DNA of 64,000 nucleotides, taken from positions 1-64,000 of the IMG/VR virus record IMGVR_UViG_3300047564_004575; one strand, 5' to 3'. Source of the stretch: a virus. Below, one piece after another: positions 1 through 64,000 of this stretch. The position numbers were made by a program, and so were the translations under genes. Every line of letters begins with the position of its first letter. The stretch's first letter is position 1. Below the pieces are notes generated by a model, which searched no databases, was not told the DNA's origin, and was given only the letters and a program-made list of their open reading frames with translations.

Positions 1-9
1 GGTTTAGTC

Positions 10-405
10 ATGGCAAGGCAAAAGGTTGATTTAATTGGCGATTTAGCAATTCTCCGGGGGGCAACGTTTGACCTTTGGAAACCGCAACTGTCGGGCGACT
101 GGACTTTGTGGACTCCCAAGGCGGAAATTCGCACCAATTATCTATCGAGTGATGGTGAGCTTAAAGCCGGTTTCGACCATTCTGCTGCTACTTACGATGC
201 TGAGGAAGACTTAACGACGTTTAATCCTTATTTAACCCCCGCCAAAACATTGCTTTTACCGGTCACAAAATATCAGGGAGGTGATTTAGTCCCTAGCGTT
301 AAAAATTGCTTAGTTTGGGATTGGCAGATCGCACTGGGGGGCGTTGTTTATTCCCTTGCCGCTGGATTTGTGCAAGTGCAACCAGAGGTAACAGAAAATG
401 CTTGA
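10..405 (+). CDS. hypothetical virion/tail-associated protein
   Basis: ORF overlapping the next gene in a tightly packed + strand operon; function inferred from context only. Confidence 0.5.
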   Translation: MARQKVDLIGDLAILRGATFDLWKPQLSGDWTLWTPKAEIRTNYLSSDGELKAGFDHSAATYDAEEDLTTFNPYLTPAKTLLLPVTKYQGGDLVPSVKNCLVWDWQIALGGVVYSLAAGFVQVQPEVTENA

Positions 406-670
406 TTTCCTGACCCCGACCTATACCCGTCTGGCTATTTCCCCAGCTAAAACGGCGATCGCCAATCCTAGTCCTACAGTGAATTTGGTTTTTGATGATT
501 TAAATATCCCCCAATTCCTAACAGACGATTTGGCTATTGACGCACTCGCAGGAAATCAAGCCTATCAATTAATTGTTAGTCGGGTAGTCAAGGTTACGCC
601 TACTGGTTTGACGTCTAATATTTGGGCTAACTTTAGCAAGGCATTTAGTTATATTCGGAGGGCATTCTAA
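398..670 (+). CDS. hypothetical protein
   Basis: Translationally coupled to both neighbours (TAATG at 668-672). Confidence 0.55.
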   Translation: MLDFLTPTYTRLAISPAKTAIANPSPTVNLVFDDLNIPQFLTDDLAIDALAGNQAYQLIVSRVVKVTPTGLTSNIWANFSKAFSYIRRAF

Positions 671-1833
671 TGGCTAATTTACAGGCGATCGGGTTTGATG
701 GGGAAACAATAATCCATCTGTTAGCCGATGGGACAGGGACAGACCTTGACCCATTTGTTAGCAAATTTGCGTTAACTGAGGGGACTATAACGGCGATCGC
801 CAATGTAATTCCTGAGTTTGTTTTTGACGGCGATCGGTTAAGGGTTTTGACTGAATTAAGCCAACCCTTAACCCTGACGGAATTAGAGGGAATTACTGTT
901 AACGTCTCCGAACAAAACCCCCTAAGTTTGTCAGGAATCGAGTCCATTCTAACGGAGCTAACATTTCTTGCAGATAGATTAAAGGTTGATGCCAATGTCA
1001 CTTTACCTAATACTTATCCTGTTTCTGGTTCTGTCAATGTTGATAATTTCCCTGCTTCCCAACCCGTAACAGGGAATTTTTATCCTGCTACGCAATCGGT
1101 TAGTTTTGGATCTCTCCCTACGGGTACAAACATTATTGGCGGGATTAGTAACACGTCCTTTGGTGCAAGTCAGTCTGGTAATTGGGCAGTTGGGATTAAC
1201 AACTACAGTGATTTAGCTACGTTGTTAGCTAACACAACTCTTCAAGCGGATGTTTCGGGTAACTTTGAACTTGATAAAACCGGACTTGCGACAGACACAA
1301 ATCAAGCTACGATTAACACGACCCTATTGTCAATTAACAATAATATTCCGACGTTAGAATCGGGTCGAACCCCAGTTGTTTTATCATCAGCTCAGATTAC
1401 AGCGTTAACGCCACCTACGACTGTTACAGCAAATTTGGGCACTATTGCCGGAGTTGCCACCGCAGCTAATCAGTCAACAATTATTGGGCATATTGACGGT
1501 ATTGAATCAGCGTTGGCGGGAACAATTAGAAATAATCCAGTCAATGCCAGTACCCCAACTTTAACTAACGCCGCCAGTAGTGCTACTTCGGTTACGTTAA
1601 TAGCGGCAAATGCTAACAGAAAAACATTGATTATTGTTAATGATTCCACTGCAACGCTTTACTTGAAGTTTGACGCTAGTATCGCCTCAACTACTAGCTA
1701 CTCTCATGTTTTGCCCCCAATAATCAACGGTATCCCCTATGTTTTATCACTTAATGGCAGCGATTACTCAGGGGAAATAAGAGGTATTTGGTCAAGTGCT
1801 AATGGATTTGCACGAATTACGGAGATTGTCTGA
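670..1833 (+). CDS. putative tail fibre/structural protein
   Basis: T/S/N/G-rich low-charge sequence; C-terminal beta-rich domain (ANANRKTLIIVNDS...YSGEIRGIW) typical of phage structural proteins. Confidence 0.55.
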   Translation: MANLQAIGFDGETIIHLLADGTGTDLDPFVSKFALTEGTITAIANVIPEFVFDGDRLRVLTELSQPLTLTELEGITVNVSEQNPLSLSGIESILTELTFLADRLKVDANVTLPNTYPVSGSVNVDNFPASQPVTGNFYPATQSVSFGSLPTGTNIIGGISNTSFGASQSGNWAVGINNYSDLATLLANTTLQADVSGNFELDKTGLATDTNQATINTTLLSINNNIPTLESGRTPVVLSSAQITALTPPTTVTANLGTIAGVATAANQSTIIGHIDGIESALAGTIRNNPVNASTPTLTNAASSATSVTLIAANANRKTLIIVNDSTATLYLKFDASIASTTSYSHVLPPIINGIPYVLSLNGSDYSGEIRGIWSSANGFARITEIV

Positions 1834-2249
1834 TGACCATTCAAGTTTTTATCCCGCCATCAACTACAAGTGCATCTAGGGATTCAGTAACGCTAGCAAC
1901 TCCCGATTTAGCAGCAAGTCAAACCGTTTTGACGACTGTAACCCTGCCAAAAAGTTGTATTTTGCTGTCCGTATTTTTCACTAAAAAAACATGGCTTAGA
2001 CTTTACAATCGTCAAGACCACGCTATCGCTGATCAGTCACGACTTCGCACCGTAGATCCCAGTTCTGGGAGTGGAGTAATGCTGGAAATTATTAATATAT
2101 TTGATAGCAATTTAATTAGTTTATCTCCCTTAGTTCCTATTAGTAACATGGAAAACACCCCGACTAACACTTATTATCTGAGAGTTACTAATGACAGTAA
2201 CACCACAGGTATTTCTATCACATTTAATTATTTAATAACTGAGGTTTAA
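1833..2249 (+). CDS. putative tail-associated protein
   Basis: Coupled ORF (TGATG), beta-strand-rich composition. Confidence 0.5.
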   Translation: MTIQVFIPPSTTSASRDSVTLATPDLAASQTVLTTVTLPKSCILLSVFFTKKTWLRLYNRQDHAIADQSRLRTVDPSSGSGVMLEIINIFDSNLISLSPLVPISNMENTPTNTYYLRVTNDSNTTGISITFNYLITEV

Positions 2250-3137
2250 ATGGTTGCTACAAAAACTCAAGGAAGTTTTAACGGGTCTACGTTAGCCGGG
2301 GCGCAGGCAGGGCTTGCAGAAATGTTCGCCGCCGCTGGTTATCCTACTCCGTTACAAAATTACACCGCAGGAACCCCCTACGAATTAATTTATCAATTTG
2401 ATAACGGCACTGGAACCTACGCAAACTGCTTTCACCGCTTTTCGTTGAGTAGTGCTAATGCGACCACAATTGCTTTTAATAACATTTCAGTTTTAACTAG
2501 TTGGAATACAACCACTAGAACAGGTGCGAACGGATCAACCTTTCCTGCGTGGTCTACTAGCGGAGTTTACACAACTGCCAGCATTTCTTATACAGCTTAT
2601 GCCGACAACAACAATAAGTATGGACTAGTTTTGTTTGTGCCTAATTCAAGCACAAATATTATTTTAGGATTTGGGTTTATAAAAGTAGAATCAAGAATCA
2701 GCGGATTTACTGAAAATATTTGTCCCTCTACGTTTTTACTGTCATTTGTCGGTGGGAATATTGGGGCTGCCATAACTACAGCTTACACCGCTAGTACGGC
2801 ACAATGGACGACGATTGGGTCGGCTGTAAAATTTGGCAATGATGCTAACCCTGTCGATCCTTTTGCTTACAATCCAATTACCTACACGACCCGTAGCCAC
2901 TGGACAGCGGGTACAAAGAGTATTCCGTCTGTGCAATCAACTAATAGCTTGGGTGGGTATAACGTATTTAACCCACTCATTATTAGCAATGCGGGCGCAG
3001 TTATTGGAACTGCGCCAACGGATTTAGTTCAGGGACCGTTAATTGGGACTAACAACCCTGGCGACCGGCTTATTGTGACCCAAGGCGTAGAGGAATATGA
3101 GCATCTAGGAGCCGCGCTATGGGTACGGATGGTGTGA
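2250..3137 (+). CDS. putative tail/receptor-binding protein
   Basis: T/G/S/N-rich 295-aa ORF with GAGG RBS, in structural operon. Confidence 0.5.
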   Translation: MVATKTQGSFNGSTLAGAQAGLAEMFAAAGYPTPLQNYTAGTPYELIYQFDNGTGTYANCFHRFSLSSANATTIAFNNISVLTSWNTTTRTGANGSTFPAWSTSGVYTTASISYTAYADNNNKYGLVLFVPNSSTNIILGFGFIKVESRISGFTENICPSTFLLSFVGGNIGAAITTAYTASTAQWTTIGSAVKFGNDANPVDPFAYNPITYTTRSHWTAGTKSIPSVQSTNSLGGYNVFNPLIISNAGAVIGTAPTDLVQGPLIGTNNPGDRLIVTQGVEEYEHLGAALWVRMV

Positions 3138-3138
3138 T

Positions 3139-3330
3139 ATGGCGAATTTTAATGGTGTTAGTTTAGCGGCAAATATTACCCCCAAAGTTGGCTTTGCTAA
3201 AGCTATGCTTAGCCAAGGGCAAACGCCCTTACTTGCCTTTGTGGCTTCAGTTAAAGTGGGTGATATTTCTGGTGGGTCATCAATTCAATCTCGCCCAACT
3301 TCTGGGCAAATTATACCGAGGAATTTTTGA
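3139..3330 (+). CDS. small hypothetical protein
   Basis: Fills the gap between coupled ORFs. Confidence 0.5.
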   Translation: MANFNGVSLAANITPKVGFAKAMLSQGQTPLLAFVASVKVGDISGGSSIQSRPTSGQIIPRNF

Positions 3331-3896
3331 TGCTAGAAATTGAACTTGATTTTACAGTAGAAGCCTTTTATGGGGAGATTAGCTCTGTTTTTTTAGCGTC
3401 GGAAGTCATCGAAGATCGTTCACCAACTATCAAAAAAATCACGGTAATCACTTCATTTTCTCCCTATGCAGAGGAGGAAATGTTTTTACTTAATGATCCA
3501 GAGGTGACTACTATTGATGCGGTAAAAGCTTATTACGCTAATAGTAGAAACAATGGACTAAGTGAAATTCCTATTATTAGTCTACCAATTATCGAAACGC
3601 CCCCGCCTGATTGGGATGGGCTTTACCAGACGTTGATGGTGTCTAGTGTTTACTATACATTGGTGGGCCTAGGTGAACAAATTGATGCTGTTGATGGTGC
3701 GCTAGATAAAACAATCGACGCAATTCAGTATGGAATATTTAAACCGGATTCTGTTGCTGCCATGCCTGCTTTTCAATCAGCAATTAACTTACTTTTGCTG
3801 AGGCTAACAAATAGCGAACTTGAATTGTCTACTGAACAAATTGCAGAGGTTAGAGGTGTTTTAGACACCAATGGGTTTAATTCTATTCAGTTATAA
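3327..3896 (+). CDS. hypothetical protein (possible tail fibre assembly factor)
   Basis: Acidic 189-aa ORF after the fibre-like genes; function is inference. Confidence 0.45.
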   Translation: MMLEIELDFTVEAFYGEISSVFLASEVIEDRSPTIKKITVITSFSPYAEEEMFLLNDPEVTTIDAVKAYYANSRNNGLSEIPIISLPIIETPPPDWDGLYQTLMVSSVYYTLVGLGEQIDAVDGALDKTIDAIQYGIFKPDSVAAMPAFQSAINLLLLRLTNSELELSTEQIAEVRGVLDTNGFNSIQL

Positions 3897-3929
3897 TATA
3901 ACTGTAGGCTTACACGAGGTTTATTTTTT

Positions 3930-4391
3930 ATGACTATTTCCAACGCTGAAAAATTCGGACTTAATCGCATGATTGCCGGTTATATCCAGATGCAAAAACA
4001 ACTCCCCAAATTTGTCGATATTACAGAAGAGATGGCCGCGCTAGGCGCTGAAATCGAAGCATTGAAACCCCTGCTACCCGTTAAAGGTGAAGTTTTGTAC
4101 GCTGAGGGCGATCGTGATGAAATTACCACTCAACAAATCAAGGTGGGGACTTTTGTAAACGCCATTAGTGGCAGCAATATGTTTAAAGTCCCCAATGTCC
4201 CCCGCAACTTTGCTAATGGCATCCGTGAGGTGTTGTCTGGGTCGCTGAAATTTAACGCTTTTGGGGAAGAAGGAGATATCCAACTAACAAAAATTGGTGA
4301 AGCTTTAAAAGCGTTAGCGATGAAATTGATTACTAATTGTGGCGATCAAGAAGTAATTGATTTTTACGTTAACCTGGACGCAAAGCTATAG
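3930..4391 (+). CDS. hypothetical protein (possible head completion protein)
   Basis: 153-aa ORF with GAGG RBS, followed by a terminator. Confidence 0.45.
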   Translation: MTISNAEKFGLNRMIAGYIQMQKQLPKFVDITEEMAALGAEIEALKPLLPVKGEVLYAEGDRDEITTQQIKVGTFVNAISGSNMFKVPNVPRNFANGIREVLSGSLKFNAFGEEGDIQLTKIGEALKALAMKLITNCGDQEVIDFYVNLDAKL

Positions 4392-4417
4392 ATTATTTTA
4401 GCTCTTAGTCTTTCATT

Positions 4418-4446
4418 AACCGGAGATATTATTCTCCGGTTTTTTG
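4418..4446 (+). terminator. Rho-independent terminator
   Basis: AACCGGAGA-tattat-TCTCCGGTT hairpin followed by a T-run. Confidence 0.75.
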
Positions 4447-4644
4447 CGAATCTCTCACCATATAACCTGCGATCGCCCCTACCGCTACTTTAACAACATC
4501 ACCGGCAATAGAGACTGACTCGGCATTTTGCCACGGTTGACTACTCAACCAAATGATTAAAACAGCAACAATTAAAACTATAGGAACATAATCACGAAAC
4601 ATTTTTAAAATACAGTTATTATTTGTATCTTAGGCAAACAAACA

Positions 4645-5277
4645 ATGGTCATTAACTTACAGCGTCGAGATGCCAGTCATAGCTACGTAGAAGGCAAGCG
4701 ATATCACGTTACACCTATCGGGGAATTACCGGGCGTTACAACCATTTTAAGCGTCACCAATGGGCATAGTTTTAAACAATGGCGTGATAATAATCCCGAA
4801 GAATCTCAACGCTGTTTAAATCGTGGTTTAGCATTGCATGATGCGTGTGAGCGTTACTTTGATTATTTGAAAATGCCCGCGTCATCAAAATTATTTAACA
4901 AGCTTTACAAAGATATTTTGAAAGACGTTCAATGTGTCGTAACAGAGCATCAAGTTTATTCCCGTCTAGGCTTTTCAGGTAGTTTAGATTGCTTAGGTTA
5001 TTGGCATAATCAGTTAACTTTATTTGATTGGAAAACATCAACTAAACGCAAAACACCCAGTCAAGTTGTAGATTATCTTTTGCAAGTTTCTGCCTATGCC
5101 TATGCCCTTAATGAATTAGATGGCATTACAGTCAATAAGGCAGCGGTGGTTATAATCTCAGAAGAGTTAGAACGCTGTCAATTGTTTGAATTGAATGGTG
5201 ATTTAATTAATACTTACTTTGCAGAATTTGAGAAACGCTTAAAATGGTTTCAATCACGAACGGCGATCGCATCTTAA
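4645..5277 (+). CDS. PD-(D/E)XK exonuclease (phage Cas4/MGME1-like)
   Basis: PGVTTIL, RGLALH, GSLDCLG...LFDWKTS and YLLQVSAY motifs. Confidence 0.8.
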   Translation: MVINLQRRDASHSYVEGKRYHVTPIGELPGVTTILSVTNGHSFKQWRDNNPEESQRCLNRGLALHDACERYFDYLKMPASSKLFNKLYKDILKDVQCVVTEHQVYSRLGFSGSLDCLGYWHNQLTLFDWKTSTKRKTPSQVVDYLLQVSAYAYALNELDGITVNKAAVVIISEELERCQLFELNGDLINTYFAEFEKRLKWFQSRTAIAS

Positions 5278-5666
5278 CATCCGCTAGACAATGGATAGGT
5301 ACACCATGGCGACATAATCAAAAATGCAAGGGTCACGGTGTCGATTGCGTTCGATTCATTGAAGCTGTGTTTAAAGACGATTTGGGTTATCAATTTGGCA
5401 ATATTGATAAGTATGCTAGAATACCCGAAGATGATGCCTTGCTGATGTTCCTTGAAGATAATGGTTTGCTTAAACAAATCCCCTTAACTGATATTCAGTC
5501 AGGGGATCTTTTGTTATTTAGACTAGGTGAAATCCCTTACCATTTAGGTATTAGCAATGGGACTGGAATGATTCACGCTGATAGTAATCATGGTGTTATT
5601 GAGGTTGACAGTTTAGGACGGATGGAAAAACGATTAATTGCTAGTTTTCAAGTAATCCATAATTAA
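5244..5666 (+). CDS. NlpC/P60 family tail-associated peptidase
   Basis: ARQWIGTPWRH...GVDC (catalytic Cys), GDLLLF, HLGI, MIHA. Confidence 0.88.
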   Translation: MVSITNGDRILTSARQWIGTPWRHNQKCKGHGVDCVRFIEAVFKDDLGYQFGNIDKYARIPEDDALLMFLEDNGLLKQIPLTDIQSGDLLLFRLGEIPYHLGISNGTGMIHADSNHGVIEVDSLGRMEKRLIASFQVIHN

Positions 5667-6089
5667 TTGATTGACCAGTTTTGATTGGCTAATGCCCTGA
5701 GTTTTAGCCGTTGATTCCAACAACTCAATAGCTTCACCCGTTAGGGTAAAACTTTTATTAGAAGTTAGATTCTCTGGCTTTGTTTGACGATTAAATCGTT
5801 GTCTACAAATGCGACAATTAACTTTTTCAATGTCATCACTAAATAAAGGACTAACGGCACGTTTGGCGGCGGGGCAAAAGTCAGGGGCTAAAGAATAATG
5901 AATAGGATTATCTATTTTTTCGTCATCAACAACCCCATCTAATCCATAGCCCTTACCACAATTGACACATTTTACCCGTTGTCTACCGGCTCTATCAGTG
6001 CCCTTTTTAATGTATTTAGTCTCGCCACAATGGGGACAAGTCATCTCGTATGCCTCCGATATATTATCTATATCATAGGGCAAATTCAC
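5634..6089 (-). CDS. Zn-ribbon (InsA-like) protein with C-terminal ribbon-helix-helix
   Basis: CPHCG...KKG...GRQRVKCVNC; C-terminal KSFTLT...GISQSKLVNQLI. Confidence 0.6.
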   Translation of the reverse strand: MNLPYDIDNISEAYEMTCPHCGETKYIKKGTDRAGRQRVKCVNCGKGYGLDGVVDDEKIDNPIHYSLAPDFCPAAKRAVSPLFSDDIEKVNCRICRQRFNRQTKPENLTSNKSFTLTGEAIELLESTAKTQGISQSKLVNQLIMDYLKTSN

Positions 6090-6307
6090 ATACCCATCCC
6101 CTTTTTAAGTTGTCTTGACCGTCTCTTACGCTCTATTGCATCCATAGGGCGATCGCCAATAGGCTTCCTCCCTTTCTTTTGGCGACCTGGAGTAAAGGTC
6201 TTTTTACAGGATTGTGAATGGCAGATATAACGGATATTGCCACTTTTGAGATGCTCATGAATGCCAGTGCTAGACCCGCACGTAGGACATGGTGGGTTAT
6301 TGTTCAT
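6086..6307 (-). CDS. small Zn-ribbon (InsA-like) protein
   Basis: CPTCGS...RYICHSQSCKKTFT followed by a basic tail. Confidence 0.6.
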   Translation of the reverse strand: MNNNPPCPTCGSSTGIHEHLKSGNIRYICHSQSCKKTFTPGRQKKGRKPIGDRPMDAIERKRRSRQLKKGMGM

Positions 6308-6387
6308 TTGCTTAACTTTAATATTTTGACATATTATAGCACTGTATATTGTGCTTGTCTGCTAAGATAATATGAGTTAAGCAATCT

Positions 6388-6594
6388 TTGAACATTATGC
6401 CAAATCACACCACCTACGTTTTGGATGCCGTTGATACGATGACAGAAGCTGCCGATATGGGAGTTAGTCCAGAGTCAAAAGCAATACTTAAGAGCATCCG
6501 TAAAACCTATAAAAGTGATGTCGTTACCGATGCCTACGAACTCCTATCGGAACCTGTAAGAGCGATTCTCCATAAAATCATGGAGAGTAAATAG
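6388..6594 (+). CDS. hypothetical protein
   Basis: ORF immediately upstream of 6596. Confidence 0.5.
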   Translation: MNIMPNHTTYVLDAVDTMTEAADMGVSPESKAILKSIRKTYKSDVVTDAYELLSEPVRAILHKIMESK

Positions 6595-6595
6595 T

Positions 6596-7264
6596 ATGGG
6601 ATGGAATCATGAAGAAACTGAATTGCTAAAGTCATTGGCGGGAAAAGTCCCTACTGATGATATTGCGAGGCAATTAAATCGAACCTATAGTTCTGTCATC
6701 CATAAAGCATCTTCCTTAAAAGTTAGTTTGTTAATTCCTGTTAGTTGGACTAACGAAGAATTAGATGTCTTAAGAGAGTTAGCCGGTACGTGTACAGCGA
6801 AACAGATTGGTGAACAGATTGGCAAAAATGCCAATGCTGTCAGGGTACAGGCTAGCAAAATAAAGATTAGTTTAAAGCGTCCTTTTTGGACTGATGATGA
6901 ACTAATGCAATTAGAACTATGGGCGGGGGAATTACCGCCTGAAGTAATCGCCCATAGACTTAATAAAAAAGTCCCCACAGTTAGACAGCAAGCCTATCGC
7001 ATGGGGTTATCTTTACGATTGGAGGTCGATTATTTTGACATTAAGACTCTCAGTGAATTAATAGGAGTAGGACGGTTTGTAATCACTAAATGGGTACAAG
7101 ACGGCAAGCTATCAGCCTATCGAACATCTATTAGCAAAAAATCAATCCATCGCATTACCAGACGACAATTTACTAACTTTTATCGTAAATACAAAAACCA
7201 CATCCCAGCATTACAATCCATTGACCCCGAACGATTGGAGTATGTTTTGAATGAGAAAAATTAA
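6596..7264 (+). CDS. Myb/SANT-like repeat HTH DNA-binding protein
   Basis: Three W(T/N)xEE/DE...L...IA..L.R/K repeats plus a C-terminal excisionase-like HTH. Confidence 0.7.
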   Translation: MGWNHEETELLKSLAGKVPTDDIARQLNRTYSSVIHKASSLKVSLLIPVSWTNEELDVLRELAGTCTAKQIGEQIGKNANAVRVQASKIKISLKRPFWTDDELMQLELWAGELPPEVIAHRLNKKVPTVRQQAYRMGLSLRLEVDYFDIKTLSELIGVGRFVITKWVQDGKLSAYRTSISKKSIHRITRRQFTNFYRKYKNHIPALQSIDPERLEYVLNEKN

Positions 7265-7640
7265 TCGACGGTGGACACAGGAAGAAACTCTATTGTTAGA
7301 ACTTTGGGCTGGGGAAGTACCTACAGAATTAATCGCCAAAAGATTACAGAGAACCAAACAATCTGTCACTGGCAAAGCCGTCTGTATGGGTATTAAACTA
7401 AAGCCCGAAAGTAACAATTTCTCCCTTTGCACATTAGCCAGGTTGATAGGGTGTGATCATGGCGCTTTTAGTTATTGGTTAAAGAAAGGGGAATTAATCG
7501 GACGTAAAACATCTAAAGGTCGTAGCGGGGGTACTTACCGTGTTAAACGTGAAAACTTTAAGCAGTTCTACTTAAGTCACCCCAGGTTAAGCATTTTTAA
7601 AGGCGTTGACCCAGATGTTATCAAATACTTAATTGGCTGA
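7251..7640 (+). CDS. Myb-like/HTH DNA-binding protein, paralogue of the upstream gene
   Basis: WTQEETLLLELWAGEVPTELIAKRL matches WTDDELMQLELWAGELPPEVIAHRL. Confidence 0.7.
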   Translation: MRKINRRWTQEETLLLELWAGEVPTELIAKRLQRTKQSVTGKAVCMGIKLKPESNNFSLCTLARLIGCDHGAFSYWLKKGELIGRKTSKGRSGGTYRVKRENFKQFYLSHPRLSIFKGVDPDVIKYLIG

Positions 7641-8375
7641 TTTTAATTTACTACGAATACCCTCAAACCCCATAATGACATCCTTGTTAGTCTCTGACCG
7701 TAGGATGTCGTTTTTGTTGAGATTAATCACAGCAAAGATATCCTTAAACTCTTTGCACACCAACTCAAACGCATCAAATTCCTTACTAAAAATATCCCGT
7801 TGTCCGGTAAAGTCACCGGCTAAAACTAATCGTGAGCATTCTGTACGACGGGTCATAACAGTTTCTAAGGCAATTAAATCACAGTTCTGAGCTTCATCAC
7901 AAAATAAAAACGTTCTCAATGGCGATCGCCCTCGAATACTTTCAATGTCACTGGCTTCAATCCTGCCACTGTCCAGGTAAAAAGCTAGCTCATACGGGTT
8001 CAAAATCGCCTCTAGGTTGTCTCGGATGGGATTAAGCCACCCTGATAACTTATCGGCTTTCTCCCCCGGTAAAGACCCCAATTGTGGCTCGTTAGGGCGC
8101 TCAATGCGTTGACGGATATATAGGAACTTATCGAACATTCCATGGTCAATCAAAGCTAATCCCGTTTGGAGTGCAAGGAATGTTTTTAGGCTACCGGCTG
8201 GGCCATTGATTATCGTGATGGGATTGTTACGGATAGCACCAATAACCCGGTGGTGATTAGCGGTCAATCGCTTAAATGTCTTGGGGGATTTTGTCCCAAT
8301 CTCTACCACGTTATCGAACTCGTCATGTTGAAACTCGCGTCTTGACCGTTGCCGTTGCCGTCCCATAAAGATCAC
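7629..8375 (-). CDS. phoH: PhoH-like ATPase
   Basis: GPAGSLKT Walker A, LGSLPG, RGRS, DEAQN, LAGD...QRD. Confidence 0.9.
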   Translation of the reverse strand: MIFMGRQRQRSRREFQHDEFDNVVEIGTKSPKTFKRLTANHHRVIGAIRNNPITIINGPAGSLKTFLALQTGLALIDHGMFDKFLYIRQRIERPNEPQLGSLPGEKADKLSGWLNPIRDNLEAILNPYELAFYLDSGRIEASDIESIRGRSPLRTFLFCDEAQNCDLIALETVMTRRTECSRLVLAGDFTGQRDIFSKEFDAFELVCKEFKDIFAVINLNKNDILRSETNKDVIMGFEGIRSKLKSAN

Positions 8376-8410
8376 CAGTAGAAGGTTAATAACATCCTAA
8401 TTTTGAGTTT

Positions 8411-8482
8411 TTGCAGTCTCCTGAAGTTTCTAAAGTATATGCAACACTTTCTACAACCCTTACGGGGCAAGGATTTCAGGTT
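8411..8482 (-). repeat. dispersed ~72-bp intergenic element, copy 1
   Basis: TTGCAGTCTCCTGAAGTTTCTAAAGTATATGCAACAC...CCCTTACGGGGCAAGGATTT; reverse orientation relative to copies 3-7. Confidence 0.85.
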
Positions 8483-8498
8483 ATTTTATGGGTAGGGG

Positions 8499-8550
8499 TT
8501 ATATGTCACTTAATAGTGTGTTATGATGTATATCATTGAAGCAAACAGGC
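8499..8550 (+). promoter_or_regulatory. conserved phage promoter with CAC-N9-GTG operator-like core
   Basis: TTATAT-17-TATGAT, GTCACTTAATAGTGTG, downstream AAGCAAACA. Confidence 0.55.
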
Positions 8551-8562
8551 ACAGGTAAAATT

Positions 8563-8709
8563 ATGGAAACGATAACTATTCTCAATGACACAGCCGACTG
8601 CCAGGAAGACGATTACGACATCTATAGCGATGTTCTGAGATTGCAAGGCATGGGACTGCTAGATAAAGATGGGATGCCAACTGATGCCTTTTTTGAATGG
8701 TGCGACTAA
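8563..8709 (+). CDS. small acidic hypothetical protein (48 aa, not in ORF track)
   Basis: ATG at 8563 after AGGT RBS: METITILNDTADCQEDDY...FEWCD*; downstream of the conserved promoter. Confidence 0.55.
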   Translation: METITILNDTADCQEDDYDIYSDVLRLQGMGLLDKDGMPTDAFFEWCD

Positions 8710-8775
8710 AGGCTAAATTAAATAAAACATCTTAAACCCTGTCATTTATTTGATGGGGTTTTATGATAGGGATAG
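8694..8775 (+). repeat. ~82-bp direct repeat, copy 1 (copy 2 at 9644-9726)
   Basis: TGAATGGTGCGA..AAAGGCTAAATTAAATAAAACATCTTAAACCC...GGGTTTTATGATAGGGATAG at both sites. Confidence 0.9.
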
Positions 8776-8831
8776 AAGTGCCCCCAGCGCAAACTGGAGG
8801 ACTTTAACACTAAGCCTATTAAGGAGGCAAA

Positions 8832-9632
8832 ATGTCTAAAGCTATTGTAAGTTGCGATATCCGTTCATTGATTGACCAATGGATGCAAGCTGAGCAGGAC
8901 GGGGAACAGTTCCCAGTGCCATTGCATGATTACTGGATGATTTCCGGTCATAACAAAAAACAAGATGCCATTTTATTGCTGGAATCCATACTAGATAAGG
9001 GTTCTGATTATTTACGGTCAACCGTAAAAAATGGAAAACGAGGTCGTCCCACTTATACTTACTTTGTTACCTGCGATGCCTTGAAGCATTGGGCGTTAGC
9101 AAGTCAAACGGAGGAAGGTCGCTTAATCCGTCAATACTTTATTGAGTCGGAAAAGAAATGGAAGCTAGTTGAAAAGGTCGATCCAGTCTTTGCCCAGCAA
9201 ATTGAGATAATGAAGTTACAAGCTGAAATATCACGAAATAATCGCATTATCAGCGACAATCAGCGATACCTAACGGACAAGCATGACCTGATTCGAGAAT
9301 TACATGGTTCTCAGATGTTAGCACTGATCCAAGGTCGTCCTGATGCGGTTGTAGAGAAAATCGAAAAGGTTACTGAGACTGTTATTTGCCGCGATGGTCG
9401 TAACGTGTCCTTTGTCGGTAAATCAACGGCTGAGCTAGGCAAAGAACTAGGATTCAAGACAGGCAAAGAATTAGAGCGTTGGCTAACCCAACACAAACGC
9501 CAAGACCTAATCTGCGAGGGTTTACGTGCTGTGCAAGCTCCCTATATTCCCTCGGAGCACATCCAAGAAGTTAAGCGGTTATGGTCACAGACTCGCAAGA
9601 CTAACGGAACTCAGTTAATGCTAGGCGAATAA
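8832..9632 (+). CDS. antirepressor-like protein (AntA/AntB-type N-terminus)
   Basis: GRPTYTYFVTCDALKHWAL...EGRLIRQYFIESEK. Confidence 0.7.
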   Translation: MSKAIVSCDIRSLIDQWMQAEQDGEQFPVPLHDYWMISGHNKKQDAILLLESILDKGSDYLRSTVKNGKRGRPTYTYFVTCDALKHWALASQTEEGRLIRQYFIESEKKWKLVEKVDPVFAQQIEIMKLQAEISRNNRIISDNQRYLTDKHDLIRELHGSQMLALIQGRPDAVVEKIEKVTETVICRDGRNVSFVGKSTAELGKELGFKTGKELERWLTQHKRQDLICEGLRAVQAPYIPSEHIQEVKRLWSQTRKTNGTQLMLGE

Positions 9633-9643
9633 ATCTATCACCC

Positions 9644-9726
9644 TGAATGGTGCGATTAAAAGGCTAAATTAAATAAAACATCTTAAACCCCATCAAACGA
9701 ATGACAGGGTTTTATGATAGGGATAG
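9644..9726 (+). repeat. ~82-bp direct repeat, copy 2
   Basis: Matches 8694-8775, with the 16-nt hairpin interior inverted. Confidence 0.9.
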
Positions 9727-9781
9727 CCGGTCGCGGATCGCAGTCCCACCGGATGTAACTTTACCCTTGGAGTAAGTCACC

Positions 9782-10555
9782 ATGACTTCTAATTTAATTT
9801 CGTTCAAATACAACGGTCAATCTATCCATAAACGCGAGGATGGATACATCAACTTAACCCAGATGTGCCAAGTCAATGGCAAGCGGTTAGACGTATTCAT
9901 GAAAGCGATTAAAACCAAAGAATATATCGCGGCTTTGGCTAACTCACACCAAACGGTGGTAGTTGACCCGGAGCAAGGTATTAATGGGGGAACGTGGGGG
10001 CATCCCAGCTTAGCTATCAATCTAGCCCGTTGGATTAGTGCAGAGTTTGCGGTGTGGTGTGATGCTCACATTTTCAATCTAATGGAGTCAGGGCAAACTA
10101 GCCTAGACATTGACCCCATGGAAGAGATGCGGCTCAAGATTGAGTTGACCCGATTAGAGAATCAAAAAGTACAGGCTGAATTGTCTTTAATCCAGTTTCG
10201 ACATACGGTGGTCACTATCTGCCCTGAAGCTGTACAGCAAAAAATCTTAGGCTACTCCACAATCAAGGAAATCGAATACCGCGATCGCATCATTAAAGAC
10301 GATGACATTGTGAACGATGGCGGTACAGTGACCAAAGCTGAATTATGCAAGCGTTACGACATTGTTACCCGCAAAGGTAGCCCCGACTATAAACGGCTTA
10401 ATTCTGTCATCGAAGATTCTGGGCTATTAGACAAGCCGGAAGCCTGGCAGATGTCAATGTATATCCAAGAGAATCAACAGCTTAAACGGGATTATGTAGG
10501 GGAGCTAGACCGATACTTTGAACGGATGCCCCGCCCTCGCTACATCGTCGAATAA
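9782..10555 (+). CDS. KilA-N domain protein
   Basis: DGYINLTQMC...GK...GGTWGHPSLAINLARWISAEFAVW. Confidence 0.88.
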   Translation: MTSNLISFKYNGQSIHKREDGYINLTQMCQVNGKRLDVFMKAIKTKEYIAALANSHQTVVVDPEQGINGGTWGHPSLAINLARWISAEFAVWCDAHIFNLMESGQTSLDIDPMEEMRLKIELTRLENQKVQAELSLIQFRHTVVTICPEAVQQKILGYSTIKEIEYRDRIIKDDDIVNDGGTVTKAELCKRYDIVTRKGSPDYKRLNSVIEDSGLLDKPEAWQMSMYIQENQQLKRDYVGELDRYFERMPRPRYIVE

Positions 10556-10605
10556 ATCATCAAACATCTGTAATCAAATCAATCACCCGTCCTCAGTGGC
10601 GGGTT

Positions 10606-11106
10606 TCAAATAACACCACCACAATGGGGACAAACATTATCGTTATCGTCCCCATTTTCTTCTATATCTTCCCCGTCAATACTTTCCAAGTCATCATCAC
10701 CATCACCCACGCCTAACAAACTTTCTAATTCTCCATCATCAAAACCTAAATTCAATAAATCAAAGCCACCGACATCTAAAGCCTCTAATTCTTGGGCTAA
10801 AAGTTCCATATCCCAATCAGTCTCAGCTAGTTTATTGTCAGCGATTCTAGCCGCTTTAACCTGTTGAGGTGTTAAATCATCACGGACAATAACAGGCACT
10901 GTTTTTAAGCCCATTTGCAAAGCTGCCAGTCGTCTACCATGCCCTTTAATAATGACCATGTTTTTATCAACCACAATCGGCTGATCAAAGCCCTCGCTAA
11001 TCTGTTTAACCAATAGGTCAATCTGAGATTGTGGATGGCTTTTGGCGTTACTTTTGTAGGGTTTGATTTCGTCAATTGGTAGCGTTTTAATTTGGTGATA
11101 GTCCAT
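10606..11106 (-). CDS. ParB/Srx N-terminal domain protein
   Basis: KPYKSNAKSH...GFDQPIVVD...IIKGHGRRLAA...ADNKLAE; C-terminal CPHCG. Confidence 0.85.
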   Translation of the reverse strand: MDYHQIKTLPIDEIKPYKSNAKSHPQSQIDLLVKQISEGFDQPIVVDKNMVIIKGHGRRLAALQMGLKTVPVIVRDDLTPQQVKAARIADNKLAETDWDMELLAQELEALDVGGFDLLNLGFDDGELESLLGVGDGDDDLESIDGEDIEENGDDNDNVCPHCGGVI

Positions 11107-11145
11107 TCCTAAGATATCGATAATGTTGTTATTGCTATCTTAATC

Positions 11146-11346
11146 ATGACTAATTCATTACAAAAGTGTCCGGTCTGTGGTGTGTTAATTGAGGACGGTT
11201 CTAAGGTTATTTTCAGTTATGGACCATCAGGTACAAGGGCGCGATTATGGGCAAGGGTTTGTCAGTTTGCAAAGGATAAAGAGAATTGCATTAATCAAGA
11301 CGACTCTAAAATAGGTGATGTAATTGACAGTGATTATTACAACTGA
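11146..11346 (+). CDS. small Cys-rich hypothetical protein
   Basis: CPVCGV...[20 protein letters not shown]...CIN; coupled to thyX. Confidence 0.65.
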
Positions 11347-11957
11347 TGCAAGTTAAATTAATAAATGCCACCCCTAAAGGTGAGCAATTAATCGCCTATT
11401 GTGCCCGTGTTTCTAGCCCTAATCAAGATAATCCTGAATATGAAGGATTACTGCGTTACTGCGTAAAACATGGGCATTGGTCAGTATTTGAAATGGCAGA
11501 TATGACCGTAGAGATTATCACCAGTCGGGCGATCGCCGCTCAGATTCTACGCCATAAATCCTTCTCGTTTCAAGAACTGTCCCAAAGATATTCAGCCGTA
11601 ACAGAATTTGAAACCATTGAAGCCCGTCGCCAAGACACAAAGAACCGACAAAACTCTATCGATGATTTAAGTGAACAGGATAAAGCCTGGTTTTTATCTG
11701 CACAGTCCAGAGTGATTAATGAAGCTAACAACGTCTATCGGGATGCCCTAGACCGTGGCATTGCTAAAGAGTGCGCTCGGATGGTTTTACCACTACTCAC
11801 CCAGACCCGTCTCTATATGAAGGGGTCTGTACGGTCATGGATTCATTATCTAGCTGTACGGGACTCCCCCGATACCCAGCTAGAACATCGTCTAGTCGCC
11901 CAAGCCGCTAAGCAAATATTCTGTGAACAATTCCCCGTTGTAGGCTTACTAATTTAG
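11346..11957 (+). CDS. thyX: FAD-dependent thymidylate synthase
   Basis: [25 protein letters not shown] signature, [13 protein letters not shown]. Confidence 0.96.
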
Positions 11958-11960
11958 AAA

Positions 11961-12030
11961 TTGCAGTCTCCTGGAGTTTCTAAAGTATATGCAACACTTT
12001 TTGAAAGCCTTATGCCGTAAGGGTTTGAGG
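11961..12030 (-). repeat. dispersed intergenic element, copy 2
   Basis: TTGCAGTCTCCTGGAGTTTCTAAAGTATATGCAACAC...AAAGCCTTATGCCGTAAGGGTTT. Confidence 0.85.
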
Positions 12031-12047
12031 CTTTTTTGGTTTTGGTG

Positions 12048-12100
12048 TTGACAGGTCACGAAATAGAGTGCTAAGCTGTATATTAGTTAAGCAAACAAGC
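12048..12100 (+). promoter_or_regulatory. conserved phage promoter with CAC-N9-GTG core
   Basis: TTGACA-18-TAAGCT with extended TG; GTCACGAAATAGAGTG; AAGCAAACAAGC. Confidence 0.7.
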
Positions 12101-12114
12101 AAGGTTTTTACCCC

Positions 12115-12570
12115 ATGTACAGCAATCACATTCAGGTTACGACTGGCTCTAAAAATTTACTTCTCGCTGATTTCTGGGTACAGTCTGAACTGCCTATGTC
12201 CACTTCCGAACGTGCCCATGTAGTCAATCAGATGGGATGGGACAGCAACACGGTTCATCACAAAACGTTAGAGGTTCTGCTGATTGACGGCGATCGCCCT
12301 GGGCACATGACTTTAATCGAAGCGACTATTCCCTTGCCTTCTTACAAACTGATTCAGTTGGATAACGGTGAAAAGTGTTGGCAAGATGAACGCTGGTATA
12401 ACTGCGGTTTTGTTGATGCCCCATTGACCGAAGCGGAAGCCTATAACAAAGCCGTTGAGTGGGCTTTATTTGATGGGTTTGATGAATCTAGCGTGATTGG
12501 TCAAATCAAAGTCACGGTGCGCTATGTAGAGAAGTTTGCACTTGCTACCCATGCCGATGACCCTTTCTAG
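12115..12570 (+). CDS. hypothetical protein
   Basis: 151-aa ORF downstream of the conserved promoter. Confidence 0.65.
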   Translation: MYSNHIQVTTGSKNLLLADFWVQSELPMSTSERAHVVNQMGWDSNTVHHKTLEVLLIDGDRPGHMTLIEATIPLPSYKLIQLDNGEKCWQDERWYNCGFVDAPLTEAEAYNKAVEWALFDGFDESSVIGQIKVTVRYVEKFALATHADDPF

Positions 12571-12649
12571 TCAAATGTTTATATCCCCTGCAAATATCAG
12601 GGGATTAATTTTATGATAGTGCTGTCAAGACTATCAATTATTTACTTTT

Positions 12650-12856
12650 ATGAAATTTGTATCTACTTCCGATGCTCTAAACTTATTACCCTTTGACATC
12701 ACTCGCCAATACCTTTACCACTTAATTAAGTCAGGAGAATTAAAGAGTGGGCATCATTACATTGACATTAGATCACCGGATAGTAAACGTCCTACTTATC
12801 GATTAAGCGTAGAAAGATTGTTAGAGTATTTCTCTATTGACCCCGCTAAAAGATGA
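12650..12856 (+). CDS. excisionase-like HTH protein
   Basis: Short HTH ...YLYHLIKSGELKSGHHY...RPTYR; resembles Xis/AlpA-type proteins. Confidence 0.6.
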   Translation: MKFVSTSDALNLLPFDITRQYLYHLIKSGELKSGHHYIDIRSPDSKRPTYRLSVERLLEYFSIDPAKR

Positions 12857-13119
12857 ACAAACTTTACTCTGTTCTAGAGCATAAGACCAACGGTGAACGG
12901 TCTTTAATTTTATGGGACTGTGAGATTATTCGGGATAATACCGCTTTACATTGTGGACTGGTTTGGATTGATAAATCGTCTAACTTTGAACGGGTAACGC
13001 TAGTGCCTCGAATGGAAGAAAGTCCGATTATTGTGATTGAATATCCCAAATCATTGAGAGGATTAGCAACAGGTCAGACTATAGCTGATGTAATTTTTAA
13101 GATAGAATCGATAACTTAA
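12853..13119 (+). CDS. hypothetical protein
   Basis: ATGA overlap with the upstream gene. Confidence 0.5.
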   Translation: MNKLYSVLEHKTNGERSLILWDCEIIRDNTALHCGLVWIDKSSNFERVTLVPRMEESPIIVIEYPKSLRGLATGQTIADVIFKIESIT

Positions 13120-13131
13120 TTTGGTAAATTT

Positions 13132-13851
13132 ATGGGCGCTTGTGAACTCAAACCAATCGAACAATTGGATAGCACTTTAATCAATTGGTTAAAGACTCGG
13201 TTAGCTAATAAAAAGATCCCTTTTGCATTATTTAACTTTGCAGAATCCCCAGATTGGTCTGATTGTGAAACGGTAACAGTTGCTGGTATTGATATCCCAA
13301 AATTGGGAGAATTGACCACCATTGAACGCATTATTCTGGACAACGTAGCCGACAATCAACTGGAAGCTCAGACTCGTTTACAATTGACTTTACGGCAATT
13401 GGCAAAAGCTTTAGGTGAACGGTGGGAATTAGTTTGCGGGGAATTAGTATTTGATTCCGTAGAAGAAAAATCAGCGGTCAAAACTTTAAAAACATTGAAG
13501 CCGATTCAATTATCTGGTTATATTTTCCCTAGCGATACGGTTGAATACCGATTAGTTGCTGCGACTACTGCCTATCAAGAATTTCAGTCTGACTACCTCG
13601 AGGAAATTAGTCGGGCTTTAAATATTGCCATTGAGATGCAAGATGGTAGCTTTGCTAACTTGATGAAGATTGCTTTTTTCCTTGCTAGTCGATTAGGTTC
13701 CAAATGGTTGAATCCCACTAAATTACAACGGCTAACCGAATCCAAAGCTAAATCACTTTTGGAGTTTGTTTCTCTGGAAAGTAATGGTGGGGAAGAAATG
13801 CCAGAAGTAAAAGCGGCTAAAGGCGAGGAATCTGATACTGAGGGAAACTAA
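13132..13851 (+). CDS. tail assembly chaperone (G)
   Basis: Ends in slippery G GGA AAC immediately before the stop; acidic C-terminus. Confidence 0.65.
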   Translation: MGACELKPIEQLDSTLINWLKTRLANKKIPFALFNFAESPDWSDCETVTVAGIDIPKLGELTTIERIILDNVADNQLEAQTRLQLTLRQLAKALGERWELVCGELVFDSVEEKSAVKTLKTLKPIQLSGYIFPSDTVEYRLVAATTAYQEFQSDYLEEISRALNIAIEMQDGSFANLMKIAFFLASRLGSKWLNPTKLQRLTESKAKSLLEFVSLESNGGEEMPEVKAAKGEESDTEGN

Positions 13852-14237
13852 ACCCTTACCGCCAATACTGTGATGAGTTTTGGGAGATTAATCAACTATT
13901 CTCCCATGACCATCGATTTAGTTATCAAAATTACGGACATCAACCTAGATGGTTAATCAGACAGGCTCTGAACTCAGTATGCGATCGCCGTAATCTAGAC
14001 CAACAAAGTACCGTCAGATTAACCTATACCGTTATGGGAATGTTCGGGAAACCATCGATAGAAATACATGAGTTATTCCCTCACCCGTTGCATTGGCAGA
14101 TTAAACATAATCCAAACCGTATGCCAATCAGTAAACGGACTGCTCAAATCGTTCTGGCAACGATGGGCGATTACCCTGAGTGTCGAGCGATGCTCACCCA
14201 AATTATGACTGACATTCACGCTGCAATTATTAGTTAG
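13842..14237 (+). CDS. -1 frameshift extension (T part of G-T chaperone)
   Basis: -1 frame is open from GGGAAAC (13842-13848) through the track ORF 14034-14237: KLNPYRQYCDEFWEINQLF... Confidence 0.65.
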   Translation, partial: GKLNPYRQYCDEFWEINQLFSHDHRFSYQNYGHQPRWLIRQALNSVCDRRNLDQQSTVRLTYTVMGMFGKPSIEIHELFPHPLHWQIKHNPNRMPISKRTAQIVLATMGDYPECRAMLTQIMTDIHAAIIS

Positions 14238-14461
14238 GAGTTAATTATGCAAACTGACATTACGGTTAAACTTAAAAAAGTAGGTGGCGTAGTCCGTCAT
14301 TCAACGGTCACAATCAACGGTGAAGAAGTTGCCTGTCGTTATGTGTCAACAAATGACAACGATGGAATTTGTTCTATTGATTTAACACTGTATCCATCAT
14401 CGTTAAGTGTTGAAACTATTGAGTAAATACCAAACCAAATCAAATTACAGGGCATAAGCTA

Positions 14462-14668
14462 ATGGCACACGTTTACTTTAAAGAACCATATTCGACTGTA
14501 ACTGTGGGGAAACTAATAGAACACCTAAAGCAGTTCGACCCATCTAAACAAGTCACAATTGAGGCGTTTGAATCAGGAGAATATGAGGTAAAAGCCATCT
14601 ATGACTATTCCCATGCCCCTGATACAAACGGAGATAACAAAAGAATAGTTATATCGTGTGATTTTTAA
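14462..14668 (+). CDS. hypothetical protein
   Basis: TVGKLIEHLKQFDP motif common in small phage proteins. Confidence 0.55.
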   Translation: MAHVYFKEPYSTVTVGKLIEHLKQFDPSKQVTIEAFESGEYEVKAIYDYSHAPDTNGDNKRIVISCDF

Positions 14669-15006
14669 TTACTTATCAGCGACTTAACCATGTTAATCGC
14701 CTCATCACCCGAATAACAAACCGCTACTTTATACCCAGCTTTCTCTAGCCTGGGTATTATTTTTTTCTGTTTATCCGACAGAACTCCCCTTGCTGCCTTC
14801 ATTTCGACGTACAGCCTAAGCTCAGGGATAAACAAGTCAGGAACGCCGGCTAAAGCCCCTTCTGCCCTTAATTTATTCCACTGCTTAACCCGTTGTAGTT
14901 GACTCCCTGCTAGGTTAGCTCCGTTGGGTATGGAGTGAATTAACAGGTCAGGATGGTTAACCCTGACCCATGTAACAAATTTTACTTGCTCCTGATGTTC
15001 TGTCAT
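14665..15006 (-). CDS. VRR-NUC family nuclease
   Basis: EHQEQ...IPNG...EGALAGVPDL...YVEMKA..G.LSDKQ. Confidence 0.85.
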   Translation of the reverse strand: MTEHQEQVKFVTWVRVNHPDLLIHSIPNGANLAGSQLQRVKQWNKLRAEGALAGVPDLFIPELRLYVEMKAARGVLSDKQKKIIPRLEKAGYKVAVCYSGDEAINMVKSLISN

Positions 15007-15010
15007 TGCA

Positions 15011-15264
15011 TTAAGCCAATTTTAAGCCAATGCTATTTTAAGAATCACCAAAAGCCTTGCCGCTAGCGGGTTTTATCAATTAACCCATATTCCCAGACAA
15101 AACCTGCCTCATTGTAATCCATAAAATACTCAATCCTTTATACAGTAAGGGCTATGGAAGTTCTATACAAAATATAGGACTTCTCCCATAGCCCTCAAAC
15201 GCCTATTTTTGGTAATGGTTTGATATGGTTAGAATTGATTTTTAAGCCAATTTTAAGCCAATGC
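15011..15264. other. candidate attP region with integrase arm-type repeats
   Basis: TTAAGCCAATTTTAAGCCAATGC at 15011-15033 and 15242-15264, directly upstream of the integrase. Confidence 0.6.
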
Positions 15265-16364
15265 CTAGTGACGTTGATGGTAAGCTAAATCATGCTAACA
15301 GCCTATTAAAAGCGGGTAAGGTAGGCGTTCGGATAGTGGCAAGGGGCGATCGCCTAGCATTGGTAGCAACGTTACCACCTAAGCCAGAATCGACTAAACC
15401 GTATCCCCATCAACAGCGTATCGCGTTAGGCTACCGACTTAATTACGCTGGTATTGATAAAGCCGTGAGGGATGCGAGAGTTTTATCGGCAAAATTAATC
15501 GAGGGTAATTTTAATTGGTCAGATTATATTGAAGGCAAAAAGACCATTGAGACGTTTGATGATGCCATTGATAAATTCAAAGATGACTATATAACTAAGC
15601 GGTTATCATTGGGGCATGATGCGTTGAAAATCAATCAAACTTTAAGCGGTAACTTTCTAAAGTACCTGGACAGACTTGATAAAGATAAGCCATTCAATGT
15701 TGACAAATTAGCTTCTGAGCTGACTAAAATGCCCCATAATGCCACACGTAGAGCGATGGCGTTAGCATACTCAAACTTGGCTGATTGCGTTGGTGTAGAA
15801 CATGATTTAAGGTCATTGAAGGGAGGTTATAGTTACAAGTCAGTTAACCCAAAAGACATCCCAGATGATGACACTATCGCCAAGGTTTACCAAGCAATAA
15901 ACAGTAGAAAACTCAAGACTGTTTATGGCTTGATGGCAGTCTATGGGTTAAGAAACTATGAAGTATTCAGATTAGATTTGTCCGACTTTCCCGTTATATT
16001 TGTCAACAAAGGCAAGACTAAAGAAGAGAGATTGGTCTATCCTTTGTACCCTGAATGGGTTGATTGGTTGACCGATATGGTAATGCCTAATGTTAATTTA
16101 GAGCGTCCCAACGTCAGCTTAGGTAATGACGTAGCCCATTTATTTTATCGAGGCAATATTGCATTTAGTCCTTATTGTTTACGCCATGCTTGGGCTAGAC
16201 GGTCTATGGAGTTTGGATGGGATTTAACGTTGGCAGCAAAGCAAATGGGACATACCGTAAAAGTTCATAGCGACGTTTACCATGCTTGGCTTAGTCAAGA
16301 TGTTTACGACAAAGCCTACCAACAAATCCTAGATAATCCTAATCGACCTAAGCCACCTTTATGA
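15261..16364 (+). CDS. int: tyrosine integrase (cyanobacterial type)
   Basis: YGLR..E, KGKT, LRHAWA, QMGH...H..VY catalytic residues; N-terminal arm-binding region. Confidence 0.92.
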   Translation: MPSDVDGKLNHANSLLKAGKVGVRIVARGDRLALVATLPPKPESTKPYPHQQRIALGYRLNYAGIDKAVRDARVLSAKLIEGNFNWSDYIEGKKTIETFDDAIDKFKDDYITKRLSLGHDALKINQTLSGNFLKYLDRLDKDKPFNVDKLASELTKMPHNATRRAMALAYSNLADCVGVEHDLRSLKGGYSYKSVNPKDIPDDDTIAKVYQAINSRKLKTVYGLMAVYGLRNYEVFRLDLSDFPVIFVNKGKTKEERLVYPLYPEWVDWLTDMVMPNVNLERPNVSLGNDVAHLFYRGNIAFSPYCLRHAWARRSMEFGWDLTLAAKQMGHTVKVHSDVYHAWLSQDVYDKAYQQILDNPNRPKPPL

Positions 16365-16370
16365 TAGGAA

Positions 16371-16514
16371 TATCAGCGTTAGTTTAATTGGTCAAAATGT
16401 AGCTATGGTATGCTACTAATCAGTTAAATAGTTTTTGTAAGCTAGCTACAAATAGATTTAATTGGTTAATCTCAACCCGGGATGGAGTATAGGTTCGAAT
16501 CCTATACGCTGATA
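16371..16514 (+). ncRNA. tRNA-like RNA with ~70-nt structured insertion
   Basis: TATCAGCGT/ACGCTGATA stem, D-loop AATTGG, GTAGC-TATGGTAT-GCTAC arm, ATAGG-TTCGAAT-CCTAT T-arm. Confidence 0.7.
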
Positions 16515-16590
16515 AAGGGATGCAAACGCCTTGCCTAAAAAGCTAAACGGATAGACTACGGTTGAAATAACCGGGCTGGATTGGTAACCA

Positions 16591-16630
16591 GTAATAAACC
16601 CCACAGATATTACCCTGTGGGGTTTATTAC
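16591..16630. terminator. long hairpin, likely bidirectional terminator
   Basis: GTAATAAACCCCACAG-N8-CTGTGGGGTTTATTAC, 16-bp perfect stem between convergent units. Confidence 0.75.
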
Positions 16631-16654
16631 TTTTCGGTGCAATAGATTGGTCAA

Positions 16655-17470
16655 TTATTCACCTAATAAGCGTTGCCGGTCTTTCCCGTAGACAATGTTA
16701 ATTGCTTCATCTAATTTATCGGGGGCGATATATTCTGAGACAGTAGCGCGACGTACTGGAATCAATAAATCATCTCGCCCTTCCTTGCGTAATGTATCAG
16801 AGAATTGCTTGAGAGATTTTAACTTTTGCCCCGTACGCTCAAATACTGCCCGTTTTAATTGGTCAGCACTCAGAAACTTAGTAGACTTGCCAGTGTCAAC
16901 CTCAATAACTTCAGTGACTACGGTTTCTTTTTCAACGATGATATCCTGACAACCTCGCAGGGCTAAGACAACGCGATCGCCGTGTAATTGAAGCATCGTA
17001 TTGTCTAATTGCTTGCCTAAGTTCTTTTCCCGTTCTAGCTCTAAGCGTAGACGTAACAGTTCATTTTCTTGGCTTAGGGCAGGAATGACCGTCTCAGCTT
17101 CACGTGTCTTAACAGCAAAGTAATGTTTAGCCATCTTGACCGCATCATTGCCACGACTATCGCAGCAAAGTGCAATGTGATAACAGGCTAGTCGGGATAA
17201 ATCGTAATCCAACATATCAACCCCGCCACCTTGAGGGCGTTTAACCATCTTACCCGACGGGGTAATGTGGCTAGATACGCAATCCACAATGGTTTCAAGG
17301 TTTTCTTGGGCAATCTCGATTACACATTTAAACTTCTGCCATTTGGCATAATTCAGGACGAATTGCAAGTCACGGGCAGACCAAAACTCGTTACCCTGTG
17401 CATCCAACTGGCGGATGACATCGAAGGGACTGGCTTGGTATTGCGTTTCTACCGTTGCTAAATTAGTCAT
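16655..17470 (-). CDS. DinD/BRO-N family antirepressor-like protein
   Basis: EFWSARDLQFVLNYAKWQKF...DYDLSRLACY...AKHYFAVKTREAE. Confidence 0.8.
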   Translation of the reverse strand: MTNLATVETQYQASPFDVIRQLDAQGNEFWSARDLQFVLNYAKWQKFKCVIEIAQENLETIVDCVSSHITPSGKMVKRPQGGGVDMLDYDLSRLACYHIALCCDSRGNDAVKMAKHYFAVKTREAETVIPALSQENELLRLRLELEREKNLGKQLDNTMLQLHGDRVVLALRGCQDIIVEKETVVTEVIEVDTGKSTKFLSADQLKRAVFERTGQKLKSLKQFSDTLRKEGRDDLLIPVRRATVSEYIAPDKLDEAINIVYGKDRQRLLGE

Positions 17471-17657
17471 AAGACTTTGCCTCCTGTTAAGGCGATAGTC
17501 AAAATCCTCCAGTTCACCGCTGGGGGTATTTTATTTACACCACTATCTTAATAAACGTTTGAGTTGTTGACATACATCCTTGGCTGTGTGCTTTTCACCC
17601 TCGTCATTCCCCATCTCAACACAGTATTTTTACCTTTAACCCTGCCCACCCCAGACA

Positions 17658-17729
17658 AACCTCAAACCCTTACCCCATAAGGCTGACAAGAAGTGTTGCA
17701 TATATCTAAAGAACTCCAGGGGACTGCAA
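17658..17729 (+). repeat. dispersed intergenic element, copy 3
   Basis: AACCTCAAACCCTTACCCCATAAGGCT...GTGTTGCATATATCTAAAGAACTCCAGGGGACTGCAA. Confidence 0.85.
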
Positions 17730-17814
17730 AAACGGGATTTTATGGGATTGTTGCATTTTGTCCGTATGCCTGATAATATAGTGAGATAACCAATCAGCCC
17801 AGAGGAGGGCTATT

Positions 17815-18603
17815 ATGGGACTCATTCCAAAAGAAGCTATTGAAGCTGTAAATGACAACAATGGTTCTAGTTTATTTATTGACCTTAAGCCAGGTGATCA
17901 AAAGTTTCGAGTTTTAAGTCTACGGTTTTATTTCGAGACTCGTACTCCAAGCCATTCTCCTATTCGATCCAAAACCAAGTTAACCAAGATTCCTTTTAAT
18001 GGGCGTTTTGAATGTCACACCAAAAGCGGTAAAGTTTGGCAAGAAAAAATTAAGCAGGTATGGGCGATGCTTGTTTGGTCTTATGCCGATCAAGACATTA
18101 AGGTTTTAAGTCTCGACAAATCAACTGTACAAAAGCAATTAGCTGCGCTAGATGCTGATGAAGATTGGGGTGACCTGTCCACCTTTGATGTGAAAATCGT
18201 CCGTAAAGGCGAAGGGACTGAAACTGAATACACGGTAATGCCATCGAATCAGAAGCCTCTACCAAAAGACATTCAATCTCAAATTGATTCAGCCGCTGTC
18301 AATCTAGATGCAATGCTGTATTGTGTTTATCCCAACGATCCTGACTGGAAGGATAAAGCACTGACAAAACTAATGGATAACCTGCATTTGGCATCCCAAG
18401 AGGCATCTAACCGTGGGATTCAATTTGAAGTTCCGACATCTACTGAAATCGAGATTTTGCAATCTGCATGGGAAAAAGCATTAACTTTAATGCCCTTGCA
18501 CAAGCCATCGTTACCAAAAGTCACTGAGACGGTTTTACCTGAAATGCCAGAAAACTTAACCGATGAACAAGCTGAACTAGAGCTAGCTGCGATTCCCTTC
18601 TAA
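17815..18603 (+). CDS. putative single-stranded DNA-binding protein
   Basis: DEDWGD...FDVKIVRKGEGTETEYTVMP; acidic tail ending IPF; precedes the helicase. Confidence 0.65.
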   Translation: MGLIPKEAIEAVNDNNGSSLFIDLKPGDQKFRVLSLRFYFETRTPSHSPIRSKTKLTKIPFNGRFECHTKSGKVWQEKIKQVWAMLVWSYADQDIKVLSLDKSTVQKQLAALDADEDWGDLSTFDVKIVRKGEGTETEYTVMPSNQKPLPKDIQSQIDSAAVNLDAMLYCVYPNDPDWKDKALTKLMDNLHLASQEASNRGIQFEVPTSTEIEILQSAWEKALTLMPLHKPSLPKVTETVLPEMPENLTDEQAELELAAIPF

Positions 18604-18661
18604 CGTCAAACATCCGTAAATTTTATAAACGCTTGCAATCATCCCCGAAAGGCTAGTAGCG

Positions 18662-20230
18662 GTGATTGCAAGCTACCAAAGGAGCATTATGCTTAAACTC
18701 AGAGATTACCAATTAGACGTAAAGCGTCAAGTTTACCAACACATACGCGAGGGTCAAAATAAAATACTATTATGCGCTGGTACAGGTAGTGGCAAAACGG
18801 AGTGCGCCACTAGCATTGTTGAGGACATCCTTAGCCGCGATCGTTGTGTTGCGTTTCTAGTTCACCGTGACAATTTAGTCCGTCAAACGGTGGCAAGGTT
18901 TGAGAAGTATGGCATTAAAGCCAGTGCCGTTGCTGGTGGTATGGATTGTGACGAGTCTAACCCCTGCCAAGTTGTCAGTATGCAAACTTTAGAGCGTCGT
19001 AAATCAGCGATGGCATTAGTTGACGATGTTGCTATTTATGATGAGGCGCACCTAACTGCATGGCGTAAAAGTGGACAGTCAATGATTCGAGGAAATCATC
19101 ATAAAATCACCATTGGGCTAACTGCTACGCCGTGGCGACTGAGTAAGCGAGAAGAAATGGGGGATTTATTTAACTCCCTAGTTTTAGCTCCTATGCCATC
19201 GCAATTAATGGAAGCCGGTTATTTAGTCCGTCCTCGCTGTTTTGGGCTTAGCGGAGCCGATTTAAACGGGGTCAAGACCGTTGCGGGCGATTTTGCCTTA
19301 GATGATTTGTCAGTCCTTTGTAATGACGATGGCGTAGTCAATAAAGCCGTCAGTGAATGGCAACGATTAGCTAAGGGATTAACCACGATTGTTTTCTGTG
19401 TTGATGTTGCTCACGCTAAACACATGGCAGAAGCGTTTCAAAATGCAGGTGTAGCGGCTAATTATGTTTCGGGTGATATGTGCCCCGTCAAAATTCGTGA
19501 GCCGTTATACGCTGATTTAAAGAGCGGTAAACTAACGGTGTTATGTAGTTGCAACGCATTGTCCGAAGGCTTCGATGTACCTAATATCGAGTGTGTAATC
19601 TTAGCCCGTCCGACTAAATCTAAGGCTATTTTTGTTCAACAGTTAGGGCGCGGTTTACGAATCTCTGAAGGTAAAACAGAGTGCTTAGTTTTAGACCAAG
19701 CCGGTAACATTGAACGTCATGGTTTTATCGAAGATTTAACTCCATCTGACTTTGCTTTAATCCAAGCCAAGCATGGCGAGAAAGGTGATCCACCAGTTAA
19801 AGAATGCCCTGAGTGTGGACACCTTCACCGTACTTTTGATATGACTTGCCCCGAATGTGGCTATGAATATCCTTTGAAGGAAAAAGTCAAGCAAGAAAGT
19901 AACTTAGTTGAGTTACGCAAGATTGAATGTGATTTACCTTTGTCCGGTCAACTATATCGGGAATGGAAAAAAGAAGCATTCAAAAAGAATATTGCTCCAG
20001 GTTATGCTATGGCTAAATTCAAAGAATTACATCCCGACCAATGGCCCAATCATCAATGGAATTTTGGGGCAATTTTTGACGGCGATCGCAGTGAAAAAGT
20101 AATGGTCAAGTATTTAGAATACCTGGAGAATATCGCTATCAAAAAAGATAAAGATGATAACTGGATAGCTAAAGAGTTTAAGTCTGAATTTGGCTGTTAT
20201 CCCTCGCAACAATTATTAGAGGTAATGTAA
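18662..20230 (+). CDS. superfamily 2 helicase with Zn ribbon
   Basis: LRDYQ, GTGSGKT, DEAH, GLTATP, EGFDVP, QQLGRGLR, CPECG x2. Confidence 0.93.
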   Translation: MIASYQRSIMLKLRDYQLDVKRQVYQHIREGQNKILLCAGTGSGKTECATSIVEDILSRDRCVAFLVHRDNLVRQTVARFEKYGIKASAVAGGMDCDESNPCQVVSMQTLERRKSAMALVDDVAIYDEAHLTAWRKSGQSMIRGNHHKITIGLTATPWRLSKREEMGDLFNSLVLAPMPSQLMEAGYLVRPRCFGLSGADLNGVKTVAGDFALDDLSVLCNDDGVVNKAVSEWQRLAKGLTTIVFCVDVAHAKHMAEAFQNAGVAANYVSGDMCPVKIREPLYADLKSGKLTVLCSCNALSEGFDVPNIECVILARPTKSKAIFVQQLGRGLRISEGKTECLVLDQAGNIERHGFIEDLTPSDFALIQAKHGEKGDPPVKECPECGHLHRTFDMTCPECGYEYPLKEKVKQESNLVELRKIECDLPLSGQLYREWKKEAFKKNIAPGYAMAKFKELHPDQWPNHQWNFGAIFDGDRSEKVMVKYLEYLENIAIKKDKDDNWIAKEFKSEFGCYPSQQLLEVM

Positions 20231-21189
20231 TGAAATTTGCTAGTCTTTTTACAGGCATGGGCGCGGCTGATATGGGTGCAATGCAAGCCGGATTAACACC
20301 TATTTGGGGCGTTGAGATTGACCGACAAATTGCTATGGTCGCCATTGATTTTATCCCAGAAATCTCTAATCTTGATGTTGTAGATGTAAATTATGCGAAA
20401 TTAGAACGACCAGATTGGCTTCATGCTTCCCCGCCATGTATCAACGCATCACGGGCTAAGAATGGCAAGGAAACCCAAGAAGATATTGAACTAGCTAATG
20501 CTATCTGTCGGGCGATTGAAACGCTTAAGCCTGATTATTTTAGCTTGGAAAATGTGATTGGTTATGCCAGTTTTAAGTCGCTTGCCAACATTAAACGTTA
20601 CTTAAAAAACAATGGTTATTATGTTGAGTATGCTTTACTTGACTGCTCTGATTGTGGCGTACCACAATCACGTAAACGATTATTTTTAGTCGCATCAAAG
20701 CATTGGAGGAAAATACAGGGCTTATATGATCTTGAATGCAAAGAACAAAAACCTGTCGGTTGGTATGATGCGATCGCCGATTTGATTCCTACGCTAAAAA
20801 AAACAACATTGACCGACTGGCAAGTAAAAGCAATTCACTCTAAATTTAAGGGGAATGATACGCCTATTGGATACTGGTTGCCAGATATTGTCGTTCAAAG
20901 GTCAGGGGCGAGAAAAAAAGACGGGATACCGAATAACACAATTCGCCTATCTAATGAACCCATGTTCACGGTCAAGGCGATGTCAGGAAAGGTAAGGGTT
21001 AGTCCTAAACAAGCCACAATTGTTATTGACGGTCAATCCTACGAAGCTGATACCCGATGTCTAGCCCGTTGGCAGTCTATTCCTGACTGGTATCAATTCA
21101 GTGGCGATCTGAAACTAGACACCAAGATGATCGGCAATGCAGTACCCCCGCTAATGATGCAAAAAATCATTGAGGCAGTACTGCAATGA
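20230..21189 (+). CDS. C5 cytosine DNA methyltransferase
   Basis: SLFTGMG, SPPC, ENV, PQSRKR, GNAVPP. Confidence 0.93.
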   Translation: MKFASLFTGMGAADMGAMQAGLTPIWGVEIDRQIAMVAIDFIPEISNLDVVDVNYAKLERPDWLHASPPCINASRAKNGKETQEDIELANAICRAIETLKPDYFSLENVIGYASFKSLANIKRYLKNNGYYVEYALLDCSDCGVPQSRKRLFLVASKHWRKIQGLYDLECKEQKPVGWYDAIADLIPTLKKTTLTDWQVKAIHSKFKGNDTPIGYWLPDIVVQRSGARKKDGIPNNTIRLSNEPMFTVKAMSGKVRVSPKQATIVIDGQSYEADTRCLARWQSIPDWYQFSGDLKLDTKMIGNAVPPLMMQKIIEAVLQ

Positions 21190-21278
21190 AAAAAGACCCC
21201 GTAGGGTCTAAAAATAGTTAAGCAAACAAAACAGATCACCCACTATCTTTGCAATGGTGGGTTTTTTATTTTAACCTA

Positions 21279-21938
21279 CTATGCCAGCCATCCTGATTGC
21301 ATCTGAATCAAGTCCATTTCTCTCCCGTAGTAGATAGAGCATTTACAAGCCTGGGCGCATTTACAAGACTGTCCAGGCACTGGTAAAACTCCTATCGGTC
21401 TAACGCCCATCCTGGCATATCTGAGACAATCTTCGCAGTGTTTAGCCTGCGCATCTAGTTTCCGTAACGCATGGGTGTTGTAATCGGTGTTGACAGCGTA
21501 GGAACGTCTACCCATTTCATAGCTCACCCGACTAGATTGTACAAACCTAGAAAGGCGATAATCCAGCATTTTGCGAGATAGTTTACCGTCTCTTAAGTCT
21601 TGCACTAAATTACGCAAGGCGGGATATTGATTTTGTCTTAGCTCATTAGCAATATCTAGATAATGAATAGCATAGGTTTTATCTTTCCCCCCTCTCCCAA
21701 AACGCATTAATGCAACATGACTATCCTTTACGTTTTTAGCTGTTTTTTCTTCCCAATCCCTAGCGGTGATTGTGCCATTAACTAACTGATTAGTGTCCTC
21801 AACTACCCGTTTTAAATAGGCAGCTTGATAGGCTTTGATGTAATTATTAACTTTAGATTCAGGCACTAATCTACCAGACGGATAGAGGTAACGTCTTTGC
21901 TTTTCGCTATAGATTAAATCTGGTAGATTGTACGCCAT
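21279..21938 (-). CDS. putative minor head (Mu gpF-like) protein
   Basis: C-terminal HCEDC...PVPGQSCKC..ACKC cysteine pattern. Confidence 0.6.
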   Translation of the reverse strand: MAYNLPDLIYSEKQRRYLYPSGRLVPESKVNNYIKAYQAAYLKRVVEDTNQLVNGTITARDWEEKTAKNVKDSHVALMRFGRGGKDKTYAIHYLDIANELRQNQYPALRNLVQDLRDGKLSRKMLDYRLSRFVQSSRVSYEMGRRSYAVNTDYNTHALRKLDAQAKHCEDCLRYARMGVRPIGVLPVPGQSCKCAQACKCSIYYGREMDLIQMQSGWLA

Positions 21939-22192
21939 TACTTTTTAAAGCTTTTTAGGTTGACTTTTAATTCTTTACCCATAAAATATCTTAGAATATT
22001 GCTTTTTATCATTAGCATTTTAGTCAATGCCATGATGTGAAGCCTTAACTCGTCGGCTGACGATTGACTTAACTTATCGGCAATAATCCGCAATTCTAGG
22101 GATTGCTCTAAGGTTAATTCCTGCACTTCTTTAGGTATCATGGGCTTATCCAAATTTTGACCTTGTAATTGATAGTAACCAGCGACATCCAT
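21938..22192 (-). CDS. nblA: phycobilisome degradation protein NblA
   Basis: ELTLEQSLEL...LSQSS.DEL...L.KMLMIKSNILR matches the NblA two-helix consensus. Confidence 0.75.
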   Translation of the reverse strand: MDVAGYYQLQGQNLDKPMIPKEVQELTLEQSLELRIIADKLSQSSADELRLHIMALTKMLMIKSNILRYFMGKELKVNLKSFKK

Positions 22193-22392
22193 TATTTATC
22201 ACCCTCGATTACAATTTCAAACCTGCCATCAAAAAACTCTTTTGCTGGACGTACCCAAACCATCTCACTATCTAAGCATCGATGAATAACCATCGTTTGT
22301 GTAGTGCTTTCCAGTAATGCCATTCCCAAAAATTCATAGCGATTACCTGTGTTTAAATGTTCGTAAATCTGCCCTTTTAATTTGTGCATCAA
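22192..22392 (-). CDS. DUF1653-like protein
   Basis: YEH..TGNRY......A..E.T...MVI......VWVRPAKEF.DGRF. Confidence 0.75.
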   Translation of the reverse strand: MMHKLKGQIYEHLNTGNRYEFLGMALLESTTQTMVIHRCLDSEMVWVRPAKEFFDGRFEIVIEGDK

Positions 22393-22841
22393 TCTTGCTC
22401 CATTAAACTAGCGGCTTTTTCGGTAAACGTCCAGTAGGCGGGTGCATATTCTATCTTGCACAAATAGCCAAAATTATTTAGTAAGGACAATGTATTTTTG
22501 TCTTGCGTTGATGCTGGGTAAATGTAAACAATCGCACCACAACTACTGACAGATAAGTGATTTCTTACCATTAAAAGCAAGGCTTTAATAGTGGCGTTTT
22601 GTTCATCAATTAAAGCCCGGCTATAACAAACAGCATCAAGCAATTCTTGATGCAAGTCCACTGCACTTTTACGACCATTGCCAGATTGTAAGATAGTGCC
22701 ATATTTGTTGTATCCAAAATCCTTGCGGTCTTGGATGTCTTGGATCACTAGGTCATGGATTGACGGGTTATTATTAACCTTTGGCATAGACTCAGGCACT
22801 GAATAATTAGCCCGTCCGTTACTTGATAGTCTGGTCATCAA
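22389..22841 (-). CDS. phage protein (possible nucleotide pyrophosphohydrolase)
   Basis: RKDFGYNKYGT...DLHQELLDAVCY helical motif; adjacent to dcd. Confidence 0.5.
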   Translation of the reverse strand: MMTRLSSNGRANYSVPESMPKVNNNPSIHDLVIQDIQDRKDFGYNKYGTILQSGNGRKSAVDLHQELLDAVCYSRALIDEQNATIKALLLMVRNHLSVSSCGAIVYIYPASTQDKNTLSLLNNFGYLCKIEYAPAYWTFTEKAASLMEQD

Positions 22842-23392
22842 CCTTTACTCTCCTGTACGGTTTTATCGTTATTGTAACGACCTGTTACTGCGTAACTTTT
22901 AGACGGCAATCCCAACAATAAACGGAATTCTAATTGACCAAATCTCATACCAGGATATAACGGCAATGGCTCTAAATCATCATTGGTAATTTCCATTGTT
23001 AACCTTGACCGATTCCAACCCGCGTCAATATAACTGGCTAATTGATGCCCATACCATTCTCGCCCCCGTGAACTTTTCATATAAAAAGTAACAGCGGTAA
23101 ACTCTGGAATTTTGAACGTTTCCAAAGACTCAACTAATAGGCGATCGCCAGGAAACATTTTATAGTCATCGGTCAATTTAATGTCTACATAACCGTGAGT
23201 AGTCCTTAGTTTAGCCTTATGACCAATCCGAATATCAAGGCTATGGGGATTGATGCATTCAGGCGTAATCGGTGACACCATTGGTTCGATAAACTTGTCA
23301 ATCTTTTTGCCAGTAAGCCGATAGAATAACCGAATATACCAAGGCACAACGCCACAGCATAAAGCCTTTATCTGATGATCAACTAAAACCAT
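22838..23392 (-). CDS. dcd: dCTP deaminase
   Basis: INPHSLDIR, KSSRGR, YIDAGW..RLTMEI.N, PGMRFGQL, GRY. Confidence 0.88.
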   Translation of the reverse strand: MVLVDHQIKALCCGVVPWYIRLFYRLTGKKIDKFIEPMVSPITPECINPHSLDIRIGHKAKLRTTHGYVDIKLTDDYKMFPGDRLLVESLETFKIPEFTAVTFYMKSSRGREWYGHQLASYIDAGWNRSRLTMEITNDDLEPLPLYPGMRFGQLEFRLLLGLPSKSYAVTGRYNNDKTVQESKG

Positions 23393-23419
23393 AAAGCCCC
23401 TAAATTTAATAGGGCTATC

Positions 23420-25000
23420 TTAATTACTCCACCAAGCTAATCCCCTCGGCTTAACAAAGGCGTAAACCAACGCATCCGCTGTGTCTGGACTACGATTAAG
23501 TTCGTTCTTTGATTGCAGTAAAATCTTGCCTGCACTGTTATATTTGATGGTCAATTTAGATAACTCAATTATCAAACTAGGGTCATTGGGTAGGCTGATT
23601 AATTCGTCTTCAGGGTATTCATTAATACCCTCAGTCATCTCATAAGTTTTGCGGATTCGTTCCCTTAAAATCCCCCAAGCTTCCGCCCGTCTGTTAGCAA
23701 ACTTTTGTTTACTGGTTTTATTCTCCCCTTGCCAAACAGTGAAATCATCCGGTGAACTTGCCCCATTAAACGGCGTAACAATATAGGGCTTATCTGCAAT
23801 ACTTTTCAGAGTCCCCCCAACACCTGCCCCCACACCATCAGCATCAAAGCAGAGATATTCTACACCTAATTTTCGCAATAAATCATCTACAACAAAGCTA
23901 ACCTGAGTAGTATCAAGGTTATCCCATTTATAGATTTTGGGGGAGACTAAGCCTTGCTGACGGATGGTTAAGACTGATTGATTAGCACCCCCAGCGGCAA
24001 CGTCTAAACCTGCACAGATAGGCTGTTCACTATCAATTAAGTCAGGAAATCTGAGATGGGCATTAATGCAAGATTGAACCCATCGTGACGGGATATAAAT
24101 GCCCTCAACAGATGCCGAATAATCTAGGTCTAATTCCTGAGCAATAATAACAGGATCGCCAATCTCTTTGCTTTTCTGTTCATACCAAGGATAGATAGCA
24201 TTTTTCGGAGCATCCCAACCTTGCCCCGTTTCACCATCAGGCGTTGTCCAGTGATTTTTCCTAGGGTCATCTTTCCAGTGAATGCGAAACTTAGGTATTT
24301 TCCCTTCGCTAACATAGCGGTAAAAAGCATTATCTAATCCGTTAGGCGTTGATACTTGAATTAAGCAATTAGTGTTAGCAGATAGTGCAGACATTACTTT
24401 TTGAGAACGCTCAATAAATGCACTTTCATCCAAGAAATATAGCCCAGATCTCCCGCCACGGCCCAGACTGTCGCCCGCTTCCCCCGTTATAGTAGCCCCG
24501 TTCTGAGGGTTTGCAACTAAGCCAGTTTTTGAGATACTTTCCCACCCTTGGGGTATCAACCATTCAGGCAAGTTTTTAATAAACAATCTGATTTTTTCAA
24601 AGATACAATCAGGGTCACCAACTCTATCAACCAAGTGAGCTTTTCGGCTTCCTACTGCCCCTTTAAAGTTAGGAGTAAAAAGCCAATGCTTGACCATAAC
24701 AGCCGATAAAATCCAAGTTGCCCCAACGTCCCTAGACTTTTCTAGTATTGCCCAATTGCCATCATAGTAATTAGTTTCGAAAAACCTTACTAGATCTTCT
24801 TGGATTGGGAACAAAAGGAATGGCTTTAATGGGTTTCTAGCATCGCGTGGATCGACAGTGTAACCGTAGTTATTGATAAACCAAACGGTATTGTTTTTCA
24901 TTTCTTTTAACTGTTCTTTTCTGGCAGCTAAGACATTTTGCCCATGCCACCTAATTCGTTTCCTATCTTCCATTCTTTCTTCTGTAGACTTTATAACCAT
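23420..25000 (-). CDS. terL: terminase large subunit
   Basis: LFPIQ, EKSRDVGATW, FLDE, STPNG, GLDVA..G, DADGVG, SPDTADA. Confidence 0.92.
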   Translation of the reverse strand: MVIKSTEERMEDRKRIRWHGQNVLAARKEQLKEMKNNTVWFINNYGYTVDPRDARNPLKPFLLFPIQEDLVRFFETNYYDGNWAILEKSRDVGATWILSAVMVKHWLFTPNFKGAVGSRKAHLVDRVGDPDCIFEKIRLFIKNLPEWLIPQGWESISKTGLVANPQNGATITGEAGDSLGRGGRSGLYFLDESAFIERSQKVMSALSANTNCLIQVSTPNGLDNAFYRYVSEGKIPKFRIHWKDDPRKNHWTTPDGETGQGWDAPKNAIYPWYEQKSKEIGDPVIIAQELDLDYSASVEGIYIPSRWVQSCINAHLRFPDLIDSEQPICAGLDVAAGGANQSVLTIRQQGLVSPKIYKWDNLDTTQVSFVVDDLLRKLGVEYLCFDADGVGAGVGGTLKSIADKPYIVTPFNGASSPDDFTVWQGENKTSKQKFANRRAEAWGILRERIRKTYEMTEGINEYPEDELISLPNDPSLIIELSKLTIKYNSAGKILLQSKNELNRSPDTADALVYAFVKPRGLAWWSN

Positions 25001-25344
25001 TGATCTTTTTGCTCCTGAGTCAAGTCTTCATAGCTCATAGCTCCACCTAATGCAATGATTTTTTCCGCTTCATTTTGTTGCACTATTGTTAACTTTTCGT
25101 GGAAGTTGGAAGCCCAGATTGACAAGTTTCTAATTGTATCGGCTACTTGCTTAGCCTCTGCCACAGTCAACTCAGATGCGGCGTGTTTATCTACCTGTTT
25201 ATAAAGCTTTCCTACAATCGACGATTGAATCCTGTAATGTTTGCGAGTGATTTCAGCGAGGTTAAAATCAAGCTCAGTTTGACCCGTTGGCACTAGTTCC
25301 AACTGGATATTTTTATTATCATCATTAGTAGGGCGCTTTGGCAT
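24991..25344 (-). CDS. putative terminase small subunit
   Basis: Overlaps the terL start; position-based call only. Confidence 0.4.
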   Translation of the reverse strand: MPKRPTNDDNKNIQLELVPTGQTELDFNLAEITRKHYRIQSSIVGKLYKQVDKHAASELTVAEAKQVADTIRNLSIWASNFHEKLTIVQQNEAEKIIALGGAMSYEDLTQEQKDQWL

Positions 25345-25378
25345 TTTAAAATAATACTATTAAGATTATATTAATATT

Positions 25379-26881
25379 ATGTCTGATACATTCCATGTTA
25401 GCTGGTTAAATGATGCCAATAACACATTACAAAGGGCGATTAGTTCAGTCGGTAATCTATCTAGCCGGGTGGGGACTTTTCATGACTCTACTAATCAAAT
25501 TGCTGTAAATTATCAACCTAGATTAACACTAGAAGAACTCTATGAGTTATTCAGTAACCCGTTAATCAATACCGCCTGCACTGCTTACCCTGTTGATAGT
25601 TTACGCCATTGTCCCCACTGGAATTTTGAAGACGATAGCGATATGGGTAACGAAGTCAAGGAAGCCATTGGTGAGATTATATTTTACGACATTGCAGGGT
25701 TTCAATATAAAGGTTTAGACGGCATCAAAGAGGCATTGATCGTTGCCAATATTGAGGGCAATTGTCACATCGTTTTAGATATTGATGATGGGAGAGAGTT
25801 AAATGAACCTGTTGATTTGGAGAATGTACAAGGCATTAAAAGCGGGGCTATTTTTGGTAGGGATAGGATTAGCTATAGTCGCGGTTACTTTGGTAAAGAA
25901 CCTCATTACACCGCCATGATGGATAATCAAAAGCCTGGTTATGCTTCCTATATTCCAGAGATTCACCCCGATAGAGTAATGCGTTTTTGGGGCGTTAAAA
26001 TGACCGGTGAAATGTTATATCGAAACGATTTTAAAAACCGTTCAATCATTGAAATGGTTATGGACAGTTTTAGTGATATGACTTTGACCAGCAAAGCCGC
26101 TTCAAACTATCTACAATCAGCATCAGGCTTTTGGTACAAGATGGATGGGCTAGCTGATATGGTTCTCCAGGGTAAAGGAGGTGACATTCAGAAACGACTA
26201 GAACTATTCAGGATGGGCTTATCTTCTATCGGCATGATGGTCATGGACTCAAACCGTGAGGACGCAGGCTTTATTAATCGGTCATTTAGTGGCGTTGATG
26301 CCCTGGTTAACCTAGTAGTCGATAATTTTGTTAGCTGTACCCGCATCGCCCGGTCACGCTTGCTAGGCTCAACAAAACAAGGGTCTATGAGTGAGTCGGG
26401 TAAAAGCGATCATGAACAGTGGGCAGAAATGGTCAGCAACTATCAAGCTGATGTCATCGCTCCCTATATTTGTCGGTTGACTGATTTGGTGATGGCTAGC
26501 GGTGGCGATCGCCCTGAATACGAGATTACATTTCCCTCTATCCTTGTCCGTTCTGAGCTTGACAAAGCACAAACCTATAAAACCTATGCCGAAGCGGACG
26601 AAAAGTACAACGCCATCGGCTTACCCGGTAACGTTATCCTAGAGTCACGATTCAAAGGCAATGATTTTAATACCACAATTACCCTAGATGAGGATGAACT
26701 AATGAGTATAGAACAGAGTGAGAATGATAATCAAAATCAAGAACAAAACGAGTCCCCCGCTATGTTGGAAGACTCAGATAAATTAGTTGGTATCGGTAGC
26801 AGTATCGATTTGCCTCTCAGTGATACCGAGTATGAATCGATTTTGAAGCTGTTAGAAATGGGAGAGGATTTGGAAGAGTGA
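25379..26881 (+). CDS. portal protein (DUF1073-like)
   Basis: IDDGREL..PVD, IHPDRV, SFSGVD, RLLG...G.SESGKSD..W. Confidence 0.8.
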   Translation: MSDTFHVSWLNDANNTLQRAISSVGNLSSRVGTFHDSTNQIAVNYQPRLTLEELYELFSNPLINTACTAYPVDSLRHCPHWNFEDDSDMGNEVKEAIGEIIFYDIAGFQYKGLDGIKEALIVANIEGNCHIVLDIDDGRELNEPVDLENVQGIKSGAIFGRDRISYSRGYFGKEPHYTAMMDNQKPGYASYIPEIHPDRVMRFWGVKMTGEMLYRNDFKNRSIIEMVMDSFSDMTLTSKAASNYLQSASGFWYKMDGLADMVLQGKGGDIQKRLELFRMGLSSIGMMVMDSNREDAGFINRSFSGVDALVNLVVDNFVSCTRIARSRLLGSTKQGSMSESGKSDHEQWAEMVSNYQADVIAPYICRLTDLVMASGGDRPEYEITFPSILVRSELDKAQTYKTYAEADEKYNAIGLPGNVILESRFKGNDFNTTITLDEDELMSIEQSENDNQNQEQNESPAMLEDSDKLVGIGSSIDLPLSDTEYESILKLLEMGEDLEE

Positions 26882-27258
26882 AACGCATTAAACACCATCA
26901 ACAGTTAAGGGAACGGATTGTAAAGGGCATGGACTCTGTCAGTGATGCCTATCAATCCGCCATGCTACAAACTATCTCCGAACCCTATCAATGGCCCGAT
27001 GGGTTTGGCGTTACTCACCGTCGCAATGGGGAAGTAGTCGTCGGCTCTAACCGTAATATCGTGGACTTGGGTAATCTTAAAAACTCCCAAACTATGTTTC
27101 GCCAGGGATTAAAAACTACCTATGAATGGTCTGGCATGGGTGAAACACCGCCAGTTATTGTCCACGAGGGAGCTACACTAGCTAACGGAACTCAAATACC
27201 ACCCCGACGCTGGACTGAGGTGGCAGTTGATAAAGTAGATTGGCAGGGATTGTTTTAG
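26878..27258 (+). CDS. putative neck/tail completion protein (HK97 gp10-like)
   Basis: RNIVDLGNLKNS...VHEG...PPRRW. Confidence 0.65.
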   Translation: MKRIKHHQQLRERIVKGMDSVSDAYQSAMLQTISEPYQWPDGFGVTHRRNGEVVVGSNRNIVDLGNLKNSQTMFRQGLKTTYEWSGMGETPPVIVHEGATLANGTQIPPRRWTEVAVDKVDWQGLF

Positions 27259-27716
27259 CCTTGAATTTTAACGATCGCCGATTTACCAAAGTTTGGTTTG
27301 ATAATTTCTCGTTTTTCTCCAGCAAGTTGTTTCCGAACCGTAGAGACTGCAGCGACTTCCGCCCCTACTATATTCAGTTCTGAAATAAATCGCTTTTGAC
27401 CATCTTGTGACAAATTAGAACAGTCAATAGATGTCTGTAATCGTCGTAATTGCTTACGTTTTTTACGGTTAGCCGCTAGGTTTTGTTTCCGAACGTAAAA
27501 TACAGCTTCCTCATCGGTCAAGATAGAAATACCGCCACTATTGGTCTTACAAACTACTTCTAATCTTGATTCGATTTGACTAACCAATTGCATCACAGCA
27601 AACGAATATTCCTGAGAGTCTACTTTATGCCCTGTAATCTTTTCGAGGTAGTCAGGGTTTATATAATCACCTTTTTGTAAGGCATCAAAATCAAAGGGAA
27701 ACTTTTCAACGTTCAT
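27255..27716 (-). CDS. hypothetical protein; candidate accessory gene of the RAMP/array locus
   Basis: 153 aa, GGAG RBS, co-oriented directly downstream of the array. Confidence 0.75.
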   Translation of the reverse strand: MNVEKFPFDFDALQKGDYINPDYLEKITGHKVDSQEYSFAVMQLVSQIESRLEVVCKTNSGGISILTDEEAVFYVRKQNLAANRKKRKQLRRLQTSIDCSNLSQDGQKRFISELNIVGAEVAAVSTVRKQLAGEKREIIKPNFGKSAIVKIQG

Positions 27717-27845
27717 TACGAAACTCCAAAATAAATAAAAAGGGAGAGGGGCAATTAAGCCCCCATTAGACTAGACTTGGCGCGACCCAACGTGACTCGA
27801 CGCGACAGGACTTGACTCGACGGAACTGAACTTGACATGGGTTTT

Positions 27846-27888
27846 GCCGTCTTCAAGAATTGCACTTGATTAAACCACTAGGGACAGC
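27846..27888 (-). ncRNA. mini tRNA-like element 1
   Basis: GCTGTC-CCTAGTGGTTTAA-TCAAG TGCAATT CTTGA-A-GACGGC. Confidence 0.75.
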
Positions 27889-27995
27889 ATGACTAGGGAG
27901 TTACCCCTAGTAATTAGACTAGACTTGACAAAACTTGACTTGACATGACATGACCGAACTCGACATGACCCAACTTGACCAAACATGATTGTTTT

Positions 27996-28037
27996 GCCCT
28001 CCGATGGAATTGCACCACCGTTAACACTAGAGAAAGC
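27996..28037 (-). ncRNA. mini tRNA-like element 2
   Basis: GCTTTC-TCTAGTGTTAA-CGGTGG TGCAATT CCATCG-GAGGGC. Confidence 0.75.
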
Positions 28038-28213
28038 ATGGGAGGGGCATAAGCCCCAAGACCTAACTAAGCTTGACTAAGCGTGACCAGTCTAAACATG
28101 GCGAACCCCGTCGAGACTCGTGACGCTATCTTAATTAGGAGAAAAACATAGACTAGACCCGACTAAACGTGGCTTGACTTGGCTGGACTGAACAAAAACG
28201 CGACTAGAAAGTT

Positions 28214-28287
28214 TGGAAGCGATACTGGGAATCGAACCCAGGATAGAGATTTTGCAGATCCCTGCCTTACCACTTGGCTATATCGCT
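28214..28287 (-). tRNA. trnC: tRNA-Cys(GCA)
   Basis: AGCGATA/TATCGCT acceptor, GCCAAGTGGTAAGGC D-arm, CT-GCA-AA loop, CTGGG-TTCGATT-CCCAG T-arm, U discriminator, encoded CCA. Confidence 0.95.
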
Positions 28288-28428
28288 TTGGAGACTAGGG
28301 AATTACCCCTAGTAATTAGACTAGACATGACCAGACGCGACTTGACGAGACGCAACCAAACAAAACGCAACCGAACATAACCGAACGCGACAAGACGCGA
28401 CTAAACCTAACACAACTCGATTGTTTTT

Positions 28429-28471
28429 GCCCCTTGCCAGAATTGCACTGGCTTAAACCACTAGGAGAGGC
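28429..28471 (-). ncRNA. mini tRNA-like element 3
   Basis: GCCTCT-CCTAGTGGTTTAA-GCCAG TGCAATT CTGGC-A-AGGGGC. Confidence 0.75.
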
Positions 28472-28576
28472 GTGACTAGGGGAATTAACCCCTAGTAATT
28501 AGACTTGACGCGACGCGACCTGGCAAAACATAACCCGACACGGCGGAACCAAACAAAACTCAGCAAGAAAATCTGT

Positions 28577-29197
28577 TTAGAGTTCGACTTTAAAGCGACC
28601 AAACTCAGGACGGCGATCGCATAGTCCGATGATTTTGCCGCTTAGATGCAAGATATCAGCAATGTCAGCTTGGTTTACAACATCTGGCATATAGTCAACA
28701 ACGATTTCCGCTTCCCATGACCGGAAAATAGGACGGGTACGCATAATAGCATTCTTCATCACACGCTCAGCCCGAACGTCAACATAGTTGGCATCCGCCC
28801 ATAACTCGTTAGTTCCTTTGTTAGTCCCAATGTCAAGACGGGCATCTTCACTAATCACAATCCCAGCTTTAAACGTCGTCCCAAGCTTCTTCTTTTTAGC
28901 ACCTGACAAAAGCATCCCTTTAATAACCGTAGCAGGTAAGCATGGCTTGCTATTGTCGGTAAAAGCAATGTCTGCCCCGTCAACGTCTAGATTGTGTTGA
29001 CCTTCCAGATAAAGACCGGCATACCATTCTAATTTGCTGATAACGTCGAGGTCATCTTCAACCTTTTTGCGCTTGCCGGTGTATTGCTTAATCAGTTGCG
29101 TGATGCCATTGCGAGGATTGACCAGAATATTGGCATTGTGCATTAACAGGGGAGTGTGTCCTATTAACTTTGCTTGCAGTGTTTTAAAACCGTCCAT
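28577..29197 (-). CDS. solitary RAMP/Cas7-like RNA-binding protein
   Basis: N-terminal strand + TPLLMH, P.LPATVIKG.L (cf. RAMP P.IPGSSLKG), C-terminal G-loop IGLCDRRPEFGRFKV. Confidence 0.75.
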   Translation of the reverse strand: MDGFKTLQAKLIGHTPLLMHNANILVNPRNGITQLIKQYTGKRKKVEDDLDVISKLEWYAGLYLEGQHNLDVDGADIAFTDNSKPCLPATVIKGMLLSGAKKKKLGTTFKAGIVISEDARLDIGTNKGTNELWADANYVDVRAERVMKNAIMRTRPIFRSWEAEIVVDYMPDVVNQADIADILHLSGKIIGLCDRRPEFGRFKVEL

Positions 29198-29226
29198 ACT
29201 TGCCTCGATGAATTTCTATATAAATC

Positions 29227-29255
29227 ATATTACCTGGCACACTGTTATTTGTCAA
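29227..29255 (-). promoter_or_regulatory. sigma70-type promoter for the RAMP gene and array
   Basis: TTGACA (29250-29255), 17 bp, TAATAT (29227-29232); GAGG RBS at 29203-29206. Confidence 0.75.
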
Positions 29256-29339
29256 CCAAAAAAGAATATGTAATGGACTTAATTTGTTTTGCCATCAAAT
29301 ATATGTGACCAAGTGGCGATCGCCACCCACCCCCATATA

Positions 29340-29411
29340 AACCCAAAACCCATACACCGTAAGGCTTTCAAAAAGTGTTGCATATACTTTAGAAACTCCA
29401 GGGGACTGCAA
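29340..29411 (+). repeat. dispersed intergenic element, copy 4
   Basis: AAAACCCATACACCGTAAGGCTTT...GTGTTGCATATACTTTAGAAACTCCAGGGGACTGCAA. Confidence 0.85.
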
Positions 29412-29476
29412 AAACTCCCCAACGGCAATAAAAAACCCGCCTAGATGACGGGATGATTGATTAGACTTCAGATGTT

Positions 29477-30217
29477 TTATTGCTGCCCCATAATCGCGTT
29501 TAGGGCTATCTTGGCTTGGCTACCAGCTTTCTTACAGACATTGACTGCTTGCCATGCGTTGCCGGTCTGTGTGTTGTTTAGTTTCATCTTTTCGGCTAGC
29601 TGTAGGAATGTCAGTTCATCCCGTTGGTGTTCTGTCATATAGTCACGGCTACCAGTCCGAACGCCAGCCAATTGATTATTGTGTTTGTTAACCGTGGCAT
29701 GATGGACACCTTCGGCTCCTCGCAATTTCAATTCATCGTGTAAGCCGTGATATTCCTTTAGGTATTTGCCGTGTTGATTTAAATGCTCTGAGACTGAATT
29801 GACTTGATCTTGGGTTGTGGTGCGACTAATGGCAATCTTAGCCAGTTCCTCAGGGGCGATCGCTAGCATTCCGCCTAATTCATTCCCCAGCGTTGCCAGT
29901 AGCTTTAATCGTTCCTTAGCTTTAGCCTTTGTTTCTGGCTTAGTCCGTTTACCGTCAATCAGAGCGTCAAGGATGGCTACCACTTCAGTCGAAGTAAACA
30001 AGGTAACACCTTGTAACCCTCCAGCAGTAAGGGCTTCAGCCTCTTTACCTGCGTTTAACGCCTCACCTTTTTGCTTGATTGTTTTGGCAGAAGCACCAGT
30101 CCATCGAGACAATGCGTTAATGCTGGAATAAAGAATTTTATCTTGATGGTCAAAATACAAATCGAATCCATCATAGGATTCTTTAATCTGCTTATCCGAA
30201 ACCTTTACGATAGACAT
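29477..30217 (-). CDS. antirepressor-like DNA-binding protein
   Basis: EAEALTAGGLQGVTLF motif recalls phage antirepressor N-termini; GGAG RBS and hairpin leader. Confidence 0.55.
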   Translation of the reverse strand: MSIVKVSDKQIKESYDGFDLYFDHQDKILYSSINALSRWTGASAKTIKQKGEALNAGKEAEALTAGGLQGVTLFTSTEVVAILDALIDGKRTKPETKAKAKERLKLLATLGNELGGMLAIAPEELAKIAISRTTTQDQVNSVSEHLNQHGKYLKEYHGLHDELKLRGAEGVHHATVNKHNNQLAGVRTGSRDYMTEHQRDELTFLQLAEKMKLNNTQTGNAWQAVNVCKKAGSQAKIALNAIMGQQ

Positions 30218-30401
30218 TAGTGAACGCTCCTTTTTAGCGGTTACTCATTGCTCCGGCTGCTCTTACAGCGCGGGGCACTTTTATTTACATCACTATCCTA
30301 AAACACAAATTGCTAAACATTCCAAAGCCCATCAAATATATGTAACCAAGTGGCGATCGCCGCCCCCTTTTAGCCTGACATAGCCAACAAACTGAACTAT
30401 T

Positions 30402-30472
30402 CCCGAAACCCTTACTGTATATAGCTTTAAGCCACTGTTGCACATATCTAAGGATACCCAGGGTACTACAAC
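30402..30472 (+). repeat. dispersed intergenic element, copy 5
   Basis: CCCGAAACCCTTACTGTATATAGCTTT...TGTTGCACATATCTAAGGATACCCAGGGTACTACAAC; near-identical to copy 7. Confidence 0.85.
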
Positions 30473-30583
30473 ATTCGGATAATACCCAATAAAAAAGCCC
30501 CCACTAGGGAGGGCTGTAACTATCATCTAGGCTTGTGTCAGTTAATGTAACGGTGTACGAGGTCTATATTAATTAAGCACAAT

Positions 30584-30940
30584 CTAAAGGCGGACAACTT
30601 TGACTGATACCCGACCTTGGGACTTTTTGGCGATGCGACTAAAGGCGGCTGACGATAGGTCAATTGAGCAATTACCACAACGGTCTGTGATGCGGACAAT
30701 AACTGACTTGCCGGTTTTACGATTAGTCACTTTGACCCGTTGACCCAATCGGTAGTTATTACTGGCAGCAGTCATAGCATTAGGGTTATATCGCGCCCCA
30801 TTAGCCATTTTGCGACCCGCTAGACTGTGATGGTAGTAAGTAGCGGTTTGTGCCTCTACAGTGGCGGGAATGACCGTTAAAACGAGAGATAGGATGACTG
30901 TGGATAGTTTCATGGTGTTTCTAATTTGCTTAACTAGCAA
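30584..30940 (-). CDS. rlpA: RlpA-like (DPBB) lytic transglycosylase with signal peptide; probable start MKLSTV
   Basis: ATYY...GRKMANG..Y....MTAA...G.RVKVTN..TGKSVIVRITDR...IDLSSAAF..IA. Confidence 0.88.
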   Translation of the reverse strand: MLVKQIRNTMKLSTVILSLVLTVIPATVEAQTATYYHHSLAGRKMANGARYNPNAMTAASNNYRLGQRVKVTNRKTGKSVIVRITDRCGNCSIDLSSAAFSRIAKKSQGRVSVKVVRL

Positions 30941-31006
30941 ATATCTTACATCACATCAAATGTATAGCAAGGGACGATTGTTAAACTGTCACAGTGGGAT
31001 GGCTTT

Positions 31007-31327
31007 TTATTGACCGCATCCAGTTTGTTTAAACGCTTTCCAAGAAAAAAATTCAAAGATTTCGCGGTAAGGATTATTTTCATTCGCGTTTAATATCCCT
31101 GATACCAAAAACCCTTCATCTTCGGTTAATCGGGCATTAACGTATAGTGCCACTTTTTCGTTATCGTCAGCGTACAGTTTAAAAGCCTCGCATAAGTATA
31201 TACCAGTATCGTTGCCTAGCTGGGCGTAAGCACCACGGATTCTATTTTCAGTCTCTGAATATTGCTGGGCGATCGCCGAAGTAGCAGATAGAGACAATGC
31301 AATTGACAAACTCAAAGCTTTTAGCAT
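31007..31327 (-). CDS. secreted hypothetical protein
   Basis: N-terminal signal peptide ending AIA. Confidence 0.65.
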   Translation of the reverse strand: MLKALSLSIALSLSATSAIAQQYSETENRIRGAYAQLGNDTGIYLCEAFKLYADDNEKVALYVNARLTEDEGFLVSGILNANENNPYREIFEFFSWKAFKQTGCGQ

Positions 31328-31424
31328 AATGACACCTTGATATTTCTTCTATTCTAGTGTGCCCAACTTGCCCAAGAAAAAACCCATCTTTAGCGGATGG
31401 GTTAGTGAGTTATGGGGTAATGGG

Positions 31425-32258
31425 TTATTCGACTAGATAACGAGGGCGATAGTGTGATCGTCGGTAATAGTCGTCTAATTGACCGATATATTCCCGTTTA
31501 AGCTGTTCATTCTCTTGGATATAGGCTGACATCTGCCACGCATCAGGATTGTCCTTTAAGCCAGAATCATCGATGTAATGGTTTAGTGTCTTGTAATCCG
31601 GTTTCCCGTGACGCATCAAGCCCAGTCGCTTACACAATTCAGATTTGGTAACGGTACTGCCATTATTGACAATGTCGTCATCCTTGATAATCCGATCCCG
31701 GTACTCAACCTTCGTTACTTCCGAATAGCCTAAGACTTTTTGCTGTACGACATCATCGCATAGGGTGACTACGGTGTGACGGAACTGGACTAAGGACAAA
31801 TCAGCTTGCTTGGCTTGGGCGATCGCCGTTTCTTTTTGAGCTTCCAGCCGCAATCCTTCATTTTTCAAGTGTTGAAGTTCAATCTCTTGAGCCATTAATG
31901 GGTTAGTTGTTTGGAGTAACTTCCATTTCTTCTCTGTCTCAATGAAGTATTGACGAACCTGATGCCCTTCCTCAGTTTCAGACATCATGCAAAGATGCTT
32001 CATTGAGTCACAGGTGAGATGGAATACTTCAGACTTTGCCCCGCCACCTTGAGGACGTTTCACCATCTCCACATCTCGGTGGAAATCGATACCCTCAGTG
32101 AGTTTTATCAATTTACGCTTAGCTGAATCCTTGCGAGAATACCCAGCAATCTTCCAAGCAATATCAAAATCGACTGGGAACTGTTCACCATTGCGTTCTG
32201 CTTCCATCCACTGATCAATCAGGGTTTTGGCATCGTAACTTAAAATCATATTAGACAT
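31425..32258 (-). CDS. antirepressor-like protein
   Basis: FPVDFDIAWKIAGYSRKDSAKR...LTCDSMKHLCMM..TEEG..VRQYFIETEK. Confidence 0.75.
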   Translation of the reverse strand: MSNMILSYDAKTLIDQWMEAERNGEQFPVDFDIAWKIAGYSRKDSAKRKLIKLTEGIDFHRDVEMVKRPQGGGAKSEVFHLTCDSMKHLCMMSETEEGHQVRQYFIETEKKWKLLQTTNPLMAQEIELQHLKNEGLRLEAQKETAIAQAKQADLSLVQFRHTVVTLCDDVVQQKVLGYSEVTKVEYRDRIIKDDDIVNNGSTVTKSELCKRLGLMRHGKPDYKTLNHYIDDSGLKDNPDAWQMSAYIQENEQLKREYIGQLDDYYRRSHYRPRYLVE

Positions 32259-32402
32259 TTATGCCTCCTCATTAGGCTAAGTGTTAAAGTCCTCCAGTTA
32301 ACGCTGGAGGCACTTTCTCTCTCTATCTTAAAACATTCGCAAAAACATCAAACATTTGATAGTGGTAGGCACATCAAAACGCCACTGACCAGCGATCGCC
32401 AA

Positions 32403-32678
32403 TCAATCAAACTCAACGCCAAAGTCAACTCCTAAAACTTGCTCCATTTTTCTTAACGTCTCTAACGGTATCGACTGCCTTCCAGACTCAATCCGATACC
32501 AATTAGCAGTGGTCATCCCTGCCAAGCCACAAATCTGCGTGATGGTTCGATCATCGTTTAGCCTGGCTTGCTTGATTTTGTCGTTTAATGCCGGGACTTG
32601 CACCCGTACCGTCTTAACTACTTCCATTGTCACTGGCATGATGGAACACCTCAATCTTACTAAACATATCACCTCCAT
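32403..32678 (-). CDS. XRE/Cro-CI family HTH regulator
   Basis: IKQAR...AGMTTANWYRIESG...LETLRKMEQVLGV. Confidence 0.85.
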   Translation of the reverse strand: MEVICLVRLRCSIMPVTMEVVKTVRVQVPALNDKIKQARLNDDRTITQICGLAGMTTANWYRIESGRQSIPLETLRKMEQVLGVDFGVEFD

Positions 32679-32879
32679 TATAACCCACTGCGTTTAAAAG
32701 AAAACTTATAAAGTTGCGCTTGACAATCTGAGATTATGGGTGTTTAATAAAAGTATGGAAACGGACAGCACGCCGCAAGCCAATAGTTAACCAAAGTGCA
32801 GATACGACAAAGCGACCGCCCACCCTGAGAAAGTTAGCGATCGCCCTGTTTAACCCCTTCGTTTAAAAGGATTACTCCT

Positions 32880-33128
32880 ATGTTATCTCAAATTGATTTT
32901 TATCAACCCACCGAAATGACCGTAGAAGAAGCTTATGAGCTTTTAGCGGACTACGAACATGAACAACGGGTAAATGGTGAGTGGGAAGCCATCACCGCTG
33001 TATATGGCGACATTGCCAACAAATCACCTGAATGGTGGGAAGGATTTTTATCTGCCTTAGCCCGTCGTAACGGGGTAAATGTTGCGGTATTTCAACAGCA
33101 TGGGCCAGTTAACTTTGACGAATTCTAA
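32880..33128 (+). CDS. hypothetical protein
   Basis: ORF divergent from the XRE gene, downstream of TTGACA at 32720. Confidence 0.6.
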   Translation: MLSQIDFYQPTEMTVEEAYELLADYEHEQRVNGEWEAITAVYGDIANKSPEWWEGFLSALARRNGVNVAVFQQHGPVNFDEF

Positions 33129-33170
33129 ACTTGCAAACCATTACCGGGGGCGTAATGCCCCTTAATTATC

Positions 33171-33884
33171 ATGTTGACTATCGATGAACAGAAACAAGTT
33201 AAAGACTGGCTACAGGACGAATTAGACGGCGTAGCTTTCCCCGTAGACTTTGACATTGCATGGGTTATGGCGGGTTATGCTCGCAAAGACCACGCAAAGC
33301 GTCGGTTAACCAATCAGTCATCCTACCTAGTAAAAGATGAAGATTACAAAATCGATCACGGTGATGTACTTCTCCCCCAATCGGGGGAATCGACGATTTT
33401 AGGTCGTTCTAGCGACCGTATAGTAATGACCTGTGACGCTTTTAAACATTTCTGTTTGATGGCACAAACTAGCAAAGGTCGTGAGATTCGTCAGTATTTT
33501 ATCAATGTTGAGAAAAACTGGAATCATGACCTAATGCAAGATGAAATCGATGCACTCTATGAGTGTCTTGATGACCTAGAAAGTGAAACAAAGCAGTGTG
33601 AATCCCCCAAAAAGTTCCGAGTCAACCATCAGAACGTCTCAAATACATCGGTCTATACCCTTGTTTGTGTCGTAGGTGATGGTCAGTTTGTCGAATTAAT
33701 GAGCTACACTTTGCCCCCAGAGATTTACAACGAGCCCGAGTTTGAAAGGTACTCTCTACTCAAGGGCGCGGCAATGGCTAACTTTTATGCCTTTGTTCAC
33801 CTGTTGAATGAGATGTCAAAAGACTTTACTCCCTGTCTTGATGGCGTAATCTACCGTTATGCAAGCTTAGGACGGTCAAAGTAA
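33171..33884 (+). CDS. antirepressor-like protein
   Basis: FPVDFDIAWVMAGYARKDHAKR...MTCDAFKHFCLMAQTSKGREIRQYFI. Confidence 0.75.
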   Translation: MLTIDEQKQVKDWLQDELDGVAFPVDFDIAWVMAGYARKDHAKRRLTNQSSYLVKDEDYKIDHGDVLLPQSGESTILGRSSDRIVMTCDAFKHFCLMAQTSKGREIRQYFINVEKNWNHDLMQDEIDALYECLDDLESETKQCESPKKFRVNHQNVSNTSVYTLVCVVGDGQFVELMSYTLPPEIYNEPEFERYSLLKGAAMANFYAFVHLLNEMSKDFTPCLDGVIYRYASLGRSK

Positions 33885-34052
33885 ATCATTAAGTTACCAA
33901 GGGGAGAATTGAACTCCCCTTTTTTAATTCAACTCTTATCAAATGTTTGATAGACGGGCAAGCAAATTAAAATAGAATGGTAATGAGAATCCCTTCGCGG
34001 CTAACCACAGCCCAAGGGAAGTAAACCGTTCACTTTAACCAATAGGTTCACC

Positions 34053-34763
34053 ATGTCAGATATTGTAAATCAGTCCGCAATTGAAGTAGTCACCAAAGGC
34101 GATCGCCTAGTAGTCGATTCTCGACTAATTGCATTAGACCTTGACATTCAACACAAGAATTTTGCCGAAACTATCCGAAAACATAAAACTGTTACAGAGC
34201 AACGCTTTGGGACGCTAACGTTTGAAACGGCATCGTCAAAAATGCCTGATGGTCGTATCAATCCGAACCCCGAAAAGTTCTATTGGCTAACAGAAGCTCA
34301 AGCTTCATTCCTAATGACCCTTAGCCGAAATACTGATCGGGTTATCGAGTGCAAAGCGAACTTAGTTCAGGCTTTTATGGAGGCTCAATCTAAGCTTGTT
34401 AGCCAGTCAGTCCCACGGTCTTATGCTCAGGCATTGCTAGAAGCCGGTCGGTTAGCATTAGAACTAGAAAAAGCAGAAGCAGAAAAATTACTGCTAGAAG
34501 AACAAAATGAACAACTATCCGAAGCGGTAGATGAACTGTTTGATTATTCCAGCATTATCCGTATCGCCAAGTTTAACAACGTCTGTGAGACTCGCTTTAA
34601 GTGGCAAACTCTAAAGGGCATGAGTCGCAAAATGGGATGCGAGGTCAAACGTGTTCCTTGTCCACGATTTGAATGGAAAAATCTGTATAGTCATGATGTT
34701 TGGCGGATTTGTTATCCGGATATGCAACTACCCGAAACCACTACATTAGTTATTAAACATTAA
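34053..34763 (+). CDS. Rha family phage regulatory protein
   Basis: LVVDSRLIA...QHKN...YWLTEAQASFLMTLSRNT......KANLVQAF, PRSYAQAL. Confidence 0.85.
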   Translation: MSDIVNQSAIEVVTKGDRLVVDSRLIALDLDIQHKNFAETIRKHKTVTEQRFGTLTFETASSKMPDGRINPNPEKFYWLTEAQASFLMTLSRNTDRVIECKANLVQAFMEAQSKLVSQSVPRSYAQALLEAGRLALELEKAEAEKLLLEEQNEQLSEAVDELFDYSSIIRIAKFNNVCETRFKWQTLKGMSRKMGCEVKRVPCPRFEWKNLYSHDVWRICYPDMQLPETTTLVIKH

Positions 34764-34800
34764 TCTCAAATATTAGTAATCCACCAAGCACCTTACTAAG

Positions 34801-35031
34801 GTGCTTTTTAAACCCACCATGACATTCACTGAATTACAAAAGGAATCTAGGAAACGTAATTTTACCGATGTACATTTTATCTTTACCAATCAAATCGGCA
34901 CGATATTACATGGAGAGTGGATTGATTCATCTAGTTTCACGGTCTACGAATATCCCGGTACAATCAGTGTCAATCAATGGAAGAAACTAGGAGGGAATAA
35001 GCTCGTTTACCTGATAATCCCACGGTATTAG
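34801..35031 (+). CDS. hypothetical protein
   Basis: ORF track; probable start MTFTEL. Confidence 0.45.
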   Translation: MLFKPTMTFTELQKESRKRNFTDVHFIFTNQIGTILHGEWIDSSSFTVYEYPGTISVNQWKKLGGNKLVYLIIPRY

Positions 35032-35040
35032 AGCTTTAAA

Positions 35041-38000
35041 TTAACGCATCTTACGTCGATAGGTTCTTGCACCCTCGTCCTGTATTTGGGATTGGGATTT
35101 GCGGAAACTATCGGCGTTTGGTGTATTAATCACATAGGTCTGATTAAACTTATTGACCGTATTAGTGCGTGAATTATTGACCGATTGAGAAGTGTTAGCG
35201 CCGCCAGCATTGACTAGGTTTTCCCAATTGCCTTGATAGTTGCGAGATTGAGTAAATAGGCGATCGCTACCGTTAGCAAAGTTGGGGATTTTATCCCAAT
35301 TACCAGACCGTTTCAGAGCTTGGAATTTTTGAGCATCACCATTGAGAGTCGATAGAATAGCCTCACCGTCGTTCACTACTGCCAACATAGGCTTGCGACC
35401 TGTCATAGCTGATTCTTTAGCCATCACTTGGTCTAGACCATTAGCAAACTGAGGGATAAAAGAAGCACCTAGATTAACAAGGGAACCAAAGAAACCGGGT
35501 GAAGATTCAGAACCTTGTAATTGCGGAATAGCTTGCTGACCATAACCGAATAGATTAGATGCTTGCTCGGCTAAAAAGTTAGTGAATGGCATCATAACCA
35601 ATCGGTCAAATAATGTTGACGCAACAACGTCTAAAGTTTTAGTGAGAGCCTCAGTAAAGTTATTGGTTTGGAATACAGCTTCTTTCAAGTTTGCTCCTAG
35701 TTCCTTAACAAAAGGCACAGCCTCACTAAAGGATTGTTTTAAGTTGATATCAGCAATTTCTTGAGCCATTGCAACATATTGTGCCCGTTGATCACCTTCC
35801 AAACTTAATTCGTCAGCTTGAATATTTGCCCGTTTACTAGCAGTTGCCGCCATCAAACGAGCTTGGAGAATAGCGCCATCGTTTACCAACGTTCCGCCTA
35901 GATTATATTTAGCCGTGGACAGTTCCGCCATCTTGCCTACATATCCATCAACCAAAGCTAATTGCTCTTGTAAATAAGCGCGGTTTTGGGCATTAGATTG
36001 GGCAATTCCTTTAGTCGTTTCTAGTTGTTTTTTTGATGCCTCTAGTAGTTCAATTTGTTGGTCATATTGAGCGTAAGTTGTCTCTAGTCTGTCCAACTCA
36101 GCTTGTTTTTGTTCTTCACTGTAACCGGCAGCTTTAGCAATAACTTCTAAGTTGGCGATCGCCATTTCTTTGCCGTCAGTTAATCGAGTCATATCCCGAA
36201 TGGAATCAGAGATAGAACGTATTTGATTTTCATATTGGGAGGCAACATCTTGACCGGCTTGATTAACTTTTTGGGTAATCGTCAACCATCCTTTAGATGA
36301 CTCCGTTAACTGTTTAACGCTTAGGTTAGCATCATGAACACTGCGATTAGTGGACTCCAAACCGTCTTTTGTTGCGTTGACAAATTGCTGATAAGAGTCA
36401 ATTAATTGAGCGACATTTAATCGAGCTTGGGCATCAACTCCCGCCTGTTTTAGTGCATTTAACTTGTCGCCTAGTTTGTCAATATGTGCGACTTGAGCCA
36501 ACAAAGGATTAATGTCTTGGGGCTGATAAGCCTCCATCATATAGCCACCGACAGACGTATTTTGAGCAGATTCGTAAGAGCCAATCGGGTCAAAACCTTG
36601 GGGCAATGGTGGCGATTCTTGATAGGTAAATTGAGTAGGATAATTAACGTATTCAGGTTGTTGATAAAACTGCTCAGGAATTACATTACCAGCATTATTG
36701 ATAGGCGCATTAGACCCCATCGTAATAGTCGCCTGAGCTTTAATCATAGGCGGGGTTTGTTTCTGGAAATTATTATTTAACAGTTTCCGGTAACTTGCTT
36801 CCGATTGCCATTTCCAGTCATCACCAGCCCAGTAAACTTCTTTGCCATTACGGATTGCTTGCGATCCTAATGGGCGTTGACTGGCTTGTTGTTCTGATTG
36901 AATTTGAGTGCGTGCATTGGCAACCTGACGCTGTTGTTTAGCTTTTTGGAAATTAGCAATATCAACCATTCTTTCGTCAGGCGTTCTACCTACATATCGT
37001 TCAAATTGTCGCTGTAACTGAGCATCTATTGAGCGGTATTCAGCCAATTGTTTAATCAATACCTGTAAGTCTTTTTTGCTAATAGTAGACCCCAAAGCAT
37101 CGACATACATATTCATAAAGTTGCGAGCCAAGTTTAACCGTTGGGCCATTGGCGTTGTGGTATTAGCAGGATTGACTAACTCTTCTTTTTTAATAACCCT
37201 TGGCTTAGGCGCTGGTTTAGGGCTAGGTGATGGTTGGGCATTAGCCGGGGGGATTAGGCTGGGATTAGGGAAAGCATAGGGATTATCTTTTTTGATTTGT
37301 TGAACGGCACTTTTACCTGTCTCGCGTTTAGGTGTCACGAACGGTACTCGCAACGCATCATAACCAAAGTTTGCTACACCGTTTAAAAAGTTCTGAATAG
37401 GCTTAACAATAATCTCTTTTAACTGAGCATTCGATTCAAATTTAATCTCACCAGGATTAACGCCAAAGTTAAGGGATTGCATTTGATTGGTAGGCTGTTG
37501 TAACTGTCGTTGCATATTCAAAACCGAGTTAGCATACCCAGTCCCTTTACCTGTTCCAAGATTACCAAGCCCTGCATTGTAAGCAGCTAATGCTTTACGC
37601 CAATCCCCTGTTTTCTCATAAAGTAACCGCACATACTTCATGGCAATCTCGATGTTTTTCTGTACATCAAAACGGTCATTAGGATTATATCCAACATCTT
37701 TTGCTGCACCCCAACCTACCTGCATAGTGCCAACAAACGGGCCATATTTATCTTGGCTAGGAGACTTCATAATCTGCCCATCACTACGAGTATGACGATA
37801 GGTTCCTACGATAGGATTACCATTTTTGTCACGGGTTCCCGTTTCTTGGCTAGCCATCGCCAAGGCGATTTCAGCCGGTACATTAAATCGATTAGCGATG
37901 TTAACAATCACCGGCGTTAACGGATTATTGGCGACTCGCTGATTGTTCCAAATAGAAGATTGTACCCGTGTCTGTACTGGTAGTGTGGTCTGTTGTTGTA

Positions 38001-41000
38001 TCGGCTTAGGCTGTGAAATCTCACTAGGACTACCAGCAAAACCACCATACTGATTAGCAAAGTCTTTTAACCCTTGAATGTCTCCACGACTATAGGTACG
38101 GGTTGATTGAGTGGGTTGACTAACCCGATTATTCTTATCGCTCGGTACGGGGTCAATAGGACGATTTAAAGGAGTTGCGATCGCCCGACCATTCATAGCC
38201 TGTTGTGGTGGCGCTACCCGTTGAGCAAGGGGTAAAATCATCGCAGGATTGTAGCTAGGAACGCCCTGTAATTGACGGGTTAAATCTTGACCTTTAGCAC
38301 TAGATTTATCGGCACGATTCATTGCAATAGTCATGTCTTGAATTGACCGAATAAATCCCCTTGCCGCTTGTTTCATATTACGATCAAGGTCAAAGAATGA
38401 CCGATTCAATGTAATGACTTGACGGTTAAAATCACGGGTGGCATCTCGCTGTTTTTCTTCAAATTCCCTGATTTGACGTAACCGTCCGATGCGTTCTTTT
38501 TCCAAATTCAAAACATCAATTTTGATTTGTCGCTCATTAGTGTTGTTACTAAATACCGATTCGGTATAACGAAGCATAATGTCATTCAGTTGCCGCGCAA
38601 TACTGCCAGAATTACCAGGGGTGATAGATAGGTTATTAATCCGTAATTGAGTCAGTTCTAGCTGGTCTTGAGCATCATTAATTGCCTTACCAACGGATTC
38701 GACTTGAACATTAAAATCAAATGCCATGTCTTGGTAAGATTCGGCTAAAGCTCGATTACTACGCCGCAAACTAACACTGGCATCTGCTAACTGGAAACCT
38801 AAATCTTGTAGTGAACGTTGGTCTTGGATTTGTTGTGATTCAATTTGTAGCTTCAAATCCGCTACTTGACGGGCTGTATTGCGATAGTAATCTTCAAAAC
38901 CAAAGTCCTGGGTTAAATCATATTTTGCCTTAGCAATAGAGCTGCCTGCATTAGCTAGTTCGACTGACTGTTCCCTTACTCGACCACGTAATTCTTCAAT
39001 CTTAGATCGTTTCTCGGAGCTATCGCCAACATTAGAAATAGATAAAGCCTCTGCTAAAGCCTGCTCATTTTCCCGTAAGGTTTTAGCTAAAATAGCGTAG
39101 TCTTTTTTAGCCCCCTCAAGTGTTGTTTCTTGCACTTTCCGGTTAACAATCAAGCTACCTCCGCCCTGATTGTAGATATCTTCAGTGGACTTACTCAAGG
39201 CAATGGCGTTAACCGCCTTGACTCGATTCAAGGCTGATTCAACGTCTTGGATTTTATTGACAACCCGATCCCAAACATCCTCTAATGGTTTAGCAATCTG
39301 GGTTATTCCTTGACCGGCAAAATAATTCTTAATTTCTTCCGATAGTTGTTTTAACGGTTCTAGACGCTGTTCCGCTGCACGTTTAGCCGAGTCTTGCCAT
39401 CCAGAGTTATTGATTGCATCAGTCTGGGATTTAACAAAAGATTCTAAATCTTTAGAAAAAGAATCAAGTTCAATAAATGGCTTAGCCAGTTCTTTGCGGG
39501 TTTTAAGTAAATCATTTAATTCTTGGTCTAGCTTGCGAACTTCTGCCCGTGATTGTGCGGTATTCTCTAGCCCTAACGTCATGCGAAGGTCTTGCTTCGC
39601 TTTCATTTTTGCATCAATATCCTTGACTTCATTTAAAGCATTTAAAGCATTAGAACTTAGTGGTTTAGTTAAGTCGTTAACATCAAAGGTCGTATTACCT
39701 TTTGACAGTTGATTGATTGCGTTTTTATATTCTTGGTCAAACCCAATAACAGAATCAAGAAATTGATCTTTTGCTAGCGTTGGAATCTCATTAGCATTCT
39801 TAATGTAATAGTCTGACACGCCTAGTCGCTTAGCTTCTGCAATCCGTTTTTCTGACATCGACGTATCAGGAATTAAAGCATTAACAAAAGCAGATACCGG
39901 CGATTCTGTGACAAACGGGATTCGAGGGAGTTTCGGTAGCTTGTTAATTGCGTTAGATAGGGATAACACAACATCTCGCATCTTGCCCATTGCGCCAGTA
40001 GATGAGTTAATTTTATTAATCAAGTCATCAGACTTAAATGATTTCTCAGAACGTCCCATGAATATAGCTTCAAGATTAAGCTCTAGTCCCTTAGACGGTA
40101 ATTTGATAGAGCTAATCGTTTTACCCGTTTTTGCACCCTGTTCCTCTAATGTTTTTAATGCTACTTTCATCGCATCTACTGAACCGATAAATGCTTTTCG
40201 CGCTTTGTTAGATTCGGATTCGACAGTGTTAGAAAAGTCGCTGCGAGCAAAAGCCATCATGGCGACTGCTAAGCCTGCTTCAGCAGCTAACATAGCACCA
40301 CCCATCAGAATCTTTTTAGCCGCCATCTGCTTCATGCGACGATTTAGTAATTCGTCACGTTGGGACTCATAACGGACTAGAGAATCATTCTCAGGGGATG
40401 ACCCCAGATCTTTTTGATATAACCGCTTAAGTTCCCTTAATTCTTGTTGTTTTGCCTTGATAGCGTCTTGACGAGTGATAATGTTGCCACTATTGTTTTG
40501 TTCTTGATCACGAAATCCTTCGATTATATTGTTCCGGTCTTGTTTATATTGATTTAACCTTTGATTGCGTTTTTGTTCTGTCGCTAATTTGCGTTGGACA
40601 TTATATTGTTCTTTTATTTGTCGCAATTCAACTTCATTCATCGCAATAGCATCTTTGCGACTAATCTTATTGTTTTCCATCGATTCATTAATTAGTGCCT
40701 CTCTTCGTTCTTTATAGTCTTTTAAATCATTCGAAACGGTATCAATTCTTAGTTGTTTAAACTCATTACTATACTGCTTAAAAACATCGGCTGGTTTAAC
40801 ACCACCTACTGCGATTAACGTACCCCCCATTAAATCACCCATAGTACGCTTCATTGTTCGCATATTGACAACGGCATCGCTTATCGCTTTGCCCCATCCT
40901 ATTACTGCCAATGACAAGTTTTTAAAAGTAGGAACCAAGAAAAGGTTAGCTAGTACCCTTACTTGCTCAAACATAAAGACGAGGGATAGCATCTCAATCA

Positions 41001-44000
41001 CCCCGCCTGGTATCGCTTTTTTGATACTTTCAATCCCTTTTACAACCGGCTCAAAAATATTCTTAGACTCCTTAAATGGATCGAACATTGCTCCCATGTC
41101 GGCATCGCGCATATAGCGGTCAGCTACTGTAAAACCAGCGACAAACATATTGCCGACACCACGACTCATGTTTTCCATGACATTGTTTTGGGTTCCAAAA
41201 AGATCGTCTACAATGTCTGCTACGGTGCCAATGATGAACGGGGTTAATGTTCCTAGTGAATTTTTGAAGGCTGACAATAACAGATTACTTCCCCCTTTAG
41301 CCATATTGGCGATCGCAGGGGTTTTCATGATGAAAGATAAACCAATACCAATTGATGCCCATACTGCAATCAACCCGGATACTGCCAAGGCGTTTAAGAT
41401 TTTAAAGTTGTCCGCCATGAAGTTCAGGATGTTACCCCACGTATTTTTTACGAAGGTAAATAATCCGCCATACGTATCAGCAAAGTTTTTATTGATTTTG
41501 AAGTTAATGTTTTCTAACCGACTACTTGCCGCGGCGTAATTATCACCCATCGATAAAGCGACAGACCCGAAGTCATCTTTTAATACTTTGGTGACACCTG
41601 TTACCCATTTCTCAGTACCGATAGCACCACGGCTAACCATGTCATCTAATCCCGCCGTAGTGGTATCTAATGCCTTAGCAAAAACACTCATTGCAGGGGG
41701 AAATCGCTCACCTAATTGTTGACGCAATTCCTCCATGCTAATCCTGCCCTTTGCCAACATTTGAGTGTAAGCCATAAAGATTAGGTCAGCATCTTGGGTA
41801 CTTAACCCCAACGCTCGGATTGAAGCAGAAATACCCTCAAACAAATCCATCATCTCCTGTCCTGTGAGGTTGGTATTTTGAGCGGCGATCGCCATCTGAG
41901 AAAAGTTTTGTACAGCCGGTTCGACGGGTATAGAATACTTGTTAGCAATATCAGTGATTTTTTGTTGTTTTTCTTCCCCTAACTCTGAAGTTCCCTCAAG
42001 TGTTATAAATCGTTGCTTGATAGGCTCCTGTTGTAATAATGCTTGGTCTATTCGCTGTACAACCGGAGCAACTAAGCTACCGACTGCCAATGTTGCCATA
42101 GCAGGGGGGACTAAAGGCATAAATAGAGGAGCTGCGGCGATCGCGGGCATTAATTGAGGTGTAAATGTAGATGCCCCAGCCATTGCAAAGGTGACAATTT
42201 GACTCATTAAGTTACCGTCTAGTCCGGTTTTTTCACCTAAAGAAGTCCGAATTTTGCGCATAAAATTGTCATAATACTCGACAGTCCCTTCTCCCAAATT
42301 CTTCTCAGCGGTATCGCGTATTTTGTCAATTAACTTTGATTCATCAGCTCGTTTATAGATAGATTCCCCACCTTGTTTTGCAGCAAAAAACAGAGAAGAC
42401 AATCCAACGGATTTTAGTAATCCTTTAATGCCACCTACCACCGGATTATCACCTAGTTGATTGTCGGCAATGTTATCTAATAAACGACTTGCAATAGAAG
42501 CTCGTCGATCCGTCCCAATCGTCTCTTTAATTGCGTTTTGTACTTCTTGGGTTACATTACCAGTGCCTATCTGATTACCTTGCTGATTAACGCCAAATCC
42601 TTGGGTAGCTCGTTTTTCCTGTTCATCATTATTCCTGCTACCAAAGAATCTTTTAACACGACTACTAAGTTTAGAGATAATGCCTTCATTGATGCTGACA
42701 ACATCTTCAAATACCTGGTCGGCAACAGTTGTCATCACCTTATCTTTTTTGGCTTTTACGCTATCTCTGAATTGACGTTCTTTTAAAGCGATCGCATCTA
42801 TAGACTTCTGATAACGTTCAAACTCCCGTAAACGCTGTTCCTTGACTTTAATTAGTTCATCTTGGGCACTACGATTTTGTGCAATAGCAATTTGCTCTTT
42901 CCTTGCAATATCACGCTGTTCTTTGGCTTCTTTTTGATTAACATTAGCCAGCAACCCATTGTAGCGAGTTTCAATAGCGGGGGATAAATCCTGGTATTGA
43001 TTTAATTCAGTTTGACGATTTTGTTTAGCCGCATTACGACGACGATTAAACTGTTCACGGATGCGTTTTTGTGATTCCTGACTACGACCATCTAATGATC
43101 GCAACATGGCAACTTGTAATCCATTGTCAAGTTCATCATATTTTTTATTGATTTCATCACGGGCGATTTTATTGTTAGCATCAATCTCCCTCGATTCTGC
43201 TAACTCTTTATTCATTCGTTGGGTGATTTTAGCTCTTACAGCATTATATTTGGAGCTTACGTCATTACGTTGTGACCCGATATCACTAAGGCTAGATTCT
43301 AGCTGATCAGCCAACAATTGATTACTTTTATCAAAATCTTGCTGAACTTTATTGACAGCATCTTTTAATCCAACGCCATACCGTTCAAAAAACTTTTTAT
43401 CAACTTTTGACTTAGCAGTTCTCAAAAACGCAATGTAATTATTGACATCGTTAGAGACTAAATCTAATCCGCCAATGGTCGTAATTTTATCCATCTTAGA
43501 TAAAATCTGACCGCCATCATTTAGGCTTGTTTTTGGTATTTTGTTGCCATTGCCAGTAGGGACAGGAATATTATTTAATGTTGTAGGATTGTAGATCTTT
43601 GCAAATTGGTCTTCGGCAAATCCAATTCGCCCCGCTTCGTTTTTACCTAGAGCAAAAAGCTTAACTGAATTAGCAGTAATGGAGTCAATTTTTTGATTAA
43701 CAAATTTAGCAGTCTTATCCCAATTCTTACGAATCCAGTCAGTGGGGCCAGGTGAACCTTCAGACATATTTTTTTGTAACGGATAGGCTTGTTTTTTAGC
43801 CGTTTCCGTCATCTCCCACATATCATCTTGTACAGCTTTCTTGGTTTTCTCCCAATTTTCTTCTATTTTTTTATTCTCATTTTTTGATGCCTTTATTTTA
43901 GTAATATCAGGCATTTCAACAGCGTCAGCATCAAGGGTTACGCCTTTAAATGCCGACTCATCCATTTTGTATTTTTTGACATCAAAACCAAATCCTTTAC

Positions 44001-46251
44001 CTTGCTCTTCTAGTCGCTTAACTTGAGCTTTAAAAGCACTAGATAAAGAAGCAATATCACCCTTCATTCTGTCCAACGGGTCAATAGTTCCCCGCATTTT
44101 AGCTAAGAATTCAAACGTTACTTTTTGAGCTGCTTTATATTGTGATTCCCAGTCACTTTGAACAGTGGACTGAATGATAGGATCTAACTGTTTAAATTCA
44201 GCCGGCTTGAGTTGTTTTAAGCCTGGCAATGCTACCGATTGAGGCATAAAATCGCCTTGATTAGCCCGTTCAATTCCCGCAGCCTTTGGTAAATACTCTC
44301 CAATTAACTTACGTTGATTTGCAGGCAAGGTCGGCAAGTAAGCATCAAGATTCTGAGCTTTTTCAATCAACTTAGATACTTTACTAGATGCAACCTTACC
44401 TACACTCTCAATCTGTCTATAAAGTTTAGGCTGTTCTGTAGATGGGGCGATCGCCTCAGTGATTTTGTTTTGAGCTTTCTTAGCCCCCGCCTCACCCAAT
44501 ACCCGTAAACTTTGACCACCCAAGACAGCCGCACCGATTTCAGCCCCTCCACCCGTAACAAAACCGACTGCGGTTTGAATAGCAGACTGGAGATTACCAA
44601 TGATGGCATTGGCTAATGGATTGCCCATAGCACTAGGTAGAACGCCGGTAATTTCTCGAACCAATCCGCTAATCGTTTGAACAAACCCCGCCTCTAACGG
44701 ATTAACCCCACTGGCGATCGCATCCTTCACTAGATGGGTAATCAACTGTGCGATTTGATGTCCCCCTGGTAACTGAGAGATACCGGCAAAAGCCGCAGTC
44801 GGGATAGCAATTTTAGCAGTGGTTTGAATAGCACCTTTCGCTTTGTTGGGCATCCCCATCGGGTCTAGAGAAAACACACCTTGCTCGATTGCTTTCGCAC
44901 CCTTGTACCCAGCTTGACCAATTCCTATTGCTCCCCTTACCCCTGCCTTGGCTGATTCGACTAATGTGGAGATAGCTTCTCCCTTTAAATCCCCAGCCGC
45001 CAACTTTCCCTTCTCCGCCATCAAACTAACGGATTGTTTCGGCTTAGTCAGGTAATCCATGACCGTTGGATTATCCGTAGTCCGTACAATGACATCACTA
45101 TCAACTTTTGCCCCTTTTTGATATTCAATTAATCGGTCACGATACCCCTTCATTACAGGGTCATCACCGACATCACCGATTGTTTTTAGTTGGCTAGAAA
45201 TATCGTTCTTGATTTGTCGAACTTGTTTATAGTCATTACTATTTACCGCTAAATCTAAACGACTAGACAGTTCACCGATTAACTTTTCAGCATCACGATA
45301 CTGTTTTAACTTGGCTGATACTTGTCCAGAAACAGCATTTAAAGTAGCAGACAATTTGGCGATCGCATCAATCTGTAAATTGACTTGCTGCCCCATCGCA
45401 ATTACTTCTGCATTGGATGGGATACCTTTAGCCCCAATCGTTTTATTTGATTCTCTTAAATTTTCCTTGATTGTTTTTGACTGTTGTTTTAAATCATCAA
45501 TAACAGCCTTTTCTTTGTCTAAACCTTTTGACTTCGATACTGACTTGGAAACACTACCAAGTAAGTCATCAACATCATCCATCTGGGATTGATACTGTTT
45601 AATCCTTTCAGCTTCTTTTTTCTTAGCTTGTACATTCGGGAAAGCGTAACTGATCGTAGAGTCAGCCGCTTTTTTACCCATATCTTTTAAGTCAACATTT
45701 AAGTCTTGACTTAAAATAGACATAAAGCCTTCAGACAATTCTTTCGATATAGTCTGACCAAACCCTTCAAAAAAGCCCCTACCAATACCGGCTAATGGCG
45801 CAGTAGCAATATCTCCAAATTTATTAACTACTTTCTTTATTTCCCCGGTAAGCTTTTGTTCAACCTCATTAAATAAAGTCCCTGAACCGTAACCCTTGTC
45901 TTGACCCTGCCCCCCAGTACTACGATTAGACTGAGCACTATGATTATTTTTTTCACGCTCTTCTCTTAGCTCTTTTAATGATTCCTTGACTTCATCTACT
46001 TCAGATGTATCTACGCCAATAACAATAGGATTCTTTTTATAAAACTCTACGGTTTCCGATAAGTGATCCTGCTTAACATCCAAAAGCTTGTTTAAATCAT
46101 GCAAAGCTTTGGCGTTTACTTTAGGATTAATTGCGCCTGCCCGTTCAATCCGAGACAATTTAGCCATTGCTTTATTGACGGCACTATCAATATCACGGCT
46201 CAATTGAGAGTCATCAGCAACTAATTCTAAAACCAAAGTCTCAAGATTCAT
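35041..46251 (-). CDS. tape measure protein with lytic transglycosylase domain
   Basis: 3736 aa, coiled-coil rich; AYTQMLAKGRISMEELRQQLGERFP tape-measure motif; SLT motifs MASQET...GTMQV...ALAAYNAG; C-terminal NADSFRKSQSQI. Confidence 0.92.
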   Translation of the reverse strand: MNLETLVLELVADDSQLSRDIDSAVNKAMAKLSRIERAGAINPKVNAKALHDLNKLLDVKQDHLSETVEFYKKNPIVIGVDTSEVDEVKESLKELREEREKNNHSAQSNRSTGGQGQDKGYGSGTLFNEVEQKLTGEIKKVVNKFGDIATAPLAGIGRGFFEGFGQTISKELSEGFMSILSQDLNVDLKDMGKKAADSTISYAFPNVQAKKKEAERIKQYQSQMDDVDDLLGSVSKSVSKSKGLDKEKAVIDDLKQQSKTIKENLRESNKTIGAKGIPSNAEVIAMGQQVNLQIDAIAKLSATLNAVSGQVSAKLKQYRDAEKLIGELSSRLDLAVNSNDYKQVRQIKNDISSQLKTIGDVGDDPVMKGYRDRLIEYQKGAKVDSDVIVRTTDNPTVMDYLTKPKQSVSLMAEKGKLAAGDLKGEAISTLVESAKAGVRGAIGIGQAGYKGAKAIEQGVFSLDPMGMPNKAKGAIQTTAKIAIPTAAFAGISQLPGGHQIAQLITHLVKDAIASGVNPLEAGFVQTISGLVREITGVLPSAMGNPLANAIIGNLQSAIQTAVGFVTGGGAEIGAAVLGGQSLRVLGEAGAKKAQNKITEAIAPSTEQPKLYRQIESVGKVASSKVSKLIEKAQNLDAYLPTLPANQRKLIGEYLPKAAGIERANQGDFMPQSVALPGLKQLKPAEFKQLDPIIQSTVQSDWESQYKAAQKVTFEFLAKMRGTIDPLDRMKGDIASLSSAFKAQVKRLEEQGKGFGFDVKKYKMDESAFKGVTLDADAVEMPDITKIKASKNENKKIEENWEKTKKAVQDDMWEMTETAKKQAYPLQKNMSEGSPGPTDWIRKNWDKTAKFVNQKIDSITANSVKLFALGKNEAGRIGFAEDQFAKIYNPTTLNNIPVPTGNGNKIPKTSLNDGGQILSKMDKITTIGGLDLVSNDVNNYIAFLRTAKSKVDKKFFERYGVGLKDAVNKVQQDFDKSNQLLADQLESSLSDIGSQRNDVSSKYNAVRAKITQRMNKELAESREIDANNKIARDEINKKYDELDNGLQVAMLRSLDGRSQESQKRIREQFNRRRNAAKQNRQTELNQYQDLSPAIETRYNGLLANVNQKEAKEQRDIARKEQIAIAQNRSAQDELIKVKEQRLREFERYQKSIDAIALKERQFRDSVKAKKDKVMTTVADQVFEDVVSINEGIISKLSSRVKRFFGSRNNDEQEKRATQGFGVNQQGNQIGTGNVTQEVQNAIKETIGTDRRASIASRLLDNIADNQLGDNPVVGGIKGLLKSVGLSSLFFAAKQGGESIYKRADESKLIDKIRDTAEKNLGEGTVEYYDNFMRKIRTSLGEKTGLDGNLMSQIVTFAMAGASTFTPQLMPAIAAAPLFMPLVPPAMATLAVGSLVAPVVQRIDQALLQQEPIKQRFITLEGTSELGEEKQQKITDIANKYSIPVEPAVQNFSQMAIAAQNTNLTGQEMMDLFEGISASIRALGLSTQDADLIFMAYTQMLAKGRISMEELRQQLGERFPPAMSVFAKALDTTTAGLDDMVSRGAIGTEKWVTGVTKVLKDDFGSVALSMGDNYAAASSRLENINFKINKNFADTYGGLFTFVKNTWGNILNFMADNFKILNALAVSGLIAVWASIGIGLSFIMKTPAIANMAKGGSNLLLSAFKNSLGTLTPFIIGTVADIVDDLFGTQNNVMENMSRGVGNMFVAGFTVADRYMRDADMGAMFDPFKESKNIFEPVVKGIESIKKAIPGGVIEMLSLVFMFEQVRVLANLFLVPTFKNLSLAVIGWGKAISDAVVNMRTMKRTMGDLMGGTLIAVGGVKPADVFKQYSNEFKQLRIDTVSNDLKDYKERREALINESMENNKISRKDAIAMNEVELRQIKEQYNVQRKLATEQKRNQRLNQYKQDRNNIIEGFRDQEQNNSGNIITRQDAIKAKQQELRELKRLYQKDLGSSPENDSLVRYESQRDELLNRRMKQMAAKKILMGGAMLAAEAGLAVAMMAFARSDFSNTVESESNKARKAFIGSVDAMKVALKTLEEQGAKTGKTISSIKLPSKGLELNLEAIFMGRSEKSFKSDDLINKINSSTGAMGKMRDVVLSLSNAINKLPKLPRIPFVTESPVSAFVNALIPDTSMSEKRIAEAKRLGVSDYYIKNANEIPTLAKDQFLDSVIGFDQEYKNAINQLSKGNTTFDVNDLTKPLSSNALNALNEVKDIDAKMKAKQDLRMTLGLENTAQSRAEVRKLDQELNDLLKTRKELAKPFIELDSFSKDLESFVKSQTDAINNSGWQDSAKRAAEQRLEPLKQLSEEIKNYFAGQGITQIAKPLEDVWDRVVNKIQDVESALNRVKAVNAIALSKSTEDIYNQGGGSLIVNRKVQETTLEGAKKDYAILAKTLRENEQALAEALSISNVGDSSEKRSKIEELRGRVREQSVELANAGSSIAKAKYDLTQDFGFEDYYRNTARQVADLKLQIESQQIQDQRSLQDLGFQLADASVSLRRSNRALAESYQDMAFDFNVQVESVGKAINDAQDQLELTQLRINNLSITPGNSGSIARQLNDIMLRYTESVFSNNTNERQIKIDVLNLEKERIGRLRQIREFEEKQRDATRDFNRQVITLNRSFFDLDRNMKQAARGFIRSIQDMTIAMNRADKSSAKGQDLTRQLQGVPSYNPAMILPLAQRVAPPQQAMNGRAIATPLNRPIDPVPSDKNNRVSQPTQSTRTYSRGDIQGLKDFANQYGGFAGSPSEISQPKPIQQQTTLPVQTRVQSSIWNNQRVANNPLTPVIVNIANRFNVPAEIALAMASQETGTRDKNGNPIVGTYRHTRSDGQIMKSPSQDKYGPFVGTMQVGWGAAKDVGYNPNDRFDVQKNIEIAMKYVRLLYEKTGDWRKALAAYNAGLGNLGTGKGTGYANSVLNMQRQLQQPTNQMQSLNFGVNPGEIKFESNAQLKEIIVKPIQNFLNGVANFGYDALRVPFVTPKRETGKSAVQQIKKDNPYAFPNPSLIPPANAQPSPSPKPAPKPRVIKKEELVNPANTTTPMAQRLNLARNFMNMYVDALGSTISKKDLQVLIKQLAEYRSIDAQLQRQFERYVGRTPDERMVDIANFQKAKQQRQVANARTQIQSEQQASQRPLGSQAIRNGKEVYWAGDDWKWQSEASYRKLLNNNFQKQTPPMIKAQATITMGSNAPINNAGNVIPEQFYQQPEYVNYPTQFTYQESPPLPQGFDPIGSYESAQNTSVGGYMMEAYQPQDINPLLAQVAHIDKLGDKLNALKQAGVDAQARLNVAQLIDSYQQFVNATKDGLESTNRSVHDANLSVKQLTESSKGWLTITQKVNQAGQDVASQYENQIRSISDSIRDMTRLTDGKEMAIANLEVIAKAAGYSEEQKQAELDRLETTYAQYDQQIELLEASKKQLETTKGIAQSNAQNRAYLQEQLALVDGYVGKMAELSTAKYNLGGTLVNDGAILQARLMAATASKRANIQADELSLEGDQRAQYVAMAQEIADINLKQSFSEAVPFVKELGANLKEAVFQTNNFTEALTKTLDVVASTLFDRLVMMPFTNFLAEQASNLFGYGQQAIPQLQGSESSPGFFGSLVNLGASFIPQFANGLDQVMAKESAMTGRKPMLAVVNDGEAILSTLNGDAQKFQALKRSGNWDKIPNFANGSDRLFTQSRNYQGNWENLVNAGGANTSQSVNNSRTNTVNKFNQTYVINTPNADSFRKSQSQIQDEGARTYRRKMR

Positions 46252-46262
46252 ATCTCACCTAA

Positions 46263-46553
46263 TTAGCCTTCATTATTTATATTAAGACATTGATCCAAGT
46301 GCATCTGCTTATCCAAAAACATCACTGTTAATCCTTCCATTTCTATTTCTAATGGGCAGTCCCTTTCATAACAATCCACTGCTTGATCGACTAAATCACC
46401 AAAGTCATCTAATAAACATTTAACATACTTTGGATTGGTCTTTTCATCGCTCACGTTATTGCCGGAGTTATAACTTAAACCAATAGACCCCCCCAGTAAA
46501 AATCCTAAAATAAAGATAGTAGTGCCAACAAATAAACCCAACAAAAACGCCAT
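46263..46553 (-). CDS. membrane-anchored hypothetical protein
   Basis: N-terminal hydrophobic helix. Confidence 0.5.
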   Translation of the reverse strand: MAFLLGLFVGTTIFILGFLLGGSIGLSYNSGNNVSDEKTNPKYVKCLLDDFGDLVDQAVDCYERDCPLEIEMEGLTVMFLDKQMHLDQCLNINNEG

Positions 46554-46582
46554 TTTAACCTCTAATTGTTAATAATATTCTA

Positions 46583-46951
46583 ATGATCGGACTCCCTAAC
46601 GCTACTATCACAATCCCAGTTGTCCCCACTGAACCGATTGGTTTTGACCCATACACTAGTGAACCTTTATTCGGTACGTTAACAAACAAAACTGTCGCAG
46701 TATCTTTGGAAGAAAAAAACGCCCCTAGGGAATTAAATTTACCTGGGGTCGACACGGCGATCGCCTATCTAGAGGGACGCATTTCCGGCACCGCCCCCAG
46801 TGAGTTAACAGCTAATAATTTTTACGACATCAACATTACGTTACAAAATCAAATATTAGTCGCTAGATTTTATGTAGTAGCAACGCCATCAAGCCGCTTG
46901 GGACTTGATTCTGTATTTGGAAAGGCGATCAGCGGCTGGTTGGTCAAATAG
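46583..46951 (+). CDS. putative head-tail adaptor/closure protein
   Basis: GFDPYT.EP..., LPGVD..., GWLV terminus; size and pattern typical of this class. Confidence 0.5.
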   Translation: MIGLPNATITIPVVPTEPIGFDPYTSEPLFGTLTNKTVAVSLEEKNAPRELNLPGVDTAIAYLEGRISGTAPSELTANNFYDINITLQNQILVARFYVVATPSSRLGLDSVFGKAISGWLVK

Positions 46952-46974
46952 ACACTTGCTAATTTATAACATGT

Positions 46975-47718
46975 ATGCCTATGATAGGTTATCATCTATC
47001 GCCTAGTGTTATGAAAAAAATAGATTTTAGCCCAAGGGATAACCGGATTATCGCCCTAGCCAAAAAAATTACTGAAATCTACAGTGTATCCGAGCTCGAA
47101 AAGTTAGCCCCCATTAGTCCTCAAACGATTATCCGATGGGCAGAGAGTGAACATCGCCCTAGTAAATCAGCGTCAAGTTCTCTCCCTATAATCATCGCCG
47201 TCAGTGACCAAGATTTTAATGATTATCTTGAAGGGAATATATCCCTAGAAGAATTGTGGGACAGGAAAGGAAGTGCTAAACGGATTCAGACTAAAACAGA
47301 AATTACCTTACAGACTGTTTTGAATGATGCCAAGATGTTGAGCACTATGGAGTTATTAAAATTAATCTCCAATTTGTTTTTGATTATTTCCCCTGGGGAA
47401 TTAATTTATCCTACACAACCACCAATAAAATGTGTAGAGTTATCTGCCCAGGCTAAGTTACGGCTCAAAACACTATTAAACGTGTCCAACGCCTATAAAA
47501 ATCAAACCATTCAATCCATAATTGAATCGGGAGCAGACAAAGCCTTAATCGAAGATATGGTCAAGGATTTTGAAAATGACTTCATTGAACCTGTTTATCA
47601 GACCTTATTGCCATTCCTTTGCTACGTAGAAAAATGGGTTGAGAATAATCCAATCCCAAACCCATCTAAGACTTTTACTTCTGTCACCGAATTAACCAAT
47701 ATCTTAAACGCTAGCTAA
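46975..47718 (+). CDS. HTH-containing regulator (possible repressor)
   Basis: SVSELEKLAPISPQTIIRWAESEHRP HTH. Confidence 0.55.
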   Translation: MPMIGYHLSPSVMKKIDFSPRDNRIIALAKKITEIYSVSELEKLAPISPQTIIRWAESEHRPSKSASSSLPIIIAVSDQDFNDYLEGNISLEELWDRKGSAKRIQTKTEITLQTVLNDAKMLSTMELLKLISNLFLIISPGELIYPTQPPIKCVELSAQAKLRLKTLLNVSNAYKNQTIQSIIESGADKALIEDMVKDFENDFIEPVYQTLLPFLCYVEKWVENNPIPNPSKTFTSVTELTNILNAS

Positions 47719-48444
47719 TATTTTTTGTTTAGCTTTTTTGCGTATCTCATACAACTCCTCCCAACTAACTCCTAATTCAATCATAGCCATTAGGTCGTCT
47801 TCGCTTAATGCTTTATATTCAACGTCCGTTAACACTTTGGAACATTTAGCCGATAGGAGTTCTCCCTCGGCTTCATTGTCAAACATATCGAAAACGTCTA
47901 CAGAATCTCCTTCCACACTATGCACAGCAGTTACAAACCTGTAACTATATTTACGAATATTTGACGGGGGTTTAATCGTCTTATCCCCTTGTATCTCTTC
48001 CTGTATCAAAGCTTTAATCCATCGGTAGGCATAGGAACTAAATTTGATTTCTTTGCCATCTACCACGGGTTCATACAGATAAAGCGCATAAATTAAACCG
48101 ATATGACCTGCCTGGACTAAATCGTCTGGGCAGGAATGTTTATTGTACCGATGCTTCCGGTGAGCTTCACTGATAACCATTGCAGTGTTATGGTCAATCA
48201 ACTTACCCATAGCCCGTTCTGCCCTGCGTATTTCCTTAGTAGTGGGGATGGTGTCACGGATAGCCTTAAGGTTTAATTTCTTCCATCCACCACGAAAACC
48301 ATTTAAACCATTTTTTAGCTGAGAAGCCAGTGCCAACTTGAGGGGCATAAAGTCTTGCCAGAGTTGCAACTGTTCCGACTTGGTGAGACTCCGTAGATTG
48401 ATTTTCTTAGCCATAATCCCCGTCGCCCGTAATGTTTTAAACAT
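47704..48444 (-). CDS. sigma70-family factor
   Basis: Region 2: DDLVQAGHIGLIYA...KFSSYAYRWIK; region-4-like LGVSWEELYEIRKKAKQKI. Confidence 0.8.
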   Translation of the reverse strand: MFKTLRATGIMAKKINLRSLTKSEQLQLWQDFMPLKLALASQLKNGLNGFRGGWKKLNLKAIRDTIPTTKEIRRAERAMGKLIDHNTAMVISEAHRKHRYNKHSCPDDLVQAGHIGLIYALYLYEPVVDGKEIKFSSYAYRWIKALIQEEIQGDKTIKPPSNIRKYSYRFVTAVHSVEGDSVDVFDMFDNEAEGELLSAKCSKVLTDVEYKALSEDDLMAMIELGVSWEELYEIRKKAKQKILASV

Positions 48445-48727
48445 AACACAGTTTGATAGATGACCCCTATATTATGCCTGCAATCAGACATTATTTCAAT
48501 CATTTTAATTAATGGTAATCATTTGTTTACAAAAAAAGACCCAGTAGGGTCTTGAGTTGGTTTGTGGATACTTGATTAAGGCTTTGACTTTTCAATTTGA
48601 CGATGAACTGCCGCGATCGCTTTGCGGATTATTTCAGGCTGGGAACCGTCCGATTTTGCTGTAGCTTTGATATTGCAATCACAGTCAAGCCAAAGTTTAA
48701 ATCGCCGCCATTGTTGAGGACTAGTCA

Positions 48728-49096
48728 TTAGCGACTCCCTTCAATGATGTCCCAATCGTCAGCCATTACCCATTCCCCCGTGCTAGTTTGCATCATGCCA
48801 GCGTGAGGATTGCGTGCGGCTTTTAATTTTTCACAGTAAGCGATCATTTTGTCAGATTCTACAGATACTTTTTTCAGTATTGTTTCACCCCATTTGTTTG
48901 TTTCTGATTCAACAATCTCGCCACCGGCATCCAAGGCTATTTGGCAATGTTGATAATCAAAAAAGTTTCCGAGCATTTCAGACACAATGTAAAGATTTTT
49001 GTTAGCTTCGCTCAGTTCGCTGTAATAAAATTTGTTGCCGTCAACAATAACGTCTGCGCCGTAGCCCTTACCTGCAATGAATGTTAACTGAGTCAT
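48728..49096 (-). CDS. hypothetical protein
   Basis: Start MTQLTF after GAGG RBS and the conserved promoter (the track start at 49129 is probably too early). Confidence 0.65.
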   Translation of the reverse strand: MTQLTFIAGKGYGADVIVDGNKFYYSELSEANKNLYIVSEMLGNFFDYQHCQIALDAGGEIVESETNKWGETILKKVSVESDKMIAYCEKLKAARNPHAGMMQTSTGEWVMADDWDIIEGSR

Positions 49097-49109
49097 TTTA
49101 ATTACCTCG

Positions 49110-49160
49110 TTTGTTTGCTTCAATAACATAGTTATAGCACGCTATTGTGTGACAGGTCAA
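49110..49160 (-). promoter_or_regulatory. conserved phage promoter with CAC-N9-GTG core
   Basis: TTGACC-18-TATAAC; GTCACACAATAGCGTG; AAGCAAACAAAC. Confidence 0.7.
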
Positions 49161-49176
49161 GCCCATCCGCAAAATT

Positions 49177-49250
49177 AACCTCAAACCTATACACCGTAAG
49201 GATTCTAAAAAGTGTTGCATATACCTTAGAAACTTCAGGTATATGCAACA
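49177..49250 (+). repeat. dispersed intergenic element, copy 6 (perfect 14-bp inverted repeat)
   Basis: TGTTGCATATACCT-TAGAAACTTC-AGGTATATGCAACA at 49213-49250. Confidence 0.88.
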
Positions 49251-49438
49251 GTCGGTAAAAGCCCACAAAAAAGCCCTCAATAGGAGGGCATGGGATTAGA
49301 ACTTCTTGGGTCTTTTGGGGACTTCCCTGATTCGCTTGTCTCTCTCTAAAGTCTCTTTGCGTTCCTTGTTGGCTGTATTGCGGTGGGCTTGCATAATGCG
49401 TTTATAGTCTGGGTCGTTCGGAGTGATAGGCATAGTGG

Positions 49439-50527
49439 TCAACGAATAATTTGTACAGGCATAGCAAGGAATAAAGCGTTACTGTCAGGACAGGTAATGA
49501 TAACCGGCTGATTAGGTTGATTAATGTTGATTTTGAGTTGAGATGCGCTCAGGGCATTAATGCCAGCGTTAAGGTATTTTAAATTCAGTCCAATCTCAAC
49601 CGGCTCCCCCGTTAGCTCACTAGGTAAACTCTCTACGCCTTGACCAATATCGAGAGTGTCACTGGCAACGGTTAGGCGATTAGCGTTAAAAGATAGCTTG
49701 ACTAGATTGTTTTTTTGGTCACTGAAAGTGGCAACGCGAGATACAGCTTCTTTCAATTTGCCACTGTCCACGATGGCGACACGCTCAAACTGAACCGGAA
49801 TTAATTGATCAACAGCAGGATAAGCTCCGTCTAAAATCCGACCGATAACGGTCAAATCGCCAGACCAAAACTTGACCTGACCATCGCCAATCAGCAGACT
49901 GATATCGCCTAAAAGATGTTTAGAGACGGTTGTGAGGACGTAGGCGGGAATTGTGACGTTTAGTTCATCTACACATCCATCAGACCAGTAACGACTTAAT
50001 ACGTGCCCATTGGTGGCGTTGAAATATAACCGTTCATTTTTGGTCTGTAAGTTAATGCCAGTCAATACTTGTTTGGTATCGTCGTCACTGGCAGAACTAC
50101 TGACGGTATTGATTGCCGTCCGTAGGGTATCCCCTGACAGATTAATTACTTCCCCTGTCACTTCCGGCAAATCAGGATAATCATCAGCGCTCAAGGTATT
50201 AATCTTGTATTGACCCGTTTCGCTTTTAATTAGGAGCATTGACTCTTCTATTTCTAGAGTCAAATCCCCCGTCAACTTAGCGGCGATCGCCGTTAGCAGG
50301 GCATAGGGGATGCAGATAGAGCTATTGTCGTCTACGTTGTCAATATCGATGCGGTGAGTGATTGCCATCGACAGGTTGAATCCCGTCAACACAGCGTCAT
50401 TATCTAGGGTAGTAAGTTTTACAGTGCCAAGAATAGGCTGGGTCGGCTTGCCACTGATAGCGCGCCCAACAATGGAGAGAGCATTACTGATGGTTTTGGC
50501 GTTAACAAAAAATTTCATAGTGTCCAT
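49439..50527 (-). CDS. dnaN: DNA polymerase III beta sliding clamp
   Basis: PILG, LTGFNL, DYPDLP, KQVLTGI, ATNGHVL, GAYP...LIP, LAMPVQI; 362 aa. Confidence 0.95.
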   Translation of the reverse strand: MDTMKFFVNAKTISNALSIVGRAISGKPTQPILGTVKLTTLDNDAVLTGFNLSMAITHRIDIDNVDDNSSICIPYALLTAIAAKLTGDLTLEIEESMLLIKSETGQYKINTLSADDYPDLPEVTGEVINLSGDTLRTAINTVSSSASDDDTKQVLTGINLQTKNERLYFNATNGHVLSRYWSDGCVDELNVTIPAYVLTTVSKHLLGDISLLIGDGQVKFWSGDLTVIGRILDGAYPAVDQLIPVQFERVAIVDSGKLKEAVSRVATFSDQKNNLVKLSFNANRLTVASDTLDIGQGVESLPSELTGEPVEIGLNLKYLNAGINALSASQLKININQPNQPVIITCPDSNALFLAMPVQIIR

Positions 50528-50579
50528 AATGTTTGATTGCGTCTATCATAATAGTCAGCAAACAAATAAATAGGCAATC

Positions 50580-51242
50580 ATGAAAGAGCGACCAATCTTA
50601 TTTAGTAGCGAGATGGTTCGAGCCATCCTTGACGGGCGAAAAACCCAAACGCGACGGGTGGTTAATCCACAACCTGATATGGTAACCCGCAAAGGTGAGC
50701 CAGTTGCATTTAAGTCAATTGAACGGATCAATCCAGAAACAAGGGAGTTTGAAATACTAACCCATGTTCCAGGTGAACCAAACAAAAAGTATTGCCGACA
50801 AATTAAATGCCCTTTTGGTCAAGTCGGCGATCGCCTCTGGGTACGAGAAACGTGGGCAGATACCACATACTTTGACCCTAACGATGGGGGCTTTGTCTAT
50901 AAGGCTACAGACCCAAATTGGGCAGATATGGAGGGATGGAAATGGAAACCATCAATCCATATGCCCCGTGAGGCATCCCGCTTAACCCTAGAGATCACTG
51001 GGGTACGGGTTGAACGGTTAAATAATATTTCTGAGGGAGATGCGATTGCCGAGGGGATTGAATCTATAGGGCGTGGTTGTTGGAAAGATTATCGACACCA
51101 AAACAACGCTCCGTGGTGTACATCCGTTTACTCTTTTAAGTCGCTATGGGACAGCATCAATAGCAAAAAACATCCTTGGGCGAACAATGACTGGGTTTGG
51201 GTAATTGAATTTAAAAAGTCAACAGTTGCGCATAATAGTTAA
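50580..51242 (+). CDS. ASCH/PUA-like conserved phage protein
   Basis: MKERPILFS.EMVRAILDGRKTQTRR...GDRLWVRETW...WKPSIHMPR.ASR...WVWVIEF. Confidence 0.8.
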   Translation: MKERPILFSSEMVRAILDGRKTQTRRVVNPQPDMVTRKGEPVAFKSIERINPETREFEILTHVPGEPNKKYCRQIKCPFGQVGDRLWVRETWADTTYFDPNDGGFVYKATDPNWADMEGWKWKPSIHMPREASRLTLEITGVRVERLNNISEGDAIAEGIESIGRGCWKDYRHQNNAPWCTSVYSFKSLWDSINSKKHPWANNDWVWVIEFKKSTVAHNS

Positions 51243-51359
51243 CCGTGTTAACATTTAAGCAATCCATACGAGTCCCACTCCCCGCTCGTGGCTAAAAAAA
51301 GGGGAGTTTTTTTTGTGCATTTTTGGGGTCTAGCTTATAATGTTAAATAGCCCTTTCAA

Positions 51360-51554
51360 ATGATGGATGATATGAAAACTTGCAAATTAGCACAAAATTG
51401 CCGTTTTTGTGGCAATGACAGAGGTTTAATCGTAGAAAGCAACAATATGCACCCAGCAAGAGTTAACTGTTCCGAATGCGGCAATTTTCACAAGTGGCTA
51501 AACAAAGCCCAAGTAGCCCAGGCGATTGAACTTGGTTTGTTTACAAACAAATGA
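51360..51554 (+). CDS. small Zn-finger protein
   Basis: CRFCG...H.ARVNCSECG.FHKWL. Confidence 0.6.
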   Translation: MMDDMKTCKLAQNCRFCGNDRGLIVESNNMHPARVNCSECGNFHKWLNKAQVAQAIELGLFTNK

Positions 51555-51594
51555 TGCTCGTTATAATATTTGATAGCCAGATAGGAGATTATCG

Positions 51595-54500
51595 ATGGAT
51601 TCACAGTTAACGCAACGGTCAGTAAGTCGCCAAGCTCAGATATTGGGCTACAAGGATGGAGACGTTATCAACGTCAGGGCGATCGCCGGTAAAGGTTTTG
51701 ATGTAAAGGCAGATGGGTTATATCCCTTTGATGGGTATTTGACGGTAGGGACTTGGGAGTTTACCCGACTTAAGCCACAGTCTAAGGGTGGCGGGGTTAG
51801 CTTCGTTTCCAAGAATGGGATTGACTGTCTACTGAGAGAGAACTTGAAGGGTTATGGCATTTACCTAATCCCTAACAAAGGGGGACGTAAGGATGACCAA
51901 ATAACCGAGGTTACATCGCTGTTTTATGAATGTGATGACATTGACAAGCTAGAGCAGTTTGACCGTACAAAGCGGTTGGCGTTGAACCCTTCGATGATTG
52001 TCGAGACTCGAAATAGTTTGCACGTTTATTACACTTTGGCTGATGGCGATCGCCAAGTTGAAGGATGGCGGAAAAATCAACAGCGATTGATTCAGTTGAT
52101 GGAGTCTGACCGCTCAGTCCATAACGAATCACGGCTAATGCGGCTAGCTGGATTCTTTCACCAGAAAAAGGGTGAAATGCCTTTGCTGGTTGACATTGTG
52201 CAGGATAACAGCAATCGTTATACACTGGCTGATTTTGACCGTTTATTGCCTTCGTGGGATGAAAAGCAATGGTCTGACAGTAAAGGTCATGACATTGATT
52301 GGCAAGAACAGGTAGAGGCGTTTAAAGCCAAGAAACGGGTGTTAGTACCTAATGATGAAGCTTTCCCTTTGGAGATTTGTTTACCCCATAAAGACCGTGA
52401 GTTGATCAAGTCTGGGGCGGCAGTAGGAGAGGGAAATACATTGGGATTCAAACTGGCTTGCAATCTGATTGCAACAGAAGACTTTTTGAGAAGTGCAGGA
52501 TATCAATTCATAGGGGATGCGGAAACTTTATTCCGTGAATTTGCTTATAATTCAGAGTCCTACAAAACAGAGCAAGGGATACAAAGACCGTGGAATAGTG
52601 CGCTTAAAAGACGTCCTACTCCTACGTTAACGCCTCAAATGATTGAGAATTGTATAAACGCATGGCGGGTAAAAACAGGTAAGCATGACTGGTTTGAATC
52701 TAGCGTAGATAAGGTTGTCAAATCAGCTAAGGGGGTTAAAGATAATGGTCACGAAGCATTCTTAAACCTAACAACTAAAATCTTTGGTGGTAAAACAGGC
52801 TTAGCCCGTCACGCTAAACGGATAGCCGCTGGTTTAATAAAGTCCACGGTTAATCACTTTTATGAGCCAGGATTTGGGGCAAAGATGTATGAAGAATTAG
52901 CCCGTCAAGGTCACAAATGGATATTAGATATAAGTGGTACGGGATGCGGTAAAACCTTTACAGTGTCATTGCTTAATAAAGCCGCGATGTTCTTACAACC
53001 CGATGAAGGTGATGAAGTATTGACCCGTTTATTCTATATGCCACCGTCCTATCGGAACCCTACTAATGCCAAGATTGAAGAGGAATGGCATGAGACAGCG
53101 GCAAGAAACAATGGATTGTATTTAAACTATTCAAAACAAACTGAGTTAGGTAATCCCTATCGGGAAAGTTTGAAGGATTTGGGTGAAGTTGATGACCACG
53201 AAAGAACCCAGTCGAACTGCCATAAAGCAGAGATATTCCACAAGCATTATGCGGCGGGGCGATCTACTGAGGGACTTTGTAAAACCTGTGATGTACGGGA
53301 AAAATGTGCAGTTAAAAAAGGTGATGGATTTGGGTATATTTCTGAGGTCAAAAAGTGGGTTACTCAAGATAAAATCCGAACTTCTTACCAATGGTTAGAC
53401 AAAGAAAAAGTTTCGATTTGTTCTACCGGCTTACTTTTTGACGAGGCGGGGCAAGTGGGATGGTCACATCAGATTACAGTGGAGCTTGGCTACATTGACA
53501 AGTTAATGAACAAAATACGCCGGGTAGATTCCAAACTACACCGTCGATTAATCGATTTGCAGTATGCGATCGCCGACTTAGTGGACTCTGAAGAATACCC
53601 CCGCCATGGCTATAACAAACATCAAGTCATGAAGGCTCTCAATGTCGATAAATCGTTAGAGTCTGATTTGGAGAAGATTTTAGAGATTGAGTTAGACGGG
53701 CGGGATAATGAGAGTGAAGATGTTGACCCAATCTTTCTCTATGACCTATTGCGGGTAGCTTTAGGGTTAATCCCAGGGTCGTTAAGCTTAAGTAAAAACA
53801 CCTTGACAATTCAGATTAAAAACGACCGTTTAATCCAAGCTTGTCATGCGGCTAAATTTGTTATCTGCCAGGATGCCACATGGTCAGCTTCCATGATGGC
53901 GATGGCTTTAGGGATTAAAGAAAGTGACATTGTTGTCATTGCACAGCGTCAGGAAATCCCTACCAATTTAGTGATTGAACACTGGAAAGGGGCGGGTTTA
54001 TTGGGGAATACTCGCAGTGAATCGATGCAAAAATTAACTCGTGCTATCCGTGAACAGTTGATGATGATGTATCCCGAAATAGGGTTTATCGACTGGAAAC
54101 AACACGGGATGTCTAGTGACCTAATCCACTTTGGGGATAGCCGGGGTAGTAATGCCTACAAAGAAAAAAGCGTCGTTGCCAGTATCGGTCTGTGTCGCCC
54201 TAACATGACAGCAGTTTTGCTTGAGTATGAGGTTATGTCAGGTCGCACCATTGAAAACTTTGAAGACGAGGGATTCAGAGAATACTATGGTCATGCGATC
54301 GCAGCTAACTTGATTCAGGAAATAGGACGGTTACGGGCTAATCGCCGCCCCGGGGAAGAGCTTAAATTTATTCTTATTGGTGATGGCGACATTCAATTTC
54401 TAGAGGATTTGGGTTTTGACCTAGTGGAGTGCGACGCCGCTACCAAATTAGAAGGGGTAGAATTAGGGGCAGTAGGGGCTAAAGCTCGTTATCTAAACTT

Positions 54501-54927
54501 TGGGATGCGTATTTGTCGCCTAATCCCTAAAGGGGAATGGCGAAAAATGTCGCTACGCAAAGCCGCTGAGTTTTTAGACCGTGCAGGGTCATCCGTTAGC
54601 CGTTGGGTGAGGCGCTGGTTTGGTGTTGAGGGGGATGGCAATGGTATTGCCTTCCAACGGTTTAAAGAATTGGTCTACGCCGCCATCTATGGCGGGAAGA
54701 CTGACGGATTTAGTGAGGCGGAAGAAACCAACATCGCCTGCCTAGGGGAAATGCTGAAAAAAGCTAAGTTCTGTGGACAGGAACTTGGGAACGAACTAAA
54801 TCTTTTAATTGAATCATGCACATGGCGTGTCTTTTTGGAATCCGTACGAAGACTAGGTGATGATTACGGCATCAAACTACTTGCCCGTATATTTGACGTG
54901 GCTATTAATGCTCAAGGTCATTTCTAA
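51595..54927 (+). CDS. RepB-type primase / PriCT / P-loop replication initiator
   Basis: LFYECD, PSMIVETRNSLHVYY, SRLMRLAGF primase motifs; SGTGCGKT; QEIGRLRA; C-terminal HTH. Confidence 0.75.
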   Translation: MDSQLTQRSVSRQAQILGYKDGDVINVRAIAGKGFDVKADGLYPFDGYLTVGTWEFTRLKPQSKGGGVSFVSKNGIDCLLRENLKGYGIYLIPNKGGRKDDQITEVTSLFYECDDIDKLEQFDRTKRLALNPSMIVETRNSLHVYYTLADGDRQVEGWRKNQQRLIQLMESDRSVHNESRLMRLAGFFHQKKGEMPLLVDIVQDNSNRYTLADFDRLLPSWDEKQWSDSKGHDIDWQEQVEAFKAKKRVLVPNDEAFPLEICLPHKDRELIKSGAAVGEGNTLGFKLACNLIATEDFLRSAGYQFIGDAETLFREFAYNSESYKTEQGIQRPWNSALKRRPTPTLTPQMIENCINAWRVKTGKHDWFESSVDKVVKSAKGVKDNGHEAFLNLTTKIFGGKTGLARHAKRIAAGLIKSTVNHFYEPGFGAKMYEELARQGHKWILDISGTGCGKTFTVSLLNKAAMFLQPDEGDEVLTRLFYMPPSYRNPTNAKIEEEWHETAARNNGLYLNYSKQTELGNPYRESLKDLGEVDDHERTQSNCHKAEIFHKHYAAGRSTEGLCKTCDVREKCAVKKGDGFGYISEVKKWVTQDKIRTSYQWLDKEKVSICSTGLLFDEAGQVGWSHQITVELGYIDKLMNKIRRVDSKLHRRLIDLQYAIADLVDSEEYPRHGYNKHQVMKALNVDKSLESDLEKILEIELDGRDNESEDVDPIFLYDLLRVALGLIPGSLSLSKNTLTIQIKNDRLIQACHAAKFVICQDATWSASMMAMALGIKESDIVVIAQRQEIPTNLVIEHWKGAGLLGNTRSESMQKLTRAIREQLMMMYPEIGFIDWKQHGMSSDLIHFGDSRGSNAYKEKSVVASIGLCRPNMTAVLLEYEVMSGRTIENFEDEGFREYYGHAIAANLIQEIGRLRANRRPGEELKFILIGDGDIQFLEDLGFDLVECDAATKLEGVELGAVGAKARYLNFGMRICRLIPKGEWRKMSLRKAAEFLDRAGSSVSRWVRRWFGVEGDGNGIAFQRFKELVYAAIYGGKTDGFSEAEETNIACLGEMLKKAKFCGQELGNELNLLIESCTWRVFLESVRRLGDDYGIKLLARIFDVAINAQGHF

Positions 54928-54960
54928 TATAGAAACAGTAAACTATTTGAAAAGCACTTT

Positions 54961-55377
54961 ATGGACTATTTTTTGGGCTTTACCTCGTTTTATGAGATGC
55001 GCGATGATGGTAACTGGTATGGATACGCCTGTAGCAAAAACGCCAAACTAGCAGAGCAAAAGTCTAATACCTTGTTATTGTTGTGCAATAAAATTAAGTA
55101 TAAAATCATTTGTCACCATTGTCAGTCTGATATGGGGGCAAGTTATGTAATTAATCAACGGGGCATAATTACTTTTTCCAACTTAGCCTGTGAGAACTTT
55201 TTAGATGTAATCAACGCCGCAACTATTGATTATGAAACTTCCAGTGCTTTGTTTTTTGACGGGGAGTTTGACGACAAAAAAGCACAGTATCGCATTAATG
55301 TAAAATGGTTTGGAGAGTATGCTTTATGCAAAATTATTGGCGTTTACGTGGAACCGAACTTGCTGGTCATAAGCTAA
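54961..55377 (+). CDS. hypothetical protein
   Basis: 138-aa ORF. Confidence 0.5.
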   Translation: MDYFLGFTSFYEMRDDGNWYGYACSKNAKLAEQKSNTLLLLCNKIKYKIICHHCQSDMGASYVINQRGIITFSNLACENFLDVINAATIDYETSSALFFDGEFDDKKAQYRINVKWFGEYALCKIIGVYVEPNLLVIS

Positions 55378-55795
55378 ACTTTTTGCAAACCTGTTCATAG
55401 ATTAAATCGCCATGTTCAGGGTTTTGCTCAAAACAATAATCTAATATTTTAGAATGCCAACGGATATAAGTCTTCACTTCATCGGTATCCACACTGCCCA
55501 CAATTGATTTAGCTGTAACCGTTGGTTTTGATTGAGAGGCGGGGAATTTTTCGACTTTAACAAATTCCCCATCCTCATTCATAAGAGAAGTGATGTTATA
55601 GAAGTTTCCATTCTTAGTCACCATCACCATTTGCCCCCCGTTCAAGGGTGACAAAAGAGGGTCATTTTCGCTACCATAAACGACAATCTCACTGTTATCT
55701 TCTAACACCAAAGTCATTCTAAGCCCTGGTAGATTGTCTTTTTTGCGGGTATAAACTTGTGCAGGTTCTTTGACGGTAGCGAGTTTTTCTGACAT
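55367..55795 (-). CDS. hypothetical protein
   Basis: 142-aa ORF. Confidence 0.55.
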   Translation of the reverse strand: MSEKLATVKEPAQVYTRKKDNLPGLRMTLVLEDNSEIVVYGSENDPLLSPLNGGQMVMVTKNGNFYNITSLMNEDGEFVKVEKFPASQSKPTVTAKSIVGSVDTDEVKTYIRWHSKILDYCFEQNPEHGDLIYEQVCKKFSL

Positions 55796-55833
55796 GACTA
55801 AATTAAGATAACAATAAAGCTATATTAAAATCT

Positions 55834-57234
55834 ATGTCTGAACTTAAAATATATCAAAATCGTCCTTATCCCACCGAACCGATGCTTAATGTATCGGTAG
55901 AATGGGTGACACAAATTACGGAGAATCGAAGTGGAAAAGAGAATAGAATCCCTAAAATAACCGAGCCACAATATACCATTGAAGGGTCTGATTTTGCTTT
56001 AAGAGATGATGATTATGATGTATTTGTTGACGCATTTATTAACGCTGAGGGTAAAAATAATGCTTTTCCTTTTAAGTGTCCTTTAGACTATTATTGTGCC
56101 AAGGATATAGAAAGCTATGATGATGGCAGTTTTCAGCGAGGTATTCTTTTTCAGATTGATAGCCTAAACTATCAAATTGTTAAACAGTATTCAGTCGGTG
56201 GCGTTAATACCTATAAAACCATTACATTGCCTGTTGATGGCACAATTCATGTTTACCAAGATGACGTTGAAGTATTCCCCACAGTCAATCTTTCTACTGG
56301 TGTAGTCGCCTTTGCGAGTATCCCTACAGGTAGCCTAAAAGTGGAATGTGAGTTTAGATTGCCAATGCGATTTGATGTGGATGATAACCAGTTAAACCAA
56401 ATTAAAAGAGCCGTCAATTCTATTTATTCTGCCAACGATACCAGCATCTATTTAGCCGTTAACTTTCGATTAGTTGAAGATATGAATTACATTCGTATCT
56501 CCCCTATTTTTTCTCCTTTTAATTCAAAAGACTGGAAAGGGAACGTTAATTATATTTTTGATGGTAATCCCTTAAGTGATGTTGCCTATTCGGAGAGATC
56601 ACTAACCCGTATTCAATCGTCAGATAATAAGCGGGAATTGCGAGATGGCTTAGGGGTTATTCGTAGCAAAATGGCGATCGCCAATAATAATATGAACTGG
56701 AATGCTACTCAAAAGTATTTTAATTTATTTATGGCTTGCAAAGGTCGTTTGTTGCCGTTTACGTTTGAAGATAAATTAGTTCGGTTAGATAGTGATATTT
56801 TTAACGTTTCAATGGTTGGTTATAGTAATGTAAAATTACTTCCCTCTACCACACTCACATGGACTCTTACTCTACGATACAAAGACAACGCATCTGACCC
56901 ATTCACAAATTTACTTTTAACCTTTAATGCTTTATCGGTTGAATCTATTTTGTTAGGAGAACTGAATAACTTATCTAACGGTATAGGTACTTCTGGCTTT
57001 CCCTCAATAAATTACGTCGCACAAACCACAGGGGGAGAAACACTTTATGTTCAAGTTTCAATTATAGATGCTAATAATAATATTCGGTATTTAAGTAGTA
57101 GCAATTTGATCGAACCCACCGATATAGAGTCAGGCAGCAATCCTAAAAGTGGATGGGTGACTGTAGGAAATCCATCTGGCGGGGGTGGTGGTAACTTGCG
57201 ACTGTTTGAGTTTGTAAGTCTGGTTCAGAATTAA
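55834..57234 (+). CDS. DUF2460-like distal tail protein
   Basis: SGKENR...AF..A.GK...F.FK.PLDY...YQIVKQY...I..PV.G...EFRLPMRFD.D. Confidence 0.75.
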   Translation: MSELKIYQNRPYPTEPMLNVSVEWVTQITENRSGKENRIPKITEPQYTIEGSDFALRDDDYDVFVDAFINAEGKNNAFPFKCPLDYYCAKDIESYDDGSFQRGILFQIDSLNYQIVKQYSVGGVNTYKTITLPVDGTIHVYQDDVEVFPTVNLSTGVVAFASIPTGSLKVECEFRLPMRFDVDDNQLNQIKRAVNSIYSANDTSIYLAVNFRLVEDMNYIRISPIFSPFNSKDWKGNVNYIFDGNPLSDVAYSERSLTRIQSSDNKRELRDGLGVIRSKMAIANNNMNWNATQKYFNLFMACKGRLLPFTFEDKLVRLDSDIFNVSMVGYSNVKLLPSTTLTWTLTLRYKDNASDPFTNLLLTFNALSVESILLGELNNLSNGIGTSGFPSINYVAQTTGGETLYVQVSIIDANNNIRYLSSSNLIEPTDIESGSNPKSGWVTVGNPSGGGGGNLRLFEFVSLVQN

Positions 57235-58187
57235 GCAACTGAAGAATAACACCGCATCAATAATACTTTTCCTGCAAAGTTTCCTACTGGCAAATACCAA
57301 GGACTGCCATTGTCAGGGAATACAGATCCTTGAATTTTAACTGGCTTAAGATAAGTGTAAGTGCCAACACCTAACAACATATTGGGTACACGTCCTATAA
57401 CTGGAAAACCTAAAGTAGAGTTATTGTCATAAACCCACATATCAGTTGCCCATTGACTGCCTGGGGTTTGTCCATCCGAGCATGATATAGTATAAGCTGC
57501 CCTACCTGTTTGCAATATTGCTTTTGCTGCCGAGGCTATGTAATGTTGGGACGACAATGTCAGACTTGCATTGCCTACATAACTCGTTGACAACAAAAAT
57601 GATCTTGTTATCGGCTCGCTATTGTAATAACTAAAGTTTGTATTGACGTTCAACAGTATTCCCGCGTAATTAAAATGCCACCAAATATTGCTTGTCCCTT
57701 TTTCTGCTTGAAAAAATATAATACCTAACGAGTTGTTAGTGCTAACACACGAAAATTCACACTCATATCTAGTGGCTGTAAAATTATTTACAGGATTATT
57801 AACGGTATTTGTAACAATCGCATTTGTTGAGCTGTCTGAATTTGTTCCTATGTACCCGCCATTGTTGTAAAGTCTACTGCCAGTTCCGGTGTTACCGGGA
57901 TTGGCAGCATTAAGCCCAAAATATCTAAAGATATAACGATCGTCAATTGTATCGCCTGTATTTGCCCCAAAAGTGAAGGCAAAATTATCAGAGGAATTCC
58001 ATAAGCTACCGGGAGGATTTCTATACCTAAGTCCAGAGTCAATAAGGTACTGGTTAAATTCGGAAGACATCGTAGATCTAGTTACACTAGATTTTAGGAA
58101 ATTGGTAGTTGGGTAATTGATGTCATGATTAGCCCAGATACAATCGCCAAGGTACTTGTTTCCTGCTTCATCTGTAATTGTTGGCAT
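57231..58187 (-). CDS. putative tail/receptor-binding protein
   Basis: N/S/T/Y-rich; last gene of the tail-tip operon. Confidence 0.5.
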   Translation of the reverse strand: MPTITDEAGNKYLGDCIWANHDINYPTTNFLKSSVTRSTMSSEFNQYLIDSGLRYRNPPGSLWNSSDNFAFTFGANTGDTIDDRYIFRYFGLNAANPGNTGTGSRLYNNGGYIGTNSDSSTNAIVTNTVNNPVNNFTATRYECEFSCVSTNNSLGIIFFQAEKGTSNIWWHFNYAGILLNVNTNFSYYNSEPITRSFLLSTSYVGNASLTLSSQHYIASAAKAILQTGRAAYTISCSDGQTPGSQWATDMWVYDNNSTLGFPVIGRVPNMLLGVGTYTYLKPVKIQGSVFPDNGSPWYLPVGNFAGKVLLMRCYSSVA

Positions 58188-58191
58188 ATAA

Positions 58192-58422
58192 TTAAGGTGG
58201 TGTTAAAAAACTGTAATCGGGAGTAGTTTGGGGACAGTAATTAGTAACAGTAAAAGATGGTGTGATTGTGAAAGTAATAGACTGATTTGGAGTAGCTTGA
58301 GGGCAGTAATTAGTAGCAGTAAAAGATGGTGTGATTGTGTAGTTAATTGTATAGTCTGGTATTGTTTGCGGACAATAGAATAGACCGGGGGGAATATCGT
58401 CATTAATAAAAAATAAAAACAT
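58192..58422 (-). CDS. small protein with 23-aa internal repeats
   Basis: YCPQ x3, TITPSFT.TN x2; TAATG coupling to the tail-tip gene. Confidence 0.6.
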   Translation of the reverse strand: MFLFFINDDIPPGLFYCPQTIPDYTINYTITPSFTATNYCPQATPNQSITFTITPSFTVTNYCPQTTPDYSFLTPP

Positions 58423-61400
58423 TAGGTTAACGGCAAAGTCGCCCCCAGTGTAAATTGTAATTTGTTGGGAGTAGACACCGCGCTAATAACCAACGTCACA
58501 TCTTGCCCCACCGATGCAACACTAGCCCCTGATGCCGTTGGATTTTGAGGGGTTGAATTAACATTTAGGTTTGTTAATCCTGTCACGTTTACGCCGTTAA
58601 TTTGGATGGATAGAGTGCAAGTGCCTGACGTTGTTTTTAACCCCCTTAATTCGTTGATTGTGGTGGTAGTTGTTGCGGTGAAAAGATAAATTGTGCTAAC
58701 CGTTGGAGTTGTTGAATTGTAAGATCCAAAAGTTTTAACGGTGGTGGGCTGTGTTGGTATGGTGGGGAATGTTTGTAAACTCCCATCCCCCCGCAAATAC
58801 TGGCTAGTTGTGCCTGTGGGGTTATTAAATTTACTATTTAATGCCGTTTGCAAATCAGTTTGATCAGCCAACGTCCCCCCAATATCTCCCCAGTCAACCG
58901 CTGAAGTGATAATCACAAAATCAGTTAACGATTGCCCTGTGCCGGTGGGGTTGGTAACGGTGACTTTTCCTGTTGTAGTTCCACTACCAATCGCCCCATT
59001 GATAACCCCATCAGAAACGACAGTAAAACTATCGACAGAAATGCCGTTAATTGCTGCGGTGGTAGCTGACGTAAAACCTGAACCATAAATCGTAATTTCA
59101 CGACCTATTCCCCCTTGTGTTGGGCTAAACCCCAACACAGTAGGAACGGGATTGCTAAGTATAGGAGATAAAACATCAGTAAAAACATAGCCCCGCCCAT
59201 ACTCCGTTGATAATTGGTATAAGTCGATATTAAGAGTTGACTGAGTAACACCAAAATCTATTACCTGTTCACTAGCTAAGTACTTAACTGTCGCCTCACT
59301 ACTAGACAATGTTCTAACAATATCAACGCCATCATAAATATCAATATCAAATGATTGGGGTGTTAACGATCCCGCCCCGGTATTATTAGCAGTCCAGTTA
59401 ATGGTTATATTGCCCGCGCTATCTTTGGTTGACGTTACATTGCTAACGGTATAGGGCTTAAAGTAAATGCCCTCTACAACATGAGAAACTACTGTAGTCA
59501 CCGACGCTAAATCAAGATTAGATGGCACTACTTTTAAATCAATAGTCTGTCCTACCGTATCGGCATTGATGGGCAATAACAATAATTCTCCAATCCCACC
59601 GTTAGCTAAATAAACTGATTCGCCATCGCTATGACTAACGGGAATTGTACCATTAACGCCCCTTTGTAAATAACTTAATTCGTAAGTATTGCCACTGACT
59701 AAATTGACATCTCTGGCGACTATTTGTTCCGAACCAATCAACAGGATAATTTCTTTATTGTCAAACTCATTCTGGGTTAATTGGTCTAGTGTCCCCTTGC
59801 TCAATACCACAGTGGCAGTATTAGTTATATCTAGTCCCGTAGCTAACGGTAAAGTACCCGATAAACTACCCTGAGTAGTGGGATTGATAACGGACACTAC
59901 AGGCTCATAATTCCCGCCATTAATACGAGCATAAATTACATTCTGTCCGAACCTATCGCCATCGCCACTAATAGCCGCATAAATGCAAGAAACATCGCCT
60001 ACACTAATCCGATTAGTCTCTACAACTTCAATGGTGACATTGCCATAATTAGGCTGTTCTGATTCGGGGTTATAGGTGTTGACGGTATAGTCAGGCTCTG
60101 CCAAGTAAATAATAGTTAAATCATCGCCTGTAGTGATGCTAGAACCACCGATAATCGTTATCTGTCCTGTTGATAGGTTAACGGTATAATCAACGCCTTG
60201 CACGTAGGTTGTAGCCCCGTCTGCACTTGTTACCGTGGGGGGGTTGATGATGTTAGGGGTTAACTGAATAACCCCGCCATTGTAGGCAACATTGGTCTGG
60301 CTGCTTACCCCTAATTGAGCAGTAAATACTTGTCCGTTAAACTCATAAACCTCAACCTCAGCGACTAGATTGCTGCCTACAACAATCGACGCGATTTGAA
60401 AGGGTATCGCACTTGTTCCCTCACTAAGAGGAAAACTATATCTAAAAGCTTCTGTTAATGTGACCGCATCTTCTGGCAATAAATTAATCGTGAATCGTCT
60501 AGCCTGTGCCCATGCAAATTCTAAATATTTCCACACCCACCATTTAGCTTCATCTGGCATTAAAAACAATGCTGAGCTAATACTCTTAGGATTGTAATGT
60601 TTTGCTAACGGATAAATTTTAGTCTCGTTATCACTGTTGAAATCATCACTCAGGTTAGTAAATGACAATGTAACTGACGATGGTAGTTCAGACTCATCAG
60701 GCATGATTTCAGAGTAAGGATCGCCCGGTTCACTCCCATATTCAACAGCTCCTAAATCGCCCCAACTGCCAGCGGTGACAGTTTGCACTTCACCTGGCCC
60801 ATTGAAAACAATTGCCCCGTCATCGTCTAAATAAGTCAGCAAGAAATGACGTTGAACTAACTCATTGATAAAGTCTGCTGCTGTTCCCCCATCCTGTTTA
60901 AAGATGGCATTTATCCGAGGGTACTGGTCTACGATATTGTCACATTTAATATCAACCCCACGGACTAATCCAACAGTTTCAGCGACTTCATAAATGACCT
61001 GATCAATCCGGTTACAGATGCCACTTTCCCGCTTAACAATAACGTCAATATTTGATGGTAATTCCCCGCCAAATTCGTCTAAGGGAAGGTCGGTTACAAC
61101 GGCATAAACGAGATGTCTAAAGTTGCGATCGCCGTTTTGATTGCCTTCGTAATTTTGAATAGTCGGGTCTATATTTTGGTTACTTGCTCCGGTATAGATT
61201 TTGATGTAATTCTCTAATTTGTAATCATTATCAGCGATGGTTCCATCTAACTGACCATCACGATTAAACCAAATCTTATCGTTAAACTTAATCTGTCTAA
61301 CATCTATTTCCGCCGCCCCATCACAGATAGCAAAGGCAAAAGTCCCAAAATATTTATAGGTTGTTGTTTGATTGGTGGTTGTTGAACTTTTAGCCCCAAT

Positions 61401-61676
61401 CCCAAATATCCCGCCTGTTCTAGTCGTTTGTGTATCTACACTAATCGTTACCTCTTCTCTACGTTGGGGAGCCCAAAAGATGGGACAACCTTGTATTTGT
61501 ACCCTGCCATAAACTTTAGAGAGAGTCCACCCCGCCCCCGTTTTACGTGTCGATACGTTTTCAAGTTTACCGACTACCTGTTCATTAAAAGTATTCTTTG
61601 TTGGGGTTAACGCCCCCGACAAAGCCGATGTGCCAATACTTACCGCCGCCCCAATTGCCGCTGTTGCCATAAACAA
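58422..61676 (-). CDS. tail tip/host-specificity (hub) protein with IPT/TIG domain
   Basis: KVYGRV...IFW, YTG..NQ..DP, FRHLVY.V..DLPL.EFG..LP, LQRG..GT, FSPTQG..G..ITIYGSGF. Confidence 0.82.
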   Translation of the reverse strand: MFMATAAIGAAVSIGTSALSGALTPTKNTFNEQVVGKLENVSTRKTGAGWTLSKVYGRVQIQGCPIFWAPQRREEVTISVDTQTTRTGGIFGIGAKSSTTTNQTTTYKYFGTFAFAICDGAAEIDVRQIKFNDKIWFNRDGQLDGTIADNDYKLENYIKIYTGASNQNIDPTIQNYEGNQNGDRNFRHLVYAVVTDLPLDEFGGELPSNIDVIVKRESGICNRIDQVIYEVAETVGLVRGVDIKCDNIVDQYPRINAIFKQDGGTAADFINELVQRHFLLTYLDDDGAIVFNGPGEVQTVTAGSWGDLGAVEYGSEPGDPYSEIMPDESELPSSVTLSFTNLSDDFNSDNETKIYPLAKHYNPKSISSALFLMPDEAKWWVWKYLEFAWAQARRFTINLLPEDAVTLTEAFRYSFPLSEGTSAIPFQIASIVVGSNLVAEVEVYEFNGQVFTAQLGVSSQTNVAYNGGVIQLTPNIINPPTVTSADGATTYVQGVDYTVNLSTGQITIIGGSSITTGDDLTIIYLAEPDYTVNTYNPESEQPNYGNVTIEVVETNRISVGDVSCIYAAISGDGDRFGQNVIYARINGGNYEPVVSVINPTTQGSLSGTLPLATGLDITNTATVVLSKGTLDQLTQNEFDNKEIILLIGSEQIVARDVNLVSGNTYELSYLQRGVNGTIPVSHSDGESVYLANGGIGELLLLPINADTVGQTIDLKVVPSNLDLASVTTVVSHVVEGIYFKPYTVSNVTSTKDSAGNITINWTANNTGAGSLTPQSFDIDIYDGVDIVRTLSSSEATVKYLASEQVIDFGVTQSTLNIDLYQLSTEYGRGYVFTDVLSPILSNPVPTVLGFSPTQGGIGREITIYGSGFTSATTAAINGISVDSFTVVSDGVINGAIGSGTTTGKVTVTNPTGTGQSLTDFVIITSAVDWGDIGGTLADQTDLQTALNSKFNNPTGTTSQYLRGDGSLQTFPTIPTQPTTVKTFGSYNSTTPTVSTIYLFTATTTTTINELRGLKTTSGTCTLSIQINGVNVTGLTNLNVNSTPQNPTASGASVASVGQDVTLVISAVSTPNKLQFTLGATLPLT

Positions 61677-61702
61677 AAACCCTCTTAAAATATATTTTAA
61701 AT

Positions 61703-62353
61703 TTGGTGATATTTATGATTGATTTTCAACTAAAAGACTGCATTGAAGGAATGTCTGAATATCCAGAAAATTACTTTAATTTAGCGATAGTTGATCCGCC
61801 ATACGGACTAGATAAAAAGCTAAAAGGGGGCAATACTGGATTTAGCGGGACTAGCTTAAATAATCTAGTAGAAAAGAAATGGGATGTCTTGCCAGATAAA
61901 AAATTCTTCGATGAACTTTTCAGGGTAAGCAAAAATCAAATTATATGGGGAGCCAATTATTTTATTGAATATCTTAGGAATACTCAGTGTGTTATTTATT
62001 GGGATAAAATGAATGGAACTAATTCATTGTCTGATTTTGAATTAGCATGGACTTCTTTTAATAGAGGCTCTAAAAGATTTTGTATGCACCATTTCTCTAA
62101 GGGATATGATAAAAAAATTCATCCCACTCAAAAGCCAGTCAATCTTTATAAATGGCTATTGTCTAATTTTGCAAAAAAAGGCGATTTAATATTAGATACT
62201 CACGTTGGAAGTGCTAGTAGTTTAATAGCCTGTAAAGACATGGGATTTGATTGTGTTGGTTTTGAAATAGACGAAGAATATTTTAGTATCGCAAATCAAA
62301 GACTAAAAGATTTTGAATCACAATTAAACTTATTTGATTTAATGGACAAGTAA
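61703..62353 (+). CDS. N6-adenine/N4-cytosine DNA methyltransferase
   Basis: DPPY, HPTQKP, ILDTHVGSAS, GFEID. Confidence 0.92.
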   Translation: MVIFMIDFQLKDCIEGMSEYPENYFNLAIVDPPYGLDKKLKGGNTGFSGTSLNNLVEKKWDVLPDKKFFDELFRVSKNQIIWGANYFIEYLRNTQCVIYWDKMNGTNSLSDFELAWTSFNRGSKRFCMHHFSKGYDKKIHPTQKPVNLYKWLLSNFAKKGDLILDTHVGSASSLIACKDMGFDCVGFEIDEEYFSIANQRLKDFESQLNLFDLMDK

Positions 62354-62387
62354 TTCCCGCCAATTGCAGACGGGATGATTGTTTTGA

Positions 62388-62693
62388 TTAATCTTGGTAA
62401 GCACCCAGGATAAGCTGATCTACTGCTGATTTAATAGCCGATGATTCGTCTTCTATTGCTTGCCAAATGCCTTTTTTCTTTAGCTTGTCAATATGCTTTT
62501 TAATTTTAGAAAAAAGTAGTTGACTGGTTTTGCGGCTGTCGGCATACAAAGGAATTTGTATGGTTAAGATTACGCTACCTAAGTCAATTTTGAAATCGTA
62601 ATCGTCTATTGACGTGGACAATGAAAAGTCAAAAACTGTATTCATGGTTGATTGTGTTACCCGCCCAATATAGAGCGGGTGATAGGTTTGCAA
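62388..62693 (-). CDS. hypothetical protein
   Basis: ORF in a minus-strand run. Confidence 0.45.
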   Translation of the reverse strand: MQTYHPLYIGRVTQSTMNTVFDFSLSTSIDDYDFKIDLGSVILTIQIPLYADSRKTSQLLFSKIKKHIDKLKKKGIWQAIEDESSAIKSAVDQLILGAYQD

Positions 62694-62706
62694 ATGTTTG
62701 ATTTAA

Positions 62707-63030
62707 CTAGCTAATACTTTTAAAATCAAATAAGTAATTGCCGTTAGGGTCTGTCAGCTTAGTAAATTCAACACCGCAATAAGCCTCTAGAACTTTGACA
62801 GGATTAAATGACGCATAGAACCAGTTACCAGCACCATCTTTGTGCATTTCAGAGCCTTTCAGTAAGATTCCTTTTTCAACCATTGAGGCAATTGTTTTAT
62901 CGGAAATCTTAAAGTCAATGTCACCGTCTTGATCCATCTCTAATTCATCGCCAGTGTTCCATTCAGACTTCCATTCTTGAATGATCCAATCAATCACGTT
63001 TTGTTCTGCCTTTGTCAGTTTAAGTTTCAT
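62707..63030 (-). CDS. hypothetical protein
   Basis: GAGG RBS, 107 aa. Confidence 0.6.
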   Translation of the reverse strand: MKLKLTKAEQNVIDWIIQEWKSEWNTGDELEMDQDGDIDFKISDKTIASMVEKGILLKGSEMHKDGAGNWFYASFNPVKVLEAYCGVEFTKLTDPNGNYLFDFKSIS

Positions 63031-63065
63031 AATTCCCTCAATAGTGATAATGATTTACAAGCAAC

Positions 63066-63602
63066 CTATGCGATGTAATAACTGTAGCTATCATAAACGC
63101 CATCACCACTCCAAAGTAAAGCCTGAATCATTTGGGATTTATTCATTGTTCCTTTTCTATAACCTGTTTTGTAGAACGGTAGGTTACTTTCTTTAAATAC
63201 CAGTTTCCGCCATTTGTTGTTTTGCATAAGTCCATCGATATTTCCTCTTACAAATTGCCATTTTTTACAAACTTGCCAATATTTTTCATCGCTTTCCCAT
63301 TTTGCATTTTCTATTTCTCGATTCATCATCTCCAATATTTCTGTCTTATTTAAAGGTACTTGGGAAACTTGCTGTTTGACCAGCGAAATATTTTCATATT
63401 TACAAAGTTGTGCTAAGCGTGAACGCTTCATCCGAGACAAGTTGAACTCAAGAATAGTGTATTGAGTTTGGTAGATAGCAGTAACCAAGTCACCGTGGAA
63501 TATAACATCGACGACGATATATCCCTTGGCGACGTTGTGAGCTTCTTTATTCCATTGCTCTTTAGTGACGGTAACTGCTTTAAAGTTGGCGTGAAATTTC
63601 AT
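63066..63602 (-). CDS. hypothetical protein
   Basis: GAGG RBS, downstream of the conserved promoter. Confidence 0.65.
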   Translation of the reverse strand: MKFHANFKAVTVTKEQWNKEAHNVAKGYIVVDVIFHGDLVTAIYQTQYTILEFNLSRMKRSRLAQLCKYENISLVKQQVSQVPLNKTEILEMMNREIENAKWESDEKYWQVCKKWQFVRGNIDGLMQNNKWRKLVFKESNLPFYKTGYRKGTMNKSQMIQALLWSGDGVYDSYSYYIA

Positions 63603-63615
63603 GACTGTTACCTCT

Positions 63616-63668
63616 GCTTGTTTGCTTAACTGATATACAGTTTAGCACGCTATTTAGTGACCTGTCAA
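63616..63668 (-). promoter_or_regulatory. conserved phage promoter with CAC-N9-GTG core
   Basis: TTGACA-18-TAAACT; GTCACTAAATAGCGTG; AAGCAAACAAGC. Confidence 0.7.
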
Positions 63669-63686
63669 CATAAAAAGTGAACTATT

Positions 63687-63757
63687 CCCGAAACCCTTAC
63701 TGTATATAGCTTTAAGCCACTGTTGCATATATCTAAGGATATCCAGGGTACTACAAC
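63687..63757 (+). repeat. dispersed intergenic element, copy 7
   Basis: Near-identical to copy 5 over about 100 bp including flanks. Confidence 0.85.
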
Positions 63758-63836
63758 ATTCGGGAAATGCTCAATAAAAAAGCCCCCGTAGGGGCGTAGC
63801 GTGAATAGCAAGACAAAACAATGGCGTAAGAATATC

Positions 63837-64000
63837 TTAAGCAGGGATGGGTAGACCAGCGAGTTTACAGCTAGCGGCGATCGCCAATTTGACACTGGCA
63901 GATTCTGCACTGTAGATAGTGGTTTTGAGATAGGGGGCTTGAAATTCGAGCGTTACAGACGGACGACGGATTTCATTGATAGGATTAGCATCGGCAGTTA
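63837..64000 (-). CDS. 3' end of a gene running in from outside the window (possibly tail tube)
   Basis: Open frame ...TADANPINEIRRPSVTLEFQAPY...GLPIPA*; function speculative. Confidence 0.45.
   Translation of the reverse strand, partial: TADANPINEIRRPSVTLEFQAPYLKTTIYSAESASVKLAIAASCKLAGLPIPA

What the first reader, a model, noticed from the sequence alone, without database searches (positions are those of the whole stretch)
27255..29255. Phage-encoded RAMP/Cas7-like protein with a non-CRISPR repeat RNA array: candidate RNA-guided system
Seen: one minus-strand unit of promoter (TTGACA-17-TAATAT), 206-aa gene, ~850 bp of highly patterned non-coding DNA starting about 10 bp after its stop codon, then a 153-aa gene. 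Established: the protein carries the three RAMP-superfamily hallmarks (first strand + TPL, P.LP....KG.L, C-terminal G-loop G...R..FGRF.V), and Cas7/RAMP proteins polymerise along guide RNAs with a fixed nucleotide step. No cas1/2/3/5/6/8/10 genes and no CRISPR array are visible in the window. Inference: the protein forms a filament on RNAs from the array, one subunit per 5-nt unit, gripping the constant triplet and displaying the variable dinucleotide to recognise nucleic acid targets, plausibly rival phages or host genes. From memory this resembles recently reported viral programmable-repeat (VIPR-type) systems with GGY/NN units; I cannot verify that here. This locus uses GUY/NN, so it would at least be a distinct variant.
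Basis: partly seen in the sequence, partly recalled or inferred. Interest (0 to 1): 0.96.

Follow-up and report, generated by a model that had tools for sequence, protein, structure and literature searches.

The report
Cyanophage VIPR system with GUY guides
A freshwater cyanophage carries a genuine VIPR system (a CRISPR-like RNA-guided DNA silencer described in 2026), unusual because its guides use G-U-Y instead of G-G-Y and are separated by a tRNA gene and tRNA-like hairpins.

Summary
On the minus strand lie a sigma-70-like promoter, a 206-aa gene, 860 bp holding six phased tracts of 9-20 pentamers, and a 153-aa gene.

The protein matches the solved SUSP1 Vipr protein over its whole length (PDB 36pp, E 5.3e-16). 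Its model (pLDDT 95) resembles Csm3/Cas7. This is therefore a VIPR system, a class in print since April 2026 (bioRxiv 10.64898/2026.04.26.720920). This scan has noted VIPR systems many times on other DNA.

Three things are unusual:
- The constant triplet is G-U-Y, not G-G-Y. The G-loop tryptophan that stacks on G2 in SUSP1 is arginine here. Among 83 loci only this phage and its one relative share both traits.
- A real tRNA-Cys and three covarying tRNA-like minihelices separate the guides. I found no such layout in the VIPR texts I searched.
- The host is a cyanobacterium.

Non-canonical triplets are already in print, among them GAC/NN, which may be this motif read on the other strand. No RNA data and no convincing target were found. 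Verdict: a new variant of a known kind.

The parts
29227..29255 (-). Sigma-70-like promoter TTGACA-17-TAATAT upstream of vipr
   Evidence: Consensus scan, 10 of 12 positions. A similar promoter precedes vipr in the related phage locus L001 (read). Function not shown.
28577..29197 (-). vipr: 206-aa Vipr (RAMP/Cas7-like) protein
   Evidence: PDB 36pp 'SUSP1 Vipr protein' E 5.3e-16 over full length. phrog_4652 E 5.7e-39. AF2 pLDDT 95.2. Foldseek top hits are Csm3/Cas7, E about 1e-5. 144 homologues found.
28500..28576 (-). vrRNA 1: 12-nt stretch after the stop codon that is part of a leader-like motif (also in front of L001 guides), then 13 G-Y-Y-N-N pentamers
   Evidence: The same leader precedes guides in L001.
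28475..28499 (-). Tail of vrRNA 1: AUUA plus an 8-bp hairpin (CUAGGGG..CCCCUAG)
   Evidence: MFE fold, z -3.58 for the 89-nt stretch. The same hairpin follows vrRNA 2 and vrRNA 5.
28417..28476 (-). tRNA-like minihelix 1 (6-bp acceptor-like stem, 5-bp T-arm-like stem, 7-nt loop UGCAAUU)
   Evidence: Covariation 44 of 44 cells paired, 7 of 11 pairs compensatory. Covariance-model hit of 77 bits. MFE fold.
28288..28416 (-). vrRNA 2: 20 pentamers (28317-28416) plus hairpin tail (28294-28313)
28214..28287 (-). tRNA-Cys (GCA), occupying the slot that the minihelices hold in other units
   Evidence: ARAGORN. Rfam tRNA 65 bits, E 2.9e-13.
28149..28193 (-). vrRNA 3: 9 pentamers, no hairpin tail, one register slip just upstream
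28044..28117 (-). vrRNA 4: 12 partly degenerate pentamers (28058-28117) plus GGGGC..GCCCC hairpin (28044-28057)
27985..28042 (-). tRNA-like minihelix 2
   Evidence: Covariance-model hit of 71.9 bits. Covariation.
27892..27984 (-). vrRNA 5: 14 pentamers (27915-27984) plus hairpin tail (27892-27911)
27835..27893 (-). tRNA-like minihelix 3
   Evidence: Covariance-model hit of 78.5 bits. Covariation.
27767..27836 (-). vrRNA 6: 14 pentamers
27747..27764 (-). Terminator-like hairpin plus T-run after vrRNA 6, just upstream of vap
   Evidence: The only terminator-like site in 27100-29450. Fold.
27255..27716 (-). vap-like accessory gene, 153 aa: predicted winged-helix-like N-domain and two long helices
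   Evidence: AF2 pLDDT 75. Family of 999 representatives at E <= 1e-3. A family member lies next to vipr on the same strand in 23 of 83 loci. 54% identical homologue in L001. No Pfam family.

Best explanation
This is a VIPR (Viral Interference Programmable Repeat) system of a freshwater cyanophage.

Shown here:
- The 206-aa protein is a homologue of the solved SUSP1 Vipr and has a RAMP fold.
- It is followed on the same strand by six tracts of G-[U>C]-Y-N-N pentamers with near-random NN.
- A ~150-aa gene of a family that often sits next to vipr closes the unit.
- One related phage (78% identical Vipr) has the same layout with entirely different NN.

Inferred from the published SUSP1 work:
- The tracts are transcribed into vrRNAs.
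- One Vipr protomer binds each pentamer and sequesters the constant triplet.
- The exposed NN pairs with double-stranded DNA, skipping every third target base, and silences transcription of a competing mobile element. The vap protein helps.

Specific to this clade, and inferred:
- Position 2 of the triplet is U instead of G. This is because the G-loop tryptophan that stacks on G2 in SUSP1 (W178) is arginine here (R195). The residues that read G1 (H20, D194) and Y3 (R196) and the thumb arginine (R155) are kept.
- The polycistronic array is cut into single guides by host RNase P and RNase Z at one real tRNA-Cys and at three tRNA-like acceptor/T-arm minihelices.
- Other guides appear to have their own -10-like box, leader or terminator.
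For: Protein:
- phmmer against PDB gives 36pp_D 'SUSP1 Vipr protein', E 5.3e-16, query 5-206 against chain 2-189.
- The AF2 model has pLDDT 95.2. Its Foldseek PDB hits are led by Csm3/Cas7 chains, E 1e-5 to 1e-4, with 61 hits at E <= 0.001.

Array:
- Six phased tracts, unique in the window.
- Column composition G 96 / T 92 / C 69 + T 31 / N / N.

Relatives:
- 537 viral stretches encode relatives, and the best 80 were kept.
- In my table of 83 loci (window, 80 viral, 2 metagenomic), 64 have a detected period-5 array on the vipr strand.
- The related phage L001 has vipr, 4 guides, vap, then 2 guides. All its NN differ from the window's.

Residue mapping through the HMMER alignment, onto the contacts described in 720927 section 5:
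- H17 to H20, D177 to D194, R138 to R155, R179 to R196 and K33 to K37 are all kept.
- W178 becomes R195.

Correlation:
- 72 loci have W, Y or F at that position. 54 of them have a detected array, and all 54 arrays contain GG.
- The 2 loci with Arg (window and L001) have GUC/GUU.
- The 1 locus with Asn (L031) has G at 74% and T at 25% at position 2.

vap: a family member sits next to vipr in 23 of 83 loci.

Punctuation:
- tRNA-Cys scores 65 bits.
- In the minihelices 44 of 44 cells pair and 7 of 11 pairs carry compensatory changes. 0 of 500 shuffles reach that, and slid controls pair in 32-59% of cells.
- MFE folds give the same helices without being told.

Context:
- The record is a virus contig with terminase and portal genes.
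- It has 49 HIP1 sites against about 1 expected.
- No guide matches its own genome above chance, as the paper reports for its systems.
- The locus is identical in a second freshwater study.
Against: - No RNA run holds the locus, so transcription, processing sites and RNP formation are untested.
- No natural target was found (see Tried and rejected), so the skip rule and the function are carried over from a protein only about 26% identical by tblastn to Felixounavirus relatives of SUSP1.
- The Arg/U link rests on one clade (window plus L001), so it is one evolutionary event and not a statistical correlation.
- 18 of the 72 aromatic loci had no array by my strict detector.
- The minihelices are not recognised by the Rfam tRNA model or by ARAGORN. 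They exist in only 4 copies in 2 phages. They could be 3' caps rather than cleavage signals.
- Guides 3 and 4 are degenerate.
- The vap has no significant similarity to the gene next to vipr in the Felixounavirus wV8 or in LESphi2 (hhalign E 0.013 and 0.0046, probability 3-8%).
Confidence: 0.85

Rival explanations
1. It is a VIPR system, but the three minihelices are structural 3' caps of the vrRNAs, the counterpart of the SUSP1 3' pseudoknot that caps the filament. They are not RNase P/Z cleavage signals. Guides would then be made from separate promoters and terminators, and the tRNA-Cys would just be a phage tRNA gene that landed in the array.
For: - SUSP1 vrRNAs end in a conserved structured tail (720927 section 6).
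- Several guides here and in L001 are preceded by a leader-like motif with -10-like boxes, and some are followed by hairpin plus T-run.
- The Rfam tRNA model does not score the minihelices.
Against: - Each guide already has its own hairpin tail upstream of the minihelix.
- The real tRNA occupies exactly the slot of a minihelix, directly after the same hairpin.
- The element has an acceptor-like stem directly abutting a T-arm-like stem with a 7-nt loop. That is the minimal RNase P/Z substrate by established tRNA biology (recalled, not tested).
Confidence: 0.3
2. It is a VIPR relative with a different reading rule or substrate, such as RNA targets or a skip other than one base. On this view, applying the SUSP1 rule is why no target was found.
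For: - All 7 exact-seed scans and the 401-genome scan failed to give a convincing 1-nt-skip target.
- The triplet and one of its contact residues differ from SUSP1.
Against: - The thumb arginine and the bundle lysine that accommodate the single skipped base are conserved (R155, K37).
- In the locally held 681 kb, skips of 0, 1 and 2 were all at the level of shuffled guides, so no other rule did better.
- The databases may simply lack the rival element.
Confidence: 0.1
3. It is a decaying or inactive locus: a remnant array with a Vipr gene that no longer works.
For: Guides 3 and 4 are degenerate and guide 3 lacks a tail.
Against: - The ORF is intact and 117 columns are invariant across the six clade members at 67-100% identity, including all mapped RNA-contact residues.
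- Four guides keep a perfect or near-perfect scaffold.
- The locus is identical in two studies.
- L001 keeps the same architecture with different NN.
Confidence: 0.04
4. The periodic tracts act as DNA (protein-binding iterons or curved DNA) and are not RNA genes.
For: No RNA evidence is available.
Against: - The strand-specific G-Y-Y-N-N pattern is always on the vipr strand in relatives.
- The homologue's tracts are proven vrRNAs.
- Covarying RNA helices and a tRNA are interleaved on the same strand.
Confidence: 0.02

Closest known systems
Type II VIPR of Escherichia phage SUSP1 (Vipr, vap1, four vrRNAs; PDB 36pp; bioRxiv 10.64898/2026.04.26.720920, .720927, 10.64898/2026.10.15.759431)
   Same: - Homologous Vipr protein, full length, E 5.3e-16.
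- Phage-encoded minimal locus of vipr plus one small accessory gene.
- Guides of tandem pentamers with three constant and two hypervariable positions, plus a structured 3' tail.
- No self-targets.
- Contact residues for G1, Y3, the thumb and the skipped base are conserved.
   Different: - The triplet is G-U-Y (U > C at position 2), not G-G-Y.
- The G-loop has Arg in place of W178.
- The tail is a simple 8-bp hairpin; no pseudoknot was detected.
- The array lies between vipr and vap.
- One tract has 20 units against the 9-16 reported.
- The vap is not detectably related to the gene beside vipr in the SUSP1-like phage wV8.
- The host is a cyanobacterium.
- Nothing here was shown experimentally.
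Non-canonical VIPR arrays reported from genomic language models: 'NNNGG, YNNNG, NNNNG' (720920 Methods) and '21 clusters ... e.g. GAC/NN or CAC/NN ... WGT/NN or TGH/NN' (bioRxiv 10.64898/2026.10.21.760802)
   Same: - Vipr-linked period-5 arrays whose constant triplet is not GGY.
- Read on the opposite strand, this array is [G/A]-A-C-N-N, which is GAC/NN.
- Read from position 2, it fits Y-N-N-N-G.
   Different: - I saw only passages and one Methods section. The figures and supplements that show the logos are not available to me, so identity with those clusters is unproven.
- Neither text, in the passages I read or searched, links the motif change to a G-loop residue or mentions tRNA-type spacers.
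Hammerhead-ribozyme-interspersed vrRNA arrays (VIPR types I and V, 720920 fig. S19 legend)
   Same: Guides in one array are separated by a structured RNA element that would release single guides.
   Different: Here the separators are a tRNA gene and tRNA-like minihelices, so cutting would be by host enzymes and not self-cleavage. No hammerhead or other Rfam ribozyme was found.
Csm3/Cas7 backbone subunits of type III CRISPR-Cas effectors
   Same: Same RAMP fold (Foldseek E about 1e-5, TM 0.36-0.51), with a G-loop and a thumb. The subunits polymerise along a guide RNA with a fixed step.
   Different: There is no CRISPR array and no Cas1. The step is five nucleotides with three sequestered. There is a single small RAMP and no second RRM.
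Engineered polycistronic tRNA-gRNA arrays for CRISPR multiplexing (recalled from general knowledge, no paper consulted)
   Same: Guides are released from one transcript by RNase P/Z cutting at interspersed tRNAs.
   Different: This one would be natural, it mixes one real tRNA with anticodon-less minihelices, and the processing is only inferred.

Membership tests
VIPR system | Vipr protein: homologue of the characterised Vipr RAMP | tested here: met
   PDB 36pp_D SUSP1 Vipr, E 5.3e-16, query 5-206 against chain 2-189. tblastn hits in 129 phage records, including 77 Escherichia and 6 Felixounavirus records.
VIPR system | RAMP fold with RRM core, glycine-rich loop and thumb | tested here: met
   AF2 pLDDT 95.2. 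Csm3/Cas7 chains lead the Foldseek PDB hits. The C-terminal G-loop G..CDRRPEFGRF aligns with GVGDWRPRFGRF of SUSP1. A beta-hairpin at 139-158 sits at the thumb position.
VIPR system | Adjacent same-strand tandem pentamers, three constant and two hypervariable positions, about 9-16 units | tested here: met
   Six tracts of 9-20 units. NN is near-uniform. NN is entirely different in the 78%-identical relative L001.
VIPR system | Constant triplet G-G-Y | tested here: not met
   Position 2 is T in 80-92% of units and C in about 10%. The paper itself allows 'a related consensus', so this does not exclude membership.
VIPR system | Invariant structured 3' tail after the repeat tract | tested here: met
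   Constant GUCUA(GUCUA)AUUA plus an 8-bp hairpin follows guides 1, 2 and 5. Other G-C hairpins follow guides 4 and 6. Guide 3 has none. No pseudoknot was tested for.
VIPR system | Accessory vap gene in the unit | tested here: met
   The 153-aa gene belongs to a family found beside vipr in 23 of 83 loci. It could not be assigned to vap1-6 because the supplements are closed. Similarity to wV8 gp94 and LESphi2 P21_8 is not significant.
VIPR system | No CRISPR array or adaptation genes; viral context | tested here: met
   No CRISPR-like repeat. No Cas1. Virus record with terminase and portal genes. Other cas families were not searched one by one.
VIPR system | vrRNAs are expressed and co-purify with Vipr | not testable with these tools
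   No listed run is on record as RNA.
VIPR system | Targets obey the one-base-skip rule | tested here: inconclusive
   No convincing target was found in the phage itself, in 681 kb of held loci, in 7 exact-seed scans of IMG/VR, or in 401 cyanobacterial genomes for guide 6.
CRISPR-Cas class 1 effector (Cas7) | CRISPR repeat-spacer array and cas1/cas2 or other cas genes nearby | tested here: not met
   Only the fold is shared.
tRNA (for the three minihelices) | Cloverleaf recognised by tRNA models | tested here: not met
   ARAGORN calls only tRNA-Cys. Rfam tRNA hits only 28217-28287, even at E <= 10 on a 221-nt stretch. The minihelices have two of the four arms.

The most novel reading that the evidence does not exclude
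The scaffold letters of VIPR guides are themselves evolvable and are set by a single G-loop residue. Trp/Tyr/Phe reads G2 and Arg reads U2. That would give this cyanophage an orthogonal Vipr-guide pair that G-G-Y guides from rivals or satellites cannot load or hijack.

The same phage has also recruited the host tRNA-processing machinery, through a real tRNA and anticodon-less tRNA mimics, to cut a natural multi-guide transcript. That would be the natural counterpart of engineered tRNA-gRNA arrays.
Probability: 0.4. Interest if true: 0.7.

Novelty: new variant of a known kind. Interest (0 to 1): 0.5.

Why it matters
VIPR is a months-old class. Its published mechanism rests on G-G-Y guides from enterobacterial and Pseudomonas phages.

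This locus offers a natural experiment on how the protein reads the constant triplet. It has one contact residue changed (W178 to R195) and one scaffold base changed (G2 to U2), with everything else kept.

If the link is causal, it gives a rule for building mutually orthogonal Vipr-guide pairs. It would also explain how a phage can escape decoy guides, a form of conflict reported for SUSP1 satellites in 10.64898/2026.10.15.759431 (passages seen).

The tRNA and tRNA-like separators would be a third way of making single guides, after staggered and hammerhead arrays. It would be one that depends on host enzymes.

The locus also extends VIPR to freshwater cyanophages, where inter-phage conflict is little studied.

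Tried and rejected
Target search. None of it gave a convincing target.
- Own genome, skips 0-3: the best hits were 60-71% of NN, the same for every rule. The only perfect hits were the array itself at skip 3.
- All held loci plus the genome (681 kb), 12 guides from the window and L001: every guide was at the level of guides with shuffled unit order.
- IMG/VR exact seeds under the one-skip rule:
  - guide 6, 9 units: 0 hits
  - guide 5, 10 units: 0 hits
  - guide 2, units 4-11: 21 hits
  - guide 1, units 3-10: 2 hits
  - guide 2, units 10-17: 40 hits
  - guide 6, units 1-8: 44 hits
  - guide 5, units 1-8: 28 hits
- Extending these hits in register: the best were 30 of 40 (L091, a G+C-rich contig), 22 of 28, and 21 of 26 (L107, only 5 of 10 outside the seed). 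None is convincing.
- 401 cyanobacterial genomes, guide 6, up to 3 mismatches in 24: 4 hits against 1 for the backward control.
  - Two hits are one conserved 741-743-aa gene in two genomes.
  - The best (L230) reaches 25 of 28 with the two constant TA units. It lies in the 3' end of a Rieske-type oxygenase ORF, on the other strand, with the skip not at wobble positions.
  - I read this as chance, roughly p 0.03 by my own estimate, and guides 1-5 were not run there.

Expression. No RNA holder was listed for the locus. Laying four DNA runs showed the locus identical in a second study. A third study holds a 97%-identical vipr fragment and a contig that keeps the guide-5 tail and minihelix but diverges on both flanks. 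That is only a weak hint of guide turnover.

More members of the Arg/GUY clade.
- The search for related loci with the clade alignment found only distant relatives in metagenome contigs (2 loci, 32% identity) and none in genome contigs.

vap.
- No Pfam or NCBIfam family; PHROGs hits only at E >= 0.12.
- No PDB fold match at E <= 0.001.
- The relation to the vipr neighbours of wV8 and LESphi2 is not significant.

Minihelices. No Rfam family matched. The covariance model found them in no other Vipr locus. Of the 60 Vipr loci scanned for tRNAs, out of the 82 held at that point, 3 have a tRNA gene in the fetched stretch and none lies inside the array.

Not done.
Those supplements may also show that this motif is already listed.

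Full report
**What is there.** The window is the first 64 kb of a 72,660-base linear virus record, estimated 77% complete. It carries a large terminase and a portal-like gene next to the finding. It has 49 copies of GCGATCGC, where about one is expected. By general knowledge this is the HIP1 signature of cyanobacterial genomes and their phages. The DNA is held by freshwater metagenomes from three studies.

On the minus strand the unit reads as follows:
- a TTGACA-17-TAATAT promoter-like site at 29255-29227
- a 206-aa ORF at 28577-29197
- 860 bp without an ORF that has any family support
- a 153-aa ORF at 27255-27716

**The periodic DNA.** A phase-aware scan finds six tracts of 13, 20, 9, 12, 14 and 14 pentamers on the minus strand and nothing comparable elsewhere in the window. 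Shuffled windows give 0-3 short runs. Pooled columns are G 96%, U 92%, C 69% / U 31%, followed by two near-uniform positions. A looser detector gives 98, 80 and 61/34. So the unit is G-[U>C]-Y-N-N. Five of the six tracts end in one or two constant GUCUA units. Guides 1, 2 and 5 continue with AUUA and an 8-bp hairpin. Guides 4 and 6 have other G-C hairpins, and guide 3 has none.

**The protein.** Pfam and NCBIfam give nothing. PHROGs gives an unnamed family, phrog_4652, at E 5.7e-39. Against PDB sequences the protein matches 36pp chain D, 'SUSP1 Vipr protein', at E 5.3e-16 over residues 5-206 against 2-189. An AlphaFold model built on 32 homologues has pLDDT 95.2. Its Foldseek hits in the PDB are led by Csm3/Cas7 subunits of type III effectors at E about 1e-5. 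The protein is therefore a Vipr.

**What VIPR is, from the papers.** bioRxiv 10.64898/2026.04.26.720920 (Results and Methods sections 18, 20, 26 and 27 read) describes the system:
- It consists of a Vipr RAMP, a vap gene, and vrRNAs of 9-16 Y-N-N-G-G repeats with an invariant 3' tail.
- The RNAs co-purify with Vipr.
- The NN positions pair with double-stranded DNA while skipping one target base per unit.
- The complex represses transcription.
- Natural targets are satellites and prophages.
- There are seven types. Array variants include staggered and hammerhead-interspersed forms, and alternative repeats are written NNNGG, YNNNG and NNNNG.

bioRxiv 10.64898/2026.04.26.720927 (sections 5 and 6 read) gives the RNA contacts:
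- G1 is read by H17 and D177.
- G2 is held by R138 and stacks on W178.
- Y3 is read by R179, E71, M72 and neighbours.
- K33 sits at the skipped base.

**Relatives.** A pattern scan of IMG/VR found 537 stretches encoding relatives, and the best 80 were kept. I tabulated 83 loci: the window, these 80, and 2 metagenomic loci. Of these, 64 have a period-5 array on the vipr strand by a strict detector.

Only one fetched locus is close. L001 has a Vipr 78% identical to the window's. It has the same promoter position, four guides, a vap homologue (54% identical), then two more guides. All its NN differ from the window's, while the G-Y-Y scaffold is kept. This is the hypervariable-guide behaviour expected of vrRNAs.

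The 153-aa protein belongs to a family of 999 representatives at E <= 1e-3. Members of it lie beside vipr on the same strand in 23 of the 83 loci. Its model (pLDDT 75) shows a helix-helix-hairpin N-domain and two long helices. This is compatible with the DNA-binding vaps of the paper, but no structural match was significant.

**The scaffold change.** I mapped the SUSP1 contacts through the HMMER alignment:
- H17 maps to H20, D177 to D194, R138 to R155, R179 to R196 and K33 to K37. All are kept.
- W178 is R195 here.
- E71 and M72 are T90 and V91.

All six members of the close clade (67-100% identical) have C-D-R-R-P in the G-loop. In the 83-locus table:
- 72 loci have W, Y or F at this position. 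The 54 of them with a detected array all have GG.
- The two loci with Arg have GUC/GUU.
- The one locus with Asn (L031) has G 74% / T 25% at position 2.

The pattern fits the structure, but it is one clade, hence one event. I rate a causal link at about even odds.

**Guide separators.** A bona fide tRNA-Cys(GCA) lies at 28214-28287 on the array strand, directly after the hairpin tail of guide 2. I followed a lead from other first-stage notes on this genome and examined the stretches after guides 1, 4 and 5, plus one stretch in L001.

All four form a 6-bp stem enclosing a 5-bp stem with the 7-nt loop UGCAAUU (UGUAAUU in L001). The 3' strand of the inner stem abuts the 3' strand of the outer stem, as in the acceptor/T-arm stack of a tRNA. 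The evidence is:
- 44 of 44 cells pair, and 7 of 11 pairs show compensatory changes.
- 0 of 500 shuffles reach these values, and slid partners pair in only 32-59% of cells.
- Thermodynamic folds recover the helices unaided.
- A covariance model finds only these four copies in the window and 84 loci.
- No Rfam family, tRNA included, matches them.

By established tRNA biology (recalled), such minihelices are substrates of RNase P and RNase Z. I therefore infer host-enzyme processing of a polycistronic guide transcript. The rival reading is that they are 3' caps. The words 'tRNA' and 'cyano' do not occur in the main texts of 720920 and 759431, nor 'tRNA' in that of 720927.

**What it does.** I carry the mechanism over from SUSP1: one protomer per pentamer, triplet sequestered, NN displayed, double-stranded DNA bound with a one-base skip, transcription of a rival element silenced, and vap assisting.

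Targets were sought and not found, as detailed in Tried and rejected. The single hit above 80% (25 of 28, in a host oxygenase gene of one cyanobacterium) has the wrong strand and frame properties and is probably chance. As in the paper, the phage does not target itself. No RNA data exist for the locus.

**Novelty.** The class is in print, and this scan has met it many times on other DNA. Non-GGY triplets are also in print. bioRxiv 10.64898/2026.10.21.760802 (passages and section 4.22 read) reports 21 non-canonical clusters with examples such as GAC/NN. That is what this array reads on its other strand. The YNNNG of 720920 would also fit if read from position 2.

What I could not find in the texts available is the residue-to-base link, the tRNA and tRNA-like punctuation, or a cyanophage example. 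I therefore file it as a new variant of a known kind, with moderate interest.

Noticed in passing
window 29326-29417, with copies at 8405-8465, 11961-12026, 17645-17733, 49174-49239, partial 30329-30365, and genome 69407-69484: A 60-90-bp intergenic element containing GGCGATCGCC lies just upstream of the vipr promoter and recurs at five or more other places in the phage at 83-92% identity. It may be a shared regulatory site or a small mobile repeat.
   Followed up: partly
L023, L031, L054, L025 (IMG/VR loci with Vipr homologues): Their arrays have G-G-A rather than G-G-Y as the constant triplet (A at 85-93% of position 3). So the pyrimidine at position 3 is not universal among close Vipr relatives either.
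   Followed up: no
L084 (Escherichia phage wV8, EU877232.1) 2268-2325 and 3661-3718: The 2008-era GenBank annotation already marks 'repeat_region DR_4' on both sides of the vipr homologue (gene 95) and its neighbour (gene 94). These are probably its vrRNA tails or arrays, noted long before VIPR was named.
   Followed up: no
L001 4625-5147 and 5625-5830; window 28565-28576 and 28194-28213: A leader-like motif precedes five of the six L001 guides and guide 1 of the window, with a degenerate copy after the tRNA-Cys. -10-like boxes (TAAAAT, TATAAAT, TAAGAT) lie a few bases upstream of several. This suggests some guides have their own start sites.
   Followed up: partly
window 27833-27919, run X6 record 25: A 152-nt contig from a third study matches the guide-5 tail and minihelix with one difference, but its flanks do not align. 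In the same run, a 207-nt contig matches vipr with 7 differences. This suggests a sister phage with the same separators and different guides.
   Followed up: no

Follow-up and report, generated by a model that had tools for sequence, protein, structure and literature searches.

Anticodon-less tRNA mimics as putative separators of the guide RNAs in a phage VIPR array

The Viral Interference Programmable Repeat (VIPR) system, first described in 2026, is built on a phage-borne minimal RAMP protein and carries out RNA-guided DNA silencing, according to the searchable text of the preprint that reported it (10.64898/2026.04.26.720920). The same text describes the guide, termed vrRNA, as a run of 9-16 pentamers with a fixed GGY and a variable NN, closed by an invariable 3' tail; the target DNA is read through the NN positions with a one-base skip, and the repeat may follow "a related consensus" (10.64898/2026.04.26.720920). 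Seven types are distinguished there, and the arrays may be staggered or interspersed with hammerhead ribozymes (10.64898/2026.04.26.720920). Another preprint of 2026 reports, in its searchable part, non-canonical VIPR repeats that include GAC/NN. The searchable main text of the VIPR literature makes no mention of tRNA-like elements, which the supplementary files may show; in most of these papers the searchable text contains neither tRNA nor RNase P, and names ribozymes and staggered units.

The window, by which we mean the whole 64-kb stretch of DNA analyzed here, is a fragment of a tailed-phage genome and belongs to a source record of 72.7 kb. Pfam matches within it comprise a large terminase, a portal protein, NblA, ThyX, an integrase and the β clamp of DNA polymerase III. 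The gene of phage NblA, a protein of phycobilisome degradation, is located at 21938-22192 on the minus strand and indicates a cyanobacterial host. The window also contains palindromes of the form GCGATCGC, which we take to be of a type typical of cyanobacteria, and an ORF of 3736 residues occupies 35041-46251 on the minus strand.

Two smaller minus-strand ORFs, at 28577-29197 and 27255-27716, enclose a stretch of tracts with a strict 5-nt period. The first of them, directly upstream of the array, encodes a 206-aa protein that matches the "SUSP1 Vipr protein" (PDB 36pp_D) over query residues 5-206 with an E value of 5.3e-16 in phmmer, and phrog_4652 with an E value of 5.7e-39. A scan of viral contigs for eight pentamer units picked out more than 132 loci, many of which are non-simple arrays, and among 51 of the pattern-picked loci an ORF family of ~200 residues recurs beside the tracts (26 rows, some from overlapping loci). 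BLAST clustering placed the 206-aa ORF of the window in this recurrent family. Alignment-based searches then served to collect 215 Vipr-homologue loci, a single-protein query having given none. The features of the locus, in the order of transcription, are as follows.

29227-29255, minus strand: promoter-like site upstream of vipr, called by consensus match alone (10 of 12 consensus positions)
28577-29197, minus strand: vipr gene, 206-aa RAMP-like Vipr protein
28502-28569, minus strand: vrRNA-A, leader motif (28569-28561) and 13-pentamer tract
28476-28495, minus strand: 3' tail hairpin of vrRNA-A, no T-run after the hairpin
28429-28471, minus strand: mini-tRNA E1, with acceptor stem, D-loop-like linker and T-arm (72.2 bits)
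28319-28418, minus strand: vrRNA-B tract, 20 consecutive NNGUY pentamers
28295-28312, minus strand: 3' tail hairpin of vrRNA-B
28214-28287, minus strand: tRNA-Cys (GCA) with encoded CCA, at the junction of units B and C (ARAGORN; Rfam tRNA model, 65 bits, E 2.9e-13)
28044-28195, minus strand: vrRNA-C, two degenerate tract pieces and a hairpin
27996-28037, minus strand: mini-tRNA E2 (64.6 bits)
27917-27986, minus strand: vrRNA-D tract, 14 pentamers
27893-27910, minus strand: 3' tail hairpin of vrRNA-D
27846-27888, minus strand: mini-tRNA E3 (71.2 bits)
27769-27838, minus strand: vrRNA-E tract, 14 pentamers
27735-27764, minus strand: tail hairpin of vrRNA-E with a T-run after it, the sole terminator-like site in 27600-29400
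27255-27716, minus strand: candidate vipr-accessory gene (vap), 153-aa ORF downstream of the array, its role suggested by position

Each repeat unit consists of two variable bases followed by G, U (rarely C) and a pyrimidine, hence GUY/NN, and the tracts comprise 13, 20, 14 and 14 units in addition to one degenerate tract, the longest running through 20 units in succession. Within the window, tracts of 5-nt period are confined to this place and to the minus strand, with 24 pattern matches compared to none in shuffles. Read in the vipr sense, nearly all of the 215 Vipr-homologue loci (~200) have a dominant motif class that starts with G, and none shows a C-rich reverse-complement class, which argues that the tracts are co-oriented with vipr. 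Given this co-orientation, together with the tRNA, the G-U pairs of the elements described below and the terminator, the RNA strand here is the minus strand. Readings of the tracts as a cluster of primase sites or as the ligand of a TRAP-like ring protein were dropped once the adjoining ORF matched Vipr, and coding sequence was rejected because inspection by eye showed neither a ribosome-binding site nor a consistent peptide.

Pentamer arrays of GUC or GAC type with other short separators are present in many further viral contigs (L132, L139, L168 and others), where the separators are 4-nt spacers, a conserved 33-nt spacer, or a spacer of ~25 nt that ends like the 3' end of a tRNA. In about half of the contigs with GUC/GAC arrays the Vipr gene lies opposite the GTC-reading strand, implying RAC/NN repeats in those contigs.

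From sequence comparison we show here that the array region is the guide-RNA array of a VIPR system, because its adjoining protein matches Vipr and its parts follow the published vrRNA architecture; the initial annotation had taken the tracts for guides, and this assignment holds. The 206-aa protein fits Vipr, the minimal RAMP homologue of ~20 kDa. The tracts are built of pentamers, with GUY instead of GGY as the fixed part. A structured invariable 3' tail is present as well, in that the spacer and hairpin are conserved after units A, B and D, and variant tail hairpins stand after units C and E. The NN code had no self target within the viral genome itself, and two patterns of 10 units each gave 0 exact matches in viral contigs.

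The position that corresponds to the G-loop residue of SUSP1 Vipr, where an aromatic side chain stands, is an arginine in the Vipr of the window and in its five closest relatives (67-88% identity), and a tyrosine in more distant relatives. One of the VIPR preprints states in its searchable text that such an aromatic residue is stacked against the second G in GGY. The arginine coincides with GUY tracts in both the window and L333, a related locus described below; GGU tracts are found in L253, whose Vipr shares 45% identity.

Three elements of 42-43 nt are interspersed in the array on the minus strand, at 28471-28429, 28037-27996 and 27888-27846. The initial annotation had located them at these positions, each between the 3' hairpin of one tract and the start of the next, and both the positions and the placement were confirmed for all three. 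Each element has an acceptor stem and a T-arm joined through a short D-loop-like linker that retains two G of a D-loop. The 7-nt loop TGCAATT is identical in the three window copies, four A follow each copy, and loop and linker stay invariant while the stems drift. The joint pattern of linker and loop has exactly three matches in the 64-kb window, all at the elements and all on the minus strand, compared to none in 100 dinucleotide shuffles; the whole 72.7-kb record likewise gives three matches, and its backwards control none.

Folded singly as minus-strand RNA, the elements adopt the fold of acceptor stem plus T-arm with minimum free energies of -16.0, -12.7 and -12.5 kcal/mol, for which the single-sequence z-scores are weak to modest (-1.4, -0.8 and -2.0). 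On the plus strand the elements give weaker or different folds (-11.7, -4.9 and -10.1), because the acceptor stems hold G-U pairs. Covariation had been claimed for the stems, and it was recovered: in the alignment of the three copies all 33 stem cells are standard pairs, and 7 of the 11 pairs have changed on both sides. Neither the observed pairing nor the covariation score was reached by any of 500 shuffles, and controls with slid positions pair at 30-58%. Addition of the orthologue from L333 and of a seventh acceptor pair yields 46 paired cells out of 48 and compensatory change in 7 of 12 pairs, compared to 35-54% pairing in the slid controls, for a sample of three paralogues and one orthologue. 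RNAalifold independently gives the same two helices. Both E2 and L333 have 7/7 acceptor pairs, whereas the seventh layer of E1 and of E3 is a C-A mismatch; the G-C pair that closes the T-stem is unchanged in all four copies. In the T-loop the second position is non-canonical, and in L333 so is the third.

By anatomy the elements are tRNA-like minihelices with the 7+5 bp build of a minimal substrate for RNase P and RNase Z: an acceptor stem coaxial with a 5-bp T-stem (12 layers), a 7-nt loop closed by a G-C pair, and an unpaired nucleotide after the acceptor; at 42-43 nt they have no cloverleaf, anticodon arm or D arm of a canonical tRNA. ARAGORN and the Rfam tRNA model call tRNA-Cys alone within the window and none of the three elements, which also match no Rfam family. 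An Rfam scan of 27000-29500 at E values up to 10 returned the tRNA and three chance-level matches, with no hammerhead ribozyme and no tmRNA or permuted tmRNA among them, and ARAGORN called no tmRNA in the window. In the minimum-free-energy fold of the whole 842-nt precursor, E1 alone is fully folded, E2 keeps its T-arm, and E3 is lost to long-range pairs.

The same linker motif and 7-nt loop occur in acceptor/T-arm elements of ~45 nt in five low-GC viral contigs (L059, L065, L074, L086 and L089). Each of these elements has a terminator immediately in front of it and either a structural gene or another terminator behind it; none matches an Rfam family, and neither a Vipr gene nor a tract was noticed close by. 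An initial loose motif scan of viral contigs had given at least 114 stretches, mostly by chance, with a paired T-stem in 8 of those listed. A permuted (two-piece) phage tmRNA in L009, recognized by Rfam at 88 bits, has a T-loop of the same unusual 7 nt, as do the near-identical sequences in L051 and L061. That the mimics of the window clade and phage permuted tmRNAs have this T-loop in common hints at a shared, phage-specific variant of the tRNA elbow.

L333 encodes a Vipr 78% identical to that of the window and has four GUY-type units. Its single mini-tRNA scored 41.4 bits (E 8e-8) against R1, a covariance model of the window clade, and L333 is the one locus among the 215 Vipr-homologue loci that R1 matched. 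R1 matched none of 151 genomes from the class of one cyanobacterial MAG, and neither of the two MAGs that contain L431 and L445. In L333, an AT-rich -10-like box stands before the leader motif with which units 1, 2 and 4 begin; unit 3 alone is without the leader, and it alone is preceded by the mini-tRNA.

The window follows the same rule. Unit A has the leader motif and no mimic, and units B, C, D and E have no leader, with a mini-tRNA or tRNA-Cys standing before each of them. The four internal junctions hold three mini-tRNAs and one true tRNA, and the mimics and tRNA-Cys are placed alike with respect to the tail hairpin on one side and the following tract on the other. The mini-tRNAs are confined to junctions that have neither a promoter-type leader nor a terminator. 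The conserved 9-nt leader motif follows a -10-like box at 28561-28569 (minus strand) in the window and at 4132, 4250 and 4530 in L333; it marks the units without a preceding tRNA or mimic and may be a promoter-proximal 5' leader. Unit C is composed of two tract pieces, 28195-28151 (9 units) and 28089-28060 (6 units), with a hairpin at 28057-28044, and neither mimic nor leader stands at the junction between the pieces. By eye, the T-run and AT-rich piece between them resemble the terminator-plus-promoter junction of units 3 and 4 in L333, which suggests that unit C represents two fused, decaying units.

The single promoter-like site on the minus strand across 27600-29400 lies upstream of vipr, and the internal tail hairpins have no T-runs. 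With one promoter-like site, one terminator and no terminator between the units, the vrRNAs are most likely derived from one precursor. Since a functional tRNA needs excision by RNase P and by a 3'-end activity, cutting at the tRNA-Cys junction is close to certain.

In L118-L120, whose portal proteins are 71-81% identical to that of the window, no array, tRNA or mimic is present near the portal gene, compared to 25379-29197 in the window, so that the cassette is not syntenic there and behaves as a mobile accessory module. Queried by BLAST with the array, the phage collection returned nothing but one irrelevant match of 81 nt. The 153-aa ORF downstream has a counterpart of 53% identity at the equivalent position in L333, and no match in Pfam, PHROG or PADLOC; PADLOC likewise gave no match for the proteins neighboring the array.

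As the acceptor strands of different mimic families could not be aligned by MAFFT, other loci were searched with a Python descriptor against reversed-sequence controls. The descriptor demanded a 7-bp acceptor, a 5-bp T-stem, the T-loop consensus and GG in the linker, at most 80 nt from a 5-nt-period tract. It matched near tracts in 4 of the 215 Vipr-homologue loci (~2%), namely L321, L333, L399 with three copies and L438, and in 1 of 132 tract-pattern loci, L158, with five copies and a sixth seen by eye; the reversed sequences gave 0 matches near tracts. By so strict a measure the layout is rare. One or two further mimics were recognized in L451 by a 6-bp criterion and by eye. The mimics of L321, L399, L438, L451 and L158 have canonical T-loops and GG in the linker, their sequences are unrelated to those of the window, and no Rfam family matches the mimics of these loci at E values up to 1. 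One of the L399 copies is miscalled by ARAGORN as a 93-nt tRNA. The mimic-bearing loci are attributed to different hosts, including an Alistipes MAG and a Streptomyces.

Outside the window clade the mimic lies 3' of a tract in every case. L158, on the minus strand, has AAC/NN tracts in the vipr sense, arranged as six units and then a terminator, with a mini-tRNA of 41-42 nt and canonical T-loop directly after each tract. In L158, L399 and L438 the mimic follows the tract without a separate tail hairpin, so there the mimic may itself serve as the tail.

Bacterial RNase P and RNase Z accept minihelices of acceptor stem and T-arm. We regard it as probable, and as the best reading of the locus, that these two enzymes cut the array transcript at the mini-tRNAs. 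A single minus-strand transcript would start at the promoter upstream of vipr, run through five or six vrRNAs, each of 13-20 GUY/NN pentamers and a short tail hairpin, and end at the single terminator. The putative separators would be the anticodon-less tRNA mimics, with an acceptor stem of 6-7 bp stacked on the 5-bp T-stem. Host RNase P would cut on the 5' side of each mimic and leave the 3' end of the upstream vrRNA just past its tail hairpin, and RNase Z, or an equivalent activity on tRNA 3' ends, would cut past the unpaired A after the acceptor and free the 5' end of the next vrRNA. At one junction tRNA-Cys would do the same separating job; cyanobacterial tRNA genes mostly have no encoded CCA. 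Vipr would then polymerize on every released tract. We infer the extent of the transcript, the enzymes and the cut sites, next to a structure, a covariation and a junction logic that the sequences show. The locus has no Cas6-type gene, and the initial annotation had proposed that host tRNA enzymes replace such a nuclease; the anatomy of the elements, the junctions, tRNA-Cys and the recurrence at other loci speak for this, and the cutting itself keeps the standing of a proposal. More broadly, we lean slightly towards the view that phage VIPR arrays took up anticodon-less tRNA mimics as separators more than once and independently of each other, here along with a working tRNA, handing maturation over to the universal host machinery for tRNA ends.

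Other functions of the elements were weighed against this reading. The mini-tRNA might stay on the upstream vrRNA as its 3' tail, as a cap against exonucleases or a stop for the Vipr filament, with at most its 3' side being cut. Published vrRNAs indeed end in an invariable structured tail, according to the searchable text (10.64898/2026.04.26.720920), and in L158, L399 and L438 the mimic stands directly after the tract or ~20 nt further on with no other tail hairpin. However, all units of the window already own a conserved tail hairpin, no mimic follows the last window unit or three of the four L333 units, and behind one unit lies a bona fide tRNA, which has to be cut out before it can function; the mimic is thus not part of the guide here, and we consider the tail function unlikely. 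A somewhat smaller chance is left for released mini-tRNAs that act on their own, for instance as decoys or sponges for tRNA-binding enzymes or for tRNA-targeting defense nucleases, their position being incidental or their role dual. An invariant loop and linker with drifting stems would be expected if a protein reads the elbow, and tRNA-related countermeasures are frequent in phages. Nothing ties the elements to a defense system, however, the neighbors being blank in PADLOC, and unrelated mimics with ordinary T-loops obey the same junction logic elsewhere, which a generic processing signal fits better.

The elements could instead be decayed phage tRNA genes that have lost the anticodon and D arms and are now functionless. 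A real tRNA gene does lie in the same array, and unit C shows that the array decays; yet compensatory change in four copies with 46 of 48 cells paired and with invariant loops, the orthologue kept at 78% Vipr identity, and the non-random placement together make such decay very improbable. We give least credence, close to none, to tracts that work as DNA, as primase sites or iterons, or as plus-strand RAC/NN vrRNAs with the tRNA-like elements as unrelated neighbors. GTC and GTT are recognition triplets of phage primases (T4, and T7 according to the searchable text of PMC12839067), two plus-strand promoter-like matches fall within the tracts, GAC/NN is among the non-canonical VIPR repeats in the searchable part of a 2026 preprint, and the L158 tracts are AAC/NN in the vipr sense. 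Against this, the Vipr gene adjoins the tracts, a tail lies 3' of the tract on the minus strand alone, that strand also carries the terminator, the tRNA and the mimics, whose G-U pairs fix their orientation, tracts and vipr are co-oriented over the 215 loci, and the promoter matches on the plus strand arise from the complement of the repeat.

Processing by host RNase P and RNase Z, if true, would bear on how multi-guide VIPR arrays mature, since some systems would depend on these host enzymes through tRNA-mimic separators. This would constitute a third, host-dependent route of array processing beside hammerheads and staggered units, provide a simple sequence rule that predicts mature vrRNA ends, and offer a compact natural part of 43 nt for guide multiplexing. 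In addition, the pairing of a GUY/NN repeat variant with a changed G-loop makes it possible to test how the fixed trinucleotide is read by Vipr. The VIPR system and its punctuation by hammerheads were already known; punctuation by tRNA mimics would be new as far as the searchable text goes, with a mechanism that we propose from the anatomy of the array. For natural tRNA-like separators of guide arrays, the searchable literature yielded engineered cases and reviews alone.

Several known systems share parts of this architecture. The tRNA-like domain of tmRNA and mimics of the mascRNA type likewise combine an acceptor stem and a T-arm with a reduced D region; compared to tmRNA, the window elements have no tag reading frame. 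In mitochondrial tRNA punctuation and in the t-elements of plant mitochondria, tRNAs or tRNA-like structures between RNAs are the cut sites of RNase P and RNase Z. There the flanking RNAs are organellar mRNAs and rRNAs, whereas the window has a phage guide-RNA array and mimics devoid of anticodon and D arms. In engineered polycistronic tRNA-gRNA arrays, and for Haloferax crRNAs with t-elements, endogenous RNase P and RNase Z free the guides without a Cas6-type nuclease. Those arrays are man-made for CRISPR, whereas in the window a natural counterpart would serve another RNA-guided system. Within VIPR, type II of phage SUSP1 and of a P. fulva prophage similarly has a homologous Vipr, repeats with a 3' tail, an array beside vipr and a small accessory gene; the SUSP1 tail, however, is a hairpin with a pseudoknot, and the searchable text mentions no tRNA-like element (10.64898/2026.04.26.720927). 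The hammerhead-interspersed arrays of types I and V, as far as the searchable text describes them (10.64898/2026.04.26.720920), likewise possess Vipr, co-transcribed pentamer guides and a structured element between vrRNAs that defines their ends. In the window, by contrast, this place is taken by a tRNA mimic, for which host enzymes are proposed instead of a self-cleaving ribozyme, and the repeats are GUY/NN instead of GGY/NN.
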